Assembly (NCBI GenBank): GCA_965217585.1
Contig: OZ244561.1
Coordinates: 2,048,001-2,112,000 of the forward strand
Direction of reading: 5' to 3'
From: Candidatus Latescibacterota bacterium
GTDB taxonomy: Bacteria > Latescibacterota > UBA2968 > UBA8231
Length of the DNA stretch: 64,000 nt
Shown here: one piece after another, positions 1 to 64,000 of the stretch
Layout of the letters: each line of letters begins with the position of its first letter
Numbering within the stretch: the stretch's first letter is position 1
Translations under genes and position numbers: made by a program
The notes under the pieces: generated by a model
What the model was told of the DNA's origin: nothing
The model's database searches: none
Seen by the model: the letters and a program-made list of their open reading frames with translations, nothing else

Positions 1-14
1 TAAACGGAGAGAGA

Positions 15-2258
15 ATGGCAATTATTAGGTATTGGCTGGGGGCTCTATTGGTGGCCATGCCCCTAGCGGCTCAGACTTCGGAGTTTACCCTAAGCGGTTT
101 TGTGACCGACGGCGACAACGGCGAATCCCTGCCCCTGGCCTCCATTGTCCTGACGCAGGCACAGTTGGGCGCGGCGAGCAATAGCAGCGGCTACTACGCC
201 GTCAAAGAGGTACCAGCGGGGACGTACGAGGTGGTGATTTCGTATATAGGCTACAAAAGCTGGCGCGACACCCTAGCGTTTAGCGACCGAGACGTGCGCT
301 TGGATGTGGCCTTGCAAGTCGAGTCGGTGAGATTAGAGGAAGTCGTGATCCAAGCCGAGCGCAGCGAAGAGCTGGAGCAGGCCACCCAAAGCAGTTTTAT
401 CGCCCTGCAGGTCGAGCCGTTGCAGCAAATGCCGGCCATTGGCGAAGCCGACCTGCTCCGCAGCTTGCAACTGCTGCCGGGCATCCAGTCGGCTTCAGAT
501 ATTAGCAGCGGCCTATACGTGCGCGGCGGCGGCCCCGATCAGACAGCCATTCTCCTCGACCACATTCCCCTGTACAATCCCTCGCACCTCTTCGGCTTCT
601 TCTCGACCTTCAACGCCGACGCCATCAAGGACGTCCAGCTATACAAAGGGGCCTACCCGGCTGCGTACGGTCGCACGCTCGGGGCGGTGCTCGACGTGAG
701 CAACCGCGAGGGCAACCGACAACGCTTCAGCAGCCGGGGCGGCATCAGCCTAATCGCGAGCCGCTTGCTAGCCGAAGGGCCGGTGGGGCAAGGCTCGTGG
801 ATGCTAGCCGGCCGCCGCACCTACCTAGAACCCGTGCTCAGCGCCATCCGCTCCCGTGGGGTAGACATCCCCTTGAACTATTACTTCTACGACTTCAACG
901 GCAAAGTCAACCAGCGATGGGGCGACGACACCTTTACGGTGAGCACGTACTGGGGCCAGGACGATCTGCGGGTGGACATAGAAGATGAGAATGAGTCCTT
1001 CGTCGATCTGCGCTGGGGCAACCGCGCGCTGACCGCGCGCTGGACGCGGGTGTTCTCGCCGACCCTGTTTGGGCACTTCATGGCCGCCGGCTCGTCGTAC
1101 GAAAACACCCTCTTGTTTAGTTTCTTCGCCACGCCGTTCGGCGTTGCCAACAGCATCCGCGATTGGTCGCTCAAAGGCGACGTGGATTACTTTGCCAACC
1201 GCAACCACACCCTCACCCTCGGCTTCCTAGCCACCCTGTTTGAGTTCGACTATTCCGAGTCCTTCAACCAGCAGGACCAGTCCGACTTGTACCAGAGGTC
1301 GGTGCTAGCCTCGACCTACGTGCAGGACGAATGGCAGGCCGGGCCGACCACGCGGCTGCGACTTGGGGGACGGGGCACCTATTTCAGCGTCGGGGATCGC
1401 CTGCACTTCACGCCGCGGCTGTCCCTGAGCCACGCCCTCAGCGACAAAATCCGCATCAAGGCCGCCGCGGGGATGTACCGCCAGTACCTGCAATTGATCA
1501 CCACCGAAGCCTTCAGCGGCGGCGATTTCTGGGTGCCGCTCGACAGCAGCGTCGAGCCGGGCCGCTCGTACCAAGGAGTCGTGGGCACCGAGTGGAACCC
1601 GTCGCGGCGCTACCAACTCTCAGTGGAGGCCTACTACACCGATTTGGCCAATCTGGTGGTGCTGGACAACGCGGTGGCTGTCGATAGCGAGGACACGCGC
1701 TCAGACGACATATTCAAAAGCGGGGGCAGCGGCTGGGCCAGCGGGGTCGAGGTCTTTTTGCAGCGGCGCACTGGGGCACTCACCGGCTGGGTGGGCTATA
1801 CCTTGGGCTGGACGCGGCGCACCTTCCCCGAACTGAACGGCGGGCTCACCTTTCCCCCCAAGTACGACCGCCGCCACGACCTGTCTTTCGTGGTCTCGTA
1901 CCAAGCGGGGAAATGGCGCTTAGGCTCCAATCTCGTGTACGCCACCGGACAGGCCTTCACCCCGGCCTCGGCCCGCTATTCGCTGCGCGAGCCGACCACT
2001 GGATTGGTGAAAGATTACGTGCTACCAGCCCCTCGCAATAGCGCCCGCCTGCTGCCCTACCACCGGCTCGATGCAAGCGCCAGTCGCGAGTTTGGGCTGT
2101 GGGGCCTCGACGTCGAGTTCTACTTGCAAATTTTCAATCTCTATAGCCGGCGCAACGAGTGGTTCGTGCAGTTCGACACGAAGAAACCCGAGACCGAGCC
2201 GGAGGTGTTCAAACAGTTGCCCATCGTACCCACGCTGGGCTTCAATTTTTCGTTTTGA
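15..2258 (+). CDS. TonB-dependent outer-membrane receptor with N-terminal carboxypeptidase-regulatory-like domain
   Basis: Signal peptide; SGFVTD..GESLP N-domain; plug motifs GLYVRGG and HLFGFFS..NADAIKDVQLYKG; C-terminal aromatic GFNFSF; SD GGAG upstream. Confidence 0.9.
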   Translation: MAIIRYWLGALLVAMPLAAQTSEFTLSGFVTDGDNGESLPLASIVLTQAQLGAASNSSGYYAVKEVPAGTYEVVISYIGYKSWRDTLAFSDRDVRLDVALQVESVRLEEVVIQAERSEELEQATQSSFIALQVEPLQQMPAIGEADLLRSLQLLPGIQSASDISSGLYVRGGGPDQTAILLDHIPLYNPSHLFGFFSTFNADAIKDVQLYKGAYPAAYGRTLGAVLDVSNREGNRQRFSSRGGISLIASRLLAEGPVGQGSWMLAGRRTYLEPVLSAIRSRGVDIPLNYYFYDFNGKVNQRWGDDTFTVSTYWGQDDLRVDIEDENESFVDLRWGNRALTARWTRVFSPTLFGHFMAAGSSYENTLLFSFFATPFGVANSIRDWSLKGDVDYFANRNHTLTLGFLATLFEFDYSESFNQQDQSDLYQRSVLASTYVQDEWQAGPTTRLRLGGRGTYFSVGDRLHFTPRLSLSHALSDKIRIKAAAGMYRQYLQLITTEAFSGGDFWVPLDSSVEPGRSYQGVVGTEWNPSRRYQLSVEAYYTDLANLVVLDNAVAVDSEDTRSDDIFKSGGSGWASGVEVFLQRRTGALTGWVGYTLGWTRRTFPELNGGLTFPPKYDRRHDLSFVVSYQAGKWRLGSNLVYATGQAFTPASARYSLREPTTGLVKDYVLPAPRNSARLLPYHRLDASASREFGLWGLDVEFYLQIFNLYSRRNEWFVQFDTKKPETEPEVFKQLPIVPTLGFNFSF

Positions 2259-2268
2259 GGAGGAAGTC

Positions 2269-3270
2269 GTGCGCTATGTTCTCATTGTTCTGTACCTGAC
2301 GGCCTGTGCGGCCGAGCGCCAGCCGTGGGAATTCTTCGGCTCGGTGGAAGAAGAGAGCGAGTTGGTGGTGGACGGGGTGCTGCTAGTTGACCAGACCCTG
2401 CCCGATCTGTTCGTGCGGCGCACCCTGCCCTTGGCCGCGGCCGTGCGCCTAGATTCGAGCTATGTTTTTGATCCGGCCGACATTGATTCTACCGGGCGCT
2501 TGGTGCGCCCATCCCACAGCACCTACAGCCGGGAAGCGGCGGGGGTACCCGACGCCCGGGTGCACATCGTCGAGGGGGATCAAGTCTTTGAGTACGCACC
2601 CGACCCGGTTACACCCGGCCGCTATTTGCCACCACCAGACCCCCCCCAAGTGGAAGCCCTGACCGAGTACCGACTGGAAGTGGACGTAGAGGGAAAGAAA
2701 GTGCGGGCGAGCACTACCACGCCAGATCGAATGCGGGTGCGACAGGCGGTGCTGTTGGACGAAGATACCCAAGAGATCATGCGGACTCTCAAGTCATTTG
2801 CCGAGGTTGGGGACGAGGTGTACACGGCACCGGAGAATCAGATTACTCATCTGGAGGGTCTGATCGAACTCCGCTTGGAAAAGGCGGGGGAAGCGTACCA
2901 AGCGGCACTCTTCGCTTTGGATGAGGACGCGCAATTGCTCGACGAGGATTTCCCGGAGCTGTTCGACGAGGAAATGGATGCATTGCGGGCCAACCAATCG
3001 CCGCCCTTCGCCGCCAGCGATGGAATCGTGCGCTGGCCGTGGTTCGCGGTGGTTTTTACCGGGCGTTCGCTAATAAAGGTGTACGCGCTCGACCACAACT
3101 GGTTCGAGTACGCCCGCTCCAGCCCCGACCTGCAGGAGCAGGGCGGCTTTGCAGGAGGGCTGGCTGGCGAAAATTTCGAGCTGCCGTTCTTTCAGGTAGA
3201 GGGCGGCATCGGGCTGTTTGGCTCGGCATCGGTGGATTCGGTGGGGTTTGTCGTCCTGCCGCGACCGTGA
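2269..3270 (+). CDS. DUF4249-like lipoprotein, partner of the TonB receptor
   Basis: GTG start after GAGGAGG; lipobox LTAC; VVDGVL near the N-terminus; C-terminal VEGGIGLFGS motif; directly follows the TBDR. Confidence 0.7.
   Translation: MRYVLIVLYLTACAAERQPWEFFGSVEEESELVVDGVLLVDQTLPDLFVRRTLPLAAAVRLDSSYVFDPADIDSTGRLVRPSHSTYSREAAGVPDARVHIVEGDQVFEYAPDPVTPGRYLPPPDPPQVEALTEYRLEVDVEGKKVRASTTTPDRMRVRQAVLLDEDTQEIMRTLKSFAEVGDEVYTAPENQITHLEGLIELRLEKAGEAYQAALFALDEDAQLLDEDFPELFDEEMDALRANQSPPFAASDGIVRWPWFAVVFTGRSLIKVYALDHNWFEYARSSPDLQEQGGFAGGLAGENFELPFFQVEGGIGLFGSASVDSVGFVVLPRP
3192..3270 (+). repeat. 79-bp direct repeat copy A (3' end of the lipoprotein gene)
   Basis: 71/79 identical to 4826-4904 by manual alignment. 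Confidence 0.95.
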
Positions 3271-3325
3271 CGGGTCGAATCATCTAATCACTGACACGAT
3301 CACGCTCAGCGTCCGCCTCTCGCCT

Positions 3326-4216
3326 TCACATTACTGAATATGTTAGCAAAAGTCTATCCTCCACGACCTCCGACTCGAGTGTCTGGCCAGACATCTGAAA
3401 GCGTCGGAGCATAGAGCGGCCGCAGTTGACAAAGGCCTCCTGTTCAAAGAGACCTTCAGGTATAGGTAATGCACATTCTTGTGCTCCGGTCTTCTTCGAT
3501 CCATCAATAGAGAGAGCAACATAGACTGATCTGTGTTTGCATCTCTCGATAGCTCTTAGGAGACGCTCAAGGGTGAATGTCTGAGCACCGTAGAGGATAG
3601 CTTGGGTATGTCGGTATGGAGGATCGCAGTAGACTAGGTCTCCTGGTCTTGCTTGCTCCATAGCTTCTTCAAAGTCTAAATTAAGAAACTGGGTATTTCG
3701 AACTCTAGGTCTCCAGAGATCGACCCTAGCCGAAAAGGAATCGGGAGTGATGGGAGTGTGAACACCGCAGGGAGTGCTCATGTAGCCGTTTGTTGTGAAG
3801 CGGACGACACCACCGTAGCACGCGCGGCTGAGGAAAACAAGGTCCGCTGCATTCGGACTCCTGTTGTACGACGCTTTGATAGCCTCGTAGCCCTCAACCT
3901 TTTTATCTCCGGCACAGCGATCCCATCGCGTCTTGTACCACTGCTTGAGACGCTCAGGGTTACTCCTGAGCGTCTCAAAGATCCCGATCAAAGGGGCAAG
4001 AGCGTCGGAGGCTACTGCATCCTCTGGAGCCAGCGTCGCAAGGACGCTACCCGTACCGAGAAATGGCTCGAAATAGGTGCCGAACTGATTCGGAAAATAC
4101 CCGATTATCTCATGCGCGAACCGTTGCTTGTTTCCGACCCACTTCAGGAGTTGCGTCTTGAACGGGTACGAGCGGCTCACTTGACCGACTGCTTTGTGGA
4201 ATAGCCCCAACTGCAT
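3326..4216 (-). CDS. Dam/D12-class (alpha group) N6-adenine DNA methyltransferase
   Basis: LKWVGNK, FEPFLGTGSV (motif I) and VYCDPPY (motif IV); lower GC than flanks. Confidence 0.92.
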   Translation of the reverse strand: MQLGLFHKAVGQVSRSYPFKTQLLKWVGNKQRFAHEIIGYFPNQFGTYFEPFLGTGSVLATLAPEDAVASDALAPLIGIFETLRSNPERLKQWYKTRWDRCAGDKKVEGYEAIKASYNRSPNAADLVFLSRACYGGVVRFTTNGYMSTPCGVHTPITPDSFSARVDLWRPRVRNTQFLNLDFEEAMEQARPGDLVYCDPPYRHTQAILYGAQTFTLERLLRAIERCKHRSVYVALSIDGSKKTGAQECALPIPEGLFEQEAFVNCGRSMLRRFQMSGQTLESEVVEDRLLLTYSVM

Positions 4217-4244
4217 CTACTGCCGTCTTCCGAAAGGTAAAGAG

Positions 4245-4772
4245 ATGGACGATAAATATATCCTATTTTGGAAGGGTCCCATGAGGGCGCACAACTTCTT
4301 GACGTGTATCGTGAACATGCTCGTCGAAGATGGGATCAAAGGCCTGCCTTGCGACTACGATCCTAGACGACTCACGACACTGACACAAGGAGAAAAGCCC
4401 GCCCGCACTCTGTCCCGCCGCCTCGACGGCTGCTTCCCTGGGACAGTTAATCCGATCGCCGCATCGGAGATCAAGGAATACTACTACACAACCACGTTCG
4501 GCAGCCGAGTCGCAGACGGAGTCTATGAAACCCTGCTTGACGGATACGAGATTGCGGAGGCCCGTGAGAGTTTGGGGGTTGACGTTCAGCATCTTTTGAT
4601 AGTGGACGCCTACGGTACATGGTGGGAACAGGGGAGGTCATACCTTTGCAGGATCATCGACATGCTTCACATGGGCTATGTTGATGAAGTACTTTTCGGC
4701 TATGAGACAGTTGAGCGCCTGCCGGAGATCGTAGAAAGCTGGGTTGCCAAGTACAAATCACGTACCAAGTAG
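4245..4772 (+). CDS. Putative type II restriction endonuclease (PD-(D/E)XK-like), possibly N-terminally truncated
   Basis: RLDG..P...NP...EIKEY pattern; divergent from and adjacent to the MTase; same lower-GC composition. Confidence 0.6.
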   Translation: MDDKYILFWKGPMRAHNFLTCIVNMLVEDGIKGLPCDYDPRRLTTLTQGEKPARTLSRRLDGCFPGTVNPIAASEIKEYYYTTTFGSRVADGVYETLLDGYEIAEARESLGVDVQHLLIVDAYGTWWEQGRSYLCRIIDMLHMGYVDEVLFGYETVERLPEIVESWVAKYKSRTK

Positions 4773-4825
4773 CCAGCAGCTCTCCGATACTCAGGGTAAT
4801 CGACCCTGTTCATATCCGCGCAACA

Positions 4826-4904
4826 TCAGGTGGAAGGGGGCATCGGGCTGTTCGGCTCGGCGTCGGTGGATTCGGTGGGGTTTGTCGTCCTGCCTCGACC
4901 GTAG
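4826..4904 (+). repeat. 79-bp direct repeat copy B (orphan 3' end, QVEGGIGLFGSASVDSVGFVVLPRP*)
   Basis: Encodes the same 25 aa plus stop as copy A; all differences are synonymous. Confidence 0.95.
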
Positions 4905-4940
4905 AGCGCGGCGACTTCACTGCTAACAAGGACCAAGCGC

Positions 4941-5732
4941 ATGTGGACAGAAGCGCAACAACAGGCATTTGCAGAGCGGGGGTACTTCATTGCCAGCGAC
5001 GCCGTCAGCCCGGATATGGTGGAGGAACTGCGCCAAGCGGCCCGGCGCGTAAAGGCCCGCATACGCGCCGGCGAATTGGACTTGTACACCGACTATCGGG
5101 GCGAGGGCCAGCCGTATCACGTCTCCGGCCTAATCGCGCCGCAATACGGCGAACCGATCTTCGCCCATTACTTAGCCTCAGAGCCTTTGCTCGCCTACGT
5201 CCAAGCGCAGATCGGCCGCGAGTTGCGCTTCGGTTCCCTCTCCATGTTTACCAACCCACACAACCAAGTGTTCAATGTGCCTTGGCACCGCGACGACGGC
5301 CTCGTATTCGACAAGGACGAAGCCACCGAACTCGCTTATTTGCAGGAGCCGCGCACGGAGTGCCGCTGGGAGCTAGCCCTCGCAGACGACTCGGCGCTTG
5401 GCGTAATTCCGGGCAGTCAGAAGCGCTACCGCACCCAGCGGGAATGGGAGACCATGAGCAACAGCCGGGCCGAGGACTTGCCCGGGGCCGAGACAATCCA
5501 CTTGCAGGCCGGAGAAACCATCTTCTGGAACGGCAACATCATTCACCGGGCCTGCCACCAGCCCGATCGCGAGCGGCTGACCTTGGTCGCGGCCTATAAG
5601 GCATACCGCACGGACGAGCCTCCGCAGGATGTGGGGCGCTTCCGGTTTCTGCTCGACGACGCAGTCCGCGCCGGCTTGCCCGCAGGCTTGCACGTCTATT
5701 ACGACCGCTGGAAATCCCTCCAACGCGCCTGA
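4941..5732 (+). CDS. PhyH-family Fe(II)/2-oxoglutarate dioxygenase
   Basis: F.ERGY N-terminus, WHRD, IPGSQ, distal IIHRA, terminal R. Confidence 0.85.
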   Translation: MWTEAQQQAFAERGYFIASDAVSPDMVEELRQAARRVKARIRAGELDLYTDYRGEGQPYHVSGLIAPQYGEPIFAHYLASEPLLAYVQAQIGRELRFGSLSMFTNPHNQVFNVPWHRDDGLVFDKDEATELAYLQEPRTECRWELALADDSALGVIPGSQKRYRTQREWETMSNSRAEDLPGAETIHLQAGETIFWNGNIIHRACHQPDRERLTLVAAYKAYRTDEPPQDVGRFRFLLDDAVRAGLPAGLHVYYDRWKSLQRA

Positions 5733-5794
5733 GCAAGCAGCCTAATTCATCCCTCCCCCCTGCGATTTCCTTCCCGCTAGGTCCCGATCCTTTT

Positions 5795-8143
5795 TTAACG
5801 ATTTTCAGCCGCTTGTTTAAGTGCTCGGCTGCGCTCGTAGAATTCGGCTAAATCCATTTCCTTGAGGAACACGAGGCCCCGCGTGGCGCGGATCAGGGGG
5901 CTGGGGTGTTCGTGGAACCACCTGTGGCCGAGGCAAGTTTTGATCTTCTGGTACTGATCGACTTGTACCTGCTGCGCCAATTCGGAGAAGGGGCCGTCGT
6001 GCTCGTAACTGGGGAATGAAGCATCGCGCTGGGAGATAAAGGTATTCATAAAAGCGCTGTGCATGACCGAGAACATATTGAGCGAAACCGGCACGAAGAT
6101 ATTGGCCTCGCTGGGGTCAAAGCGGTACCACACATTGCGGTAGCCCCAGACCTTGATCTCGGAGCGTCCGCTTTGTCGCTCGTAGCGGCGGAGTGCCTCG
6201 GTAATCACCTGTAGCACCTTGTAGTGGGTGTCCGGCCCGCTGGCCTCTGGGTCTAGGGCTACGCCGACCACGTCAGGGGCTACTTGATCGAGGAGCGCGA
6301 GTACGGGCGGCACATCGTCTTCGAGCGTCGGCTCTTGGGTGAAGATGTCACCGGTATAAAAACCGAGGCTCAGGTGTTTGACGCTGGCGCAATCCCAGCC
6401 AAAATACCCCCACAGACACTCGGCCTCCCACGCGCGACATTTGCTTTTGAGCATCTGTACCTCCGGCGCGTCCTTCTGGCCCGGATAGCGGCTGGCGAAG
6501 TAGGCCTCCAGCTCCGTCAACCGGGCCTCAATGCCCGCGAGGTCCTCAACGTCGTACAGCTCGACGAGGTTCCGTAAAAAGCGCCGCGCCGCCCCTTCGT
6601 CGCACAACAGCGGGTCCGCGGCGGCGACCCCGTCGAGGTACTGCCAAACATCGCGGTTGCGACCGTTTTCGTAGCTGGGGTCAAAGTAGTCCTGCGCCCA
6701 AAGCGCCGAGCACTCGGCGCTGGGCAAAAAGCGCCGCAGCCGTTGCAAGTGGGCCTCGATAAAACGATTGGTCACCGCAGTGAAGCCGCCGGTAAAGCAG
6801 GCGAAATAATGCACGTTGGTGGCGTCGCGCACGTGGCGGACGATATAGGACAGGTAGCCCAGCATTAGGTCGTCGTGGTGCGGCTCCGTGTGCAGGAAGC
6901 GCGTCCCGGAAAGGGTCTGGGATCCCCGCTCGATTTTGCTTATTAGGCGGTCGCGCACCCGCTGCGTCAGTGCGGCGGTCCCCTCTGGGCGCTGGCGCAA
7001 CAGCACGGCACCCAAGGCGTCTCGGGCAAAGTCGCCCTCGGTTAGGTCGATGACCTTCTTGCCCAAGCCGCAGGCTAGGTCGATGACGATCTTTTCCACC
7101 ATCTCGTCGTCCATGGCTGCCCGCTGCTCCACGAGCACGAGCCGCCTAGCCCTGAGCGCCTTGGCCGCCCCCTGGGTGATGTAGAACCGCGCCATGGGCA
7201 GGCGGTGCAACGCCGTGGCCGGATAGCGCACGTCTGGCGCTTGCTCGATCGCGGCGGCGACAATGCCAGCCTTGGCCTCGCCCGCGGCGATGATCAGGGC
7301 ACAGCAGTCGGGATTGTCAATGATCGTGCCCAAGCCAATGGTGATGACCAGCCGCTTGCGCGCCACCTCAATGCCGCCCAAATCGCCAGCGGCCGCGGCC
7401 TGCGTTTCGTAGTTGATCCCCGTCAGCCTCGTCGTCGAAAAGTGGTCCGAGCCGCGCACGTTAAAACCGATGTGCCCGTCCGGGCCAATGCCCCCTAAGA
7501 AAAAGCCAATGCCTCCGAGGGCGCGGATTTGCTCCTCGTACTCTTGGCACCACTGGTCAATCCTTTGCAGCACGTCTTGCTGCACTCGCTCAAGCGAGGT
7601 GCGGGCGGCCCGGTAGCGCAGCGAGAGATCCACGGTGCCGTCTGGCCACACCTCGTTTAAGGTTTGGCCGGCTTGCAGGCCGATCTCAGCGCAGTTGATC
7701 CGCAGGGCCTTGGCCGGATCCAAGCCAAAACCATCGATGTAGAAGCGGTTTACATACGCGTAGAAACTGTTGTCCTGCCGAGGATCAATCGGGTAGAATT
7801 CGTCGATTTGCACAAAGTGCAGACTGCGCAGATCCGGCTTGCGTCCTGGGTCAATGCCGGCCTCTTCGAGTTCGGCGCGGATATCTGCCTCATCCCAATG
7901 CCGCAGCAGCCGCTCGACCCAGCGGATAAAGTGCTCGGGAGTCTTGCCCGTCGGCAGCGAGACCACGCCGCCGGGATGGTCCTGGACCCATTCGACAAAG
8001 CGCATCGCCGCCAGCTTGCCCAGCGCCGGGAAGTGCTCGACCACAATGGTCTTGATGTGCTCGGTCGGAGGATATTGTGCCGCAAAAGGCGAGCTTGCTA
8101 CAGCCCTGCGCTCGACCGCGGTCAGCTCTCCAGTATCGACCAT
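5795..8143 (-). CDS. Glucosamine-6-phosphate deaminase fused to a PIG-L/LmbE deacetylase-like domain
   Basis: LPTGKTP, QIDEFY and GGIGPDGHIGFN (NagB); EPHHDD and GPDTH (PIG-L-like). Confidence 0.85.
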   Translation of the reverse strand: MVDTGELTAVERRAVASSPFAAQYPPTEHIKTIVVEHFPALGKLAAMRFVEWVQDHPGGVVSLPTGKTPEHFIRWVERLLRHWDEADIRAELEEAGIDPGRKPDLRSLHFVQIDEFYPIDPRQDNSFYAYVNRFYIDGFGLDPAKALRINCAEIGLQAGQTLNEVWPDGTVDLSLRYRAARTSLERVQQDVLQRIDQWCQEYEEQIRALGGIGFFLGGIGPDGHIGFNVRGSDHFSTTRLTGINYETQAAAAGDLGGIEVARKRLVITIGLGTIIDNPDCCALIIAAGEAKAGIVAAAIEQAPDVRYPATALHRLPMARFYITQGAAKALRARRLVLVEQRAAMDDEMVEKIVIDLACGLGKKVIDLTEGDFARDALGAVLLRQRPEGTAALTQRVRDRLISKIERGSQTLSGTRFLHTEPHHDDLMLGYLSYIVRHVRDATNVHYFACFTGGFTAVTNRFIEAHLQRLRRFLPSAECSALWAQDYFDPSYENGRNRDVWQYLDGVAAADPLLCDEGAARRFLRNLVELYDVEDLAGIEARLTELEAYFASRYPGQKDAPEVQMLKSKCRAWEAECLWGYFGWDCASVKHLSLGFYTGDIFTQEPTLEDDVPPVLALLDQVAPDVVGVALDPEASGPDTHYKVLQVITEALRRYERQSGRSEIKVWGYRNVWYRFDPSEANIFVPVSLNMFSVMHSAFMNTFISQRDASFPSYEHDGPFSELAQQVQVDQYQKIKTCLGHRWFHEHPSPLIRATRGLVFLKEMDLAEFYERSRALKQAAENR

Positions 8144-8146
8144 CGC

Positions 8147-8902
8147 TTAGCTCCTCTCGCGGGTCGCAGTCAGGTGCGAGGCCGCTGCTTGATCGAGCAG
8201 GAATGTACAGCCGAGATGGTTCTGCAACAGACTGGCCGGGCAATCTAGCGTGCAAGGCCCCTCCACGGCCCGCGCCACGGCTGCGGCCTTTTGAACACCC
8301 GTGGCCAAAAGCGCAATGCTCCGCCCTTCGAGAATAGTCGCCAAACCCACCGTCAGGGCTAGCTGAGGCACGTGCGATGGATCGGCAAAGTGGCGGCTAT
8401 TGGCCGCGACGGTCTCTGGATTGGGCACTACCACCCGCGAGCGGCTCGCTGGATCGCTGCCGGGTTCGTTAAAGGCGATATGGCCGTTGCCGCCGATGCC
8501 TAAAAGCCACAGGTCAACCCCGCCCAAGGCGCGGATCTTGGCCTCAAAGGCCAAGCACTCCTGCTCGGGGTCTGACGCCGTGCCGTCGAAGAGGAACGTG
8601 TTATAGGGACGGACATCGACGTGATCGAATAAGTGCTGCTGCATAAAGAAGCGATAGCTCTGTTCGTGGTCGCCAGATAGGCCGAGGTACTCGTCTAGGT
8701 TGAAGGTACGCGCCTGGGCAAAGCTAAGCCCCTCTTCGCGGTGCATCCGCACCAATTCGCTATAGGTCGGCACGGGCGTCGAACCAGTCGCCAAGCCCAG
8801 CACGGCATTGGGACAGCGGCGCAGCCACGCGGCGCACAGACCAGCGGCAGCAGCAGCCACCGCCGTCTCGTCGGCGAGGACGCGTACCTCAATCCCACTC
8901 AT
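8147..8902 (-). CDS. nagB: Glucosamine-6-phosphate deaminase
   Basis: LGLATGSTP, TFNLDEY, LGIGGNGHIAFNEPGS, CPASLLQ.H. Confidence 0.93.
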   Translation of the reverse strand: MSGIEVRVLADETAVAAAAAGLCAAWLRRCPNAVLGLATGSTPVPTYSELVRMHREEGLSFAQARTFNLDEYLGLSGDHEQSYRFFMQQHLFDHVDVRPYNTFLFDGTASDPEQECLAFEAKIRALGGVDLWLLGIGGNGHIAFNEPGSDPASRSRVVVPNPETVAANSRHFADPSHVPQLALTVGLATILEGRSIALLATGVQKAAAVARAVEGPCTLDCPASLLQNHLGCTFLLDQAAASHLTATRERS

Positions 8903-8986
8903 GGCGTACCTAACCTGTGAAAAGTGAACAAGTGTACGGAACAAATTAGAAAGGGGAGGGATTGCGGTAAAGAATGCTAGGCGACC

Positions 8987-10696
8987 CTACCACAGCACCA
9001 CAAAAAGCAGGAAGCTAGCCACGGCCAAATAGACCCCGATCCACAACCCCGGCCGCAAATACCACTTAGGACCGTCCTCGCCGACCGCAAAGGGATACTC
9101 CGGCCGGATGGGTGCTTCCGTCAGGGTTTTCTGCAACCAGGTGCCTTCCAGCGCCACGAGCCGCCGGGCCATTACCGGGCGCAGTGCGGCCGGATCTTCG
9201 TGGCGAACGTAAATCAGCCCGCGCAATTCTTCGTCGCCCACTGGACCGCGCCGCCAGTCAATCAGCTTCGAGGCGACGTACATGCTCACCGCGGGCAGCA
9301 CCAAGTTCCACAGGTAGGTCCACCACGTATTCTGGTACCACACCGGCAGCGGCCACTCGTTGAAATCGGCCAAGATCGCCGACAGCCCGTAGCCAAGCCC
9401 CACCAGCAAGCCGACGATCCCGGTCTCGCGGTGTACTCGCGTAAAAACCCCCATCAAAATGACCGTCATCAGCGGCACGGCAATGGCCCCAGCCAGCCGC
9501 AGATAGAACATCAGCATCCCCTTCTCGCCCAAAAAGGGCACATAGATAAAACCCAGCGCCAGAATGATCGGCACCGAGATCCGCCCCACCTTGGTGTAGT
9601 GCGCGTCCGTGGCGTCCTTGACGATAAAGCGCGCGTACACGTCGCGCACGAAGAGCGAGGAAATGCCAATGCCGATGGAGTCAAAGGTCGAGTACCCAGC
9701 CGCCACCAGCCCGGCGACCACCAGCCCGACCAATCCGGCGGGTAGGTACGCCTCAATCATCAGCGGATAGGCCTGATCGACCATTTCTAGGCCGGGAAAC
9801 TGCGCCCGCGCCATCGGTCCCAAACTGACATTGAAGAACAGGCAGATCGCCGTGGCGATGCTAGCTACCAGCGCGGCCATTTTGAAATCCCACTCCGAGC
9901 GTGCGCCGAGGAAGCGGATGGCCTCGTACTGATTGATGACCGCGTACGTAGTCAACACCACCAAAAAACCGAATATCACGATGAAGGGGGGCACACCGGG
10001 CGGCGAATAGCCTCCCACGCGCAGCAGTGTATCCGCCAGCCCTTCTTCCACCGTCTCCAGCCGCGCCGCCACCCCATCCCAGCCACCCAGTCCCGAATAG
10101 ACGAATCCCCAGAGCACAAAAGAGGCCACGATCATCGTCGCGCTTTGTAGCGCGTCGGTCAGCACCCCGGCCCGCAAGCCGCCGCGCACGATGTAGAGCA
10201 CCGAGCTGAGTGCCACGCCCACCACCACCAACCAGCAAGTCGTCTCCTCAATTCCGGCGATGACATTGAGCACCAAGAACATGGAAAAGAAAATGTTGCC
10301 CAGCACGTTGGTCCGCGATTGGACGTTGATCAAGACCGCTAGCAGGCGGGCCGCCGGCCCGAAGCGGAACTCCAGCCACTCGGCGTTGGTAAAAACCCCA
10401 GAGCGGTACATCGGCACGATGACGAAGAAGCTGAGCACGGTCCAGCCCACGGCAATGCCCAACCACCACTGCGCCAACTGCGACAGCCCGAGGTTGTACG
10501 ATCCGCCGACAATGCCGACGTAATCGCCGCTATCGACAGCCGTCCCAAACGCCGACAGCCCAATCACCCACCAAGGCATGGACTTGGCCGCAAGGTACCA
10601 GTCGAAACTCTCACCCTTGTTGCGGAAGGCGATCAGGCTGTAGACGACGATGCCGCCGTTGAGGACCAAGACGACGGCCCAGTCTAATGTGGTCAT
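8987..10696 (-). CDS. Sodium:solute symporter (SSS family)
   Basis: Many TM segments; MPWW.IGLS, EWLEFRFG, GGLRA...TDALQ, FVRDVY motifs. Confidence 0.9.
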   Translation of the reverse strand: MTTLDWAVVLVLNGGIVVYSLIAFRNKGESFDWYLAAKSMPWWVIGLSAFGTAVDSGDYVGIVGGSYNLGLSQLAQWWLGIAVGWTVLSFFVIVPMYRSGVFTNAEWLEFRFGPAARLLAVLINVQSRTNVLGNIFFSMFLVLNVIAGIEETTCWLVVVGVALSSVLYIVRGGLRAGVLTDALQSATMIVASFVLWGFVYSGLGGWDGVAARLETVEEGLADTLLRVGGYSPPGVPPFIVIFGFLVVLTTYAVINQYEAIRFLGARSEWDFKMAALVASIATAICLFFNVSLGPMARAQFPGLEMVDQAYPLMIEAYLPAGLVGLVVAGLVAAGYSTFDSIGIGISSLFVRDVYARFIVKDATDAHYTKVGRISVPIILALGFIYVPFLGEKGMLMFYLRLAGAIAVPLMTVILMGVFTRVHRETGIVGLLVGLGYGLSAILADFNEWPLPVWYQNTWWTYLWNLVLPAVSMYVASKLIDWRRGPVGDEELRGLIYVRHEDPAALRPVMARRLVALEGTWLQKTLTEAPIRPEYPFAVGEDGPKWYLRPGLWIGVYLAVASFLLFVVLW

Positions 10697-10700
10697 CGCA

Positions 10701-11738
10701 TCACGGGGCCGGCAGGTGGTATCCGTCCTTGCCGACTTTTATCTTCGCCAAAATGCCTGGATTTTCGGGCGGCGCGCCCCCTCCGTAGGTGACGTAGAGC
10801 GTCTTGCTCTCCTCGCCGCGACCAAACGCCGTGTTGGTCGGAACCACGGGCGTGGGGATATAGGCTAGTTCCTCGCCGCTGGGCGAATACACGACAATGC
10901 CCGGGCGCGTCACGTCCCGCACCGCCACGTACAGGTTGCCGTCAACGTCAGCAACCAAGCCATCCGGCCCGTCTTCTGGATAGTAATCGACTAGCACCTC
11001 GCGGAATGTGGCCGTGCCGTCGGGATGCAGGTCGTACGCCAACAGAGCCATCCGACCCTTGTGCGCGGGCGTGCCTAGCAAGCGGAAGATTCCCGTATTG
11101 CCGTTGTCGTTGCTCACCACGTAGAGCGACTGCTGGTCCGGGGACACGCAGACGCCGTTGGGCTTACCCGCGTCGGTGATGATCCGCTCAATGGTGCCGT
11201 CGGGATCAATCCGGTACACCGCCATCACTGGCTGGTCGATCGGCTCGTGGCCGAGGTAGCGCGGGTCGCTGAAGTAGATACGGCCCTTTTCGTCGATGGA
11301 AATGTCGTTGGGGGCGTTAAAGGGGCGGCCCTCGTACAGCCCGGCGATGATCTCGGCCTTGCCGGTGGTCAGATCAGTGCGCGTCACGCGCTGCCCCCCA
11401 AAATCAGCGCCCTCCGCGGCGATCAGCCGACCCATCGCGTCGAACTTGAGGCCGTTGGACATGCCGCTGGGCGAGCGAAAGATCGCGGTCTTACCGGTCT
11501 TGGGATCATAGCGCCAAATGTGCCCGGCCTGCATCCCCGAGGGCTGGGAAAAGGTAATATCGCTGAAGAAAACCGAGCCGTCCGGGGCCACGGCCGGCCC
11601 CTCGGAAAAGAACGCGCCGTCGAAGAGCACTTCGAGCTTGGCCCCTGCGGGTATAATCGACGGATCGCCCATTGGCTCTTGGGCGAAAGCAGTGCCGGCC
11701 ACCAAGACCAGCGCAATTGTAGCGAGACGTTGCATCAT
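10701..11738 (-). CDS. SMP-30/gluconolactonase family protein, secreted
   Basis: Signal peptide; SEGP, FSDI, SNGL, PNDI, PNG, PDG motifs. Confidence 0.9.
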   Translation of the reverse strand: MMQRLATIALVLVAGTAFAQEPMGDPSIIPAGAKLEVLFDGAFFSEGPAVAPDGSVFFSDITFSQPSGMQAGHIWRYDPKTGKTAIFRSPSGMSNGLKFDAMGRLIAAEGADFGGQRVTRTDLTTGKAEIIAGLYEGRPFNAPNDISIDEKGRIYFSDPRYLGHEPIDQPVMAVYRIDPDGTIERIITDAGKPNGVCVSPDQQSLYVVSNDNGNTGIFRLLGTPAHKGRMALLAYDLHPDGTATFREVLVDYYPEDGPDGLVADVDGNLYVAVRDVTRPGIVVYSPSGEELAYIPTPVVPTNTAFGRGEESKTLYVTYGGGAPPENPGILAKIKVGKDGYHLPAP

Positions 11739-11780
11739 CGTATCTCTCCTTGGATTATGTGAAAGCCAAAGACTGATTGG

Positions 11781-12977
11781 TTAAGAAGGCGGCCACGGAT
11801 CCAAACAGGCTCCGGTCGGCCGCGGCCCACTCGGTCGCCACCTGAACGCATCATACGACCGGTATTCCAAGTCCAGCCACGGCGTCTCCAGCCGCTTGTG
11901 CCCCTCGTAGCGCGAAGTCAGCGCCGCTTCGAGGATGCCGCTGGTCAGCAGTGTGCGCTCGACCGGATACTGGGCCTCGCCGCTCAGGAACATCTCTTCG
12001 ACGTTGAGCGACAGGTAACTGAAATGAGCGTACGCCCCTTCCGGCCCGCCGTGCCCTTGAGCGTGGAATTCGCAGGCTTGCACCTGACCGCCGACCCGCG
12101 CCGCGTACGCCAAGTCGTGGACGTAGCCGTTGAGCATTAGCACAGCCCCCCGCAATCCGTCGCAGTATTCCACCACAAAAAGCGCCGGATTTTGGCAGTG
12201 TTCTTCCATCGTCCCCTCGGGCTTATCGACAATAGTCGCGCAGGCAGCCTCTGCTAGATCCCGCGACCATAACCCCTCATCGGCGGCCCGCCAGACAGCC
12301 TCCCCCTCCAGACAAGTCACCGCGGCCACTCCCGTCTCGCCGCCCTGCCGCCGCTCGACCATGCACTGGAGCACTTCGAGGGTGTGGAACCCATAGATAT
12401 CCAGCCCGGAAAACCCGATCGCCACCGCCTCCTCCAAGGGGGCCTCCAACTCGTGCTCAACCCAGGGCTGCCGCCAACACACCGGCAGCGAAGACCCGCC
12501 CATAAACGCCGCTCCCACTGCCTGCGCCCGTTGGTACATCCACAGCGCATCGGTCCAGCTATAGGACAAGTGCTTGTCGTTGAACACCGGCACCCCCCGC
12601 TTCGACGTCGCCATCACCCCGCAGATTTGCTCCATAAAGTAGCGTCGCGGATAGAGCTGCTGCTCCTTTTCGTTCCAGGCGTAATCCCCGTGCTCGCCAA
12701 TGGACAAGACCCCATCCACCGCTAGCTCCCGCCCCCCCAAACACAGCGCCGCCGGAATGCTATTAAAAATCGGCACCCCATGCTCTTGGGCCATCGCCCG
12801 TCCCATATCGTTTTCGGGAAACTGGTCGATGTACATAGACGCGATCTCGACCCTCGGCGTGCACAAGCTCTCGTCCGTGGGAAAACCCTTGAGGAACTTG
12901 GAGACGATCACGTCGGCGTGCGACCTAGGGCGATATTCGGTGATGATCGCCGCGATTTTCTTTTTGCTCATTTCCAT
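11781..12977 (-). CDS. Conserved hypothetical protein, probable Gfo/Idh/MocA-like oxidoreductase
   Basis: VDGVLSIGEHG, VFNDKHL, GGSSLP, YGFH.LE; lies within an operon. Confidence 0.5.
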   Translation of the reverse strand: MEMSKKKIAAIITEYRPRSHADVIVSKFLKGFPTDESLCTPRVEIASMYIDQFPENDMGRAMAQEHGVPIFNSIPAALCLGGRELAVDGVLSIGEHGDYAWNEKEQQLYPRRYFMEQICGVMATSKRGVPVFNDKHLSYSWTDALWMYQRAQAVGAAFMGGSSLPVCWRQPWVEHELEAPLEEAVAIGFSGLDIYGFHTLEVLQCMVERRQGGETGVAAVTCLEGEAVWRAADEGLWSRDLAEAACATIVDKPEGTMEEHCQNPALFVVEYCDGLRGAVLMLNGYVHDLAYAARVGGQVQACEFHAQGHGGPEGAYAHFSYLSLNVEEMFLSGEAQYPVERTLLTSGILEAALTSRYEGHKRLETPWLDLEYRSYDAFRWRPSGPRPTGACLDPWPPS

Positions 12978-12981
12978 TTTC

Positions 12982-13944
12982 CTACCTGACCGCCGCCAAC
13001 GCGGCAAACAACGCCTTGATGTACCCCACCGAGTACGCCAACCCCCGCGTCAATGACCCCTCGTCCCCTTCTAGCGCCGGAATGTGGTCGGGGTTAATGC
13101 ACCCATCGAAACCCACCCGGTCCAACTCCAGCAGGATTTTGGCCATATTCATGTCGCCGTCGTCGAGCAGGGTTTCTTCAAACCCCCCGGCCGTGGCCAA
13201 GCTCCCGCGCACATTGCGCAAGTGCACCATGAAGATCCGGCCCTTGCGCCCGTAGTTGTGAACCTCGTCGAGCACTAAGGGCAAACCCCCGGCCTCGGCG
13301 CGGGTGCCGCAGCAGTAGAGGTACCCAACCTGGCGGCTGGGAAAGGCGTCGATGACCTTGTGAAAGCCCAAGCCACCCAGCGGCGTATCCGGCAGCGGCG
13401 AGTCCGAAGGATGGATCGCCAGCTTGATGTCGCGGTCTTCGGCAATGGGCACCAAGCGCTCGTACACAGTGCAAAAGCGCGCCCACCACGTATCCAACGC
13501 CTCGGGCGAGGGGGGGCCTTGATCGCTCTCGACCAAGCTGCGGCTCTCGGCCCGGTAGTGGTAGCCACCGCGCCGCGGCGAGTTCCAGTGGTGGAGCATC
13601 CAAGGGAATACATCGCCGTGGAATCGCTGCCGCGCAATGGGCGCGCCGGCCTCGGCAAAGACCTCCAGCGCCGCGGCCGCGTTTTCCAACTCCTTCCCGC
13701 CGTCGTCCTGCCCGGACATGAACTTTTCAGTTATGTCCGGCAGGGTCACGCGGTTGAAGTCCAGCCCCCAAGAACGGATTTTTTTTCTTATTTTTATCAC
13801 GGCGTCCAAGTCGGGATAGCCCTGCTCTTTGACCCCGGGGAAGTAATCGCCCGCGCCAAAGTCCAAGCAATCCACCCCGAGTTGGGTGACGTAGCGCAGA
13901 TACGATTCCGACAAATCGCCGTGCCAAGCGGATATTTTTAGCAT
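12982..13944 (-). CDS. Mannonate dehydratase (UxuA)-like TIM-barrel protein
   Basis: LAIHPSD.P, VHLRNVRG, F.ET...DGDMNM, PDH.P, AYSVGYIKAL; SD AAAGGAGG. Confidence 0.75.
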   Translation of the reverse strand: MLKISAWHGDLSESYLRYVTQLGVDCLDFGAGDYFPGVKEQGYPDLDAVIKIRKKIRSWGLDFNRVTLPDITEKFMSGQDDGGKELENAAAALEVFAEAGAPIARQRFHGDVFPWMLHHWNSPRRGGYHYRAESRSLVESDQGPPSPEALDTWWARFCTVYERLVPIAEDRDIKLAIHPSDSPLPDTPLGGLGFHKVIDAFPSRQVGYLYCCGTRAEAGGLPLVLDEVHNYGRKGRIFMVHLRNVRGSLATAGGFEETLLDDGDMNMAKILLELDRVGFDGCINPDHIPALEGDEGSLTRGLAYSVGYIKALFAALAAVR

Positions 13945-14035
13945 CGCTTGCCCTCCTTTCGCGGGGCACAAAATAGCCAAGTCCCCCCAATCCAACAAGC
14001 AGCGGTGCCGCTCTTGTCCATAGGACCATAAAAAC

Positions 14036-14446
14036 ATGCCAGCACAGCCTCCCGACTTCACACTCACCCTAGCCGTCCGCGACTACGAATGCGATCTCCA
14101 AGGCGTCGTCAACAACGCCGTGTACCAGAACTACCTTGAACACGCCCGCCACCAGTATTTGCAAAGCCTCGGCCTCAGCTTTGCCCGCTTCCACGAACAG
14201 GGCCACGACTTGGTCCTCACCCGCGCTGAAATCGACTACAAGGCTCCCCTCCGAAGTGGCGACCGCTTCACGGTTGAGTTGCGCGTAGAACGGGAGAGCC
14301 GCCTGCGCTTTTGCTTTGTCCAAGACATCTTCAGAGAAGCCGACGGCGCACACGTGCTACACGGACGCCTCATCGGCACCAGCCTCAACCGCGACGGGAA
14401 TCGCGGCTTTCCGCCTGAGATAGAGGAACTGTTGGCGAATCGCTGA
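14036..14446 (+). CDS. Acyl-CoA thioesterase (YbgC/4HBT family)
   Basis: VRDYECDLQGVVNNAVYQNYLEHAR. Confidence 0.92.
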   Translation: MPAQPPDFTLTLAVRDYECDLQGVVNNAVYQNYLEHARHQYLQSLGLSFARFHEQGHDLVLTRAEIDYKAPLRSGDRFTVELRVERESRLRFCFVQDIFREADGAHVLHGRLIGTSLNRDGNRGFPPEIEELLANR

Positions 14447-14539
14447 TTTTTTGTCGGATACGTCAGTACACGTGAGCACGTTGCGCTTGTTTTGCTCAAT
14501 CGTTACGCTCAGTCTTGGTCCTTCGTTTGAGGAGTCGTC

Positions 14540-16300
14540 ATGCCCGCATCCTACCCCCGCATCCCCTACGGTTGGGCCGATTTCAAGGCCATTCGGTTAG
14601 AAAACCGCCTCTACGTCGATAAGACCCGCTTTGTTCACGCACTGGAAGAGGAGCGCTACGCCTTTTTCATTCGTCCCCGTCGCTTTGGCAAATCCTGCTG
14701 GGTGTCCCTGCTGGACAATTATTATGAACGCAACCGCGCCGATGCCTTTGAGGCCGTCTTCGGCGGCACGGACTTGGGGCGGCACCCGACCGAAAACCGC
14801 CACCGCTACGTCGTCTTGCGCTTCAACTTTTCGGCGTTCAAAAACGCGCTGGAAACCCTCGAATACCACTTTGAAGAGTATTGTCAACTGATAGTCCGGC
14901 ACGCGCTGGAGCGGAATGCGGATTTGTTTCCCGAGGCGGCGCGGCAGCACATCCGCTCGCCGAGTTCGGTCAATGGCCAGCTCAACGAGTTATTCCTGTA
15001 CGCCGGCGATCACGGCATTCCGCTGTACGTGCTCATCGACGAGTACGACAACTTCGCCAACACGGTGCTGGCCTATCACGGGACAGAGGCGTATCAGTCC
15101 TTCACCCACGGCGGCGGCTTTTATCGCAACTTTTTCGCCACGCTCAAGGATGGGGCCGGGCAGAGCGATGGCGGGCTAGAACGCATGTTTATCACCGGCG
15201 TATCGCCGATTACCATGGACGACGTCACCAGCGGCTTCAACATCGGCAAGAACATCAGCTTGCGCCCGGAGTTCAACGATATGCTCGGCTTCACCGAGGA
15301 GGAGGTGCAGAACCTGCTGGAAATGTACCGGGACTACGGCGTGTTCAATCAGGATGTCGAAGCCGCGCTGGCGGTGATGCGAGAGTGGTACAACGGCTAT
15401 CGGTTCGCCAAGAGTGCCCAAGGCGACCTCTACAACACCGACATGGTTCTCTATTTCCTCGATGAGTCCATACCGAACAGAGGGATGCCGGACGAATTGA
15501 TCGACACCAATGTCCGCATCGACTACGGCAAGTTGCGCCACCTGCTGACCGTCAACCGTCAACTCAACGGCAACTTCGACCTGCTGCGCCACATCATCGG
15601 TGAGGAGAGCACCGAAAGCAACATCCAACTCAGCTTCCCCTTGGACCGGCTGGACCGGCGCGAAAACTTCCTGTCGCTGCTGCATTACTTCGGCCTACTC
15701 AGCATTCGGGACGTGTCACATGGTGTCCCCCGGTTGGGCATTCCCAATCAAACGGTCAAGCGGCTGATGTACGGCTACCTGCGCGATGCGTACGATGATG
15801 TGGGGGTGTTTTCCGTCGATGTGTACACCTTCTCCCGCCTAGTGCGCGAGATGGCCTACGACGGCACGTGGCGACCGGCCTTGGACTTTTTGCGTGAGGC
15901 CCTCGCTGAACAAACCGGAATCCGCGACTACATGGATGGCGAAAAGGTGGGCCACGGCTTTGTCGCGGCTCACTTCAGCATGGTGGATCAGTTCCTGCTC
16001 CACTCGGAATACGAACTGAACAAGGGGTTCGCGGATCTCTACCTAGAGCCATTCGTCGCCCAATACTCCGACATGAGGTACGGCTACGTACTCGAACTCA
16101 AGTACCTGAAGCGAAGCGAGGCCCTTGACGAATCCCTAGTGGCGGACAAGGTGCAAGAGGCCGTGCTTCAATTGCGCGGCTACTTAGCGGACCCGTTCTT
16201 GCCGCGCCGCTACCCGTCGGTGCAGCACCTTGGCTTGGCGATGGTGTTTCACGGTTGGGAGTTGGTGGCTTACGAGGCGGTGGGCGACGCTGGGGGCTAA
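14540..16300 (+). CDS. AAA-ATPase-like protein with C-terminal PD-(D/E)XK nuclease
   Basis: YVDKT, RPRRFGKS (Walker A variant), LIDEYD (Walker B), FITGV, WYNGY; C-terminal E...GFADL...LELKY. Confidence 0.9.
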   Translation: MPASYPRIPYGWADFKAIRLENRLYVDKTRFVHALEEERYAFFIRPRRFGKSCWVSLLDNYYERNRADAFEAVFGGTDLGRHPTENRHRYVVLRFNFSAFKNALETLEYHFEEYCQLIVRHALERNADLFPEAARQHIRSPSSVNGQLNELFLYAGDHGIPLYVLIDEYDNFANTVLAYHGTEAYQSFTHGGGFYRNFFATLKDGAGQSDGGLERMFITGVSPITMDDVTSGFNIGKNISLRPEFNDMLGFTEEEVQNLLEMYRDYGVFNQDVEAALAVMREWYNGYRFAKSAQGDLYNTDMVLYFLDESIPNRGMPDELIDTNVRIDYGKLRHLLTVNRQLNGNFDLLRHIIGEESTESNIQLSFPLDRLDRRENFLSLLHYFGLLSIRDVSHGVPRLGIPNQTVKRLMYGYLRDAYDDVGVFSVDVYTFSRLVREMAYDGTWRPALDFLREALAEQTGIRDYMDGEKVGHGFVAAHFSMVDQFLLHSEYELNKGFADLYLEPFVAQYSDMRYGYVLELKYLKRSEALDESLVADKVQEAVLQLRGYLADPFLPRRYPSVQHLGLAMVFHGWELVAYEAVGDAGG

Positions 16301-16360
16301 CGCGGAATCTTTTTTATTCGGCGTCTCATCCGAGGCTCTATCTATAAAGGAATTGACCTT

Positions 16361-19300
16361 ATGAAGTCTTTGATCGGCGGTCTCATCGGGCTGGTGTTGA
16401 GTGTCAGCGTCGGCGCGGAGCCGCTGCTTGAGGGCCGGGTGCGGCTGTCTTCTGGGCAGCCAGCAGCGGATGTGCAGGTACGGCTGTTTGACTTGACCGA
16501 TTTGCGCCGGTTTGTCGGCACGACCACGGATGCGGCTGGTTTTTTTGCGCTGTCTTTGCAAACACTCTCAGGAGGTAGGACTCTGCCGACCGATTTTGCG
16601 CTGGGGCAGAATTACCCCAACCCGTTCAATCCCTCCACCATCATTCCCTACCAACTGCCAGCGTCTGGCCACGTACGGCTGGAAGTGTTCAATGTGCTGG
16701 GGCAACGGCTGGCGACGTTAGTGGAAGCGGAGCGGTCGGCGGGGGCGCACACGGCGCAATGGGATGGGACGGATGCGTCGGGGCGAGCTGTGGGGGCGGG
16801 GGTGTATATCTATCGGCTGAGTAGCGGTGGAATGACGGAGAGTCAGCGGATGGTGTTGGTGGATGGGCAGGCGGGAATTCCGGCGGTGGGGGCGGCTCAG
16901 GGGCCGGTGCGGGTGGTGGAAGGTGTGGTGGAAGCGGATGATCGGGTCTATGGGCTGATCGTTTCGGGAGAGGGGTTGGTCGCGTATGTGGACCCGGCTT
17001 TTCGGGTGGAGGTTGATGAGGCGGACATTGTGCTCGAAGAGTACGGCAGCAGTCCGCGGATGAAGCTCACTACGGACAGGATTTTAGGCGATGTGAACAA
17101 CGATGGCCAAGTCGATGCCTTCGATGCGCTGTATGTGCTGCTGTACAGCGAGGATTCGTCTATTGCGCTCCCCAACAACGGCGATATTTCTCTCGGCGAT
17201 GTCAACGGCGATGGCCAAGTCGATCTCGCCGACGCCGTGCTCCTCGCCACATACAGCGTCAATCCGTCTGATCCTACGTTGCCGCCGGGGATCGGTCAGG
17301 CCGCCCCGGACTTGGAGCATCCGGTAAGCGCAGTTGCCTTTTCGCATATATACTGGACGGATAGCCATACCCATACCATTCAGCGCGCCAGCTTGGATGG
17401 ATCTAATATCGAAACCCTCGTCGCGTTAGAGGACATCGGGGGATTCAGATACGGTGGCCCCTTCGGCCTCGCCTTAGACGTGGACGGGGGCAAGATGTAC
17501 TGGACGGAAGGACATTGGAGAATCCGGCGTGCGAACTTAGATGGGTCCAACATCGAATTCCTCATCATTACCGGGGATACGCCATCCGACCTCACCTTGG
17601 ATGTGGCTGGAGGCAAAATGTACTGGACGGACGATCGCGGGGGTATCGGCTGGGGAGGTACCATCCGGCGTGCGAACTTGGATGGGTCCAACAGGGAAAC
17701 CCTCCTCATTACCGAAGGTGAAGCCTCCAATCTCGTCTTAGACGTGGCTGGAGGCAAAATGTACTGGACAGATTGGGTCAACCGTACCTTTCAGCGTGCG
17801 AACTTGGATGGGTCCAATGTCGAGACCCTCATCACCGGATTGAAGCTGCGGAACCTCGCCTTAGACGTGGCTGGAGGCAAAATGTACTGGACGGAAGTCG
17901 ATGATACCACATACTCCCCAGCAGATAAAATCCGGCGCGCCAACTTAGATGGGTCCAACATCGAAACCCTCATCACTGGATTGGGGCTCCCATACGGTAT
18001 CGCCTTAGACGTGGCTGGAGGCAAAATGTACTGGACGGACGATAGAGGTGAGCGCTACCCCGATAAAAGCCCGCACGGCAACATCCAGTGCGCCAATTTG
18101 GATGGTTCCAACATCGACACCCTCATCACCGGATTAGATCTGCCACGCTTCATTGCCCTCGGACCGTACCAACGAACCAACCATGAGCAGATCCCAATGA
18201 GGAGCCGTCAAGAGGCTCGCAGCGAGCTAGGAGAACGGGGCATCCCCTATAGCCAACGCTCCTTCGTTACCTACGCACAAAATGGGGATCTGGATTTGGT
18301 GCGGTTATTTGTTGAGGCCGGCTTGGATGTCAACGTCCAACCCTATAGCTCCTCCAGTGTCTACATACCAACACAGGAGGATGTGGAGCAGCTAGATGAT
18401 CTGGAGGCCGTGTGGTTTCGGCAAGACGGAGATGAGGATAACGATACCGCCCTAATGAAGGCCGCTGGACAAGGCCACATAGAAGTAGTGCGTTTCTTGG
18501 TTGAACAGGGAGCGGATCTCAATATCCGCAACAGACAAGATCAAAACGCCTTAATGTTCGCTGCCGCGGGTGGCCACTTGGCAGTGGTCACCTTTCTACT
18601 CGATAGAGAAGCCGATGCACGCTCTCCAGTTAATATCTTCTATGATTACAGATCCGGCCCCATCAATCCCCTGATGTGGGCGGCCTATAACGGTCATTTG
18701 GACATGTTCAACCTCCTGCTAGATTACGCAAAACAAATCAACGACAATTACACTCTTCTCGTTGCCTCCTTGGGGTGGGCCGCCTATCGCGGCCATTTGG
18801 ACATCGTTCACTTACTGCTAGAATACGGAGTCGACATCAATGCCTATCCCCAGAGTTTTGATTTTGGGTATGGTCCTACGGCATTGATGTTGGCCGCTTA
18901 TAGTGGCCAGTTGGAGGTGGTCCGCTTGCTGCTAGAAAACGGGGCCGATATTCACATTCGGACAGCCGAATGGCTATCTGTACAGACCGACCTTGGCACC
19001 ATTTACTTCCAAGAGATCGGTGGAAATGCCTTGATGATAGCCATTAATCAAGGCCATGCCGAGGTGGCGCGCCTTTTATTGGAACATTGGATGTGGGAAT
19101 ACAGTGCCGATGGCCGAGATGATTACGGTACATCCGTCTTGATGTTTGCCGCCGCCGCAGGCGACCTAGAGATGGCGCGCCTACTGCTAGAAAACGGAGC
19201 CCCAGTCAATGCCCAAACGGATGTCGGCACAACTGCTTTGATGTTTGCCGCTGCTTTTGGACGTGTAGAGATGGTGCGCTTCCTCGTCGGGAACGGGGCA

Positions 19301-26230: not shown

Positions 26231-27502
26231 ATGCCTCGCAAGCTCGAAATGCTGCTCAAGGGCGGCCACGTAATCGACCCTGCCAACGACATCAACGGCG
26301 TCGCCGATGTCGGCGTACTCGACGGCCGCATCGCCCGCGTCGAAGAGGACATTTCTCCGGCGGACACCCATCGCGTCATCGACGTGGGCAACCTCGTCGT
26401 CGTGCCGGGCCTGCTCGACATCCACGTCCATACGTACCATACCCGCGCCGGCAAACCTGGAGGTGGGTTGGTGGGCAGCCTCAACGCCGACGCCCACTTC
26501 CTCAAAGAGGGTGTAACCACCTGCGTCGATACGGGCACGGCCGGGGCCGAGGAGTTCGAGCACTTCCGCGAGACGGTGATCGACCACTCCAAGATCCGCA
26601 TGTTTGCCTATGTCAACATTGCCGACCCAGGCATGGGCCCTCCCGAACAAGTCGTCGCCAACCTCAATCCCCAGCGGGCGGCCGAGATGGCTGCGGCCCA
26701 CGACGAGGTGTGCGTCGGCATCAAGACCGCCCACTATTGGACTACCAAGCCCTTTGACGACGAGCATCCGCCTTGGGCCTCGGTTGACGCGGCCGTCGAG
26801 GCCGGCGAGCGCTGTAAAATGCCAGTGATGGTTGACTTTTGGCCGCGCCCGCCCGAGCGCTCCTACCCCGATCTCCTCCTCAAGCACCTGCGCCCAGGCG
26901 ATATCCACACCCACGTCTTTGCCCGCCAGTTCCCCGTCGTCGATGAAGACGGCGCGGTGTACGACTACATGCGCAAGGCACGCGAGAGGGGCATCCACTT
27001 CGACCTCGGCCACGGGGCGGCCAGCTTCTGGTACCGCGCCGCCATGCCAGCCATCGCCGACGGCTTCCCACCCGACTCGATCAGCACCGACCTGCACATG
27101 GGCAATATCAACGGCCACGTCCACTCCATGCTCGACACTATGTCTAAGTGCTTGGCTATGGACATGCCCTTACAGGAAGTGATCTACCGCTCCACCGTCA
27201 CGCCCGCCAGCGCCATTCGCCGGCCCGAGTTGGGGACCTTGACGCCCGGCTCTGAGGCCGACATCGCCGTGCTGGGCGTCCTCGAGGGCAACTTCTACTT
27301 TCGCGACTGCGGCTGGGCCTGCATCGAGGCCCGACACCGCCTCGAATGCGCGCTGACCTTGCGCGCCGGCGAGGTGGTGTGGGACCGCCACGGCATGACC
27401 TGCCCGCACCTACAAGAAATCCCGCCAGAGGCCGAATACTGGCACCTGCCCGAACGCCAAGCCACCAGCCCCGTGCCGCGCCTTTGGCGTACTGATGCCT
27501 GA
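26231..27502 (+). CDS. Metal-dependent amidohydrolase/deacetylase (dihydroorotase-like family)
   Basis: PGLLDIHVH, GVTTCVDTG, GDIHTH, DLGHG, ISTDLH. Confidence 0.88.
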   Translation: MPRKLEMLLKGGHVIDPANDINGVADVGVLDGRIARVEEDISPADTHRVIDVGNLVVVPGLLDIHVHTYHTRAGKPGGGLVGSLNADAHFLKEGVTTCVDTGTAGAEEFEHFRETVIDHSKIRMFAYVNIADPGMGPPEQVVANLNPQRAAEMAAAHDEVCVGIKTAHYWTTKPFDDEHPPWASVDAAVEAGERCKMPVMVDFWPRPPERSYPDLLLKHLRPGDIHTHVFARQFPVVDEDGAVYDYMRKARERGIHFDLGHGAASFWYRAAMPAIADGFPPDSISTDLHMGNINGHVHSMLDTMSKCLAMDMPLQEVIYRSTVTPASAIRRPELGTLTPGSEADIAVLGVLEGNFYFRDCGWACIEARHRLECALTLRAGEVVWDRHGMTCPHLQEIPPEAEYWHLPERQATSPVPRLWRTDA

Positions 27503-27516
27503 GTAGGCCGCTCTGC

Positions 27517-27990
27517 TTAGGCCATTAGCATCAATTCCCCGAAGTACGCTGCGTAAAATCCGCGATCCCGGCTCAATAGGCGATCGGCTTGATGCAGGGC
27601 GTGGGCACCGATGAGAAAATCGCTGATGATGTGCTGCCGACCCCGCAACCGCGCACCACACTGGGTGCATTGCACTGCGCGCTGTACACGGCTACACGCC
27701 GCACAGCGCCATCCGTCTCCTCTTCGCTTGCGATAGGTTTTCCAAGCTAGCCCGGCGGTAAATAAGGCGTCCTCGGTCGCTGGTACTCGCCGGATCCCGG
27801 TATCGCGCAAAAAAGCCTCTATCGCGGTCCGTTCCACAAACTGCGAGGCCAACTCTGCCCAAACGACCTCGCATATAATCAGCCCGCCCTCGCCGTGGGC
27901 CTTTTCCAGCTTTGCCTTAGACGCATCGACAAAACGCGCATTGGGAATCAACAAATCCAAAAAGATATTAGTATCAACGGCGGTGATCAT
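27517..27990 (-). CDS. vapC: PIN-domain (VapC) toxin with CxxC..CxxC insertion
   Basis: AVDTNI, E.VWAEL, DFLIGAHA, LLSRD. Confidence 0.9.
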   Translation of the reverse strand: MITAVDTNIFLDLLIPNARFVDASKAKLEKAHGEGGLIICEVVWAELASQFVERTAIEAFLRDTGIRRVPATEDALFTAGLAWKTYRKRRGDGWRCAACSRVQRAVQCTQCGARLRGRQHIISDFLIGAHALHQADRLLSRDRGFYAAYFGELMLMA

Positions 27991-28217
27991 TCGTCGTCGT
28001 CTCTGAGCTGAGCGACGATGCGGTCTGGATCCTCGCCTGCTCTGTCCGCTAGATAGCCGACGTAGCGTTCAAATACGGCGGTAGCCAACACGGGCTTAAC
28101 TAGCACCCGCTGGTCGGGCAGCAGTTCAAACTCTACGTGGTCGCCCGGTTTGACTCCCAATACTTGGCGGATGTTTTTGGGAATGGTCACCTGTCCTTTG
28201 CTCGTTATTCGGGACAT
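27987..28217 (-). CDS. AbrB/MazE/SpoVT-family antitoxin
   Basis: ITSKGQVTIPK.IR..LG.KPGD; ATGA overlap with the toxin. Confidence 0.92.
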   Translation of the reverse strand: MSRITSKGQVTIPKNIRQVLGVKPGDHVEFELLPDQRVLVKPVLATAVFERYVGYLADRAGEDPDRIVAQLRDDDE

Positions 28218-28248
28218 CCTTTCACTCTTTCTGTGAAATGAGATCGAA

Positions 28249-28274
28249 GTATTACTTTTTCAATAAAGTAATAC
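28249..28274. promoter_or_regulatory. Inverted-repeat operator of the abrB-vapC locus
   Basis: GTATTACTTT-N6-AAAGTAATAC, perfect 10-bp inverted repeat upstream of the antitoxin. Confidence 0.65.
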
Positions 28275-28354
28275 CCCGCCCTCGCATTTGCCACCATGCG
28301 GCCGCTACCGTACATTTTGTACGCCGATACAAATGCCGTAACCTCTTGTAAATT

Positions 28355-31300
28355 TTGAATCAATCGCCTAGTAAACCCCACCCCATCACGGCGCTTAAAA
28401 CCCTCCTGCCCCAGTGTATGCTCCAGGATCGGGTGCGCATCGCCTGCCGTCTGAATCGCCGCGGCCTCAACCCCGAAGCAGTCGAACGCCTCTTGGGCCA
28501 AGCGCGCAGTTCTGCGCACCTGCGGGCACGGCGGCGCGAAAACCGCCCAATCCCCACCTACCCACCCGCCCTGCCCATCAGCGATCGCAGGGACGAAATT
28601 CTCGCGGCGATCAAGGCGCACCCCGTCGTCATCGTCGCCGGCGAGACCGGCTCGGGCAAGAGCACTCAATTGCCCAAAATTTGCCTAGAGGCTGGCCGGG
28701 GCGAGGCCGCCCGCATCGCTGTCACGCAGCCGCGCCGCGTCGCCGCTCTTTCCATCGCCCAGCGCGTGGCCGAAGAACTCAAGGTGACCTACGGCCGCGA
28801 TATCGGCTGCAAAATCCGCTTCCGCGACCAGACTGCACCCGAGACCTGCATCAAGGTCATGACCGACGGCATGCTGCTGGCCGAGACCCAAACCGATCCC
28901 GACCTGCTCGAATACGACACCATTATCGTGGATGAGGCCCACGAGCGCAGCCTCAACATCGACTTCCTGCTCGGCTATCTGCGGCTTCTCCGTCGCAAGC
29001 GGCCCGATCTCAAGATCGTCATTACTTCGGCTACCATCGACACCGAAACCTTTTCTAAGGCCTTCGACGACGCCCCGGTCATCGAGGTCTCGGGCCGGAT
29101 GTTCCCAGTCGAGGTTCGCTATTGGCCACTCGACGAGCTCCTGCAGGATCGCGGCGACTTCACGTATTTGGATGCGGCCGCCAGTGCGGTGGACGAAATT
29201 TTGCGCACGTCGCGGCAGGGCGACCTCTTGGTCTTTCTGCCGTCCGAGCGCGATATCCACGAAACCCGCGAGCGGCTCGAAGGGCGCAAGTTGCGCGGGG
29301 TCGAGATCCTGCCGCTGTTTGGCCGCCTAACCGCCGGAGAACAGCAGCGCGTATTTGCCCCAGGGGACCGCCGCCGCGTAGTGTTGGCCACCAATATCGC
29401 TGAGACTTCGCTGACCATCCCCCGCATCCGCTACGTCGTAGATACGGGCTTGGCGCGTCTGTCGCGCTATAACCCGCGCACCCACACTCAGCACCTGCCG
29501 ATCGAACCTATCTCGCAGAGCAGCGCCCGCCAAAGGGAGGGGCGCTGTGGGCGGGTCGCGGACGGGGTGTGCATCCGCCTCTACTCGGAGCAGGACTTTC
29601 TCTCGCGGCCCGAATACACCCAGCCCGAGATCCAGCGCGCCAATCTCGCCGAGGTCATCCTGCGGATGATCAATCTCAAGCTAGGGGACATTGAGGCCTT
29701 CCCCTTTATCGACCCCCCTGCAAAAGCCGCTATCGCCGGCGGTTTCCAACTTCTGAGCCAGCTCAATGCCCTCGACGAAAACCGCGCACTCACCCCCATT
29801 GGCCGCGCCATGGCGCGCCTGCCCATCGACCCCACGGTCTCGCGGATGCTGCTCCAAGCTCGCGAGGAGCAAGCCCTTTCCGAAGTGCTCGTCATCGCCG
29901 CGGCCATCAGCATCCAAGATCCGCGCGAGCGGCCTCTGGAAGAGCAGGATGCGGCCGACCAAATGCACCGACAGTTCCACGACAAAAATTCCGATTTCCT
30001 CGCCTATCTAAACATCTGGAACGCCTACCACGACAAAGTGGAAAGCGCCTCGCAGAACCAGCTACGCAAATTCTGCAAGGCGCACTACCTCTCCTACATG
30101 CGGATGCGCGAATGGCGCGATATCCACGCCCAGATCCGCGAGGCACTGGGCGAGATAAAGGGTTTTCGCTTCAATAGCGCCCCTGCTGACTACGACGCGA
30201 TCCATCGCGCGGTACTCACCGGCCTACTTTCGAGTGTGGCGCGCCAAGAGGAGGGCAATATCTATCAGGCAGCGCGCAGTCGCGAGGTGATGGTTTTTCC
30301 CGGCTCGGGACTCTTCCGCTCCAACAAGGGCAAGAAGCCAGCCGAGGGCGGCGGCCCCCCCGGTTGGCTGGTCGCGGCCGAAATCGTCGAGACCTCGCGC
30401 CTGTTCGCCCGCACGGTCGCTCGCATCCAGCCCGAATGGCTCGCTGAGCTAGGCAGCCACCTGTGCCGCGCTTCCTATGACCAACCCTACTTCAACCCGC
30501 GCTCGGGGCGGGTGCTGGTGCGGGAAAAGCTGATCCTCTACGGCCTTGAAGTGCTCAGCCGCCGCATCCCTTATAGCCGCATTAACGCCCGCGAGGCCAC
30601 CGAGATATTCATCCGCGAGGCGTTGGTGCCTGGGACGGTGCATACTCCGCACAAGTTTCTCGCGCACAACATTCGCCTGTGTCAGAAGATCGAAACTTGG
30701 CAGACCCGCGCCCGCGGTTTGGCCGATGTCCACGTCGAAGAGGCCGCCGCTCGCTTTTACTCCCAGCACCTCGACGATGTTTCCTCGCTGCCCGACCTCA
30801 ACCGGTTCCTCAAAGACAAAGCCGACGACTTCCTGCTGATGCAGGAGGAGGACTTGCTCGGCACCACCCGCGCCGATTTCGACCAACAGGCCTTCCCAGA
30901 CGCACTCGACCTCGACGGCAAAAAGCTAGCCATCAGCTACGCCTATCGCCCGGGGCAAGACGAGGACGGCATCACCGTCAAATTGCCCTACAAACTGGCC
31001 CACGCCGTCGATCCAGAAATACTCGAATGGCTGGTGCCGGGTCTGCTCGAAGATAAAATCACCGTCCTGTTGCGCTCGTTGCCCAAGTCCATTCGCAAGC
31101 AGCTGGTGCCGATCCCCGCAAAGGCCCAGCGCATTGCAGCCGCGCTCAAGCCGACCCATCCCACCTTCTTGGAGTCGCTACAGGAATACATCCGCCAGCA
31201 CTACCGGATCCAAATCGAGGCGTCAGACTGGAACGCCGCCGACCTGCCCGACCACCTCAAGATGCGCGTCGATATCCAAGGCACCGACGATCAATCCGTC

Positions 31301-32236
31301 GCGGCCGGCCGCGATTTGCAGCAACTGACCCAACGCCTCGAACAGCACGACACGCCAGTCGAACTCGACGCTTGGAAAAAGGCGACCCAACAGTGGGAAC
31401 GAGCAGGGATAACTACGTGGGATTTCGGCGACCTGCCCGAGCGAATAGAAGTGACCCAAGCGGGCGGAATGCCGCTCTATGGATGGCCCGGCCTCCGCCG
31501 CGACGAAGGCGGCGTGTCGCTGCGGCTCTACAAAAGTCGCGCCGAAGCCGAAATCCGCTCGCGGGAGGGTTTTTTCGGCCTTTGTGCCCTCGCGCTCCGC
31601 GACGAGTTAGCGTGGCTCCGACGCGAACTCCAGGAGCTGACGCAATTCAAGGCGCGCTACCAAGGCAGTTCCCTAGAACTGCGCACCCAAGCATTTGAAC
31701 ATCTCGAGCGCTATCTCTTCCACCGCGAGCAAATCCTACCCCTGCGCCAACAGGATTTCGACGCCGTGCTGGTGCAGGCCAAGCTGCGGCTGCGCGGCTT
31801 GGCTGCACGCTTCATCTCCTTGGTCGATAGCCTGCTCGAAGCCCGCCGGGAAATCCGCCTTGCGGGACGATCCTATGGCGGGATGGACGCGGACTTGGAG
31901 CGGCTGCTGCCAGACGACTTCCTTGCCCGCGTTCCCTACCAATACCTCAGCCATCTGCTCCGCTACCTAAAAGCCGTCGAGGTGCGCGCCGAGCGCTCCG
32001 CGACCGACCCGCGCAAGGACGCGCAGAAGGCCGAGTTGATCGAGGTGTACCAGAGCCAGTTGGAAAAGCTCGCCGGGGAGACCAATTCGCCCGAGCGAGC
32101 GGCCCAAATCGAGGAATTGCGCTGGATGCTGGAAGAATATCGCGTCTCGGTCTTCGCCCAGGAGTTGGGCACCGCCCACCCGATCTCCCCCAAGCGGCTC
32201 GACAAGAAGATCGAGCAGATTCGTCAAATTCGGTGA
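28355..32236 (+). CDS. hrpA: ATP-dependent RNA helicase HrpA
   Basis: GETGSGKS, TQPRR, DEAH, SAT, QREGRCGR, C-terminal LRWMLEEYRVSVFAQELGT. Confidence 0.95.
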   Translation: MNQSPSKPHPITALKTLLPQCMLQDRVRIACRLNRRGLNPEAVERLLGQARSSAHLRARRRENRPIPTYPPALPISDRRDEILAAIKAHPVVIVAGETGSGKSTQLPKICLEAGRGEAARIAVTQPRRVAALSIAQRVAEELKVTYGRDIGCKIRFRDQTAPETCIKVMTDGMLLAETQTDPDLLEYDTIIVDEAHERSLNIDFLLGYLRLLRRKRPDLKIVITSATIDTETFSKAFDDAPVIEVSGRMFPVEVRYWPLDELLQDRGDFTYLDAAASAVDEILRTSRQGDLLVFLPSERDIHETRERLEGRKLRGVEILPLFGRLTAGEQQRVFAPGDRRRVVLATNIAETSLTIPRIRYVVDTGLARLSRYNPRTHTQHLPIEPISQSSARQREGRCGRVADGVCIRLYSEQDFLSRPEYTQPEIQRANLAEVILRMINLKLGDIEAFPFIDPPAKAAIAGGFQLLSQLNALDENRALTPIGRAMARLPIDPTVSRMLLQAREEQALSEVLVIAAAISIQDPRERPLEEQDAADQMHRQFHDKNSDFLAYLNIWNAYHDKVESASQNQLRKFCKAHYLSYMRMREWRDIHAQIREALGEIKGFRFNSAPADYDAIHRAVLTGLLSSVARQEEGNIYQAARSREVMVFPGSGLFRSNKGKKPAEGGGPPGWLVAAEIVETSRLFARTVARIQPEWLAELGSHLCRASYDQPYFNPRSGRVLVREKLILYGLEVLSRRIPYSRINAREATEIFIREALVPGTVHTPHKFLAHNIRLCQKIETWQTRARGLADVHVEEAAARFYSQHLDDVSSLPDLNRFLKDKADDFLLMQEEDLLGTTRADFDQQAFPDALDLDGKKLAISYAYRPGQDEDGITVKLPYKLAHAVDPEILEWLVPGLLEDKITVLLRSLPKSIRKQLVPIPAKAQRIAAALKPTHPTFLESLQEYIRQHYRIQIEASDWNAADLPDHLKMRVDIQGTDDQSVAAGRDLQQLTQRLEQHDTPVELDAWKKATQQWERAGITTWDFGDLPERIEVTQAGGMPLYGWPGLRRDEGGVSLRLYKSRAEAEIRSREGFFGLCALALRDELAWLRRELQELTQFKARYQGSSLELRTQAFEHLERYLFHREQILPLRQQDFDAVLVQAKLRLRGLAARFISLVDSLLEARREIRLAGRSYGGMDADLERLLPDDFLARVPYQYLSHLLRYLKAVEVRAERSATDPRKDAQKAELIEVYQSQLEKLAGETNSPERAAQIEELRWMLEEYRVSVFAQELGTAHPISPKRLDKKIEQIRQIR

Positions 32237-32850
32237 TCCGCGCCCTGATCTTCGATCTTTGCGACACCGTAGTGCGCACTGCCGGTCTGCCTGGATTGCC
32301 TCTTTTGCCCGGAGTCACTGACCCCAGCCATGTTCGTCGCTTGGAGCAGTGGTTCGGCAACAGCGCTGAGTTCCCCGCCTTTGAACGCGGCGAAATCGGC
32401 GTAGCGGCCTTCCTCTCCGCCTTGCGCAAGGGCACTGGCCTGCACGCCCCTGACGACGCATTGGGCCGCGCCTTCGAAGGGCTGATCCTGCACGAGATTG
32501 AGGGCGTCGCTCCCCTGCTCCGGCAGCTAGCCGCCGAGTACCCCCTGTACGCGCTGTCCAACAACAACGAATTGCTCTGGCGTGGCATCCAGCGCGTTTG
32601 CAGCACCCTCGATGTCTTTGAAAAAGTGTTCCTCTCGCAGGAAATCGGCCTGCTCAAACCCGGTCCTGCGGCCTTTCGCTATGCGCTGGAGCAGATTGGC
32701 TGTCAGCCGCGAGAAGCCGTGCTAATCGACGACAACCCGCACTGCGTGGCCGCAGCCGCGGAGTTGGGCTTGGAGACGGTCCTCTTCCGCGATGCCGCAA
32801 ATACCGCACGCGAGTTAGCCGAAATCTTGGACAGTAAAAACCGCGCGTAG
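32233..32850 (+). CDS. HAD-superfamily hydrolase
   Basis: FDLCDT, LSN, KP, IDD. Confidence 0.85.
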   Translation: MIRALIFDLCDTVVRTAGLPGLPLLPGVTDPSHVRRLEQWFGNSAEFPAFERGEIGVAAFLSALRKGTGLHAPDDALGRAFEGLILHEIEGVAPLLRQLAAEYPLYALSNNNELLWRGIQRVCSTLDVFEKVFLSQEIGLLKPGPAAFRYALEQIGCQPREAVLIDDNPHCVAAAAELGLETVLFRDAANTARELAEILDSKNRA

Positions 32851-32858
32851 AACGAGGA

Positions 32859-33665
32859 TCAGACGTTCTCCACCAGCCACTGGTAGCACTTTTCGTATCC
32901 CACCTGCCCCTCAGTCTCCGGCCCCTCGTATTCAGCCGTCCAAGCCCCGTCGTAGCCGGCCGCTTTGAGGCACTCGACCGCGTGATCGAGATGGATCTCG
33001 CCCTCGCCCAATGCCGCCCCCTTGTAATCTTGCCGCGAGCCGGTTCCGTCTTTTATGTGGGTGTGGAAAACGTGCGGTGCCAGTATTTCATAGAAGCGGT
33101 CGATTTGGTCCAACTCGTGCCCGAACCAGCGGTAGTTCATGGTATCCAAGTTGACGCCGAGCCGGTCCGAGCCAACCCGCTCGATCAGGCTTAACTGCCA
33201 ATCGCCGTCGTTAGTGGAGATCCCGTGATTGTCGAGGGCGATCCTCACGTCGTACTCCTCCAGAAAGTCGGCGCAGCGCTTGAAGGCCTCTAACATCATG
33301 CCGTCCCACTGGTCTTCCGGCACGTCGCCGTTGCGGTTCCAGCCGCCGTCCGAGCGCACGATGTCGGTGCCGGTTATGGGGATGATCTGGCAGACGTAGC
33401 GGTAGCGCTCGATTTGCGCGTCCAAGTCGCGGCCGTCGGCTTGCAAGAAGTCGTTGCCAGCCGCTACCGCCGAAGCTTGCATCCCGTATTTGGCCAATAA
33501 CTCGCGGGTGGCTGCGGCCGTCTGCTCGCCGTTCTTGGACTCGCCATCCCAGATATCGCGGATCTGCAACTCGCAGTATCGGTAGCCGATTTCGCTGGCT
33601 CGGCGGGCAAAGCCTTCGAGATCGCAGCCGGGCCAGTTGTAGTGAATTGCGCCGATTTTGCTCAT
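32859..33665 (-). CDS. Sugar phosphate isomerase/epimerase (xylose-isomerase-like TIM barrel)
   Basis: ALDNHG, NLDTMN, HTHIKD, AEYEG. Confidence 0.88.
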   Translation of the reverse strand: MSKIGAIHYNWPGCDLEGFARRASEIGYRYCELQIRDIWDGESKNGEQTAAATRELLAKYGMQASAVAAGNDFLQADGRDLDAQIERYRYVCQIIPITGTDIVRSDGGWNRNGDVPEDQWDGMMLEAFKRCADFLEEYDVRIALDNHGISTNDGDWQLSLIERVGSDRLGVNLDTMNYRWFGHELDQIDRFYEILAPHVFHTHIKDGTGSRQDYKGAALGEGEIHLDHAVECLKAAGYDGAWTAEYEGPETEGQVGYEKCYQWLVENV

Positions 33666-33682
33666 GCTCGTGTTCCTTTCGT

Positions 33683-35851
33683 TTAGGTCCAGTAAAGCCG
33701 CCACACCTGCGTCTGTAGCGGCATGAGGCTGATCTCCGAGACCTCGTCGCTGGTGGATATAGCCTCAATCGCAAGAGCCTCGTACGCGTCGAAGCACTTT
33801 TGGCGCGATGTAGGCGGCTGCGGTAGGTAATCGAAGCGGTAGAAGGCCCGCCGCACGGTGCGCGGATCGAAGTTGTGCGCCACCAAAAGTGCGCCTCGCT
33901 CGGTATAGCGCACGTAGGACAGAATGCGGTCGTCCGGATCGCCGCCATCAAACTCGTTGCGGTGGAAGTAAACCTCCCCGGCGCAAAATTCCGGCCATTC
34001 CTTTTGCAGTGCAAAGAGACGCCCGTAGGCCCTCGCTAGGCTGGCGTGCGGCTCGCGCTCGGCTTGGTCGAAGTGCAGGAGGGTCTCGTTTTCAAAGTCG
34101 GTGCGCGTTTCCTCGCCCCATTCGCTGCCCAGTTCCAAACCCCGCGTCAGGTTGCACCCAGAGACCGAGCCAGCCGAGCAGTCAATTAGGGCAGCCTGTA
34201 AATTTTTGAGCAATGCCATTAGCAGTGCCCGGTCCCCCGAATCCGGCTGGATGGGACAGGTGATACCCTGCCAGTAGGCCCGCGCCTGCTCGTCGCAACG
34301 CAAAAGTTCCCGGAACTGCTCGTGCCACACTTGGGTGGCGCGCGGGCTGTCGTGGTTTTCAAAGTAGGCCATGGCCACGGTGCCGGGCGCGAAGGTGCGA
34401 TTCGTCTCCTCTAGGAAATCGATGAGAGGCTGCGCGTGCTCGACGTCGCGGTGAAAGTCAACCAAGAGCGCGTAGATCGCATCTGCTGGGACGTCCACTG
34501 CTTCGGTTAGCGGGCACAGGGTTTCGCCCAACAGGAAGGCCTCGGGCGCGGCCGCTTGAATGCGGTTCTTGAGCTTTTTGAGGAAGGGCCGGTCGATGGT
34601 CTGGCTGGCGTCGATCCGCACCCCGTCGAGCCCGCATTGCTCGATCCAATACGGGGCGATCTCCAGCAAGTACTCTTGCAACGGCTGATTGTAAACCAAG
34701 TCAAAGAGCGCCACGTCCGAATAGGCCAGCCAAGCGATCTGGTGGATTTGCGGTACCCCGCGTTCGTCGCGCAGGTACCACTCGGGATGCTCGGCGATCA
34801 GCGGACAGTCGCGACTGCTCTGCATCAGCACCAAGTCGAAGATGACCTTCTTGCCGAGGGCGTGCGCCCGCTTGGTCAGTGCTCGCAGCTCGGCGCGACC
34901 GACGAGTTGGACGAAGGCTTCGCGGCCGAGTGATCTTTCCGCCTGGACCGCTGATAGCCCGGCGAGATCTTCCATTTCCTCTGAGCGCACGAGACCCTCC
35001 GCCACCAGTTCCCCCCAATCTACTTCCTCGGCTGGCGAAACCAGCTCAGGGTCAATCTGGAAAAAGTCCTGTACCGCATAGACGCTGCCGAGGGTTCCCT
35101 TGCGCACATCCTCGCCGGTGTGCAGGTCCGCAAAACCAGGGCGGAAGAAGGGCAATAAGTAGATGACATCGGCAGATATGGCGTCTAGACGCCGCGTCAG
35201 GTCGGCGAGCCGGCCCGAGCGGAAGCGGCCTTCTGCGACACACGCACCGACCTTGCGCGCACACACTTCGGCGATCGTCGGCCCTTGGCGCACCCACTCC
35301 GGGCTGACGACGATGATCCCGTCGCGGTTTTCGGCCAAATCGTTGAGGCTGACCCACTCCTTGCGCCCGGCCTCGGCGTAGCTGTCAGCGGAAAACTCCA
35401 CCGCGTAGTTGAAGGCCCCGGTGTGCCCAAGCGCGAAAGCTGCTGACTCAAAGACAAGATTGTTGTCGGCGAGGACGGGAGTGCCTTCCTCATCGACAAG
35501 CAGCCGCATCTCCACATACGCGTTGCTCCCGCTGGCATCGGTCCACAGCCGCGCATCCACATCCCTTGGCTGGACTTGGTGCGGGTCCACAGCCGCGACA
35601 AAAAGCTCGCAGCGCACCCGGGCGCGGGCCGTTGTTTTGCCGGGTTCGATATAGGCCCTAGCGAGGGGCGGCTCGCAAACCCGACCGTCGATTTCAATGG
35701 TCAGGTTGCCGCCCCAGACCTGCCAGTTGTCGAACTCGCGGCGCTGGTAGCGGCAGTGCAATTGTTCGTAGAACGCGGCGCGTGAACCGAAGACGGCGGT
35801 AACGGTCAAAGAATTTTCTCCAAAAGAATTAGGAATTGGTCCATTGCTCAA
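33683..35851 (-). CDS. Alpha-amylase (GH13) family protein with N-terminal extension
   Basis: GSVYAVQDF..IDP, AH..GKKVIFDLV, DGVRID, LLGE, ENHD (catalytic triad present). Confidence 0.8.
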   Translation of the reverse strand: MSNGPIPNSFGENSLTVTAVFGSRAAFYEQLHCRYQRREFDNWQVWGGNLTIEIDGRVCEPPLARAYIEPGKTTARARVRCELFVAAVDPHQVQPRDVDARLWTDASGSNAYVEMRLLVDEEGTPVLADNNLVFESAAFALGHTGAFNYAVEFSADSYAEAGRKEWVSLNDLAENRDGIIVVSPEWVRQGPTIAEVCARKVGACVAEGRFRSGRLADLTRRLDAISADVIYLLPFFRPGFADLHTGEDVRKGTLGSVYAVQDFFQIDPELVSPAEEVDWGELVAEGLVRSEEMEDLAGLSAVQAERSLGREAFVQLVGRAELRALTKRAHALGKKVIFDLVLMQSSRDCPLIAEHPEWYLRDERGVPQIHQIAWLAYSDVALFDLVYNQPLQEYLLEIAPYWIEQCGLDGVRIDASQTIDRPFLKKLKNRIQAAAPEAFLLGETLCPLTEAVDVPADAIYALLVDFHRDVEHAQPLIDFLEETNRTFAPGTVAMAYFENHDSPRATQVWHEQFRELLRCDEQARAYWQGITCPIQPDSGDRALLMALLKNLQAALIDCSAGSVSGCNLTRGLELGSEWGEETRTDFENETLLHFDQAEREPHASLARAYGRLFALQKEWPEFCAGEVYFHRNEFDGGDPDDRILSYVRYTERGALLVAHNFDPRTVRRAFYRFDYLPQPPTSRQKCFDAYEALAIEAISTSDEVSEISLMPLQTQVWRLYWT

Positions 35852-35874
35852 TTCGCAATTCGTAATTCCTACAA

Positions 35875-36846
35875 CTATCTATGGTTCTGCCGATAGTGTC
35901 GCCTGAGGATATCCTCGCCGAAATCGTTGTGCAGGTCGCGCCAAACCGCGTGGATGTGGTTGGCGTCGTTTTGGGTGTTGTCGTACTCGGCTAGGAAACC
36001 CGGCCCCTGCACCCGGTAGTAGTGCGGTCCCCCTCGTTCCTCCGCGCCGGCCCAAGCAAAGTGCGCCGCCCGTAAATATGCTGCTCCGAGTCGCGCCCAC
36101 TCAGCTTCGGCCACCGCTTCGGGCTGGCGTCGTACGTACACTTCAATCAAGGCGTCCAAGATCTGGCGCTGTGCTGCGCTCATATCCGCGCTGCCCAACC
36201 CCTCCGGCTCGACTTCACCGCGCACGTGGGGCACGTTGGTCGTGAGGATATCCCTTGGTGCTTCTGCACTGACGGTAGCCACCGCTTTCTGCTCGCCGTC
36301 TAGTTCGTGCAAAAGCTGACGTCCTAGATCTTCCTCCTCCCGCAAAGCCCGCAACCCAGCTTGCTCGCCGTGGCGCACCTCGGCGGGGTTTGAGCCAAAA
36401 AACAGCGGCGTCGATCCCAGCATTCGGCCTTCTACTACCGTGTGGTTGAGCGAGACGTGGTGGCCCTCAAAGCGCCAGCCCCAGGGTGCGTCTCCGCCCG
36501 GCTCGCCGAAAATGCTTACGTGATACAACTCGGGATCGCGCGGGAAGCGCCGCCCTGCTCCTTCTAGCTCGGCTAGTATCGGCTCCAGCGAAATGATCGT
36601 CGAGACTTTTGCGTACCCCGACGCGCTGACTCCGGTTGCTACTAGCGCGTGCGCCAGCTCCCGCTGTCGCTCGTCCATTTCCTTTAGCGGCAATCCGGCG
36701 CGCGCTCTCGGCACGTAGTGCCAGTTTTTGCGCTCCGTGCTGTCGGCAAAGTCGATCACCGCTTTCTGCCGCCCGCCCGCATCTAAGGACGCGAGGAAAT
36801 TGCCGGCGGCCTCGGCCATGCGCTGCACTGTATTGGCTTGGTCCAT
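35875..36846 (-). CDS. DUF3500 domain protein
   Basis: WGWRFEGHHVSLN, TP.FFGSNP, YYRVQG, NHIHAVWRD..NDFG. Confidence 0.88.
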   Translation of the reverse strand: MDQANTVQRMAEAAGNFLASLDAGGRQKAVIDFADSTERKNWHYVPRARAGLPLKEMDERQRELAHALVATGVSASGYAKVSTIISLEPILAELEGAGRRFPRDPELYHVSIFGEPGGDAPWGWRFEGHHVSLNHTVVEGRMLGSTPLFFGSNPAEVRHGEQAGLRALREEEDLGRQLLHELDGEQKAVATVSAEAPRDILTTNVPHVRGEVEPEGLGSADMSAAQRQILDALIEVYVRRQPEAVAEAEWARLGAAYLRAAHFAWAGAEERGGPHYYRVQGPGFLAEYDNTQNDANHIHAVWRDLHNDFGEDILRRHYRQNHR

Positions 36847-36858
36847 GATATTCCTTTC

Positions 36859-37674
36859 TCAAGTCGGCCTGCGCGCCGACAAATCGTCGTGCAAGTCGAT
36901 GGTAGTGTATTTTTTGTCTACTTGTTTCACGGCGATGCGCACAAACTCCAGCTTTTCCGGCCCGGGATTGTAGATGCCGTGCCCCTGTCTAATCCCCTGC
37001 CAAGTAACCGATCCCGGCTTCACCGCAAAGGTCTCGTCGTCAATCGTCATCAGCCCCTTTCCCCTCAGAACCACAAAGCTCTCTTCGAGAAAGTCGTGAT
37101 AGTGATACCCCACCGATCCTCCCGCGCCGAGGATCGCATGGTCGAGAAAGGTCCAGGCACTGTAGAAATCCTCGGGCGAGAGCACGTGCCGGGTGGCGAT
37201 CTGCCCACAGCCGCCGTGGATTGCGTTGCGCCACTTTAGCGCTTGCGCGTCAAAGATCCCCGCGAGGAAGGGCACACTTTGCGTCGCGTCCGTTTCGACG
37301 CCCCCAGACTGTTCCCAAAACCGGTTGACTAGGCGTTGCTGCGCCTCTGAACCCATGTCCATCGCGACGCGCACGCGCAGCACGTGCACAAACATGTTGG
37401 TCAAGTTTTTCAGCGCGTGATCGCCCCCGATAGGTTCGACGATAAACCCAAGCCCTTCACCGCTTTCTACTCGCTGCTGCCGCACGGTCAACTCCACCGG
37501 CCCGCCCGTAAACACATAGCCCTGTTCACAAGCTATTCCCATACCTTCCACCAAGCGCTCTTCCCTTGGTGCCAATGCCCAATAGTCGAATGCCAACCAC
37601 GGCGTCTGTCGCTGCAACCCCGAAAAGACCGGCCCTCCCTCTTGGTCTAACTCATTGAGACGGATGTGCTTCAT
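36859..37674 (-). CDS. Cupin-domain protein
   Basis: GYHYH...EE.FVVL.G.G, HGIYN; SD GAGGAG. Confidence 0.78.
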   Translation of the reverse strand: MKHIRLNELDQEGGPVFSGLQRQTPWLAFDYWALAPREERLVEGMGIACEQGYVFTGGPVELTVRQQRVESGEGLGFIVEPIGGDHALKNLTNMFVHVLRVRVAMDMGSEAQQRLVNRFWEQSGGVETDATQSVPFLAGIFDAQALKWRNAIHGGCGQIATRHVLSPEDFYSAWTFLDHAILGAGGSVGYHYHDFLEESFVVLRGKGLMTIDDETFAVKPGSVTWQGIRQGHGIYNPGPEKLEFVRIAVKQVDKKYTTIDLHDDLSARRPT

Positions 37675-37803
37675 GCTTTTCTCCTCGCTATCATCCTGTG
37701 CCGCCACGGTAAACTACGCATCCCACCCCCCCTTCACAAACCCTTGACACCCTTCCTCTCAACCCCCAACATAAACGCCCATCTCTACACGGAGCCACCC
37801 AGA

Positions 37804-38916
37804 TTGCCTACAGAAAAAGACCCCATTTGCGTCGCCGTTCTCGGCCAAGGCCGCTCCGGTCTCGACATCCACTGCCGCTACTTCAAGACCGTCCCGCACA
37901 AATACCAAATAGTCGCCGTTGCCGACCTGCTTGCGGACCGCCGCCAGCGCGCCCACAGCGAAATGGGCTGCGACACCTACGCCGACTACCGCGACCTCCT
38001 CGCGCTCGCGCGCGGCAATGGCAATATCGACTTGGTCGTCAACGCCCTGCCCAGCCACCTCCACCCTCAAGCCACTATCGATTCCCTCAGCAGTGGCCAC
38101 CACACTATCTGCGAAAAACCCCTTGCCTGGAGCGTGGCCGAACTCGACAACATGATCGCCGCCGCCCACAAGGCCGATCGCCTGCTCCTCCCCTTCCAGC
38201 AATCGCGCAACGCGCCCCAATTCCAAAAGATGCTCCAAGTCATTGATTCGGGCGTCCTCGGCCGCATCGTCCAGGTCTCGATCTCCTTCAGCGGTTTTGC
38301 CCGCCGCTGGGACTGGCAGACCCTGCAGGAATACCGGGGCGGCAACCTACTCAACACCGGTCCGCACCCCATGGACCAAGCCATGCGCCTGCTCGACTTC
38401 AAAAAGCCGGATCAAGTCTTCTGCGCCATGGATCGCGCTAACACCTACGGTGACGCCGAGGACTACGTCAAAATTCTGCTGCGCACCAAAGACAAACCCG
38501 TCATCGACGTCGAAATCTCCTCCTGCACCACCTTCCCACAGCCCATGTACACCGTCCACGGCGAGCGCGGCGGCCTCTCCGGTGGCCCTGCGGGACTGAC
38601 TTGGCGCTACTACGATCCGCAAAAGGCACCCGAGCAAATGCTCATCCGCAGCCCACTGCCCGGCCCGAGCTATTGCCGTGAAGAGCTAAAAATGATCGAG
38701 CAGTCCTGGGCCCCGAACGAGGACGAGCAAAACGCATTTGCCTATATGTCTAATGCCTATTACGACGGCGTATTGGCCGTGTTGCGGGAAGCAACCCAAC
38801 CCGAGATCACGCCGCAACAGGTGCGCGTCCAGATCGCCGTCATCGAAGAGTGCCACCGCCAAAACCGCCTCTCCCAACTGCCGCCCCAAGGTTGGCCAAA
38901 GGAATCCGCGACATGA
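37804..38916 (+). CDS. Gfo/Idh/MocA oxidoreductase
   Basis: LGQGRSG, CEKP, GG.LLNTGPH..D; TTG start inferred. Confidence 0.88.
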   Translation: MPTEKDPICVAVLGQGRSGLDIHCRYFKTVPHKYQIVAVADLLADRRQRAHSEMGCDTYADYRDLLALARGNGNIDLVVNALPSHLHPQATIDSLSSGHHTICEKPLAWSVAELDNMIAAAHKADRLLLPFQQSRNAPQFQKMLQVIDSGVLGRIVQVSISFSGFARRWDWQTLQEYRGGNLLNTGPHPMDQAMRLLDFKKPDQVFCAMDRANTYGDAEDYVKILLRTKDKPVIDVEISSCTTFPQPMYTVHGERGGLSGGPAGLTWRYYDPQKAPEQMLIRSPLPGPSYCREELKMIEQSWAPNEDEQNAFAYMSNAYYDGVLAVLREATQPEITPQQVRVQIAVIEECHRQNRLSQLPPQGWPKESAT

Positions 38917-39938
38917 ACTCCGCCAAAGCAAACGCCCTCACCGCAGCCATCGCCAAGCTACCTCGCGTCCAGCTAGCTTCAATCCGCCCCACCCCGCTGG
39001 AGCCGCTGCCGCGCCTAACCGCTCACCTCGACAGCCCGGCACTCTACATTAAGCGCGACGACCTGACCGGCTTGGCCTTTGGCGGCAACAAGACGCGGAT
39101 GTTCGAGTTTGCCTTGGCCGACGCCTTGGCCAAAGGGGCCGACACCATCGTCTCGGGCGCGGCGGTGCAGTCCAACTACTGCCGCCAACTCGCCGCGGCC
39201 TGCGCCAAGCTCGACTTGGAACTGCACCTGCTCCTCCGCCCAGTGCGCCCAATCGACCGCACCCAATCCCAAGGCAACAACCTGCTACAGCACCTGCTCG
39301 GCGCACAGATCACCGTCCTAGCGGAAGGCGACCATCGCAGCCAACAAGACGCTCTCCAAGCCAAAGTTGAAGAGCTTTCTGCACAGGGGAAAAGAGTGTA
39401 CTGGCCGCGCCGCGAAGATACTATCGACCTCGACGCCATCGCCTATGCCGAAGTGGGTGTGGAGATTGCCCACCAATGCCAAGAGCAAGGCATCGACCCG
39501 TCCTACCTCTACCTCTCTGCCCTCGACACCACCCAAGCCGGCGTGGCACTAGGCCTAGCCTATATCGAGTCGCCGATCCAAGTGCGCGGATTCTGCCCTA
39601 TCCCCAAAGTCGAAAACCGCCACGAGGACATGGCCAACCTCGCCAATCAAGCCGCCCGCCGCCTCGGCCTCGACTGTGCCATGAGTGCGGCTGACTTCGA
39701 CAACGACGATTCCTTCGTCGGCCAGGGGTACGGCATCCCCACCCCCGCTGGTTTGGATGCCCTACACACCTTGGCGCGCAAAGAGGGCATTCTCCTCGAT
39801 CCCGTGTACACCAGCAAGGCCCTCGCTGGCCTTGTTGCCCACGCACGCGACGGCAGGCTCGACGGCGAGGCGATCTTCCTGCACACCGGTGGCAACCCCG
39901 CCCTGTTCGCCTATGCTCAAGAAGTGCTCGCCGACTAG
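38913..39938 (+). CDS. PLP-dependent D-cysteine desulfhydrase / cysteate sulfo-lyase family enzyme
   Basis: IKRDDLTG..FGGNKTR, QSNYCR, LDPVYTSK, HTGG. Confidence 0.88.
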   Translation: MNSAKANALTAAIAKLPRVQLASIRPTPLEPLPRLTAHLDSPALYIKRDDLTGLAFGGNKTRMFEFALADALAKGADTIVSGAAVQSNYCRQLAAACAKLDLELHLLLRPVRPIDRTQSQGNNLLQHLLGAQITVLAEGDHRSQQDALQAKVEELSAQGKRVYWPRREDTIDLDAIAYAEVGVEIAHQCQEQGIDPSYLYLSALDTTQAGVALGLAYIESPIQVRGFCPIPKVENRHEDMANLANQAARRLGLDCAMSAADFDNDDSFVGQGYGIPTPAGLDALHTLARKEGILLDPVYTSKALAGLVAHARDGRLDGEAIFLHTGGNPALFAYAQEVLAD

Positions 39939-39943
39939 ACTAG

Positions 39944-40693
39944 ATGGATCCTTTTTTCCTGATCGGCGTCTCCTTCCTGACTTCGACCTTTACCGCCATC
40001 ATCGGCGTGGGTGGCGGCATCGCGCTGATCTCGGTCATGCCGGGCTTGCTGCCCGCCGCGGCCATCATTCCCGTCCACGGTGCCGTGCAGCTAGCCTCCA
40101 ACGCCAGCCGCGTATTCTTTGGCCTGCGCCACATCGAATGGCGCATCTTTTGGCCCTTCTCGGGCGGCGCAGTCCTCGGCGCTGTCGTGGGAGCGCAGGT
40201 GGTCGGCGACTTTAGCTTCGACGATCTGCCCCTATACCTGGGCCTCTTCATTCTCCTCTTCATCTGGGTTCCTGTGCCCAAACGCGCTTTTCGCCTCCCC
40301 GGCCACTTCGCCATTTTCGGTGCCCTTCAGACCTTCCTCGCCCTCTTTGTCGGCGTCGCTGGTCCCCTGACCGGTGCCTTCTTGGCCAGCGCGGGTTTGC
40401 CCAAGGACCGCTTGGTCATTACTCACGGCACGGTCATGACCGTCACCCACCTGTGCAAAATCCTGGTCTTCGGCTTTGTCGGCTTCGCCTTTGCGCCCTA
40501 CTTGCCTCTCATCGCTGGGATGATTGGCGCGGCAGCGCTTGGTTCGTGGTGCGGGACGCGCTTGCGCGACCGGGTTTCCGAAAGCCTCTTCCGCAAGGTC
40601 TTCAGGATCGTGATCACGCTCCTCTCGCTGCGCATGATCGTCGATTCACTCTATTCAGCAGAAGAACTGACCCAACGCCTGAACGGTGCGTAA
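39944..40693 (+). CDS. TauE/SafE sulfite exporter family protein
   Basis: GVGGG motif, about 8 TM segments, GSW.G..LR..VSE..FRK. Confidence 0.85.
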   Translation: MDPFFLIGVSFLTSTFTAIIGVGGGIALISVMPGLLPAAAIIPVHGAVQLASNASRVFFGLRHIEWRIFWPFSGGAVLGAVVGAQVVGDFSFDDLPLYLGLFILLFIWVPVPKRAFRLPGHFAIFGALQTFLALFVGVAGPLTGAFLASAGLPKDRLVITHGTVMTVTHLCKILVFGFVGFAFAPYLPLIAGMIGAAALGSWCGTRLRDRVSESLFRKVFRIVITLLSLRMIVDSLYSAEELTQRLNGA

Positions 40694-40770
40694 AATCACT
40701 TAAGAAGCGGTCGTTTGCAGAAGCGAACTTTGCGGGCTTATTTTAGTAGCCCGTTGCAAAGGAGATTTCC

Positions 40771-41511
40771 ATGAACGAATGCGAACAAGCCATCCAAGAA
40801 ATCGAACTCTACGGCTTCACCCTGCTCGAAAACGTCCTCGACTCCGACACTGCCGCTGCCATGCGCCAAGCCCTGATCCGCTGCGAACAAGAGCACGGCA
40901 CCGAACATATCCACCGCGGCACGGCCCGCCACGTGTCCAACCTCCCGGTCATGGACCGCATCTTCCACCAGTGCATCGACCACCCCCGCATCTTGCCCAT
41001 CCTCGAACACTTCCTCGAGCCCTCGCTGATTTTGGGCAGCCTCAACTCGCGCATCGTCCGCCCCGGCGACGGTTTCCAAAACCTGCACAGCGACATCCCC
41101 GCCTATATGCTCAACATGGACACGCCGGTGATGATGAATACGGTGTGGATGCTCGACGACTTCAGCCCCGCGATCGGCGGCACTCGCGTGGTACCCGGTT
41201 CGCACAAGAGCGGCCTCGCCGCGCCCCCAGAGGGATTCGCGGTCCAGCACGAGGTGCAGCCCACAGCCTCGGCCGGCTCGGTGATCGTCTTCAACGGCCA
41301 GTGCTGGCACGGCGGCGGTGCCAACACCGGAGACCGCAACCGCCACGCCCTCTTCGGTCACTACAGAAAGCACATGCTGGTCTTTCAGCTCGACCCGCAC
41401 GACGGCTTCCCGCCGGAATGGTACGATGGCTTGAGCCCGCGTCAGCGCCAGCTAATGCGGATGCAAAAAGGCCCCGGTGTCCCCCACGCAGCCGACGCCC
41501 ATTTCCGCTAG
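40771..41511 (+). CDS. PhyH-family dioxygenase
   Basis: LHSD, GGTRVVPGSH, CWHGGGAN..R. Confidence 0.9.
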   Translation: MNECEQAIQEIELYGFTLLENVLDSDTAAAMRQALIRCEQEHGTEHIHRGTARHVSNLPVMDRIFHQCIDHPRILPILEHFLEPSLILGSLNSRIVRPGDGFQNLHSDIPAYMLNMDTPVMMNTVWMLDDFSPAIGGTRVVPGSHKSGLAAPPEGFAVQHEVQPTASAGSVIVFNGQCWHGGGANTGDRNRHALFGHYRKHMLVFQLDPHDGFPPEWYDGLSPRQRQLMRMQKGPGVPHAADAHFR

Positions 41512-41669
41512 GAGGTACGAATGCTGAACATCCGCAGCTTCAACTCCAATCTGCTGTGCCCGATTAGCTTGTGTTAGTCTGGGATTGATTAGAAGCTATC
41601 TCATGCAGCCCCACCGTCTCGCCGGCGACATCCTGCAAACGATCTGCGTCAAATGATGCGTACCCTTCT

Positions 41670-41692
41670 ATGGGGACTGGTCCCCATTTTTC
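41670..41692 (+). terminator. Short hairpin plus T-run (terminator or REP-like)
   Basis: ATGGGGA-CTGG-TCCCCAT followed by TTTT. Confidence 0.5.
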
Positions 41693-41742
41693 TCTTCCTT
41701 GCTTGCACCATTCACAACCCAACACCTCAAAGGAGTTCCACT

Positions 41743-42816
41743 ATGAGCGACTATCTCGTCTATATCGGCACCTATTCCAGCGGCGACGAGGACGGCATTC
41801 ACGTCTACCGCCTCGACATGGCCACCGGTGCGCTCGCGCATCAAAGCAGCATCGGCGGCATTGACAACCCTTCCTTTCTCGACATTGCTCCCAACCGCCG
41901 CTTCCTCTACGCCATCGGCGAGACTAGCGCGGTCGGCGATCGGCCCGGCGGCGCGGTTGCGGCCTTTGCCATTGACCAGCAGAGTGGGGCCCTCACCCAC
42001 ATCAACACCGAATCGACCGTGGGCACCGGCCCTTGCCACATCAGCATTGACCGCGCCGGCCAGTACGCGCTGGCCGCCAACTACGGCGGCGGCAGCGTCG
42101 CAATTCTGCCGATCCGCGAAGACGGCTCGCTCGGCGCGGCCACGGATTTCGTCCAACACGAAGGTTCTTCGGTCAACCGAGGCCGCCAGGAGGGGCCACA
42201 CGCCCACTCGATTATGGTCGCCCCCAACAACAAACACGCCTTTGCCCCAGATTTGGGCATCGACAAGGTGCTCATCTATGCGATTGACCACGATAAGGGG
42301 ACACTCAGCGCGCAGACGCCCGCGGAAATCGCCCCCGGCAGCGGCCCGCGCCACCTCGCCTTCCACCCCGACAGCCAACGGGCTTACGTCATCAACGAAC
42401 TAAGCAACACCATCACGGCTTTTGACTACGACGCCGACGCCGGCACGCTCGCCACCACCCAGACCATCTCGACGCTACCCGATGGCTATGCGGAGGTCAG
42501 CCACACCGCCGACATCCACGTCCACCCCAACGGCCGCTTTCTCTACGGGTCCAATCGCGGCCACGACTCCATTGCCGTCTATGCCATCGACCAAGACACC
42601 GGCCAGCTCGCACTCGTCGAGATCGTGCCGACCGGCGGTGCCAACCCGCGCAACTTCGGCCTCGACCCCACGGGCACCTACCTAATCGCTGGCAACCACA
42701 GCACCAACGACATCTTCACCTTCCGCGTCGATCCAGACACCGGCAAGCTCACGCCTACCGGCCACAAGGCCGAAGTCGGCACGCCCGTGTGCCACAAGTT
42801 CATTCCGGTTTTTTAG
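41743..42816 (+). CDS. 6-phosphogluconolactonase-like seven-bladed lactonase
   Basis: YIGTY, NPSFL, ANYGGG, PHAH, DLGID, GPRH, SNRGHD, PRNF; SD AAGGAG. Confidence 0.92.
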   Translation: MSDYLVYIGTYSSGDEDGIHVYRLDMATGALAHQSSIGGIDNPSFLDIAPNRRFLYAIGETSAVGDRPGGAVAAFAIDQQSGALTHINTESTVGTGPCHISIDRAGQYALAANYGGGSVAILPIREDGSLGAATDFVQHEGSSVNRGRQEGPHAHSIMVAPNNKHAFAPDLGIDKVLIYAIDHDKGTLSAQTPAEIAPGSGPRHLAFHPDSQRAYVINELSNTITAFDYDADAGTLATTQTISTLPDGYAEVSHTADIHVHPNGRFLYGSNRGHDSIAVYAIDQDTGQLALVEIVPTGGANPRNFGLDPTGTYLIAGNHSTNDIFTFRVDPDTGKLTPTGHKAEVGTPVCHKFIPVF

Positions 42817-42823
42817 GAATAGA

Positions 42824-42871
42824 CGGCAGGGCGTGCAACGTTGCTATTGGACTGCGTTGTACGTCCTGCCG
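42824..42871. repeat. REP-like imperfect palindrome
   Basis: CGGCAGGGCGTGCAACG-N14-CGTTGTACGTCCTGCCG; both mismatches are G-T. Confidence 0.55.
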
Positions 42872-42945
42872 GTTGGTGCCTAGCGCCGGTCGAGAAGTAG
42901 CAGGCGCATCGTACCACATTGAGAAAAGGGTTCGCACGACAAGCT

Positions 42946-43593
42946 ATGGCTCGGGCGATCATTTTTGACTTTGACCTTACACTAGCGGACCCAACAAAAG
43001 GCACCATTGAGTGTGTTAATTTTGCGCTGGAGAGGTTGAATCTGCCCCAAGCCGATGACAAGCGTATCAAGCGAACTATCGGTATGTCCCTAGAGGACAC
43101 TTTTCTAAATTTGACTGGGCAAACAAACAATCAGAATGTCAGTTTGTTCGCAAGCAACTTTGTCAAACGAGCCGATCAGGTTATGGCGGACTTAACATCC
43201 ATGTTTGATAGCGTCCCTGCGACAACTGAGCGATTGATCGAAATGGGTTTTGCATTGGGAATCGTGTCAACGAAATTTCGCTATAGAATTGAGGAGATCC
43301 TAGCAAGGGAAGGGCTGTCCAATCGCTTTCGCGTCATCATCGGCGGAGAAGATGTTGCCGAACCCAAACCACATCCCAGTGGTTTGACAGCCGCTATCGC
43401 TAAAATGCAAATAGATGCTAATGATGTGCTTTACGTTGGCGACAGTACGATTGATGCGTTAACGGCCGAACGGGCCAGGGTGCCCTTTATTGCGGTACTA
43501 TCAGGCACGACAAGCAAAAGTGAATTTGACGAAGTTCCCAAAATTGCGGTTATCGACGACATTTCAGCGTTACCTCGATTGCTTAGTGCTTAA
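42946..43593 (+). CDS. HAD hydrolase, phosphoglycolate-phosphatase-like
   Basis: FDFDLTL, VSTK, KPHP, VGDS..D; lower GC. Confidence 0.88.
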   Translation: MARAIIFDFDLTLADPTKGTIECVNFALERLNLPQADDKRIKRTIGMSLEDTFLNLTGQTNNQNVSLFASNFVKRADQVMADLTSMFDSVPATTERLIEMGFALGIVSTKFRYRIEEILAREGLSNRFRVIIGGEDVAEPKPHPSGLTAAIAKMQIDANDVLYVGDSTIDALTAERARVPFIAVLSGTTSKSEFDEVPKIAVIDDISALPRLLSA

Positions 43594-43701
43594 TTAGGAA
43601 GGTACTTTGCCCGAAGCGGCAAGATCATCCATCTGCCGTTGTACCCGCGAGCGATGCGGATATTTACCTGATGAATATATGCCCAAGAAAGCATTCCCAA
43701 G

Positions 43702-44124
43702 TCATTCAGGCTTGGGAGTTGTCCTGGGCTCATCTGTTACCAATTCGTATCTAATGTCGCTAAAGCGGTCCAGACGATGATCGTTGGTTAGAAATACATC
43801 GCAACTCGACTCCACAGCGGCAGCAAGATGAATTGCATCAGGTGTTCTAAAGCCGTGCTGCGCTCGAATCTCGGTCGCCCGATCCATGATTGGCCGCGAT
43901 AGAACGACCACTTCTGATATCGCCCCATTAAAAAACTCATCGAAGTCTTTGAGCAGTTCGGTGTTACCTTCTCTCAGAGGTTTGACGCGACATTCCATTC
44001 TCGTCAGGTCACTGGCGACCAGAGTCACTTCTGACGATCCAATCCGCTCGTCAACGGCTGTAGCAAAGCCCTCGACTTGTTCAACGGTATAGATAACAGG
44101 TGCTGCGTCTAGGTAAAGCCGCAT
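43702..44124 (-). CDS. vapC: PIN-domain (VapC) toxin
   Basis: YLDAAPVIY, EC, RTPDAIHLAAA, FLTND. Confidence 0.9.
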   Translation of the reverse strand: MRLYLDAAPVIYTVEQVEGFATAVDERIGSSEVTLVASDLTRMECRVKPLREGNTELLKDFDEFFNGAISEVVVLSRPIMDRATEIRAQHGFRTPDAIHLAAAVESSCDVFLTNDHRLDRFSDIRYELVTDEPRTTPKPE

Positions 44125-44127
44125 AGA

Positions 44128-44610
44128 TTACTGCTCCCAGCTTTCCCGTTCACTGTGTAGGGCAGCATCAACCTCTTCCCGAGTTGGGGGTTTATGGCCA
44201 CGCACCTGCTGTCGAGCGCGTATATCTGCCATTAGCTCCCGATAGGAACGTGAAGCACCTAGCGCAGGGGAGGCTACGCCAGCTAAGTACCGCTCCAACG
44301 CCTCTTTGACCACTTGGTTGAGGTTTGCGCCCTTCTCCTTGGCACATAGGGCTGCCCGGCGATGTAGTTCGCTCCCCATCCGCACGTTAAAACTGCCTTT
44401 GAACGGCTGTTCGGGCTGTCGTCCTTCCTGCCGGCATAGGTCGAGATAGTCGTCCACCGCTTCTTCAAAAGCGGAGCGCAGTGAATCCACATCCGCACCC
44501 TCGTAACTGACGAGATCGCGGATAAATTCGAGCTTGCCGTAGAAAATCCGGTCGTCGTCGTCGTAGTGCGCCGAGCCGGTGTAGCCCTTATAAGTCATCA
44601 TGTCTTTCAT
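44128..44610 (-). CDS. hicB: HicB-family antitoxin with an extra ~45-aa C-terminal extension
   Basis: YKGY.G, FYGKL..I.DLVSYEG, F..AVDDYL, PFKGSFNVR...ELH (RHH); tail ...TREEVDAALHSERESWEQ. Confidence 0.85.
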   Translation of the reverse strand: MKDMMTYKGYTGSAHYDDDDRIFYGKLEFIRDLVSYEGADVDSLRSAFEEAVDDYLDLCRQEGRQPEQPFKGSFNVRMGSELHRRAALCAKEKGANLNQVVKEALERYLAGVASPALGASRSYRELMADIRARQQVRGHKPPTREEVDAALHSERESWEQ

Positions 44611-44686
44611 ATCAGTCCCCTTGTTCAAGGGCTTTAGGCATCTAAGTGCGTTCCCCAAAAAGAATATATGCCGCTCTTCATAGAGC

Positions 44687-44706
44687 AGCAACTACATTTA
44701 GTTGCT
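44687..44706. promoter_or_regulatory. Inverted-repeat operator upstream of hicB-vapC
   Basis: AGCAACTA-CATT-TAGTTGCT. Confidence 0.55.
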
Positions 44707-44752
44707 ACATCAAATCTACGGACTATTTTGGAAGAACATTTCGAAATAGCCA

Positions 44753-45913
44753 CTACCAGTTCGTATGCGACCCATCCCGGCGGCGCAAATGCGGTGGTTC
44801 CCAAAACTTGAACTCCTGCTCCCTGGCCAACTCTTCGTTGAACTCCACGCCCAGCCCTGGCCCCTCGGGCACCTTCAACATCGACCCCACCAATTCGCAC
44901 TGTACCGGAAAGAATTCTTCGTCCATGAATTTCCTTGCTTCGGTCAGCGTCACGCGGTGCTCAAGCCACGCGAAGTTGGTCACTGCTGCTGCTAGATGTA
45001 CTGTGGCCGCCGTGCAAATCGGGCCGAGGGGATTGTGTGGCATTAAGTCGATGTAGTGCGACTCCGCCAAGCTCGCCACCTTCATCGACTCGGTCAGCCC
45101 GCCGACATTGCACACATCGATCCGCGCAAACTGTGTGATGCCCCGTTCGAGATAGGGCAAAAACTGCCACTTGCTGGCAAACTCCTCGCCGATGGCAAAG
45201 GGCACATCGGTCATCGTCCTGAGCGATTCGTAGGCTTCTGGGCACTCGTCGCGGATGGGTTCTTCGAGAAAGTCGAGCGTCCCTGGCGGCATCTTCTGGC
45301 AGAACGATGCGGTCTCGGCGACCGTCAGCCGATGGTGGTAGTCAATGCCCAAGACCGGCTCGGGACCGATTTCTTGGCGCAATTCCGTCAGCCACGCGGC
45401 GGTGAGGCCGATGGTATCGCGCGGCTCGAACAGCCGCTCGTCGTCGTACTGTTTGCGCTGCACGGCTCCCGTGCGAATCACGTCCCAGCCTTTGTCCAAT
45501 AGCAGCTTGCAGTTTTTGACCAAGGTCTCTAGGTCCGGTGCCCCGGTCGTCGCAAAGCAAGGAACCCATTCGCGCTGCTTGCCGCCCAAAAGTTGATAGA
45601 CCGGCACGCCGAGTGCCTTGCCTACCACGTCGTGCAAGGCGATGTCGATGGCCGAAATCGCCGCGGTGAACACCCGCCCGCCTTCAAAGTACTGGCCGCG
45701 GTACATCTCCTGCCAGAGCCGCCCGATTTCGCGCGGGTCGCGGCCGAGCAAAAACTCTCGGTAGTGCCGCACCGCGCCCACTACGGCCAGCTCGCGCCCG
45801 GACAGGCCCGACTCGCCCCAGCCGTGGATGCCTTCGTCGGTCTCGACCTTGACGATGAGCTGATTGCGGTGGCCGACCCACGTTGGGTAGGCTTTGATGT
45901 CGCTGATTTTCAT
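44753..45913 (-). CDS. Mandelate racemase/muconate lactonizing family enzyme (galactonate dehydratase-like)
   Basis: VKVETDEG..GWGE, SAIDIALHD, IDYH, LEEP, IGEE, PHNP.GP. Confidence 0.9.
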   Translation of the reverse strand: MKISDIKAYPTWVGHRNQLIVKVETDEGIHGWGESGLSGRELAVVGAVRHYREFLLGRDPREIGRLWQEMYRGQYFEGGRVFTAAISAIDIALHDVVGKALGVPVYQLLGGKQREWVPCFATTGAPDLETLVKNCKLLLDKGWDVIRTGAVQRKQYDDERLFEPRDTIGLTAAWLTELRQEIGPEPVLGIDYHHRLTVAETASFCQKMPPGTLDFLEEPIRDECPEAYESLRTMTDVPFAIGEEFASKWQFLPYLERGITQFARIDVCNVGGLTESMKVASLAESHYIDLMPHNPLGPICTAATVHLAAAVTNFAWLEHRVTLTEARKFMDEEFFPVQCELVGSMLKVPEGPGLGVEFNEELAREQEFKFWEPPHLRRRDGSHTNW

Positions 45914-45933
45914 GGGTTATATCTCCTTGTTAT

Positions 45934-46722
45934 TTAGCGCAATAACTCGACCAATTGTTCGTAGATTCCCGGCGTAGCCGCGACCAAGTCGCGGCCGTAC
46001 AATTCTTCCGGCAGTTCGCCCTCCACGGGCTGTAAGTGCCCAACGCGAGCGCCCGCTTCCCGCGCTATCAGGGCCGCCGCCGCCAAGTCCCAAGGCTTGA
46101 GCGCCTCGTAAAAGCCGTCGAGCCGACCCATCGCCACCCAGCAGAGATCAATAGCAGCCGAGCCTACGCGGCGGATGTCGCGGCAGTGTCCGAGGACGCG
46201 GCGCAAGCGCTCCACCAGCGCCACTCTGGCCTCGGCGGCGTAGGGGAAGCCCGTGCCAATCAGGGCGCGGGATAGCTGATTGCACTCGCTGGCCCGGATG
46301 GCGCGGCCGTTAAGCCAAGCACCCGCACCACGCCGGGCGGTAAAGGTCTCATCCACGAACGGGCAGCGCACCACTCCGACCTGTACTTGACCGCCTTCGG
46401 CAAAGGCGATCGACACGGCTACTTGGTGCTGGTTATAGGCGTAGTTGACGGTGCCGTCAATCGGATCGACGACCCACAAGGGACCGCGTAGCTGGGCCGG
46501 GTCTGTAAGGTGGGGCGAGGACTCTTCGGAGAGGATGTAGTGGTCGGGAAAGGTCTTTTCGATCTCGCTACGGATGAGTTGGTCGGACTGCAAATCAGCC
46601 GACGTCAACAGCTCAATCCCCTCCTTGTAGCTCAGATCCAGTGCCCGGTCCTCACGTGCTTTGGCGATCAGCACCCCGGCGCGCCGGGCGAGGTCTTCGG
46701 CAAATTCGAGAACCTCGCTCAA
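45934..46722 (-). CDS. suhB: Inositol monophosphatase family protein
   Basis: LSEE, WVVDPIDGTVNY, GSAA, KPWDLAA; TTG start overlaps the upstream stop. Confidence 0.88.
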   Translation of the reverse strand: MSEVLEFAEDLARRAGVLIAKAREDRALDLSYKEGIELLTSADLQSDQLIRSEIEKTFPDHYILSEESSPHLTDPAQLRGPLWVVDPIDGTVNYAYNQHQVAVSIAFAEGGQVQVGVVRCPFVDETFTARRGAGAWLNGRAIRASECNQLSRALIGTGFPYAAEARVALVERLRRVLGHCRDIRRVGSAAIDLCWVAMGRLDGFYEALKPWDLAAAALIAREAGARVGHLQPVEGELPEELYGRDLVAATPGIYEQLVELLR

Positions 46723-47855
46723 CAGTGCGCCCCCAACTCCATTGGATACGGCGACAGATTCTCCAAGCCGCCCTCGGTAATCAGGTACATATTTTCCAAT
46801 CGCACCCCCGCCCGCGCCTCGGGGATATAGGCTCCCGGCTCGACCGAGACCACATTGCCCACGCGCAAGGTGCCGCCGCGCTCCTTGTTGAGATCGGGCA
46901 TCTGGTGCGCCCGCAGGCCGATGTTGTGCCCGGCGTGGTGGATCAAGCCGACGTCGGCCAATTTGGGATGCTCGCGGATATAGGCGTCCATGGCCACTGC
47001 GCATTCGCGGCCGTCCTTGCCCGGCCGCAAGTATTCGCCGACGTGGTCGTGAAAGCCCTTGACGTGATCGAAGACGGACTGCTGCACCTCGGTCGGCTCG
47101 CCCACCGCAAAGCTGCGGCACAAATCCGCCCAATAGCCGCGGTACACCGACCAAGCGTCGATGACGTAGATTTCCCCGGCCTCGATCGGGCGATTGCGCG
47201 CAAAACCGCCCAGCTCGCCGCACTGGTAGTCGCCGTCGTGGAAAACCTTCTCACCGGCCGCAAGATGCGCTGCCCGCTGCGCTGCCGCTAGCACTGCCAG
47301 CTCGTTGACGCCTGGGGCCATCGCCGCTTCTGCCGCGGCGTAGGCCGCCAGATCGACCTGCACTACCTTGCGCAGCAGTTCGATCTCGTCGGGATCCTTG
47401 ACCTCCTGCATGTCGGCGAGCAGATCATCAACCGCGACCCATGCGGGCGTTTTGCCCAGCCCTTCCTCAACCGCCAGCCCCAAGCGACGCGGCAAAAACT
47501 CGCTCTGCCAGCCCAAGCGCCCAGCCACCGGCTTTTTGGCGCGCAGCGTATCGACGATTAGCCCACTTATCACCTCGCGCAAGTCGGGCGTGACCGTGCC
47601 GCCGACGCTGAGGGAAAAGGTGAAACACTCGTCGGCGCACGGCTCGCCTTCGTCGGTATGTGCGATCAGCAAGGAGCGCCCATCGGCCCCCAGCCAGAAG
47701 AGCGCCGGCGGACCGGGAAACTCTTCGGGGATGATGATTCCGGTGAAGTAGTAGATTTCCTTCGGGTGATTGATCACGGCCGCGTCGATATCGAGTTCGG
47801 CCAGCCGCGCACACAGGCGTTGCTGCCGAGTGCGGCATCCTTCTTTGCTCAGCAT
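46719..47855 (-). CDS. Xaa-Pro peptidase (M24) family protein
   Basis: KDPDEIE, ID..GYWAD, HHAGHNIG, VEPG.Y, GVRLEN. Confidence 0.85.
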   Translation of the reverse strand: MLSKEGCRTRQQRLCARLAELDIDAAVINHPKEIYYFTGIIIPEEFPGPPALFWLGADGRSLLIAHTDEGEPCADECFTFSLSVGGTVTPDLREVISGLIVDTLRAKKPVAGRLGWQSEFLPRRLGLAVEEGLGKTPAWVAVDDLLADMQEVKDPDEIELLRKVVQVDLAAYAAAEAAMAPGVNELAVLAAAQRAAHLAAGEKVFHDGDYQCGELGGFARNRPIEAGEIYVIDAWSVYRGYWADLCRSFAVGEPTEVQQSVFDHVKGFHDHVGEYLRPGKDGRECAVAMDAYIREHPKLADVGLIHHAGHNIGLRAHQMPDLNKERGGTLRVGNVVSVEPGAYIPEARAGVRLENMYLITEGGLENLSPYPMELGAHC

Positions 47856-48075
47856 AGTGTTTTCCTTTTCGGTACTGCCGCCAGCATCCCTCCGCTGCGA
47901 GTGCTGGCGGCGCGGCTTAGTTTCTATTGATCGCAACTGCGACGGGACGGACATATTAACGAACCGCATCGCTCCTGAAAAGTTAGGCTGAGCGCGGTGG
48001 CATCCTCCCCGCGCCTTGAGCCACCCGCTAGCCGCTCCGTATATTCTCAGCCCATTCCCAAACGAAAGTACATTC

Positions 48076-49248
48076 ATGATTCCGAACCGACTCATTCTCG
48101 CCGCCTGTCTATTTCTCGCTCCGCTCCCAGCATCGAGCGAAGGTTTCCACGGCTTTGACCCGGCGACCTACGACGGGCTGATGCTCCCGCCGACAGCGCT
48201 ACAGGCAATGGCTGCCGAGGCCGCGCAACACTCGCCCCCTAAAAACGGCGAAAACCTAGTCTTTGGCTTTGCCAACCTGCAGCGCGACATCAGCTTTGGC
48301 ATCAAGGTCGAAAAGAGCATTGAGCGCAACGCCGAGGCCACCGGTATCGAGTTGCTGATCGCCGACAACCGGCTCGACGGGCCGACCGCCCTAGCCAACG
48401 CCGAGAGCTTTGCCCGACGCCAAGTTGACTTCTGCATCGAGTTCCAAACCGACGTCAACTTCGGTCCGGCGATCATGCAGCACTTCGACCGCAAGCAGAT
48501 CGGCGTGGTCGCCATCGACATCCCCATGCCGGGTGCCACCTACTTCGGCGCAAACAACCCCCGCTCGGGTTTTATGGGCGGCTCCTATCTGGCGCAGGCG
48601 GCCAAAGTGCGCTTTGGCGACCGGGCGCTCACCGAGGGGTATTTCGTCGTTGGCGAACTGCCGCAGTCGGGCGCGATCCCCGCCATGCGCACGGAGGGAC
48701 AGATTGCCGGTTTCCTCGCCTCGCTGCCCGGCTTCCCCCCCGAACGCATCATCCGCATCGACACCAAGAACACGCTGCAATACTCCTTCCAGCAGATGAG
48801 CAACGCGCTCGGACGCATCCCCCAAGGCGCGCCGATCCTGATCACCGCCATCAACGACCAGTCGGTCTCCGGCATGTTGCGCGCCGTGCAGCAGCAGGGG
48901 CGCGGCGAAGACGCGCTGGTCGTTGGTAAGGGTGCCGACGAGTTGGAGACGATGGTCGCGGAGGAGCACTTCATCGCCTCGGTCGCCTATTTCCCCGAGC
49001 GCTATGGCAACTATCTCATCCCGCTGAGCCTAATGCGTCTGGCTGGCCGCGACGTGCCACCGGCGGTCTCGGTCAACCACGTAATGGTCCACCCGGCCAA
49101 CATCTGTCAATTCTACCCCGAACACGAATGCCAAGGCGAACCGGGCTTCGACTACGTCTTCCCACAGGAAGCCTTTGTCGCACATCTGGCCACCCTGAAG
49201 GGCAAGCCCGAACTCGCCGGCTACGAGCAGTTGATCCCCGACCACTAG
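48076..49248 (+). CDS. Sugar ABC transporter substrate-binding protein
   Basis: Signal peptide; VAIDIPMPGATYFGANN; AIND. Confidence 0.85.
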   Translation: MIPNRLILAACLFLAPLPASSEGFHGFDPATYDGLMLPPTALQAMAAEAAQHSPPKNGENLVFGFANLQRDISFGIKVEKSIERNAEATGIELLIADNRLDGPTALANAESFARRQVDFCIEFQTDVNFGPAIMQHFDRKQIGVVAIDIPMPGATYFGANNPRSGFMGGSYLAQAAKVRFGDRALTEGYFVVGELPQSGAIPAMRTEGQIAGFLASLPGFPPERIIRIDTKNTLQYSFQQMSNALGRIPQGAPILITAINDQSVSGMLRAVQQQGRGEDALVVGKGADELETMVAEEHFIASVAYFPERYGNYLIPLSLMRLAGRDVPPAVSVNHVMVHPANICQFYPEHECQGEPGFDYVFPQEAFVAHLATLKGKPELAGYEQLIPDH

Positions 49249-49249
49249 C

Positions 49250-50755
49250 ATGGGCCATACCGCACCCTTGTTGCAGATGGCAGGCATCTGCAAATCCTTC
49301 GGCAGCGCCCAAGTTTTGCGCGAGGTTGATCTTCGTTTAGACGCCGGGGAGGTCTTAGCGCTGCTGGGCGCCAACGGGGCGGGTAAATCCACGCTAGTGA
49401 AGATCCTCTGCGGCGTGTACAGTCGCGACGCTGGCACCGTCCGCCTCGACGGTCAGGCAGTGCGCTACGACCGGCCCGAGGAGGCCATCGCCCACGGCGT
49501 CCGCTTTTTGCCCCAGGAAGTATCGGTCTTGCCCGATCTCACGGTCGCCGAAAACATCCTCATCGCCGATCTGCCGCTCAAACGCTCGTGGCTTGGCAAG
49601 GAAGTGGACCGCACGGCGCTGCGCGCCAAAGCGCGGGCATTGCTCGACCGGCTCGGCTGCGACCTCGATCCCGACGCGCCGGTACACCAGCTTTCCGCAC
49701 CGCACAAGCGCCTAGTAGAGATCGCCCGCGCCCTCGCCGGCCAAGCGCGGATCATCGTCATGGACGAGCCAACCGCTGCCCTCGCCGACCGCGAGGTGCA
49801 AGCGCTCTTCGCCGTGGTCGAGCGGCTCAAGGCGCAGCAGATCGGCATCATCTACATATCCCACTACCTCGACGAGGTCTTCGAGATCGCCGACCGTATC
49901 ACCGTGCTCCGCGACGGGCTAAACGCCGGCGATTTCGCCACCGCTTCGCGGCGCGCAGTCCTCGACGCCATGCTCGGCACCACCGTTGGCGAACTCTACC
50001 CGCCGCGAGGCGCAAGCATTGGCGAGGTTGCGTTGGAGGTCGAAAACCTGAGCCTGCCCGGCGCGCTCGACAGCGTGTCCTTCTCGATCCACCGCGGCGA
50101 GATCCTCGGCGTCTTCGGTCTGCTCGGCTCGGGGATCGACCAGCTCGGTCGGGCCATCTACGGTGCGCTAGGTCCGCTGCCCGGCGCTCGCATTGCGCTC
50201 GGGGGAGCACCCTATATCCCGACCAACCCGCGCCGGGGCCGCGACGCGGGCATCGGTTTTGTCGCTGCCGAACGCCAACGCGAGGGCATCGTCCCCGACC
50301 TCGGCGTCAGTGCCAATATCACCCTGCCCTTTATCGACCGCTTCGTGCGCCTGTTCTCCGTGTCCAAGCCACGCGAAGCAAGCCACGCGCAAAGCTGGAT
50401 CGACCGACTGGGGATTCGCGCTGCTCACCCCGACCAACCGCTGCGCTTGCTCTCGGGCGGCAACCAGCAGAAGGCCTGCTTGGCCCGCTGGCTGGTCGAG
50501 GGCCTCAAGGTACTCATCCTCGAAGAACCGACCCGAGGCGTGGACTTGGGCGCCCGCCACGAACTCTACTTGGCGCTGCGGCAGTGGACCCAACAGGGGC
50601 TTGCCGTACTCTTGATTTCCTCCGACGCCGAAGAAGTCGCCGGCGTCTGCGACCGTTCCATCGTCCTCGACCGCGGTCGGGTGTCCAGCCGCTTTTCTGG
50701 CGGCGCGGCTCCGGCCGACTTGCTCCACACCCCGACTGCGAAAGACCTTCCATGA
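49250..50755 (+). CDS. Sugar ABC transporter ATP-binding protein (RbsA-like)
   Basis: GANGAGKST, MDEPT, LSGGNQQK. Confidence 0.95.
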   Translation: MGHTAPLLQMAGICKSFGSAQVLREVDLRLDAGEVLALLGANGAGKSTLVKILCGVYSRDAGTVRLDGQAVRYDRPEEAIAHGVRFLPQEVSVLPDLTVAENILIADLPLKRSWLGKEVDRTALRAKARALLDRLGCDLDPDAPVHQLSAPHKRLVEIARALAGQARIIVMDEPTAALADREVQALFAVVERLKAQQIGIIYISHYLDEVFEIADRITVLRDGLNAGDFATASRRAVLDAMLGTTVGELYPPRGASIGEVALEVENLSLPGALDSVSFSIHRGEILGVFGLLGSGIDQLGRAIYGALGPLPGARIALGGAPYIPTNPRRGRDAGIGFVAAERQREGIVPDLGVSANITLPFIDRFVRLFSVSKPREASHAQSWIDRLGIRAAHPDQPLRLLSGGNQQKACLARWLVEGLKVLILEEPTRGVDLGARHELYLALRQWTQQGLAVLLISSDAEEVAGVCDRSIVLDRGRVSSRFSGGAAPADLLHTPTAKDLP

Positions 50756-51705
50756 GCATCGCCACCTTATTGAACCGTCCCGGAGCCGGCGTCGCCTTGT
50801 TATTGATGTTCTACCTCTTGGTCGCCGTGCTCTTCAGCGTACTCTCGCCTTGGTTTTTGTCCTTCGACAACATGGTGAGCATCGGGGCCAATATGGCCTT
50901 TATCGGCTTGATGTGCGCGTTGCAAACGCCGCTGATCATCGCCGGGGGCCTCGATCTGTCGGTGGCGGCAGTGGCCGGGCTGGCCGGGGTCGTCGTCGCG
51001 CTACTTCACGCCTCGGGCGTCGGCATTGTCGCCGCCTGTCTCATCGCGCTGGCACTGGGTGGGGGCATCGGACTGCTCAACGGCCTGTTGGCCGTACGCC
51101 TCGGGCTCAACCCGCTGATCGCCACCATGGGCACGATGAGCGTCATCGGTGGGCTGGCCCTAGTCCTGACCGGCGGGCTAACCAAACCGCTGATGGAACC
51201 CGGTTTCAACTGGCTCGGCAGTGGTCAGCTTTTGCGGCTGCCGGTGCCGCTGGTGTTGATGCTGCTGGTCTATGGCGCACTCGGTTGGGTGCTCGCGCGG
51301 ACTCGCTTCGGTCGCTTCGTCTATGCCGCAGGCAGCAACGCCGAAGCCAGTCGGCTGGTCGGCGTTCCCGTCGCTCGGACCCTGATGATCCTCTACGTCC
51401 TCTCCGGCCTCAGCGGAGCAGTCAGCGGTCTAATCCTCGCGGCCATGCTCTACGCGGCGGCACCCGACGCGGCGGGGCAGCATCTGTTGACGGTGATCGC
51501 CGCTGTGATCTTGGGCGGCACGAGTCTCTTCGGGGGGCGCGGCACGGTGTGGGGGACCTTGTTGGCGGTGCTCTTGCTGGGCACCCTCAACAACGGGCTG
51601 ACGCTGATGGATGTGTCTAGCTTCTGGCAGGATGTAACGCGCGGCGCAGTGCTCCTGTTGGCCGTCGGCCTCGACCAAGTTCGCACCCGCGCCGTGGGCG
51701 CTTAG
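50752..51705 (+). CDS. Sugar ABC transporter permease (RbsC-like)
   Basis: GGLDLSV, TRFGR..YA.G.N..A, IAAVILGGTSL.GG.G; ATGA overlap. Confidence 0.93.
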   Translation: MSIATLLNRPGAGVALLLMFYLLVAVLFSVLSPWFLSFDNMVSIGANMAFIGLMCALQTPLIIAGGLDLSVAAVAGLAGVVVALLHASGVGIVAACLIALALGGGIGLLNGLLAVRLGLNPLIATMGTMSVIGGLALVLTGGLTKPLMEPGFNWLGSGQLLRLPVPLVLMLLVYGALGWVLARTRFGRFVYAAGSNAEASRLVGVPVARTLMILYVLSGLSGAVSGLILAAMLYAAAPDAAGQHLLTVIAAVILGGTSLFGGRGTVWGTLLAVLLLGTLNNGLTLMDVSSFWQDVTRGAVLLLAVGLDQVRTRAVGA

Positions 51706-51734
51706 CTCGACTTTATCCCTTCAAGTAGCATATT

Positions 51735-52694
51735 TCAAAATAGGTATGCCGCACTTTCAAGAAAACTACGACGTTTGTTTACGTCTGTAATGCAATCTGC
51801 AAAACGATGAGCGCCATAGAGAATCTTCAACCGATGTTCATCGCCACCGCCATCTTTTATGGTGATTTCCTCACGCCAGTAGTCCGATGTACGAGGATCG
51901 TGCTCCGATTTCACGGAGTATCTGTTTTCAGCTTGCGGGAATTTCGGAAGGCTCAACCACAACTCAATATGTTGCTGATGAGCTGTCATCCCTTTATGCG
52001 CCAATGAAGAATACCCCAATGCCTGCAGATCCAATAGAGCTACGGCATGATTTATGATATGGATCGGTCCACCAACGCCTCTTTTGGTGAAGTTGTCTGG
52101 TACGACATAGCGGGATACTGCATCGATCATGTCGACATAGCTCTCATAGGGATGATCGACCAGTTCTTGAGCTACTGAGAACTCACGGGGGTCTGCTAAT
52201 TTCTCATTACCTGGTACATGTGCCCATCCCGGCCCCCGTCCCTCAAAAGCTTTGAGCAAGTCATTGATACCTTCTATAATCGCAGGAAATGCATACTGTG
52301 GTGCAGCATGTAGTGCCTTTAGAGCTAAGGACGCGAAGATAGTATTGTGTCCTGAATCCCGACATTCGGTGATACTTGGCTCAAGTGCAGCGGCAACAGA
52401 TGGTATTAGATCCGCGTTTGGTCTCTGATCTAGTTCGGTCGAGAAAAAAATCTCATTGGTTGAAGATTCCCCATCCCTGCTGAACCAGATTGACTCTGAG
52501 TTGACCATGCGTTTCACGAGATCATAGACTTCGGCCTGAACCTCGGTTGAGAGGGCATTCTCAACACAAAAAAAATATGCAGCCAACATCGCAGCCGCTG
52601 GATGGGCGGACATACGATTCTTACTGATTGCCCGGCTCATACCAATGAGCCCTTTAAGCAAAAACTCATCTACGATACTAGTCTTGCTATTCAT
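51735..52694 (-). CDS. Hypothetical His-motif helical protein, low GC
   Basis: 319-aa ORF with SD AGGAG; AHP, SGHN, IHIINH and EHR motifs; family not recognised. Confidence 0.6.
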   Translation of the reverse strand: MNSKTSIVDEFLLKGLIGMSRAISKNRMSAHPAAAMLAAYFFCVENALSTEVQAEVYDLVKRMVNSESIWFSRDGESSTNEIFFSTELDQRPNADLIPSVAAALEPSITECRDSGHNTIFASLALKALHAAPQYAFPAIIEGINDLLKAFEGRGPGWAHVPGNEKLADPREFSVAQELVDHPYESYVDMIDAVSRYVVPDNFTKRGVGGPIHIINHAVALLDLQALGYSSLAHKGMTAHQQHIELWLSLPKFPQAENRYSVKSEHDPRTSDYWREEITIKDGGGDEHRLKILYGAHRFADCITDVNKRRSFLESAAYLF

Positions 52695-52791
52695 GGAAGA
52701 CTCCTTCCTAATAACCGAACGGCGAATATATGGTACCTCTACTTCATTGCGGTGATATGTTGCTTGTACGCTGATGCTTTTTCCCCGTTTC

Positions 52792-52873
52792 TTCTAACGT
52801 TTCAGTGCCCCCGAACCGCGAAGCGGTTGGGCGAAGGGGCTTTTGCCCCGAAGCCGGGGGCACGGTGTTAGAG
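52792..52873 (-). mobile_element. attC-like integron cassette recombination site (solitary, possibly degenerate)
   Basis: Minus strand CTCTAAC..GTGCCCCCG...CCGCTTCGCGG...CGGGGGCAC.TGAAAC.GTTAGAA, 12 nt after a stop codon. Confidence 0.6.
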
Positions 52874-52885
52874 GCTGTGCGCCAC

Positions 52886-53470
52886 TCAGATTTCCCAGTT
52901 CGACACATATGATCGGCTCTTAAGTCGCTCCGCAAGCTCAGTCAGTACAGATAGCGACCTGTTTAACCTGGCCGTAGTTGCGTCGTCGAGTTCGCCTCCC
53001 TCAACCCAATTACCGCCGTGGGCATACACATTATACGGGCTGATAATGCACTTGAAATCCAGCATGAGGGACGTTGCCAGCGAAGCAAACGCCATATAGC
53101 TGTGCGGCAACCCACCCGCATTGACAAACATCACTACCTTGTCGTAGAAAGCTCCTCTGATCGACCCGCCTGGTGGCGTGGAGCCTATATACTCGACAAA
53201 TTTCTTGAGTTCAGAGCAGCACGCCCAGTTGTATACTGGACTAGCCAATATTACGGCATCAGAGACTGAAATGACCCTGTGGCACGATTGGTACACCTCG
53301 GATGAATAGATCTCGTCGTCGTCGAAATTTGGCGGATCAAGTTGTCGAAGATCGATGAAGTCCACAGAAATGCCCTTGTCCTCCAGGGCGGTCCGACACA
53401 TGGCAGCAAGCACTCTACTGTGACTGTCAGCATTGAGACTGCTGCTGACGACTGAAATCCTCATCTGCAC
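52886..53470 (-). CDS. NADPH-dependent FMN reductase
   Basis: SSL..DSHS, DAVILASPVYNW, flavodoxin-fold pattern. Confidence 0.85.
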   Translation of the reverse strand: MQMRISVVSSSLNADSHSRVLAAMCRTALEDKGISVDFIDLRQLDPPNFDDDEIYSSEVYQSCHRVISVSDAVILASPVYNWACCSELKKFVEYIGSTPPGGSIRGAFYDKVVMFVNAGGLPHSYMAFASLATSLMLDFKCIISPYNVYAHGGNWVEGGELDDATTARLNRSLSVLTELAERLKSRSYVSNWEI

Positions 53471-53623
53471 CTTTCTTCTCTTCTAGATCGGGCCACCTCG
53501 CATGGCCTATCGGTCGGATTTCCACCTGTTTGACCCGCCCCCCTTGCCGATGTCCGCTTATTTTGCGCGTTCATGCTATTGCTCCTTGCAAATGAGTTTG
53601 TTCTGCCCGCTACTCAAATTAGC

Positions 53624-53657
53624 AAAAAAAAAGGCCCTCCGAATCGCTCGAAGGACC
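53624..53657 (-). terminator. Intrinsic terminator
   Basis: Minus strand GGTCCTTCGA-GCGAT-TCGGAGGGCC followed by T9. Confidence 0.8.
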
Positions 53658-53691
53658 AGTCTGGAGGTCCGCAATAAGGCCAGAACATGAC

Positions 53692-53707
53692 CTGTCCCAA
53701 AGGACAG
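53692..53707. promoter_or_regulatory. Palindrome, candidate NarL/LuxR-type operator
   Basis: CTGTCC-CAAA-GGACAG immediately downstream of the response regulator. Confidence 0.4.
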
Positions 53708-53719
53708 TCTAGCGCTAAT

Positions 53720-54361
53720 TCACACTGTAATAAGCCCTTGTTGTGCAGCCAAAGCCACGGCTTCGGTGCGGTTGCCGGCCCCCAGCTTGCGCATCAGGGA
53801 GCTGACGTGAAACTTGGCGGTGCGCTCACCAATGTGGAGGACTGCGGCGATTTCCTTGTTCTGCAAGCCCTTGGCCAAGAGTTCGAGCACTTCCCGTTCC
53901 CGCGGCGTCAACCCACCCGGTGCGCCCCCCTTGCCACTGACCTGGCCGAGCAAGCGCGCGGCGACCACCGGCTGCAAGAGCGACCCCCCGGCATAGACTA
54001 TGCGAATGGCCTGAAAAACCTCTTCCCGCGGCGCGCTCTTGAGCAGATAGCCTTGCGCCCCGGCCTGCACGGCGCGCAAAATCCGGTCATCGGTTGCAAA
54101 AATGGTAAAGACGATGACTTTGTTGGGCAGCCCCTTCTGCGCCAATTCCTCCAAGGCCGCCAAGCCGTCGGTACCGGGCATTTCCAGATCCATCAGCACC
54201 ACGTCGGGATTCAGCGTCTCGATCTGGCGCACGGCTTCAGCCCCATCGCCAGCTTCCCCGACGACCGCAAAATCCACTTGAGTCTCCAGCATTGCCGCCA
54301 GACCAGCCCGCACTACCGGATGATCGTCGACCAGCAAAATGCGTATCTCAGTTTCCGCCAT
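53720..54361 (-). CDS. NarL/LuxR-family response regulator
   Basis: LVDDH, LMDLEMP..DG, YLLK, LTPREREVL...G..NKEIA. Confidence 0.95.
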   Translation of the reverse strand: MAETEIRILLVDDHPVVRAGLAAMLETQVDFAVVGEAGDGAEAVRQIETLNPDVVLMDLEMPGTDGLAALEELAQKGLPNKVIVFTIFATDDRILRAVQAGAQGYLLKSAPREEVFQAIRIVYAGGSLLQPVVAARLLGQVSGKGGAPGGLTPREREVLELLAKGLQNKEIAAVLHIGERTAKFHVSSLMRKLGAGNRTEAVALAAQQGLITV

Positions 54362-55505
54362 CCGCCTCCAGGGGAATGACCGCGGCAATGCGCGTCCCCT
54401 GCCCCGGTTTACTCTCCACATTTAAGCGCCCGCCCAAGAGTCGCGCCCGCTCGCCCAAGCCGACCAAGCCGAAGCGATCGCCCGACAACTGATCCGGCGC
54501 AAAACCCCGTCCATCGTCTGCGATCCGCAAGGTGGCTGCCGCTGGTGTAATCTCCAGTTCGAGGCGCACCCGCTGGGCGTTGGCGTGCTGCCGGACGTTG
54601 GCCAGGGCTTCCTGGGCGATGCGGTAGAGTCCAACCTCGACCCGCGACGGCAGGGGCCTAGCACCGACGATTTCGACCTCGACTTCGGGACCGGTGCCAG
54701 AAGACCCCAGTCCCTCTAACGCCTCCTCCAGCGAGCGCCCCTCTAAAGACGCAGCCCGCATGTCCGACACCGAGCGCCGCACTTCTTCGAGATTAGCCCG
54801 CACCATCGCCATGAGCTTATTCAAGATGCGCCGCAATTTTTCGCGCTTGGCACCGGCCTCAAAGAGTGCGTCCATCGCCTCTAGCTGCATCAGCACCCCC
54901 GCCTGGCCCTGGCCGAGGATGTCGTGGATTTCGCGGGCCAGCCGATTGCGCTCCTCTACCGCCCCTAGCTCTGCGCTCTGGTCGAAAAGACGCGCGCGCT
55001 CAATGGCGATACCGAGCATATCTCCGACCGTCTCCAACAGGCGCAAATCCTCTGTCGCAATCTCTTGCCAATCGCTGCTGACCACATTGAGCATCCCCAG
55101 CTTCTTTTCTTGGGCGTAGAGCGGCACGCTGGCATGGTGCTGCAATCCCGCCGTCCCCGCGGTCCGGCCGTCGAGCCGACTGCAAACGACGGCGTTGACG
55201 TTGGCCGCTCCCTGCAAGTCGCCCTTGCGGAAGGTGCTAAGGCAATAGCAGTCGCCTTCCATGCTGCGGGGATCGTCCGCCAAGGCTGGGGGCAAATTGC
55301 GCGCGGCGGCCAAATAACTTTTTCCGCTCTCCTCGTCGAGCAACCAAATCCATCCGGTCTGCAAGTCAAAATGCGCAGTGATCTGTTCCAAAGCCACGGC
55401 CAAGGCTGCGGATAGCTCCGCCGAGCCGTTGAGTTGATGGGCAATGGTGTTGAGAATGGTCAACTCGCGATTGCGCTGTGCGAGTGCAGCGATGGGTTGT
55501 TCCAT
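54348..55505 (-). CDS. GAF-domain sensor histidine kinase (HisKA_3)
   Basis: ERNRLAREIHD, QEALANV..HA, DDGRGF, G..G..ER; Cys-containing GAF (CYC..VCSRL). Confidence 0.93.
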   Translation of the reverse strand: MEQPIAALAQRNRELTILNTIAHQLNGSAELSAALAVALEQITAHFDLQTGWIWLLDEESGKSYLAAARNLPPALADDPRSMEGDCYCLSTFRKGDLQGAANVNAVVCSRLDGRTAGTAGLQHHASVPLYAQEKKLGMLNVVSSDWQEIATEDLRLLETVGDMLGIAIERARLFDQSAELGAVEERNRLAREIHDILGQGQAGVLMQLEAMDALFEAGAKREKLRRILNKLMAMVRANLEEVRRSVSDMRAASLEGRSLEEALEGLGSSGTGPEVEVEIVGARPLPSRVEVGLYRIAQEALANVRQHANAQRVRLELEITPAAATLRIADDGRGFAPDQLSGDRFGLVGLGERARLLGGRLNVESKPGQGTRIAAVIPLEADGGN

Positions 55506-55590
55506 GTAATCTCACATCTGCGTTCATCTGCGGATACGTTACCGTCGGGCGACAGCCGATAGGGGTTTTGAGACAGCTTCTTAGGCGGGC

Positions 55591-56472
55591 TTATCTCGGA
55601 TCTTCGACCGTATCGCCCTGCCGGTACGAGCCCAAGATGCGGACGAATGCGGTGGTCTCCTGGAGCTGCTCCACGGCTTGGGCGCAAGCCGCCTGCCCCA
55701 AGTGGCCCTCTAAATCGAGATAGAAGACGTATTCCCAAGGCCGCTCGGCCATGGGCCGCGACTCGATTTTGAGCAGGTTGATGCCGCGCTCGGCAAAGGC
55801 CGCGAGGCTCCGGCACAGCGCGCCCGGCACGTCCTTTAGCCCAAAGACGAGCGTAGCTTTCCACGCCTGAAGGCGCGGTGAAGCGGCTGGCGCGGTCGGT
55901 GCTGGCGCGGCGCGGCGGCTCACCACCAAGAAGCGGGTAAAATTGTGTGTGGCGTCCTCAATGCCGGGGACGAGGATCTCCATCCCGTACGCGGTCGCCG
56001 CTTGCGCCCCGGCTATGGCCGCTCGGTCGCGCGCGCCGCTGGCGGCCAGTTCTTTGACCGCTCCGGCCGTATCCTCCGCCGCTATCGTCTGAGCACTTGC
56101 CAACGAGTCGATGAAGTGAGTGCATTGGGCCAAGGCGGGCGGCTGCGACGCGATGTAGCGGATGTCCGCTAGCTGCACACCTCGGTTGACGATGAGGTTG
56201 TGAACGATGCGCAGCTTGAGTTCGCCGACGATGTGCACATCGCTCTGCAGCAGCAGGTCGTAGTTCTCGTGGATGCTGCCCATCAGCGAGTTCTCGATCG
56301 GCACGACTCCGCAAGCGCAAGACCCGTCTTCCACTGAGGCGAAAAGCGCCTTGAAATCGGGCTGTGACACCAGTTGTGTCTCTGGGGAAAAATAGGCCCG
56401 CGCGGCCGCCTCACTGAACGACCCGGCGTGTCCTTGGATAGCCACAGGACCGCATATCTCTGCTTGTTTCAT
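55591..56472 (-). CDS. pheA: Prephenate dehydratase
   Basis: GSFSE.A, VPIENS..G, NFTRF, INLLKIESRP ACT domain. Confidence 0.93.
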   Translation of the reverse strand: MKQAEICGPVAIQGHAGSFSEAAARAYFSPETQLVSQPDFKALFASVEDGSCACGVVPIENSLMGSIHENYDLLLQSDVHIVGELKLRIVHNLIVNRGVQLADIRYIASQPPALAQCTHFIDSLASAQTIAAEDTAGAVKELAASGARDRAAIAGAQAATAYGMEILVPGIEDATHNFTRFLVVSRRAAPAPTAPAASPRLQAWKATLVFGLKDVPGALCRSLAAFAERGINLLKIESRPMAERPWEYVFYLDLEGHLGQAACAQAVEQLQETTAFVRILGSYRQGDTVEDPR

Positions 56473-56476
56473 ACGC

Positions 56477-57106
56477 TCACGCGCTCAATTCTGCTTCACG
56501 GGCTGATTTGGACATTTGCTGGTCGTATTCCTTTTTCCATTTCACATAGCCGAAGACGATGATAACCAGATACGCGACAAACAACAAAGCGGTAAGGTAA
56601 AGCCCTCGGCTGTAGTAGAGATAAACCGAGACGCTGTCGATGACGAACCAGTACCCCCAATTCTCCAAAATCTTCTTGGTCACCATATAGGTCGTCACCA
56701 CCGCATACCAAGTGGTGAAGGCATCGACGTAAGGCAATGCCGCCGTTGTGTTTTCGCTCAAAAGATACCCGGACGTCACCACAATAGCACCCGTCGTAGC
56801 AATGACCACACTGTGCTTTTTGAGCGACCAAGTAGAAATGGGCAGTGTTGAGGATTGATCGGTGGGCCGCCATTGGTACCAGCCATAGACCGCCATGCCC
56901 AAGTAGTAAATCTGTAGGGCCGACTCTAGGAACAGATTGACGTCGAAGAAGACGTAGACGTAGATCGCGGTGCTGACGAAAGCCGCTGCCCAACACCAGA
57001 TGTTTTCCCGCGCCGCCAGCACCAAGTAGAGAATGGCCAAGACGACAGCCGGCACCTCCCACCAAGAGGTCAATTCCAGCGCTTGGAGTATTGCAGGGGG
57101 TTCCAT
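56477..57106 (-). CDS. pnuC: PnuC-family vitamin (nicotinamide riboside-type) transporter
   Basis: N.WCW, YGWYQW, PYVDAFTT, K.LENW.YW..ID. Confidence 0.9.
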   Translation of the reverse strand: MEPPAILQALELTSWWEVPAVVLAILYLVLAARENIWCWAAAFVSTAIYVYVFFDVNLFLESALQIYYLGMAVYGWYQWRPTDQSSTLPISTWSLKKHSVVIATTGAIVVTSGYLLSENTTAALPYVDAFTTWYAVVTTYMVTKKILENWGYWFVIDSVSVYLYYSRGLYLTALLFVAYLVIIVFGYVKWKKEYDQQMSKSAREAELSA

Positions 57107-57246
57107 TTTAGATGCACCAGCGTTCGCTTGGGCCGTTGTGCTGTCCTGCGAGCATGTTATTTCCTTTGGCGCGGTTGCGTGTCTCGTGGGTTCTGCCCAG
57201 TATATCGCATCAGCTTACATTAAATTGCAATTGACGGGAGCGATTC

Positions 57247-58029
57247 ATGCACCAGATCACCGACGCCCAAAAGCAGCAATTCAAAGAAGAGGGCTATTTC
57301 ATCCTCGAAAACGCCATCCCCGCCCACCACCTCGATCTCCTGCGCGGCGAATGCCAAGACTTCATCGACAAAGCCAACGCCCGGATGGACGCCGAGGGCA
57401 CGGATACCTTGGGTCTCAATCACCGCAACAGCCGCTACTTTGTCTCCAACTGCTTCCGCGAGCAGCCGCGCCTGCGCGAGTTTCTCTTCAGCCCCCTAAT
57501 GGCCGCAATCTGCCAAGCCACCCTAGGCGACGACGCCTACTTGTTCTGGGAGCAATACGTAGTCAAGGGTGCCGAAGCTGGCATGAAGTTCTCTTGGCAC
57601 CAAGACTCGGGCTACGTCGGCTACCCGGATCACAAGCCGTATCTAACCTGTTGGTGCGCCCTCGACGACATGTCCGAGGCCAACGGCACCGTCCACTTGC
57701 TGCCTTTTTCGCGCTCGGGCATTCGCTCTTGGGTCAAGCACATCCGCGAGGAGGAGAGCAACGATTTGATTGGCTACTTCGGCAGCGACCCCGGCGTCTC
57801 GGTCGTCGCTCCGGCTGGCAGCATTGCCGTCTTCACCAGCTACAACTTCCACTCCAGCGGCACCAACACCACCAATCAGATGCGCCGCGTGTACTTGGCC
57901 CAGTACTCCTGCGAGCCGATGACCTCGGCAGACGGCAGCAAACTCTGGGGGAATGCCGAGCCTTTTCTCAAGGCAGGTGAGTTGGTCGTCGGTCAGCCGC
58001 CGCCCGAGATCACCAAGTCCGCTCCTTGA
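57247..58029 (+). CDS. PhyH-family dioxygenase
   Basis: WHQDSGY, CWCALDD...NG, FHSSG.N....RR. Confidence 0.9.
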   Translation: MHQITDAQKQQFKEEGYFILENAIPAHHLDLLRGECQDFIDKANARMDAEGTDTLGLNHRNSRYFVSNCFREQPRLREFLFSPLMAAICQATLGDDAYLFWEQYVVKGAEAGMKFSWHQDSGYVGYPDHKPYLTCWCALDDMSEANGTVHLLPFSRSGIRSWVKHIREEESNDLIGYFGSDPGVSVVAPAGSIAVFTSYNFHSSGTNTTNQMRRVYLAQYSCEPMTSADGSKLWGNAEPFLKAGELVVGQPPPEITKSAP

Positions 58030-58891
58030 GCAGCTCTTGGATGGCGGCACGCGATACGGGCAGCTCGTCGATGTGACTCTCTAGCCAGCGCGAGAAGTCC
58101 ACCTCAATGGGGTCGGACCAGCGGGTATCGATCTGGCCGGGCGTGTATTTGCCCTCGGTCAGGCGCTGTTTGCCAAAGCGGTCGCGGAGCGCGATCAGCT
58201 CGGAGGTCTTGACCACCTGTTCGGCTATATGAGGCGGTATGAAGACGACGCCATCGTCGCGGCCGAGGACTACGTCGCCGGGCATGACCGTGGCGCCGCC
58301 AATGCGCACCGGGCAGTTGACCCCGGCCAGCATGATGGTGGGAGAGGCAAAGGTGGGGTGAAAGCCGCGCACGAAACTGGTGAAATTGGGTAGCTCTTGG
58401 ATGCCGTCGATATCGCGGACGGCCGCGTCGTGGACCACTCCGTTGCCCGAATTGGCGTAGATAGCGGTGGCGAGGTTGTCGCCAATGACGGCACCTTGGT
58501 CGATCTTGCCGAATACGTCGGCCACGTACACGTCCCCAGGCACCAACATATCAATAGGCCACGAGATCTGGTCGCCAATGCAACCGGCCCGCTCCCCTTT
58601 CTCTTCCATGACCCGACGCATGACGGGCCGCCGCGGCATATACGCGGCCGTCAGGGCGCGGCCCACCAGCACTTGGCCGGGATGCGTGCAAATCCAGCCG
58701 TCTTCGTACTGCCAGTTATAGCCGGGGCTGCGCAAGACGCCCCAAGCTTGGGTAATGCTGACGTTGTGCATGCGCGCGAGGATGTCGTCGGGCACCTTGG
58801 GGCGGCCGTCGGCAAAGCGCTCGCCCTCCCACTCCGGGGTGTACTCGATCAGCTCTTCTGGGGACATGTTCAAAGGGGCAAATTTTTCCAT
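58010..58891 (-). CDS. RraA/HMG-aldolase family protein
   Basis: GRALT, IGDNL, VRD, V.PGDVVLG..DGVVFIP. Confidence 0.85.
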   Translation of the reverse strand: MEKFAPLNMSPEELIEYTPEWEGERFADGRPKVPDDILARMHNVSITQAWGVLRSPGYNWQYEDGWICTHPGQVLVGRALTAAYMPRRPVMRRVMEEKGERAGCIGDQISWPIDMLVPGDVYVADVFGKIDQGAVIGDNLATAIYANSGNGVVHDAAVRDIDGIQELPNFTSFVRGFHPTFASPTIMLAGVNCPVRIGGATVMPGDVVLGRDDGVVFIPPHIAEQVVKTSELIALRDRFGKQRLTEGKYTPGQIDTRWSDPIEVDFSRWLESHIDELPVSRAAIQELLKERTW

Positions 58892-58932
58892 AGCAGTGTT
58901 TTCTCGTCGTTGAAGTTTGCGCAGTGTCTTCC

Positions 58933-59727
58933 CTACTTTCCCTTCCACACCGGCTTCCGCTTCTCGGTGAATGCCTTCGGTCCTTCGACAAAGTCGTCCG
59001 ATTCATACATGCGCTCGGCCAGCGGAAAGCGCGTATTGACAGCCTCCCACAAAGGCAACTCCAACCCCCGCACAGCCGCCTCTTTCCCCGCCTGCAGGGC
59101 CAAGGGCGCAGACGCCAAAATCGCCTCCACCCACTGCTCTGCGGCCGCTTGCAGGCCCTCTGCTGGCACCACTTGGTTGACTAACCCAATCCGCCGCGCT
59201 TCCTCCGCCGATATGAGTTCGCCGGTCAGTATGAGCTGCATGGCAGCGCTCCACGGCAGCCGCCGGACCAGCTTGTGGATGCCCCCGGCGTCGGCCAGCA
59301 ATCCTCGCCGCGCCTCGGGCAACCCCAATTGCGCGTGCTCGGCCGCCACCACCAAATCGCACCCTAAGACCAGCTCCAACCCGCCGCCCACCGCATAGCC
59401 ATTGACCACGGCCAACAGCGGCTTATAGCAGTCGCGGCCCCGCTGGAAACCCCGCGCCGCCCCGCTGGCCTCGGCGCGGTTGTGGCTGCGCGCGGCCTCG
59501 CCTGCTTCAGCCCGCCACTTCAGGTCTGCGCCAGCGCAGAACGCCCGTGCGCCGTTGCCGGTCAAAACCCCGACCCAGACGCTGTCATCGTCGCGGATTC
59601 GTTCCCAAGCGTCGGCTAGTTCCTCGGCCATGGGTGGGTGTATGGCGTTGAGAACCTCGGGGCGGTTGAGGGTGACCGTGGCGACGTGGTCGCGCTGTTC
59701 GTAGCGGATGAACTCGTAGTGGGCCAT
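58933..59727 (-). CDS. Enoyl-CoA hydratase/isomerase (crotonase)
   Basis: FCAGADL, GYAVGGGLE, GLPE. Confidence 0.93.
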   Translation of the reverse strand: MAHYEFIRYEQRDHVATVTLNRPEVLNAIHPPMAEELADAWERIRDDDSVWVGVLTGNGARAFCAGADLKWRAEAGEAARSHNRAEASGAARGFQRGRDCYKPLLAVVNGYAVGGGLELVLGCDLVVAAEHAQLGLPEARRGLLADAGGIHKLVRRLPWSAAMQLILTGELISAEEARRIGLVNQVVPAEGLQAAAEQWVEAILASAPLALQAGKEAAVRGLELPLWEAVNTRFPLAERMYESDDFVEGPKAFTEKRKPVWKGK

Positions 59728-59730
59728 TGC

Positions 59731-60714
59731 TCAAGAGGGTACTTCGACTAGGCTTCCCGATTCGGCGGCCTGCTTTAGCGCCTGTAGCGCAGCCACGTTC
59801 TTGAGGCCGTCTGCGGGGGGAAATTCGGGAGCCTTGCCTTGGAGAATGCAGCTAGAAAAGCGCTCTAACTGCACTTGAAAGCGATCTGGCCCGGAGAAGG
59901 TCTCCACGCGCTCGTCATTGCCGATGGCGATGTGCACCGCTGCCTGCTCGTCGAACATGTTGGGCACGCGGATTGCGCCGTGGCTGCCGACGACCTCCAA
60001 CACGCAGCGGAACGGCTCTTCCATGCCGGTCGCGATATAGGCGACGTGGTCGCCGGGGAAGCGCAATAGACCGGCCAAGGTCGAATCCACGCCGTTGCGC
60101 ACGTGCTGAAAAGCCTGCGCGGCCACGGGTTCGGCATTGAGCACAAAGCGCACCGCGCTGACGCAGTAGCACCCGGCGTCTAAGAGCGCGCCTCCGCCCA
60201 ATTCGGCCTTGGCTCGGACGTCGGTGGCCCAATCGCGGATGCCGAAGGTCAGCTCGGCCCGCGCCAACTTCACCTCGCCGATCTCCCCCTGCTGCACCAG
60301 CCGACGCGCGCACTGCAATTGCGGGTTGAGGCGGTGGGTGAAAGCCTCGACTAAGAGCACCCCGTTGGCTTGGGCGGCGTCGATCATCTGCCGCGCTTGC
60401 GCCACAGTAACGGCGAGCGGTTTTTCGCAGAGGATGTGCTTGCCGGCCTGCGCCGCCTTGATTGTCCACTCGCAGTGCATGCTATTGGGCAAGGGATTGA
60501 TGATCGCGTCGATTTCGGGATCGTCCAGCACAGCTTGGTACGAGCCGTAGACCTTGGCAATGCCGTATTGGGCCGCGCTTGCTTCGGCCTTGGCTTGGTC
60601 CCTGCTCGATATGGCCGCGATCTCGGCATTGCCTATAGCCTGCGCGGCCGGCAGGTGGCGGTTGAGGGCGATCTGGGCGGTGCCCAATACTCCATAGCGC
60701 ACAATATCAGTCAT
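59731..60714 (-). CDS. Gfo/Idh/MocA oxidoreductase
   Basis: GVLGTAQIA, GKHILCEKP, GGGALLDAGCY. Confidence 0.92.
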   Translation of the reverse strand: MTDIVRYGVLGTAQIALNRHLPAAQAIGNAEIAAISSRDQAKAEASAAQYGIAKVYGSYQAVLDDPEIDAIINPLPNSMHCEWTIKAAQAGKHILCEKPLAVTVAQARQMIDAAQANGVLLVEAFTHRLNPQLQCARRLVQQGEIGEVKLARAELTFGIRDWATDVRAKAELGGGALLDAGCYCVSAVRFVLNAEPVAAQAFQHVRNGVDSTLAGLLRFPGDHVAYIATGMEEPFRCVLEVVGSHGAIRVPNMFDEQAAVHIAIGNDERVETFSGPDRFQVQLERFSSCILQGKAPEFPPADGLKNVAALQALKQAAESGSLVEVPS

Positions 60715-60730
60715 GGGGTCTCCTGTACAA

Positions 60731-61945
60731 TCAGAGAATGACGCCCTGTGTGCGCAGCGCGGAGATTTCGGCCTCCGCGTACCCGGCCTCGCGCAGCACA
60801 GCCTCGGTATGTTCCCCGGCTAGGGGGGCGGGTGTCGGCGCTGGGGCTGGCGTCCCCGCTAGCCGCAGGGGCGTGCCGACGTGGTGCATAGCACCCACCT
60901 GCGGATGCTGGACTTCGACTAGCATCTCGTTGACGGCGAGCTGAGGGTCTGCTAGGGCCTCGGCTGTCGAGCGCACCGGTGCCACGAGGATGTCCTTGGC
61001 CTCCAGCAGCGGAATCCACTCGGCGCTCGTTTTCTCTGCGAAGATCGGCACCAGCCGTTCCCGCAGGGCCTCGCGGTGATCCACAGCTGCGGCGAGCGTG
61101 GCAAAGCGCGGGTCCCCGACGAGCCCTTCAATAGCTAGGGCTTCCTGCAAATCGCGCAATAGTTGGTCAAAGGGGCGGAAAAGCGCGGTGACCATCAAGA
61201 AGCCATCGGCCGTTTTGAACACCGCTCCGTCGAGCGGGTTGCCGCGCGGATGAGTCGCCCCTCCCGAGCCATCGTCTTCCCCGTCGTCGCCCAAGTTGAG
61301 GATTTTGGTCGTCGCCCAAGCCTGCATACTGATCATGCCGTCGAGGAGCGAGGTTTCCACATATTGCCCGGTGCCGGTGCGCTCGCGGGCCAAAAGCGCG
61401 AGGAGAATGCCCTGCGCCAGCAACATGCCGCCATTGAAGTCGGCCACCGTATAGGGCAGGCGCTGGGGCGTGCCGTGGGGGCCGACGAAGCGAGCCGCCA
61501 CGCCGCTCAGCGCTTGGGCCATGGACTCGTGGCCGCCCTTGTTGCGCTCGCTGTACGGGCCTTGCGAGCCATAGCCCGAGCCAACGGCGTAGATGAGCCG
61601 GGGGTATTCTTCCCGCAGTGCAGCGTAATCCAGCCCCAGCTTGGCCATGACGGCACCGGAGCGGAAGTTGTGCACCAGTGCATCCGTGTTTTCTAGCAGG
61701 CGATGGACGATCTGACGCCCAGCGGACTTCTTGAGATCGACGATTAGGCTTTTCTTGGAGCGGTTAAAGCTCGCAAAAGGCAGGCTTTGCTCCTTTATCC
61801 ACGGCCCAAAGGCGCGAGCTAGGTCGCCGCCGGGTCGCTCTATCTTGATGACTTCGGCACCGTGGTCGGCCAAAACTTGGGTGGCGGCTGGGCCGAAAAT
61901 CACTTGGGTAAAGTCGAGGACGCGGATGCCGTCGAGTGCGGGCAT
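60731..61945 (-). CDS. Family III CoA-transferase (CaiB/BaiF)
   Basis: LDGIRVLDFTQ..FGP, GAEVIKIE, NRSKKS, AP.AGEHT. Confidence 0.92.
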   Translation of the reverse strand: MPALDGIRVLDFTQVIFGPAATQVLADHGAEVIKIERPGGDLARAFGPWIKEQSLPFASFNRSKKSLIVDLKKSAGRQIVHRLLENTDALVHNFRSGAVMAKLGLDYAALREEYPRLIYAVGSGYGSQGPYSERNKGGHESMAQALSGVAARFVGPHGTPQRLPYTVADFNGGMLLAQGILLALLARERTGTGQYVETSLLDGMISMQAWATTKILNLGDDGEDDGSGGATHPRGNPLDGAVFKTADGFLMVTALFRPFDQLLRDLQEALAIEGLVGDPRFATLAAAVDHREALRERLVPIFAEKTSAEWIPLLEAKDILVAPVRSTAEALADPQLAVNEMLVEVQHPQVGAMHHVGTPLRLAGTPAPAPTPAPLAGEHTEAVLREAGYAEAEISALRTQGVIL

Positions 61946-62001
61946 GGGAGTACTCCAAGAATCGTTTGATCTGCGTTTTTCTTTGTTCAATTCCACGCAC
62001 C

Positions 62002-62421
62002 TCATGCCGATGGATGCGAAAAGTACACATGCAGGAATTCTTTTGGACTGAGCACTTGGCAGTTGCCTCGCTTTTCTAAAGGATAATGGTTTGCATTGCC
62101 CGTCACCAAGGGCCCCTCTGCCGATAGGGCTACTTCCAAAAACGGCGCGTCATCTAAATCCGGCAGGCAGCGTACGACGAAGCGACTGGCAATGTGTAGG
62201 GCGTTATTATCGAGATAGTCCAGTATGACTTCTCGGTCCTGTTCGGAGAAGTACGCACGGAAAGCGTCGCGACGCAAAACGTCGTGGTATTCGGCCAAGA
62301 TGCGGTCGTCCACCACGACTTGCAACGCATCTCCCTGCAACAAGTCAACGATCCGCCCGGGATAGCCGTGGGGGTTGATTAGCCCGGATACCAGAACGTT
62401 GGTATCAACGACGGCCTTCAC
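62002..62421 (-). CDS. PIN-domain toxin (PIN_3 type)
   Basis: VVDTNVLVSG, ILAEY, PD.DD..FLE.A, LVTGN..H. Confidence 0.88.
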   Translation of the reverse strand: MKAVVDTNVLVSGLINPHGYPGRIVDLLQGDALQVVVDDRILAEYHDVLRRDAFRAYFSEQDREVILDYLDNNALHIASRFVVRCLPDLDDAPFLEVALSAEGPLVTGNANHYPLEKRGNCQVLSPKEFLHVYFSHPSA

Positions 62422-62698
62422 GAAGGCCGCGTTCTTTCCTGCTCTGGTCAATTTCTGCTGCAATCGCCGCATCGTCGAGCATCCCCGCCGTCTCGGCCCG
62501 CTTTCGCACCCGGCTCACGGCGGCTGCAAAGAGCGTCCGACGAATCTCGCGCAGCGACTCTTCTAAGGTCTCTGGGGAGACGCTGATCATCAAGGCCGAG
62601 GGCTTGCCATCCTTGGTAATGACCAATTCTCGCTCGCTGGCCAGCTTTTCCCAGAGTTCCCTAGTCTTTTTGAGGTCTTTTACGGCAAGATAGTCCAT
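62405..62698 (-). CDS. Phd/YefM-family antitoxin
   Basis: VKDLK, LVITKDGKP.A; overlaps the PIN gene; SD AAGGAG. Confidence 0.85.
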   Translation of the reverse strand: MDYLAVKDLKKTRELWEKLASERELVITKDGKPSALMISVSPETLEESLREIRRTLFAAAVSRVRKRAETAGMLDDAAIAAEIDQSRKERGLREGRR

Positions 62699-62843
62699 AT
62701 ATATCTCCTTTTCATCTCTTTTTTATAATATATCTATATAACGTACGGCACAAGAGGCCCATCCATCCCGGCCTACACTATTCGATTTTGGTCGGGCTAT
62801 CTGAACTATTGTCAAACGAGATATGCTCTTTAACTTTGTAACC

Positions 62844-63677
62844 ATGACCCAGCCCCGCGCCCAAGCCGTCCTCACCCCCGAAGACCAAGCCTTCTTTGAA
62901 CAGCAGGGCTATCTCCTCGTCGAAGACGCCCTATCGCCCGACGCGCTCGCCGAACTCAACGCGGCCACCGACGCGCTCTACACACGCGACGCCGACGCCG
63001 GCTGGCTCGAAAAGGGCGGCAAGCTCAATATGCGCAACTGCATCGTCGAGCATCCCGCCTTCCTCCAACTCCTCGACTGGCCCGCCACGGTTCCGCTGGC
63101 TTGGCAGCTCCTCGGCTGGAATATCCAGATGCTCACTTCGCACTTGATCGTCCTGCCTTCGGGCGACGAGCCGGCTGAAGACGAAAAAAACAAGCTCGGC
63201 TGGCATCGCGATGGCGGCACCTCGCCCCGTGAGATGAGCGAGCCGCACCCGCGGATTTTACTCAAGATCGCCTATGCCCTCAGCGACCAGACCGCCCCGG
63301 CCTCGGGGGCTACCTGGATAGTTCCTGGCTCCAACCGCCTGCTCGGACGCCCGGCCACGGACCCTAAGACCGGTCTGCCATACGGCGCACAGGCGATGAA
63401 TATCCGCGCTGGCTCGGCCTTCTTGTTTGAGCAGCGCACCTATCATTCTATCGGCCACAACTGGGCAGGCTTTCCGCGCAAGACCGTGTTCTTTGGCTAC
63501 GGTTATCGCTGGGTCAAACCCATGGACTATATCGCCATGCCCGACGAACTCGTCGCCCGCTGCAATCCGATCCAAAAACAGCTCATCGGCGTCGTCGGAG
63601 ATCCCCTGAGCTACTACTTGCCCCGGGACGAAGACGTGCCGCTCAAGGCGCTCGTCGAAACGGAAGCGAACCAATAG
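62844..63677 (+). CDS. PhyH-family dioxygenase
   Basis: FFEQQGYL, WHRD, VPGSN, TYHS....R. Confidence 0.88.
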   Translation: MTQPRAQAVLTPEDQAFFEQQGYLLVEDALSPDALAELNAATDALYTRDADAGWLEKGGKLNMRNCIVEHPAFLQLLDWPATVPLAWQLLGWNIQMLTSHLIVLPSGDEPAEDEKNKLGWHRDGGTSPREMSEPHPRILLKIAYALSDQTAPASGATWIVPGSNRLLGRPATDPKTGLPYGAQAMNIRAGSAFLFEQRTYHSIGHNWAGFPRKTVFFGYGYRWVKPMDYIAMPDELVARCNPIQKQLIGVVGDPLSYYLPRDEDVPLKALVETEANQ

Positions 63678-63686
63678 AGGAGTACT

Positions 63687-64000
63687 ATGGATATCGCACG
63701 CGCATTGGATGCCTTGGGTGCCCACCAAGGCGTGTTGACCGAGCAGAACAGAAACGACCTCGACGAGAAGGGCTACACCGTACTGCCGGGCATTATCGAC
63801 GACGAGTGGCTCGCGGCACTGCGCACCCGCTTCGAGGAGCTGTGCGAGAAAGAAGGGGTCCACGCCGGTATTGAAGTCCATCAGGAGCAGGGCACTCGCC
63901 GCCTCTCCGACCTCTGCAACAAGGGGCCGGTCTTCGACCGCGTCTATACCTATCCCAAGGTGCTGGCCGCTATCCACCACGTCATCGGCCGCCCCTTCAA
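63687..64000 (+). CDS. PhyH-family dioxygenase, 5' partial
   Basis: SD GAGGAG; LDEKGYTVL, RRLSDLCNKG..F....HP-like; runs off the window end. Confidence 0.75.
   Translation, partial: MDIARALDALGAHQGVLTEQNRNDLDEKGYTVLPGIIDDEWLAALRTRFEELCEKEGVHAGIEVHQEQGTRRLSDLCNKGPVFDRVYTYPKVLAAIHHVIGRPF

Follow-up and report, generated by a model that had tools for sequence, protein, structure and literature searches.

The question raised by this locus is how a restriction-modification (R-M) cassette without a recombinase gene came to lie between two copies of the 3′ end of a host gene. The window, that is, the whole stretch of DNA that was analysed, comprises 64,000 nt of Candidatus Latescibacterota bacterium (GCA_965217585.1, contig OZ244561.1, positions 2,048,001–2,112,000, forward strand). 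The window genome, labelled G000, is assembled as one 7.3-Mb contig from a metagenome-type source. A TonB-dependent receptor gene (15–2258, + strand; Pfam CarbopepD_reg_2, CarboxypepD_reg, and Plug), with 93.6% identity to the closest relative, G001, forms the left conserved flank. Directly after it lies an intact DUF4249 lipoprotein gene (2257–3270, + strand; Pfam E-value 3.4e-7, 30.5 bits against a cut-off of 28.5) with a lipobox-like LTAC. The last 79 nt of this gene are the first copy of the repeat.

The repeat search detected a direct repeat of 77 nt at 3192–3268 and 4826–4902 (92% identical, spacing 1634), and its full extent was 79 nt, with copy A at 3192–3270 and copy B at 4826–4904 (both + strand) and eight nucleotide differences. 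In the frame of the gene ending at 3270, both copies translate to QVEGGIGLFGSASVDSVGFVVLPRP followed by a stop codon. Six of the eight differences were silent third-position changes (GTA/GTG, GAG/GAA, GGC/GGG, TTT/TTC, GCA/GCG, and CCG/CCT), and the remaining two sat in the stop codon, which is TGA in copy A and TAG in copy B. The homology started abruptly at TCAGGT and ended at the stop codon. Synonymous changes made up 29.8% of the possible single-base changes in the 75-nt coding repeat, and in Monte Carlo trials with six random changes, every change was silent at a frequency of 4e-4 to 1e-3 (kappa 1 to 4). An earlier note, made from the letters of the window, had described direct repeats of 79 bp with silent or stop-codon differences, read both copies as diverged alleles shaped by coding selection, and called the insert lower in GC; the repeat search and translation, the Monte Carlo values, and the GC content between the repeats (52.5%, compared with 61.6% across 6 kb of flanks) bear this out. 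No tRNA or tmRNA gene was found in window positions 1–10000.

The 1634-bp insert held a methyltransferase gene and a nuclease remnant. The methyltransferase (3326–4216, − strand) was a full-length Dam-family, D12-class N6-adenine enzyme with matches to PF02086 (E-value 1e-27), TIGR00571 (126.5 bits, above the cut-off of 114.85), and PADLOC MTase_II (PDLC03290; E-value 9e-70). Its translation showed the FxGxG and DPPY motifs, and its dN/dS was 0.07–0.12 against five relatives. The remnant of a type II restriction endonuclease (4245–4772, + strand) matched Pfam DUF7687 with an E-value of 7e-71 over profile positions 31–187 of 187, and its best-scoring stretch on PADLOC REase_II (PDLC03423) covered profile positions 168–283 only. 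By comparison with full-length homologues, it consists of residues 119–284 of a 284-residue enzyme, fused in frame to a 9-codon leader. The full-length nuclease gene was absent from the window genome, where the sole whole-genome match spanned residues 119–284 of 284. The remnant also carried W183S beside the catalytic E, at a position where W was invariant in 37/37 homologues; D170, E184, and K186 were likewise invariant across the 37 nuclease homologues.

The scar of a 680-bp deletion lies at 4271–4272, as read from the junction against the other carriers of the cassette, all five of which have about 680 bp more. Lost with this deletion were 118 codons at the start of the nuclease gene, the whole controller (C) gene, and the intergenic region between M and C. 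The nuclease gene was intact in G020, G022, G024, G041, and G042, and G022 showed the intact arrangement, with a controller matching HTH_3 (E-value 6e-15) and PADLOC Control_protein. No controller HTH gene upstream of R was present in the window, its place falling inside the deleted segment. In related loci from many phyla, M was at most 1.5 kb from R in 79/80 cases and C lay just upstream in 77/80. The intact islet is a predicted type II R-M system with divergent Dam-family methylase, controller, and PD-(D/E)XK endonuclease genes, and the cassette of the relatives has M, C, and R in the divergent order usual for type II systems with a controller protein. The window cassette differs in having no C and an R without residues 1–118. 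Of the methylase and nuclease announced in the earlier note, the methylase stood at full length, but the nuclease proved to be only the C-terminal 166 of 284 residues, with the controller lost. The cassette in the window has decayed to a solitary, full-length predicted methylase, and the deletion cost it the controller gene as well as the 5′ portion of the nuclease gene.

The full-length nuclease sequence gave no match among PDB chains at E-values up to 1 and none in NCBIfam, and Foldseek returned nothing from the PDB at an E-value of 0.001 or better. VIA-align placed it closest to BstEII (PDB 9ibq; Z 12.0, rmsd 3.3 over 155 residues), followed by PspGI, SgrAI, and BsoBI (Z 8.7–8.9). The nuclease fold is assigned from VIA-align, PADLOC, and the conserved motif.

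To place the two gene tails, the loci of 19 relatives were read; six genomes carried the cassette (G000, G020, G022, G024, G041, and G042). G001 showed the clean empty site that the earlier note had proposed to look for. There, the lipoprotein gene runs straight into a PhyH-family dioxygenase gene, two query segments overlap on a single 79-nt copy, and both insert flanks are syntenic at genome-average identity. Copy B differed from this functional copy at 3/79 nt, all silent, and was continuous with 94%-identical G001 sequence from 4826 to beyond 9377 (>4.5 kb). The TAG stop is followed by the native intergenic spacer, in which 5/36 bases differ from G001, and by the PhyH gene (4941–5732, + strand, within the native segment 4905–5732; Pfam E-value 1.7e-12), exactly in the order of G001. 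The variable region is anchored on the right by a conserved 782-aa gene (5795–8143, − strand), 94% identical to G001 and about 79% to the G022 group. This gene was found in all 15 relatives, of 17 in the first batch, whose fetched locus extended to it (the fetched loci of G005 and G013 stopped short). From its match to the single copy in G001, copy B appears to be a displaced, untranslated tail of the resident type, with only 9 open codons upstream in its frame. A remnant of a tandem paralog, the other origin considered for copy B in the earlier note, was rejected, as each of the 19 relatives' loci held one lipoprotein gene and the same 79-nt fragment occurred only in G022.

Copy A gave a different picture. 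Its TGA stop and the next ~24 nt matched what follows the lipoprotein gene in G020, G042, and G019, not what follows it in G001. Four silent sites in its coding part set it apart from G001 and, as read off the alignment, about as many from G042. Copy A is assigned to a putative donor by its stop codon and by about 24 nt of the flank. As to which copy is ancestral, copy B and the right flank could be matched to G001, but the coding part of copy A was not assignable to a donor. The body of the lipoprotein gene was closest to G001 up to about 3170, with a 3-nt GCA indel near 3151 common to G001 only, and sliding identity together with informative sites narrowed the left crossover to about 3153–3268. 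The putative donor tract is short, the gene being G001-like to at least the GCA indel.

The joint between the cassette and copy B was common to G000 and the distant congener G022, and it was bridged by a metagenome contig of run X1 covering 4271–4859, i.e., 34 nt into copy B. TCAGGT, at which the earlier note had placed the crossover, is thus an inherited cassette–tail junction. The copy B of G022 carried five nonsynonymous codons and that of G000 none. Nor is the repeat intrinsic to the cassette, which in 4/6 carriers (G020, G024, G041, and G042) immediately followed the lipoprotein gene and was not accompanied by a copy B. The right flank of the cassette (4773–4825) was homologous in 6/6 carriers up to about 4822 in the alignment, and in the four carriers without copy B it extended past the joint, which makes the joint resemble a breakpoint rather than an element end. 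The old joint maps between about 4822 and 4826, where the alignment showed no clear shared bases that would indicate microhomology. The left junction region (3271–3325), in an alignment of seven genomes, consisted of a type-1 downstream flank and a short scar resembling the middle of a vapC gene. G022 and G024 had vapB (MazE_antitoxin Pfam) and a truncated vapC-like start at this junction, and a vapC-like remnant of G019 had CACGATCACGCTCAGCG in common with the window; these fragments are called vapC here by sequence reading and not by family match. The left edge is no defined element end and bears the scars of a vapBC module.

The dS between G000 and G001 was 0.16–0.27, and 0.22 in the 3′ half of the lipoprotein gene. 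Had copy B been non-coding since the split of G000 and G001, about 4–7 nonsynonymous-type changes would be expected in it and none was found, which indicates that it became non-coding recently. The cassette of G000 differed from those of the five other carriers by a dS of 0.24–0.34, compared with 0.82–0.96 for the 782-aa gene of the right flank against G022, G020, G041, and G042, the four carriers whose fetched locus included this gene. By these distances the locus is a mosaic. The G000 cassette was an outgroup to the five others (92.4–93.5% identity, compared with 93–99% among them). No close donor was found among the sampled genomes, and the cassette may, from its own data, have resided long and vertically in this lineage.

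Taken together, the islet probably moved by host homologous recombination, bringing a donor allele of the gene tail and displacing the resident one; we infer both the route and its direction. A single old illegitimate joint would have linked the cassette's right end to a lipoprotein gene preceding PhyH, at position −79 of that gene, and from then on the cassette would have been bordered left and right by sequence homologous to the lipoprotein tail. If such a donor then recombined with a G001-type genome lacking the islet, by a double crossover or by a single crossover of a circle, the present structure would result. The gene would then end in the donor tail (copy A, TGA, and donor flank), and the resident tail (copy B, TAG, native flank, and PhyH) would be pushed behind the cargo. 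The same outcome would be reached if DNA of an islet-free strain had recently overwritten the right flank including copy B. The TGA end could also be native and the PhyH side incoming, since G019, a cassette-free member of the G000 clade, has a TGA-type end. By any of these routes, the cassette would have been placed and passed between related genomes by host homologous recombination, without a recombinase, and the 680-bp deletion would afterwards have left the window genome with a solitary methylase.

Four other explanations were weighed against recombination between host gene tails. One concern with a metagenome-type source is an assembly artefact joining two strains at the repeat. The runs that hold the window genome contain several related strains, their contigs break inside the repeat, and no contig among those of the public runs, which were examined as contigs, spanned the whole structure. 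However, G000 is a single contig, zero-mismatch contigs in X19 and X20 ran from 3231 into the methylase gene, and another in X20 covered 4065–4837, crossing the deletion scar and taking in the first 12 nt of copy B. The same cassette–copy B junction also occurs in the single-contig genome G022 and in X1, and an artefact is extremely unlikely. A composite of cassette, copy B, and PhyH could instead be ancestral to G000, G001, and G019, with copy B kept clean by selection, the insert lost from G001 by recombination between the copies and from G019 by deletion. The cassette of G000 being no closer than dS 0.24 to any sampled cassette would suit such a history, as would G019, which keeps the TGA-type flank and part of the spacer before PhyH, and a contig of X1 that joins 3294 to 4916 (side 37 nt), although we read the latter only as a related strain without the cassette. 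But no reading frame or known RNA explains a constraint on copy B, the copy B of G022 decays freely, and the expected 4–7 nonsynonymous-type changes are missing, which makes this history quite improbable.

An integrase encoded elsewhere could also have placed a non-autonomous, site-specific islet here, with the 79-nt copy as an att arm. The elements e14 and phage 21 in icd, and CIMEs at fda, use an integrase to insert at the 3′ end of a gene and supply a substitute for its tail. As in those cases, a gene-tail repeat brackets the insert, the substitute tail beside the cargo differs mostly at silent sites, and the native tail is displaced. Moreover, the 32-nt block 3229–3260, identical between the copies, could be a core, and an attP arm would produce a fixed cassette–copy B junction such as the one that recurs in G022. 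Against this, Pfam and PADLOC found no recombinase in either ORF of the inserted DNA, as the earlier note had stated, and none was seen in other cargo at the locus in G005, G013, G022, and G001, where a few kb per genome were read. The window genome had five tyrosine-recombinase matches (PF00589), all >800 kb from the locus and two of which we take to be the housekeeping Xer pair, and no serine recombinase (PF00239). These are few for 22 islets at 22 different gene tails (see below), none of which lay within 20 kb of an integrase. With the second copy missing from four of the six carriers and their right flank continuing past the joint, site-specific insertion is unlikely. A true duplication of the target at insertion, e.g., by filling in a staggered double-strand break, would have produced two identical copies, with copy B drifting since. 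The locus falls within a class of R-M insertions published by Furuta, Abe & Kobayashi 2010 (PMC2853133), who suggest a part for double-strand breaks made by R-M systems. A non-coding copy that drifts, however, should not yield 6/6 silent changes, and the copies have different stop codons and non-homologous flanks, each of which is the native sequence downstream of the lipoprotein gene in other genomes. The third-position bias seen across 16 to 21 other islets also speaks against duplication, which is very improbable here.

These other islets were found in the window genome with a filter of our own design (repeat of 45–260 nt, stop codon in or near the repeat, and insert GC at least 0.045 lower). 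It returned 22 low-GC islets, this one and 21 others, flanked by 55–222-nt repeats of the 3′ end of a neighbouring gene. The differences between the copies were distributed as 28/15/76 over the three codon positions (p 1e-11), and for 16 islets, without the present locus and five fragments in long ORFs, as 19/12/52 (p 4.5e-8). The named cargo of the further islets was mostly defence or toxin-antitoxin genes, and none carried an integrase. Empty sites were tested for four further islets and were clean in two. The GmrSD islet was not clean, as its cargo also occurred in G001 and the right flank of the query was too short, and for the MazF islet the left flank was itself variable. In the two clean cases, the displaced fragment again had the native flank and native-type variants. 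In these two islets and at the present locus, the intact tail beside the cargo is the putative foreign allele, and the displaced fragment appears to be the resident tail running into its native flank. Judged from these candidates, about twenty cases, the islet architecture is general in the window genome.

Insertion of R-M genes with long target duplication has been described by Furuta, Abe & Kobayashi in 2010 (PMC2853133), citing their 2000 work on H. pylori, and in the parts of that paper concerned with it the mechanism is still called open. That class comprises homologues of R and M in an insert of <20 kb without a mobility gene, bracketed by a direct repeat of >30 bp for which a relative has a single aligning copy; in some of the published cases, too, the repeat extends over a gene's 3′ end (PMC2853133, same passages). 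The present locus is a further, recombinase-free example of this class, having a 1634-bp insert with M and the R remnant, a 79-nt repeat, a single copy in G001, and no other mobile-element gene. It differs from the class in that R is already truncated, in that the copies are readable as two alleles by their silent differences, different stops, and different native flanks, and in that a distant congener has the same cargo-side joint, with the displaced copy of the window still fresh. The latter two differences point to homologous recombination rather than to duplication at insertion. A comparable displacement is that of Rhs C-terminal ends and T6SS effector-immunity modules, for which homology-facilitated illegitimate recombination was proposed (Kirchberger 2017, PMC5361080). 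In the sections of that paper on the process, homology of the upstream gene likewise anchors the incoming DNA, and the incoming end replaces the former one, which is left downstream as an orphan fragment, without a recombinase. What is displaced there, however, is another toxin tip together with its immunity gene. At the present locus, the synonymous tail leaves the protein as it was, and an unrelated defence cassette forms the cargo.

R-M genes flanked by long target duplications have been catalogued since 2000 (PMC2853133, as cited there). The present locus can be read in unusual detail, since it offers an empty site, donor-type and resident-type tails, a joint shared with a distant species, and both a decayed and a fresh displaced copy. 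Together, these four kinds of evidence favour ordinary homologous recombination acting on an illegitimate joint that was made once. The locus also shows the speed at which an R-M system decays to a solitary methylase. More tentatively, and with the odds somewhat against it, a general mode of movement that needs no recombinase may be common to the defence and toxin-antitoxin islets of these sponge-associated Latescibacterota, working through a portable host-gene tail and RecA-mediated recombination within that tail. Entry into islet-free genomes would then possibly occur as an excised circle by a single crossover, and the host gene may keep a synonymous tail with the old one staying behind the cargo. 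With about twenty further cases of diverse defence cargo in the window genome, the question could be addressed by population metagenomics, with no culture needed. If true, such shared movement would explain insertion with long target duplication, the mechanism of which has been open since 2000, and would extend that class from R-M genes to many defence systems.

The gene in front of the insert (2257-3270, plus strand) matches Pfam DUF4249, its product has a lipobox-like LTAC motif, and it follows a TonB-dependent receptor gene. The repeat search placed the direct repeats at 3192-3270 (copy A, the in-frame tail of this lipoprotein gene) and 4826-4904 (copy B, the displaced tail). Read in the frame of the gene ending at 3270, both copies encoded 25 identical residues and a stop, and their 8 base differences comprised six silent third-position changes and TGA versus TAG. 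The homology started sharply at TCAGGT and ended at the stop codon; a 32-nt block (3229-3260) was identical in both copies. Silent changes make up 29.8% of all possible single changes in the repeat stretch, and in simulation a set of six random changes was entirely silent in 4e-4 to 1e-3 of trials. The 1.55 kb between the repeats had a GC content of 52.5%, against 61.6% in the flanks. An earlier note had described repeats differing by silent changes around a lower-GC insert, and repeat search, translation and GC profile all agree with that description. A tandem TonB-dependent receptor paralogue, about 74% identical to window 87-2277, was found upstream at about −2443 to −284 from the window start (locus L032), and also in the related genomes G001, G002 and G019.

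Inside the insert, a full-length Dam-family N6-adenine methyltransferase (3326-4216, minus strand) was recognized by Pfam, NCBIfam and PADLOC. The ORF at 4245-4772 (plus strand) matched Pfam DUF7687 only from profile position 31, and five congeneric genomes had this cassette too, longer by about 680 bp at window 4271. In one of them, G022, the intact cassette encoded a minus-strand methylase, an HTH controller protein of 87 residues and a protein of 284 residues in which DUF7690 and DUF7687 were recognized. PADLOC matched the latter from end to end to a type II restriction enzyme (E 6e-63). Of 80 loci with a homologue of this protein, drawn from many phyla, 79 had a Dam-like methylase within 1.5 kb of it and 77 an HTH gene directly upstream. 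D170, E184 and K186 were invariant across 37 homologues. The AlphaFold model of the full nuclease (pLDDT 94.7) aligned best with BstEII in VIA-align (Z 12.0, rmsd 3.3, 155 residues), followed by PspGI, SgrAI and BsoBI at Z 8.7-8.9. Foldseek with the model gave no match at E 0.001 or better, and a PDB sequence search with the full-length protein gave none. Gene neighbourhood, PADLOC, the invariant residues and the model alignment are evidence that the 284-residue protein is a predicted restriction endonuclease.

The deletion at 4271 took the controller gene, the intergenic region between methylase and controller, and nuclease codons 1-118, and the nuclease remnant was fused in frame to a 9-codon leader. 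The remnant has serine at the W183 position, right before the catalytic E-x-K, where all 37 homologues have tryptophan; W183S may be an inactivating change, earlier or later than the deletion. A search of the whole 7.3-Mb genome found no second nuclease copy. As the dN/dS of the remnant against relatives is still 0.08-0.12, similar to the methylase, the truncation is recent relative to the divergence. The cassette in the window is now a predicted solitary methylase with a pseudogene.

Judged by flanking genes, G001 and G002 stood closest at about 94%, then G019 at about 91%; in the right-flank gene, identity to the other cassette carriers was about 79%. The runs containing the sequence were sponge, coral and marine metagenomes. 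G001 provided a clean empty site, in which the lipoprotein gene leads straight into PhyH and both query segments overlap on one 79-nt copy. This single copy differed from copy B by 3 silent changes and from copy A by 6 bases, and G001 identity remained at 94% for more than 4.5 kb from 4826 onward. Copy B is followed, after its TAG, by the G001-type spacer and the PhyH gene. G020, G042 and G019 likewise have the TGA of copy A and the next ~24 nt after their lipoprotein gene. The body of the window's lipoprotein gene is G001-like at least to a GCA indel near 3151, common to G001 only, so a left donor tract, if any, is at most about 115 nt. The window's copy B contained no nonsynonymous codons and that of G022 contained 5. 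With a dS of 0.16-0.27 between the source genome and G001, about 4-7 nonsynonymous-type changes would be expected in copy B had it been non-coding since their split. None is present; copy B thus probably ceased to be a functional gene tail only recently.

The cassette was found in 6 of 31 genomes of the genus, invariably behind this lipoprotein gene. Four carriers (G020, G024, G041, G042) have neither copy B nor PhyH, and their cassette right flank runs on beyond the position that meets TCAGGT in the window. In G022 the cassette is joined to copy B exactly as in the window, and PhyH comes next; a contig of the public metagenome run X1 crosses this joint by 34 nt in the undeleted cassette form. 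This sharing, together with the continuing right flank in the four carriers, argues for one old illegitimate event. The local crossover that the earlier note had put at the TCAGGT edge gives way to an inherited joint. Between lipoprotein gene and methylase, G022 and G024 carry vapB and the truncated start of a vapC-like gene (locus L015, 3210-3753, in G022); G019 and the window (3271-3325) have short vapC-like scars only. On its left the insert has no clean element end.

Gene content is variable over the whole interval up to a conserved 782-residue gene, which in different genomes holds ferritin, PhyH, class-V aminotransferase, the cassette and gene 3'-end remnants. Divergence was mosaic, with dS of 0.24-0.34 for the cassette, 0.30-0.51 for the left flank and 0.82-0.96 for the right flank. 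Compared with G041, the DNA to the right of the cassette in G022 contains an insertion of 2.35 kb (L015 5832-8185) made up of copy B, PhyH and a cysteine-desulfurase-like class-V aminotransferase gene. At L015 8726-9097 a chimeric small ORF fuses a TonB-receptor C-terminus remnant (…QLPITPTLGF…) to a PhyH C-terminus remnant, and many PhyH-less genomes retain a remnant matching window 5636-5790. The hot spot appears to accumulate gene-tail fragments. G001 and G002 carry a 2.5-3.2-kb island between the TonB-receptor and lipoprotein genes (in G001, locus L018 about 1-2620 with L033), whose cargo is an AAA ATPase (PADLOC HEC-03B, E 3e-214). It is flanked by receptor-gene tail repeats of about 46 nt in G001 and about 55 nt in G002, with boundaries that differ between the two species.

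The simplest account of these sequences would be a recombination in three steps. The cassette would have come to lie behind the lipoprotein gene in some lineages, and one illegitimate joint would have put a lipoprotein tail and PhyH on its right end, the state now in G022. This composite, with lipoprotein-tail homology on both sides, would then have recombined with an islet-free, G001-like genome; alternatively, DNA of an islet-free strain would have overwritten the right flank of a carrier. By either route the gene would acquire a donor-type tail, with the resident one displaced. The 32-nt block shared by both copies (3229-3260) would suit strand exchange. Two crossovers, or one crossover with a circle, lead to the same product, and sequence does not distinguish these routes. 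Copy A is taken as donor-type on the strength of its stop codon and short flank, and G019, with a TGA-type end and no cassette, shows that such an end can occur cassette-free. No close cassette donor was found among the sampled genomes.

A site-specific islet of the CIME or e14 kind would have the same geometry, but we consider it improbable. Integrase is absent from the insert and from the other cargo read at the locus, the whole genome gave only 5 tyrosine and 0 serine recombinase matches, and the second copy is missing from four carriers. Less probable still is a true target duplication followed by drift, which does not fit all-silent differences, differing stop codons and two distinct native flanks. 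An assembly artefact is unlikely as well: the source genome was assembled as one contig, contigs without a mismatch run across the left junction and across the deletion scar, and the joint recurs in G022 and X1. In the public runs, junctions were judged from contigs.

In a scan of the whole genome, islets were defined by direct repeats 45-260 nt long that include or adjoin a long ORF's stop codon and enclose DNA whose GC fraction is lower by at least 0.045. The scan gave 22 islets including the R-M cassette locus. The 21 further islets have repeats of 55-222 nt of a neighbouring gene's 3' end; examples on contig C1 lie at 145318-150223, 286942-289096, 4008237-4019942 and 6586881-6588678. Most of their Pfam-matched cargo was defence or toxin-antitoxin genes. 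The cargo included HamA with a helicase, GmrSD, DUF433/DUF5615, PIN/HicB, a MazF-like toxin, HepT, type III R-M accompanied by TIR and AAA proteins, dynamin-like GTPases, Fic, ThiF and, in a single 9-kb block, genes for methyltransferase, kinase and acetyltransferase. One islet held a transposase; Pfam on the cargo, where many ORFs had no match, detected no integrase in any of the 22. The repeat ended within 10 nt of the stop codon in 16 of 22. Copy differences favoured third codon positions, with 28/15/76 at first, second and third positions (p 1e-11), and 19/12/52 (p 4.5e-8) without the R-M cassette locus and five fragments in long ORFs. Empty-site tests on four islets were clean in two, at 6,586,881 (empty in G001, G002, G007 and G022) and 145,318 (empty in G002, G019 and G022). 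At each of these two sites the displaced fragment bears the native flank and native-type variants. The island between the receptor and lipoprotein genes of G001 and G002 resembles these islets.

The locus is a real feature and belongs to a known kind of insertion. It agrees with the criteria published in PMC2853133 for R-M gene insertion with long target duplication, where the authors leave the mechanism open; a hotspot framework is presented in PMC5635113. The locus is of value chiefly for its mechanistic evidence and for how many parallel cases this one genome contains.
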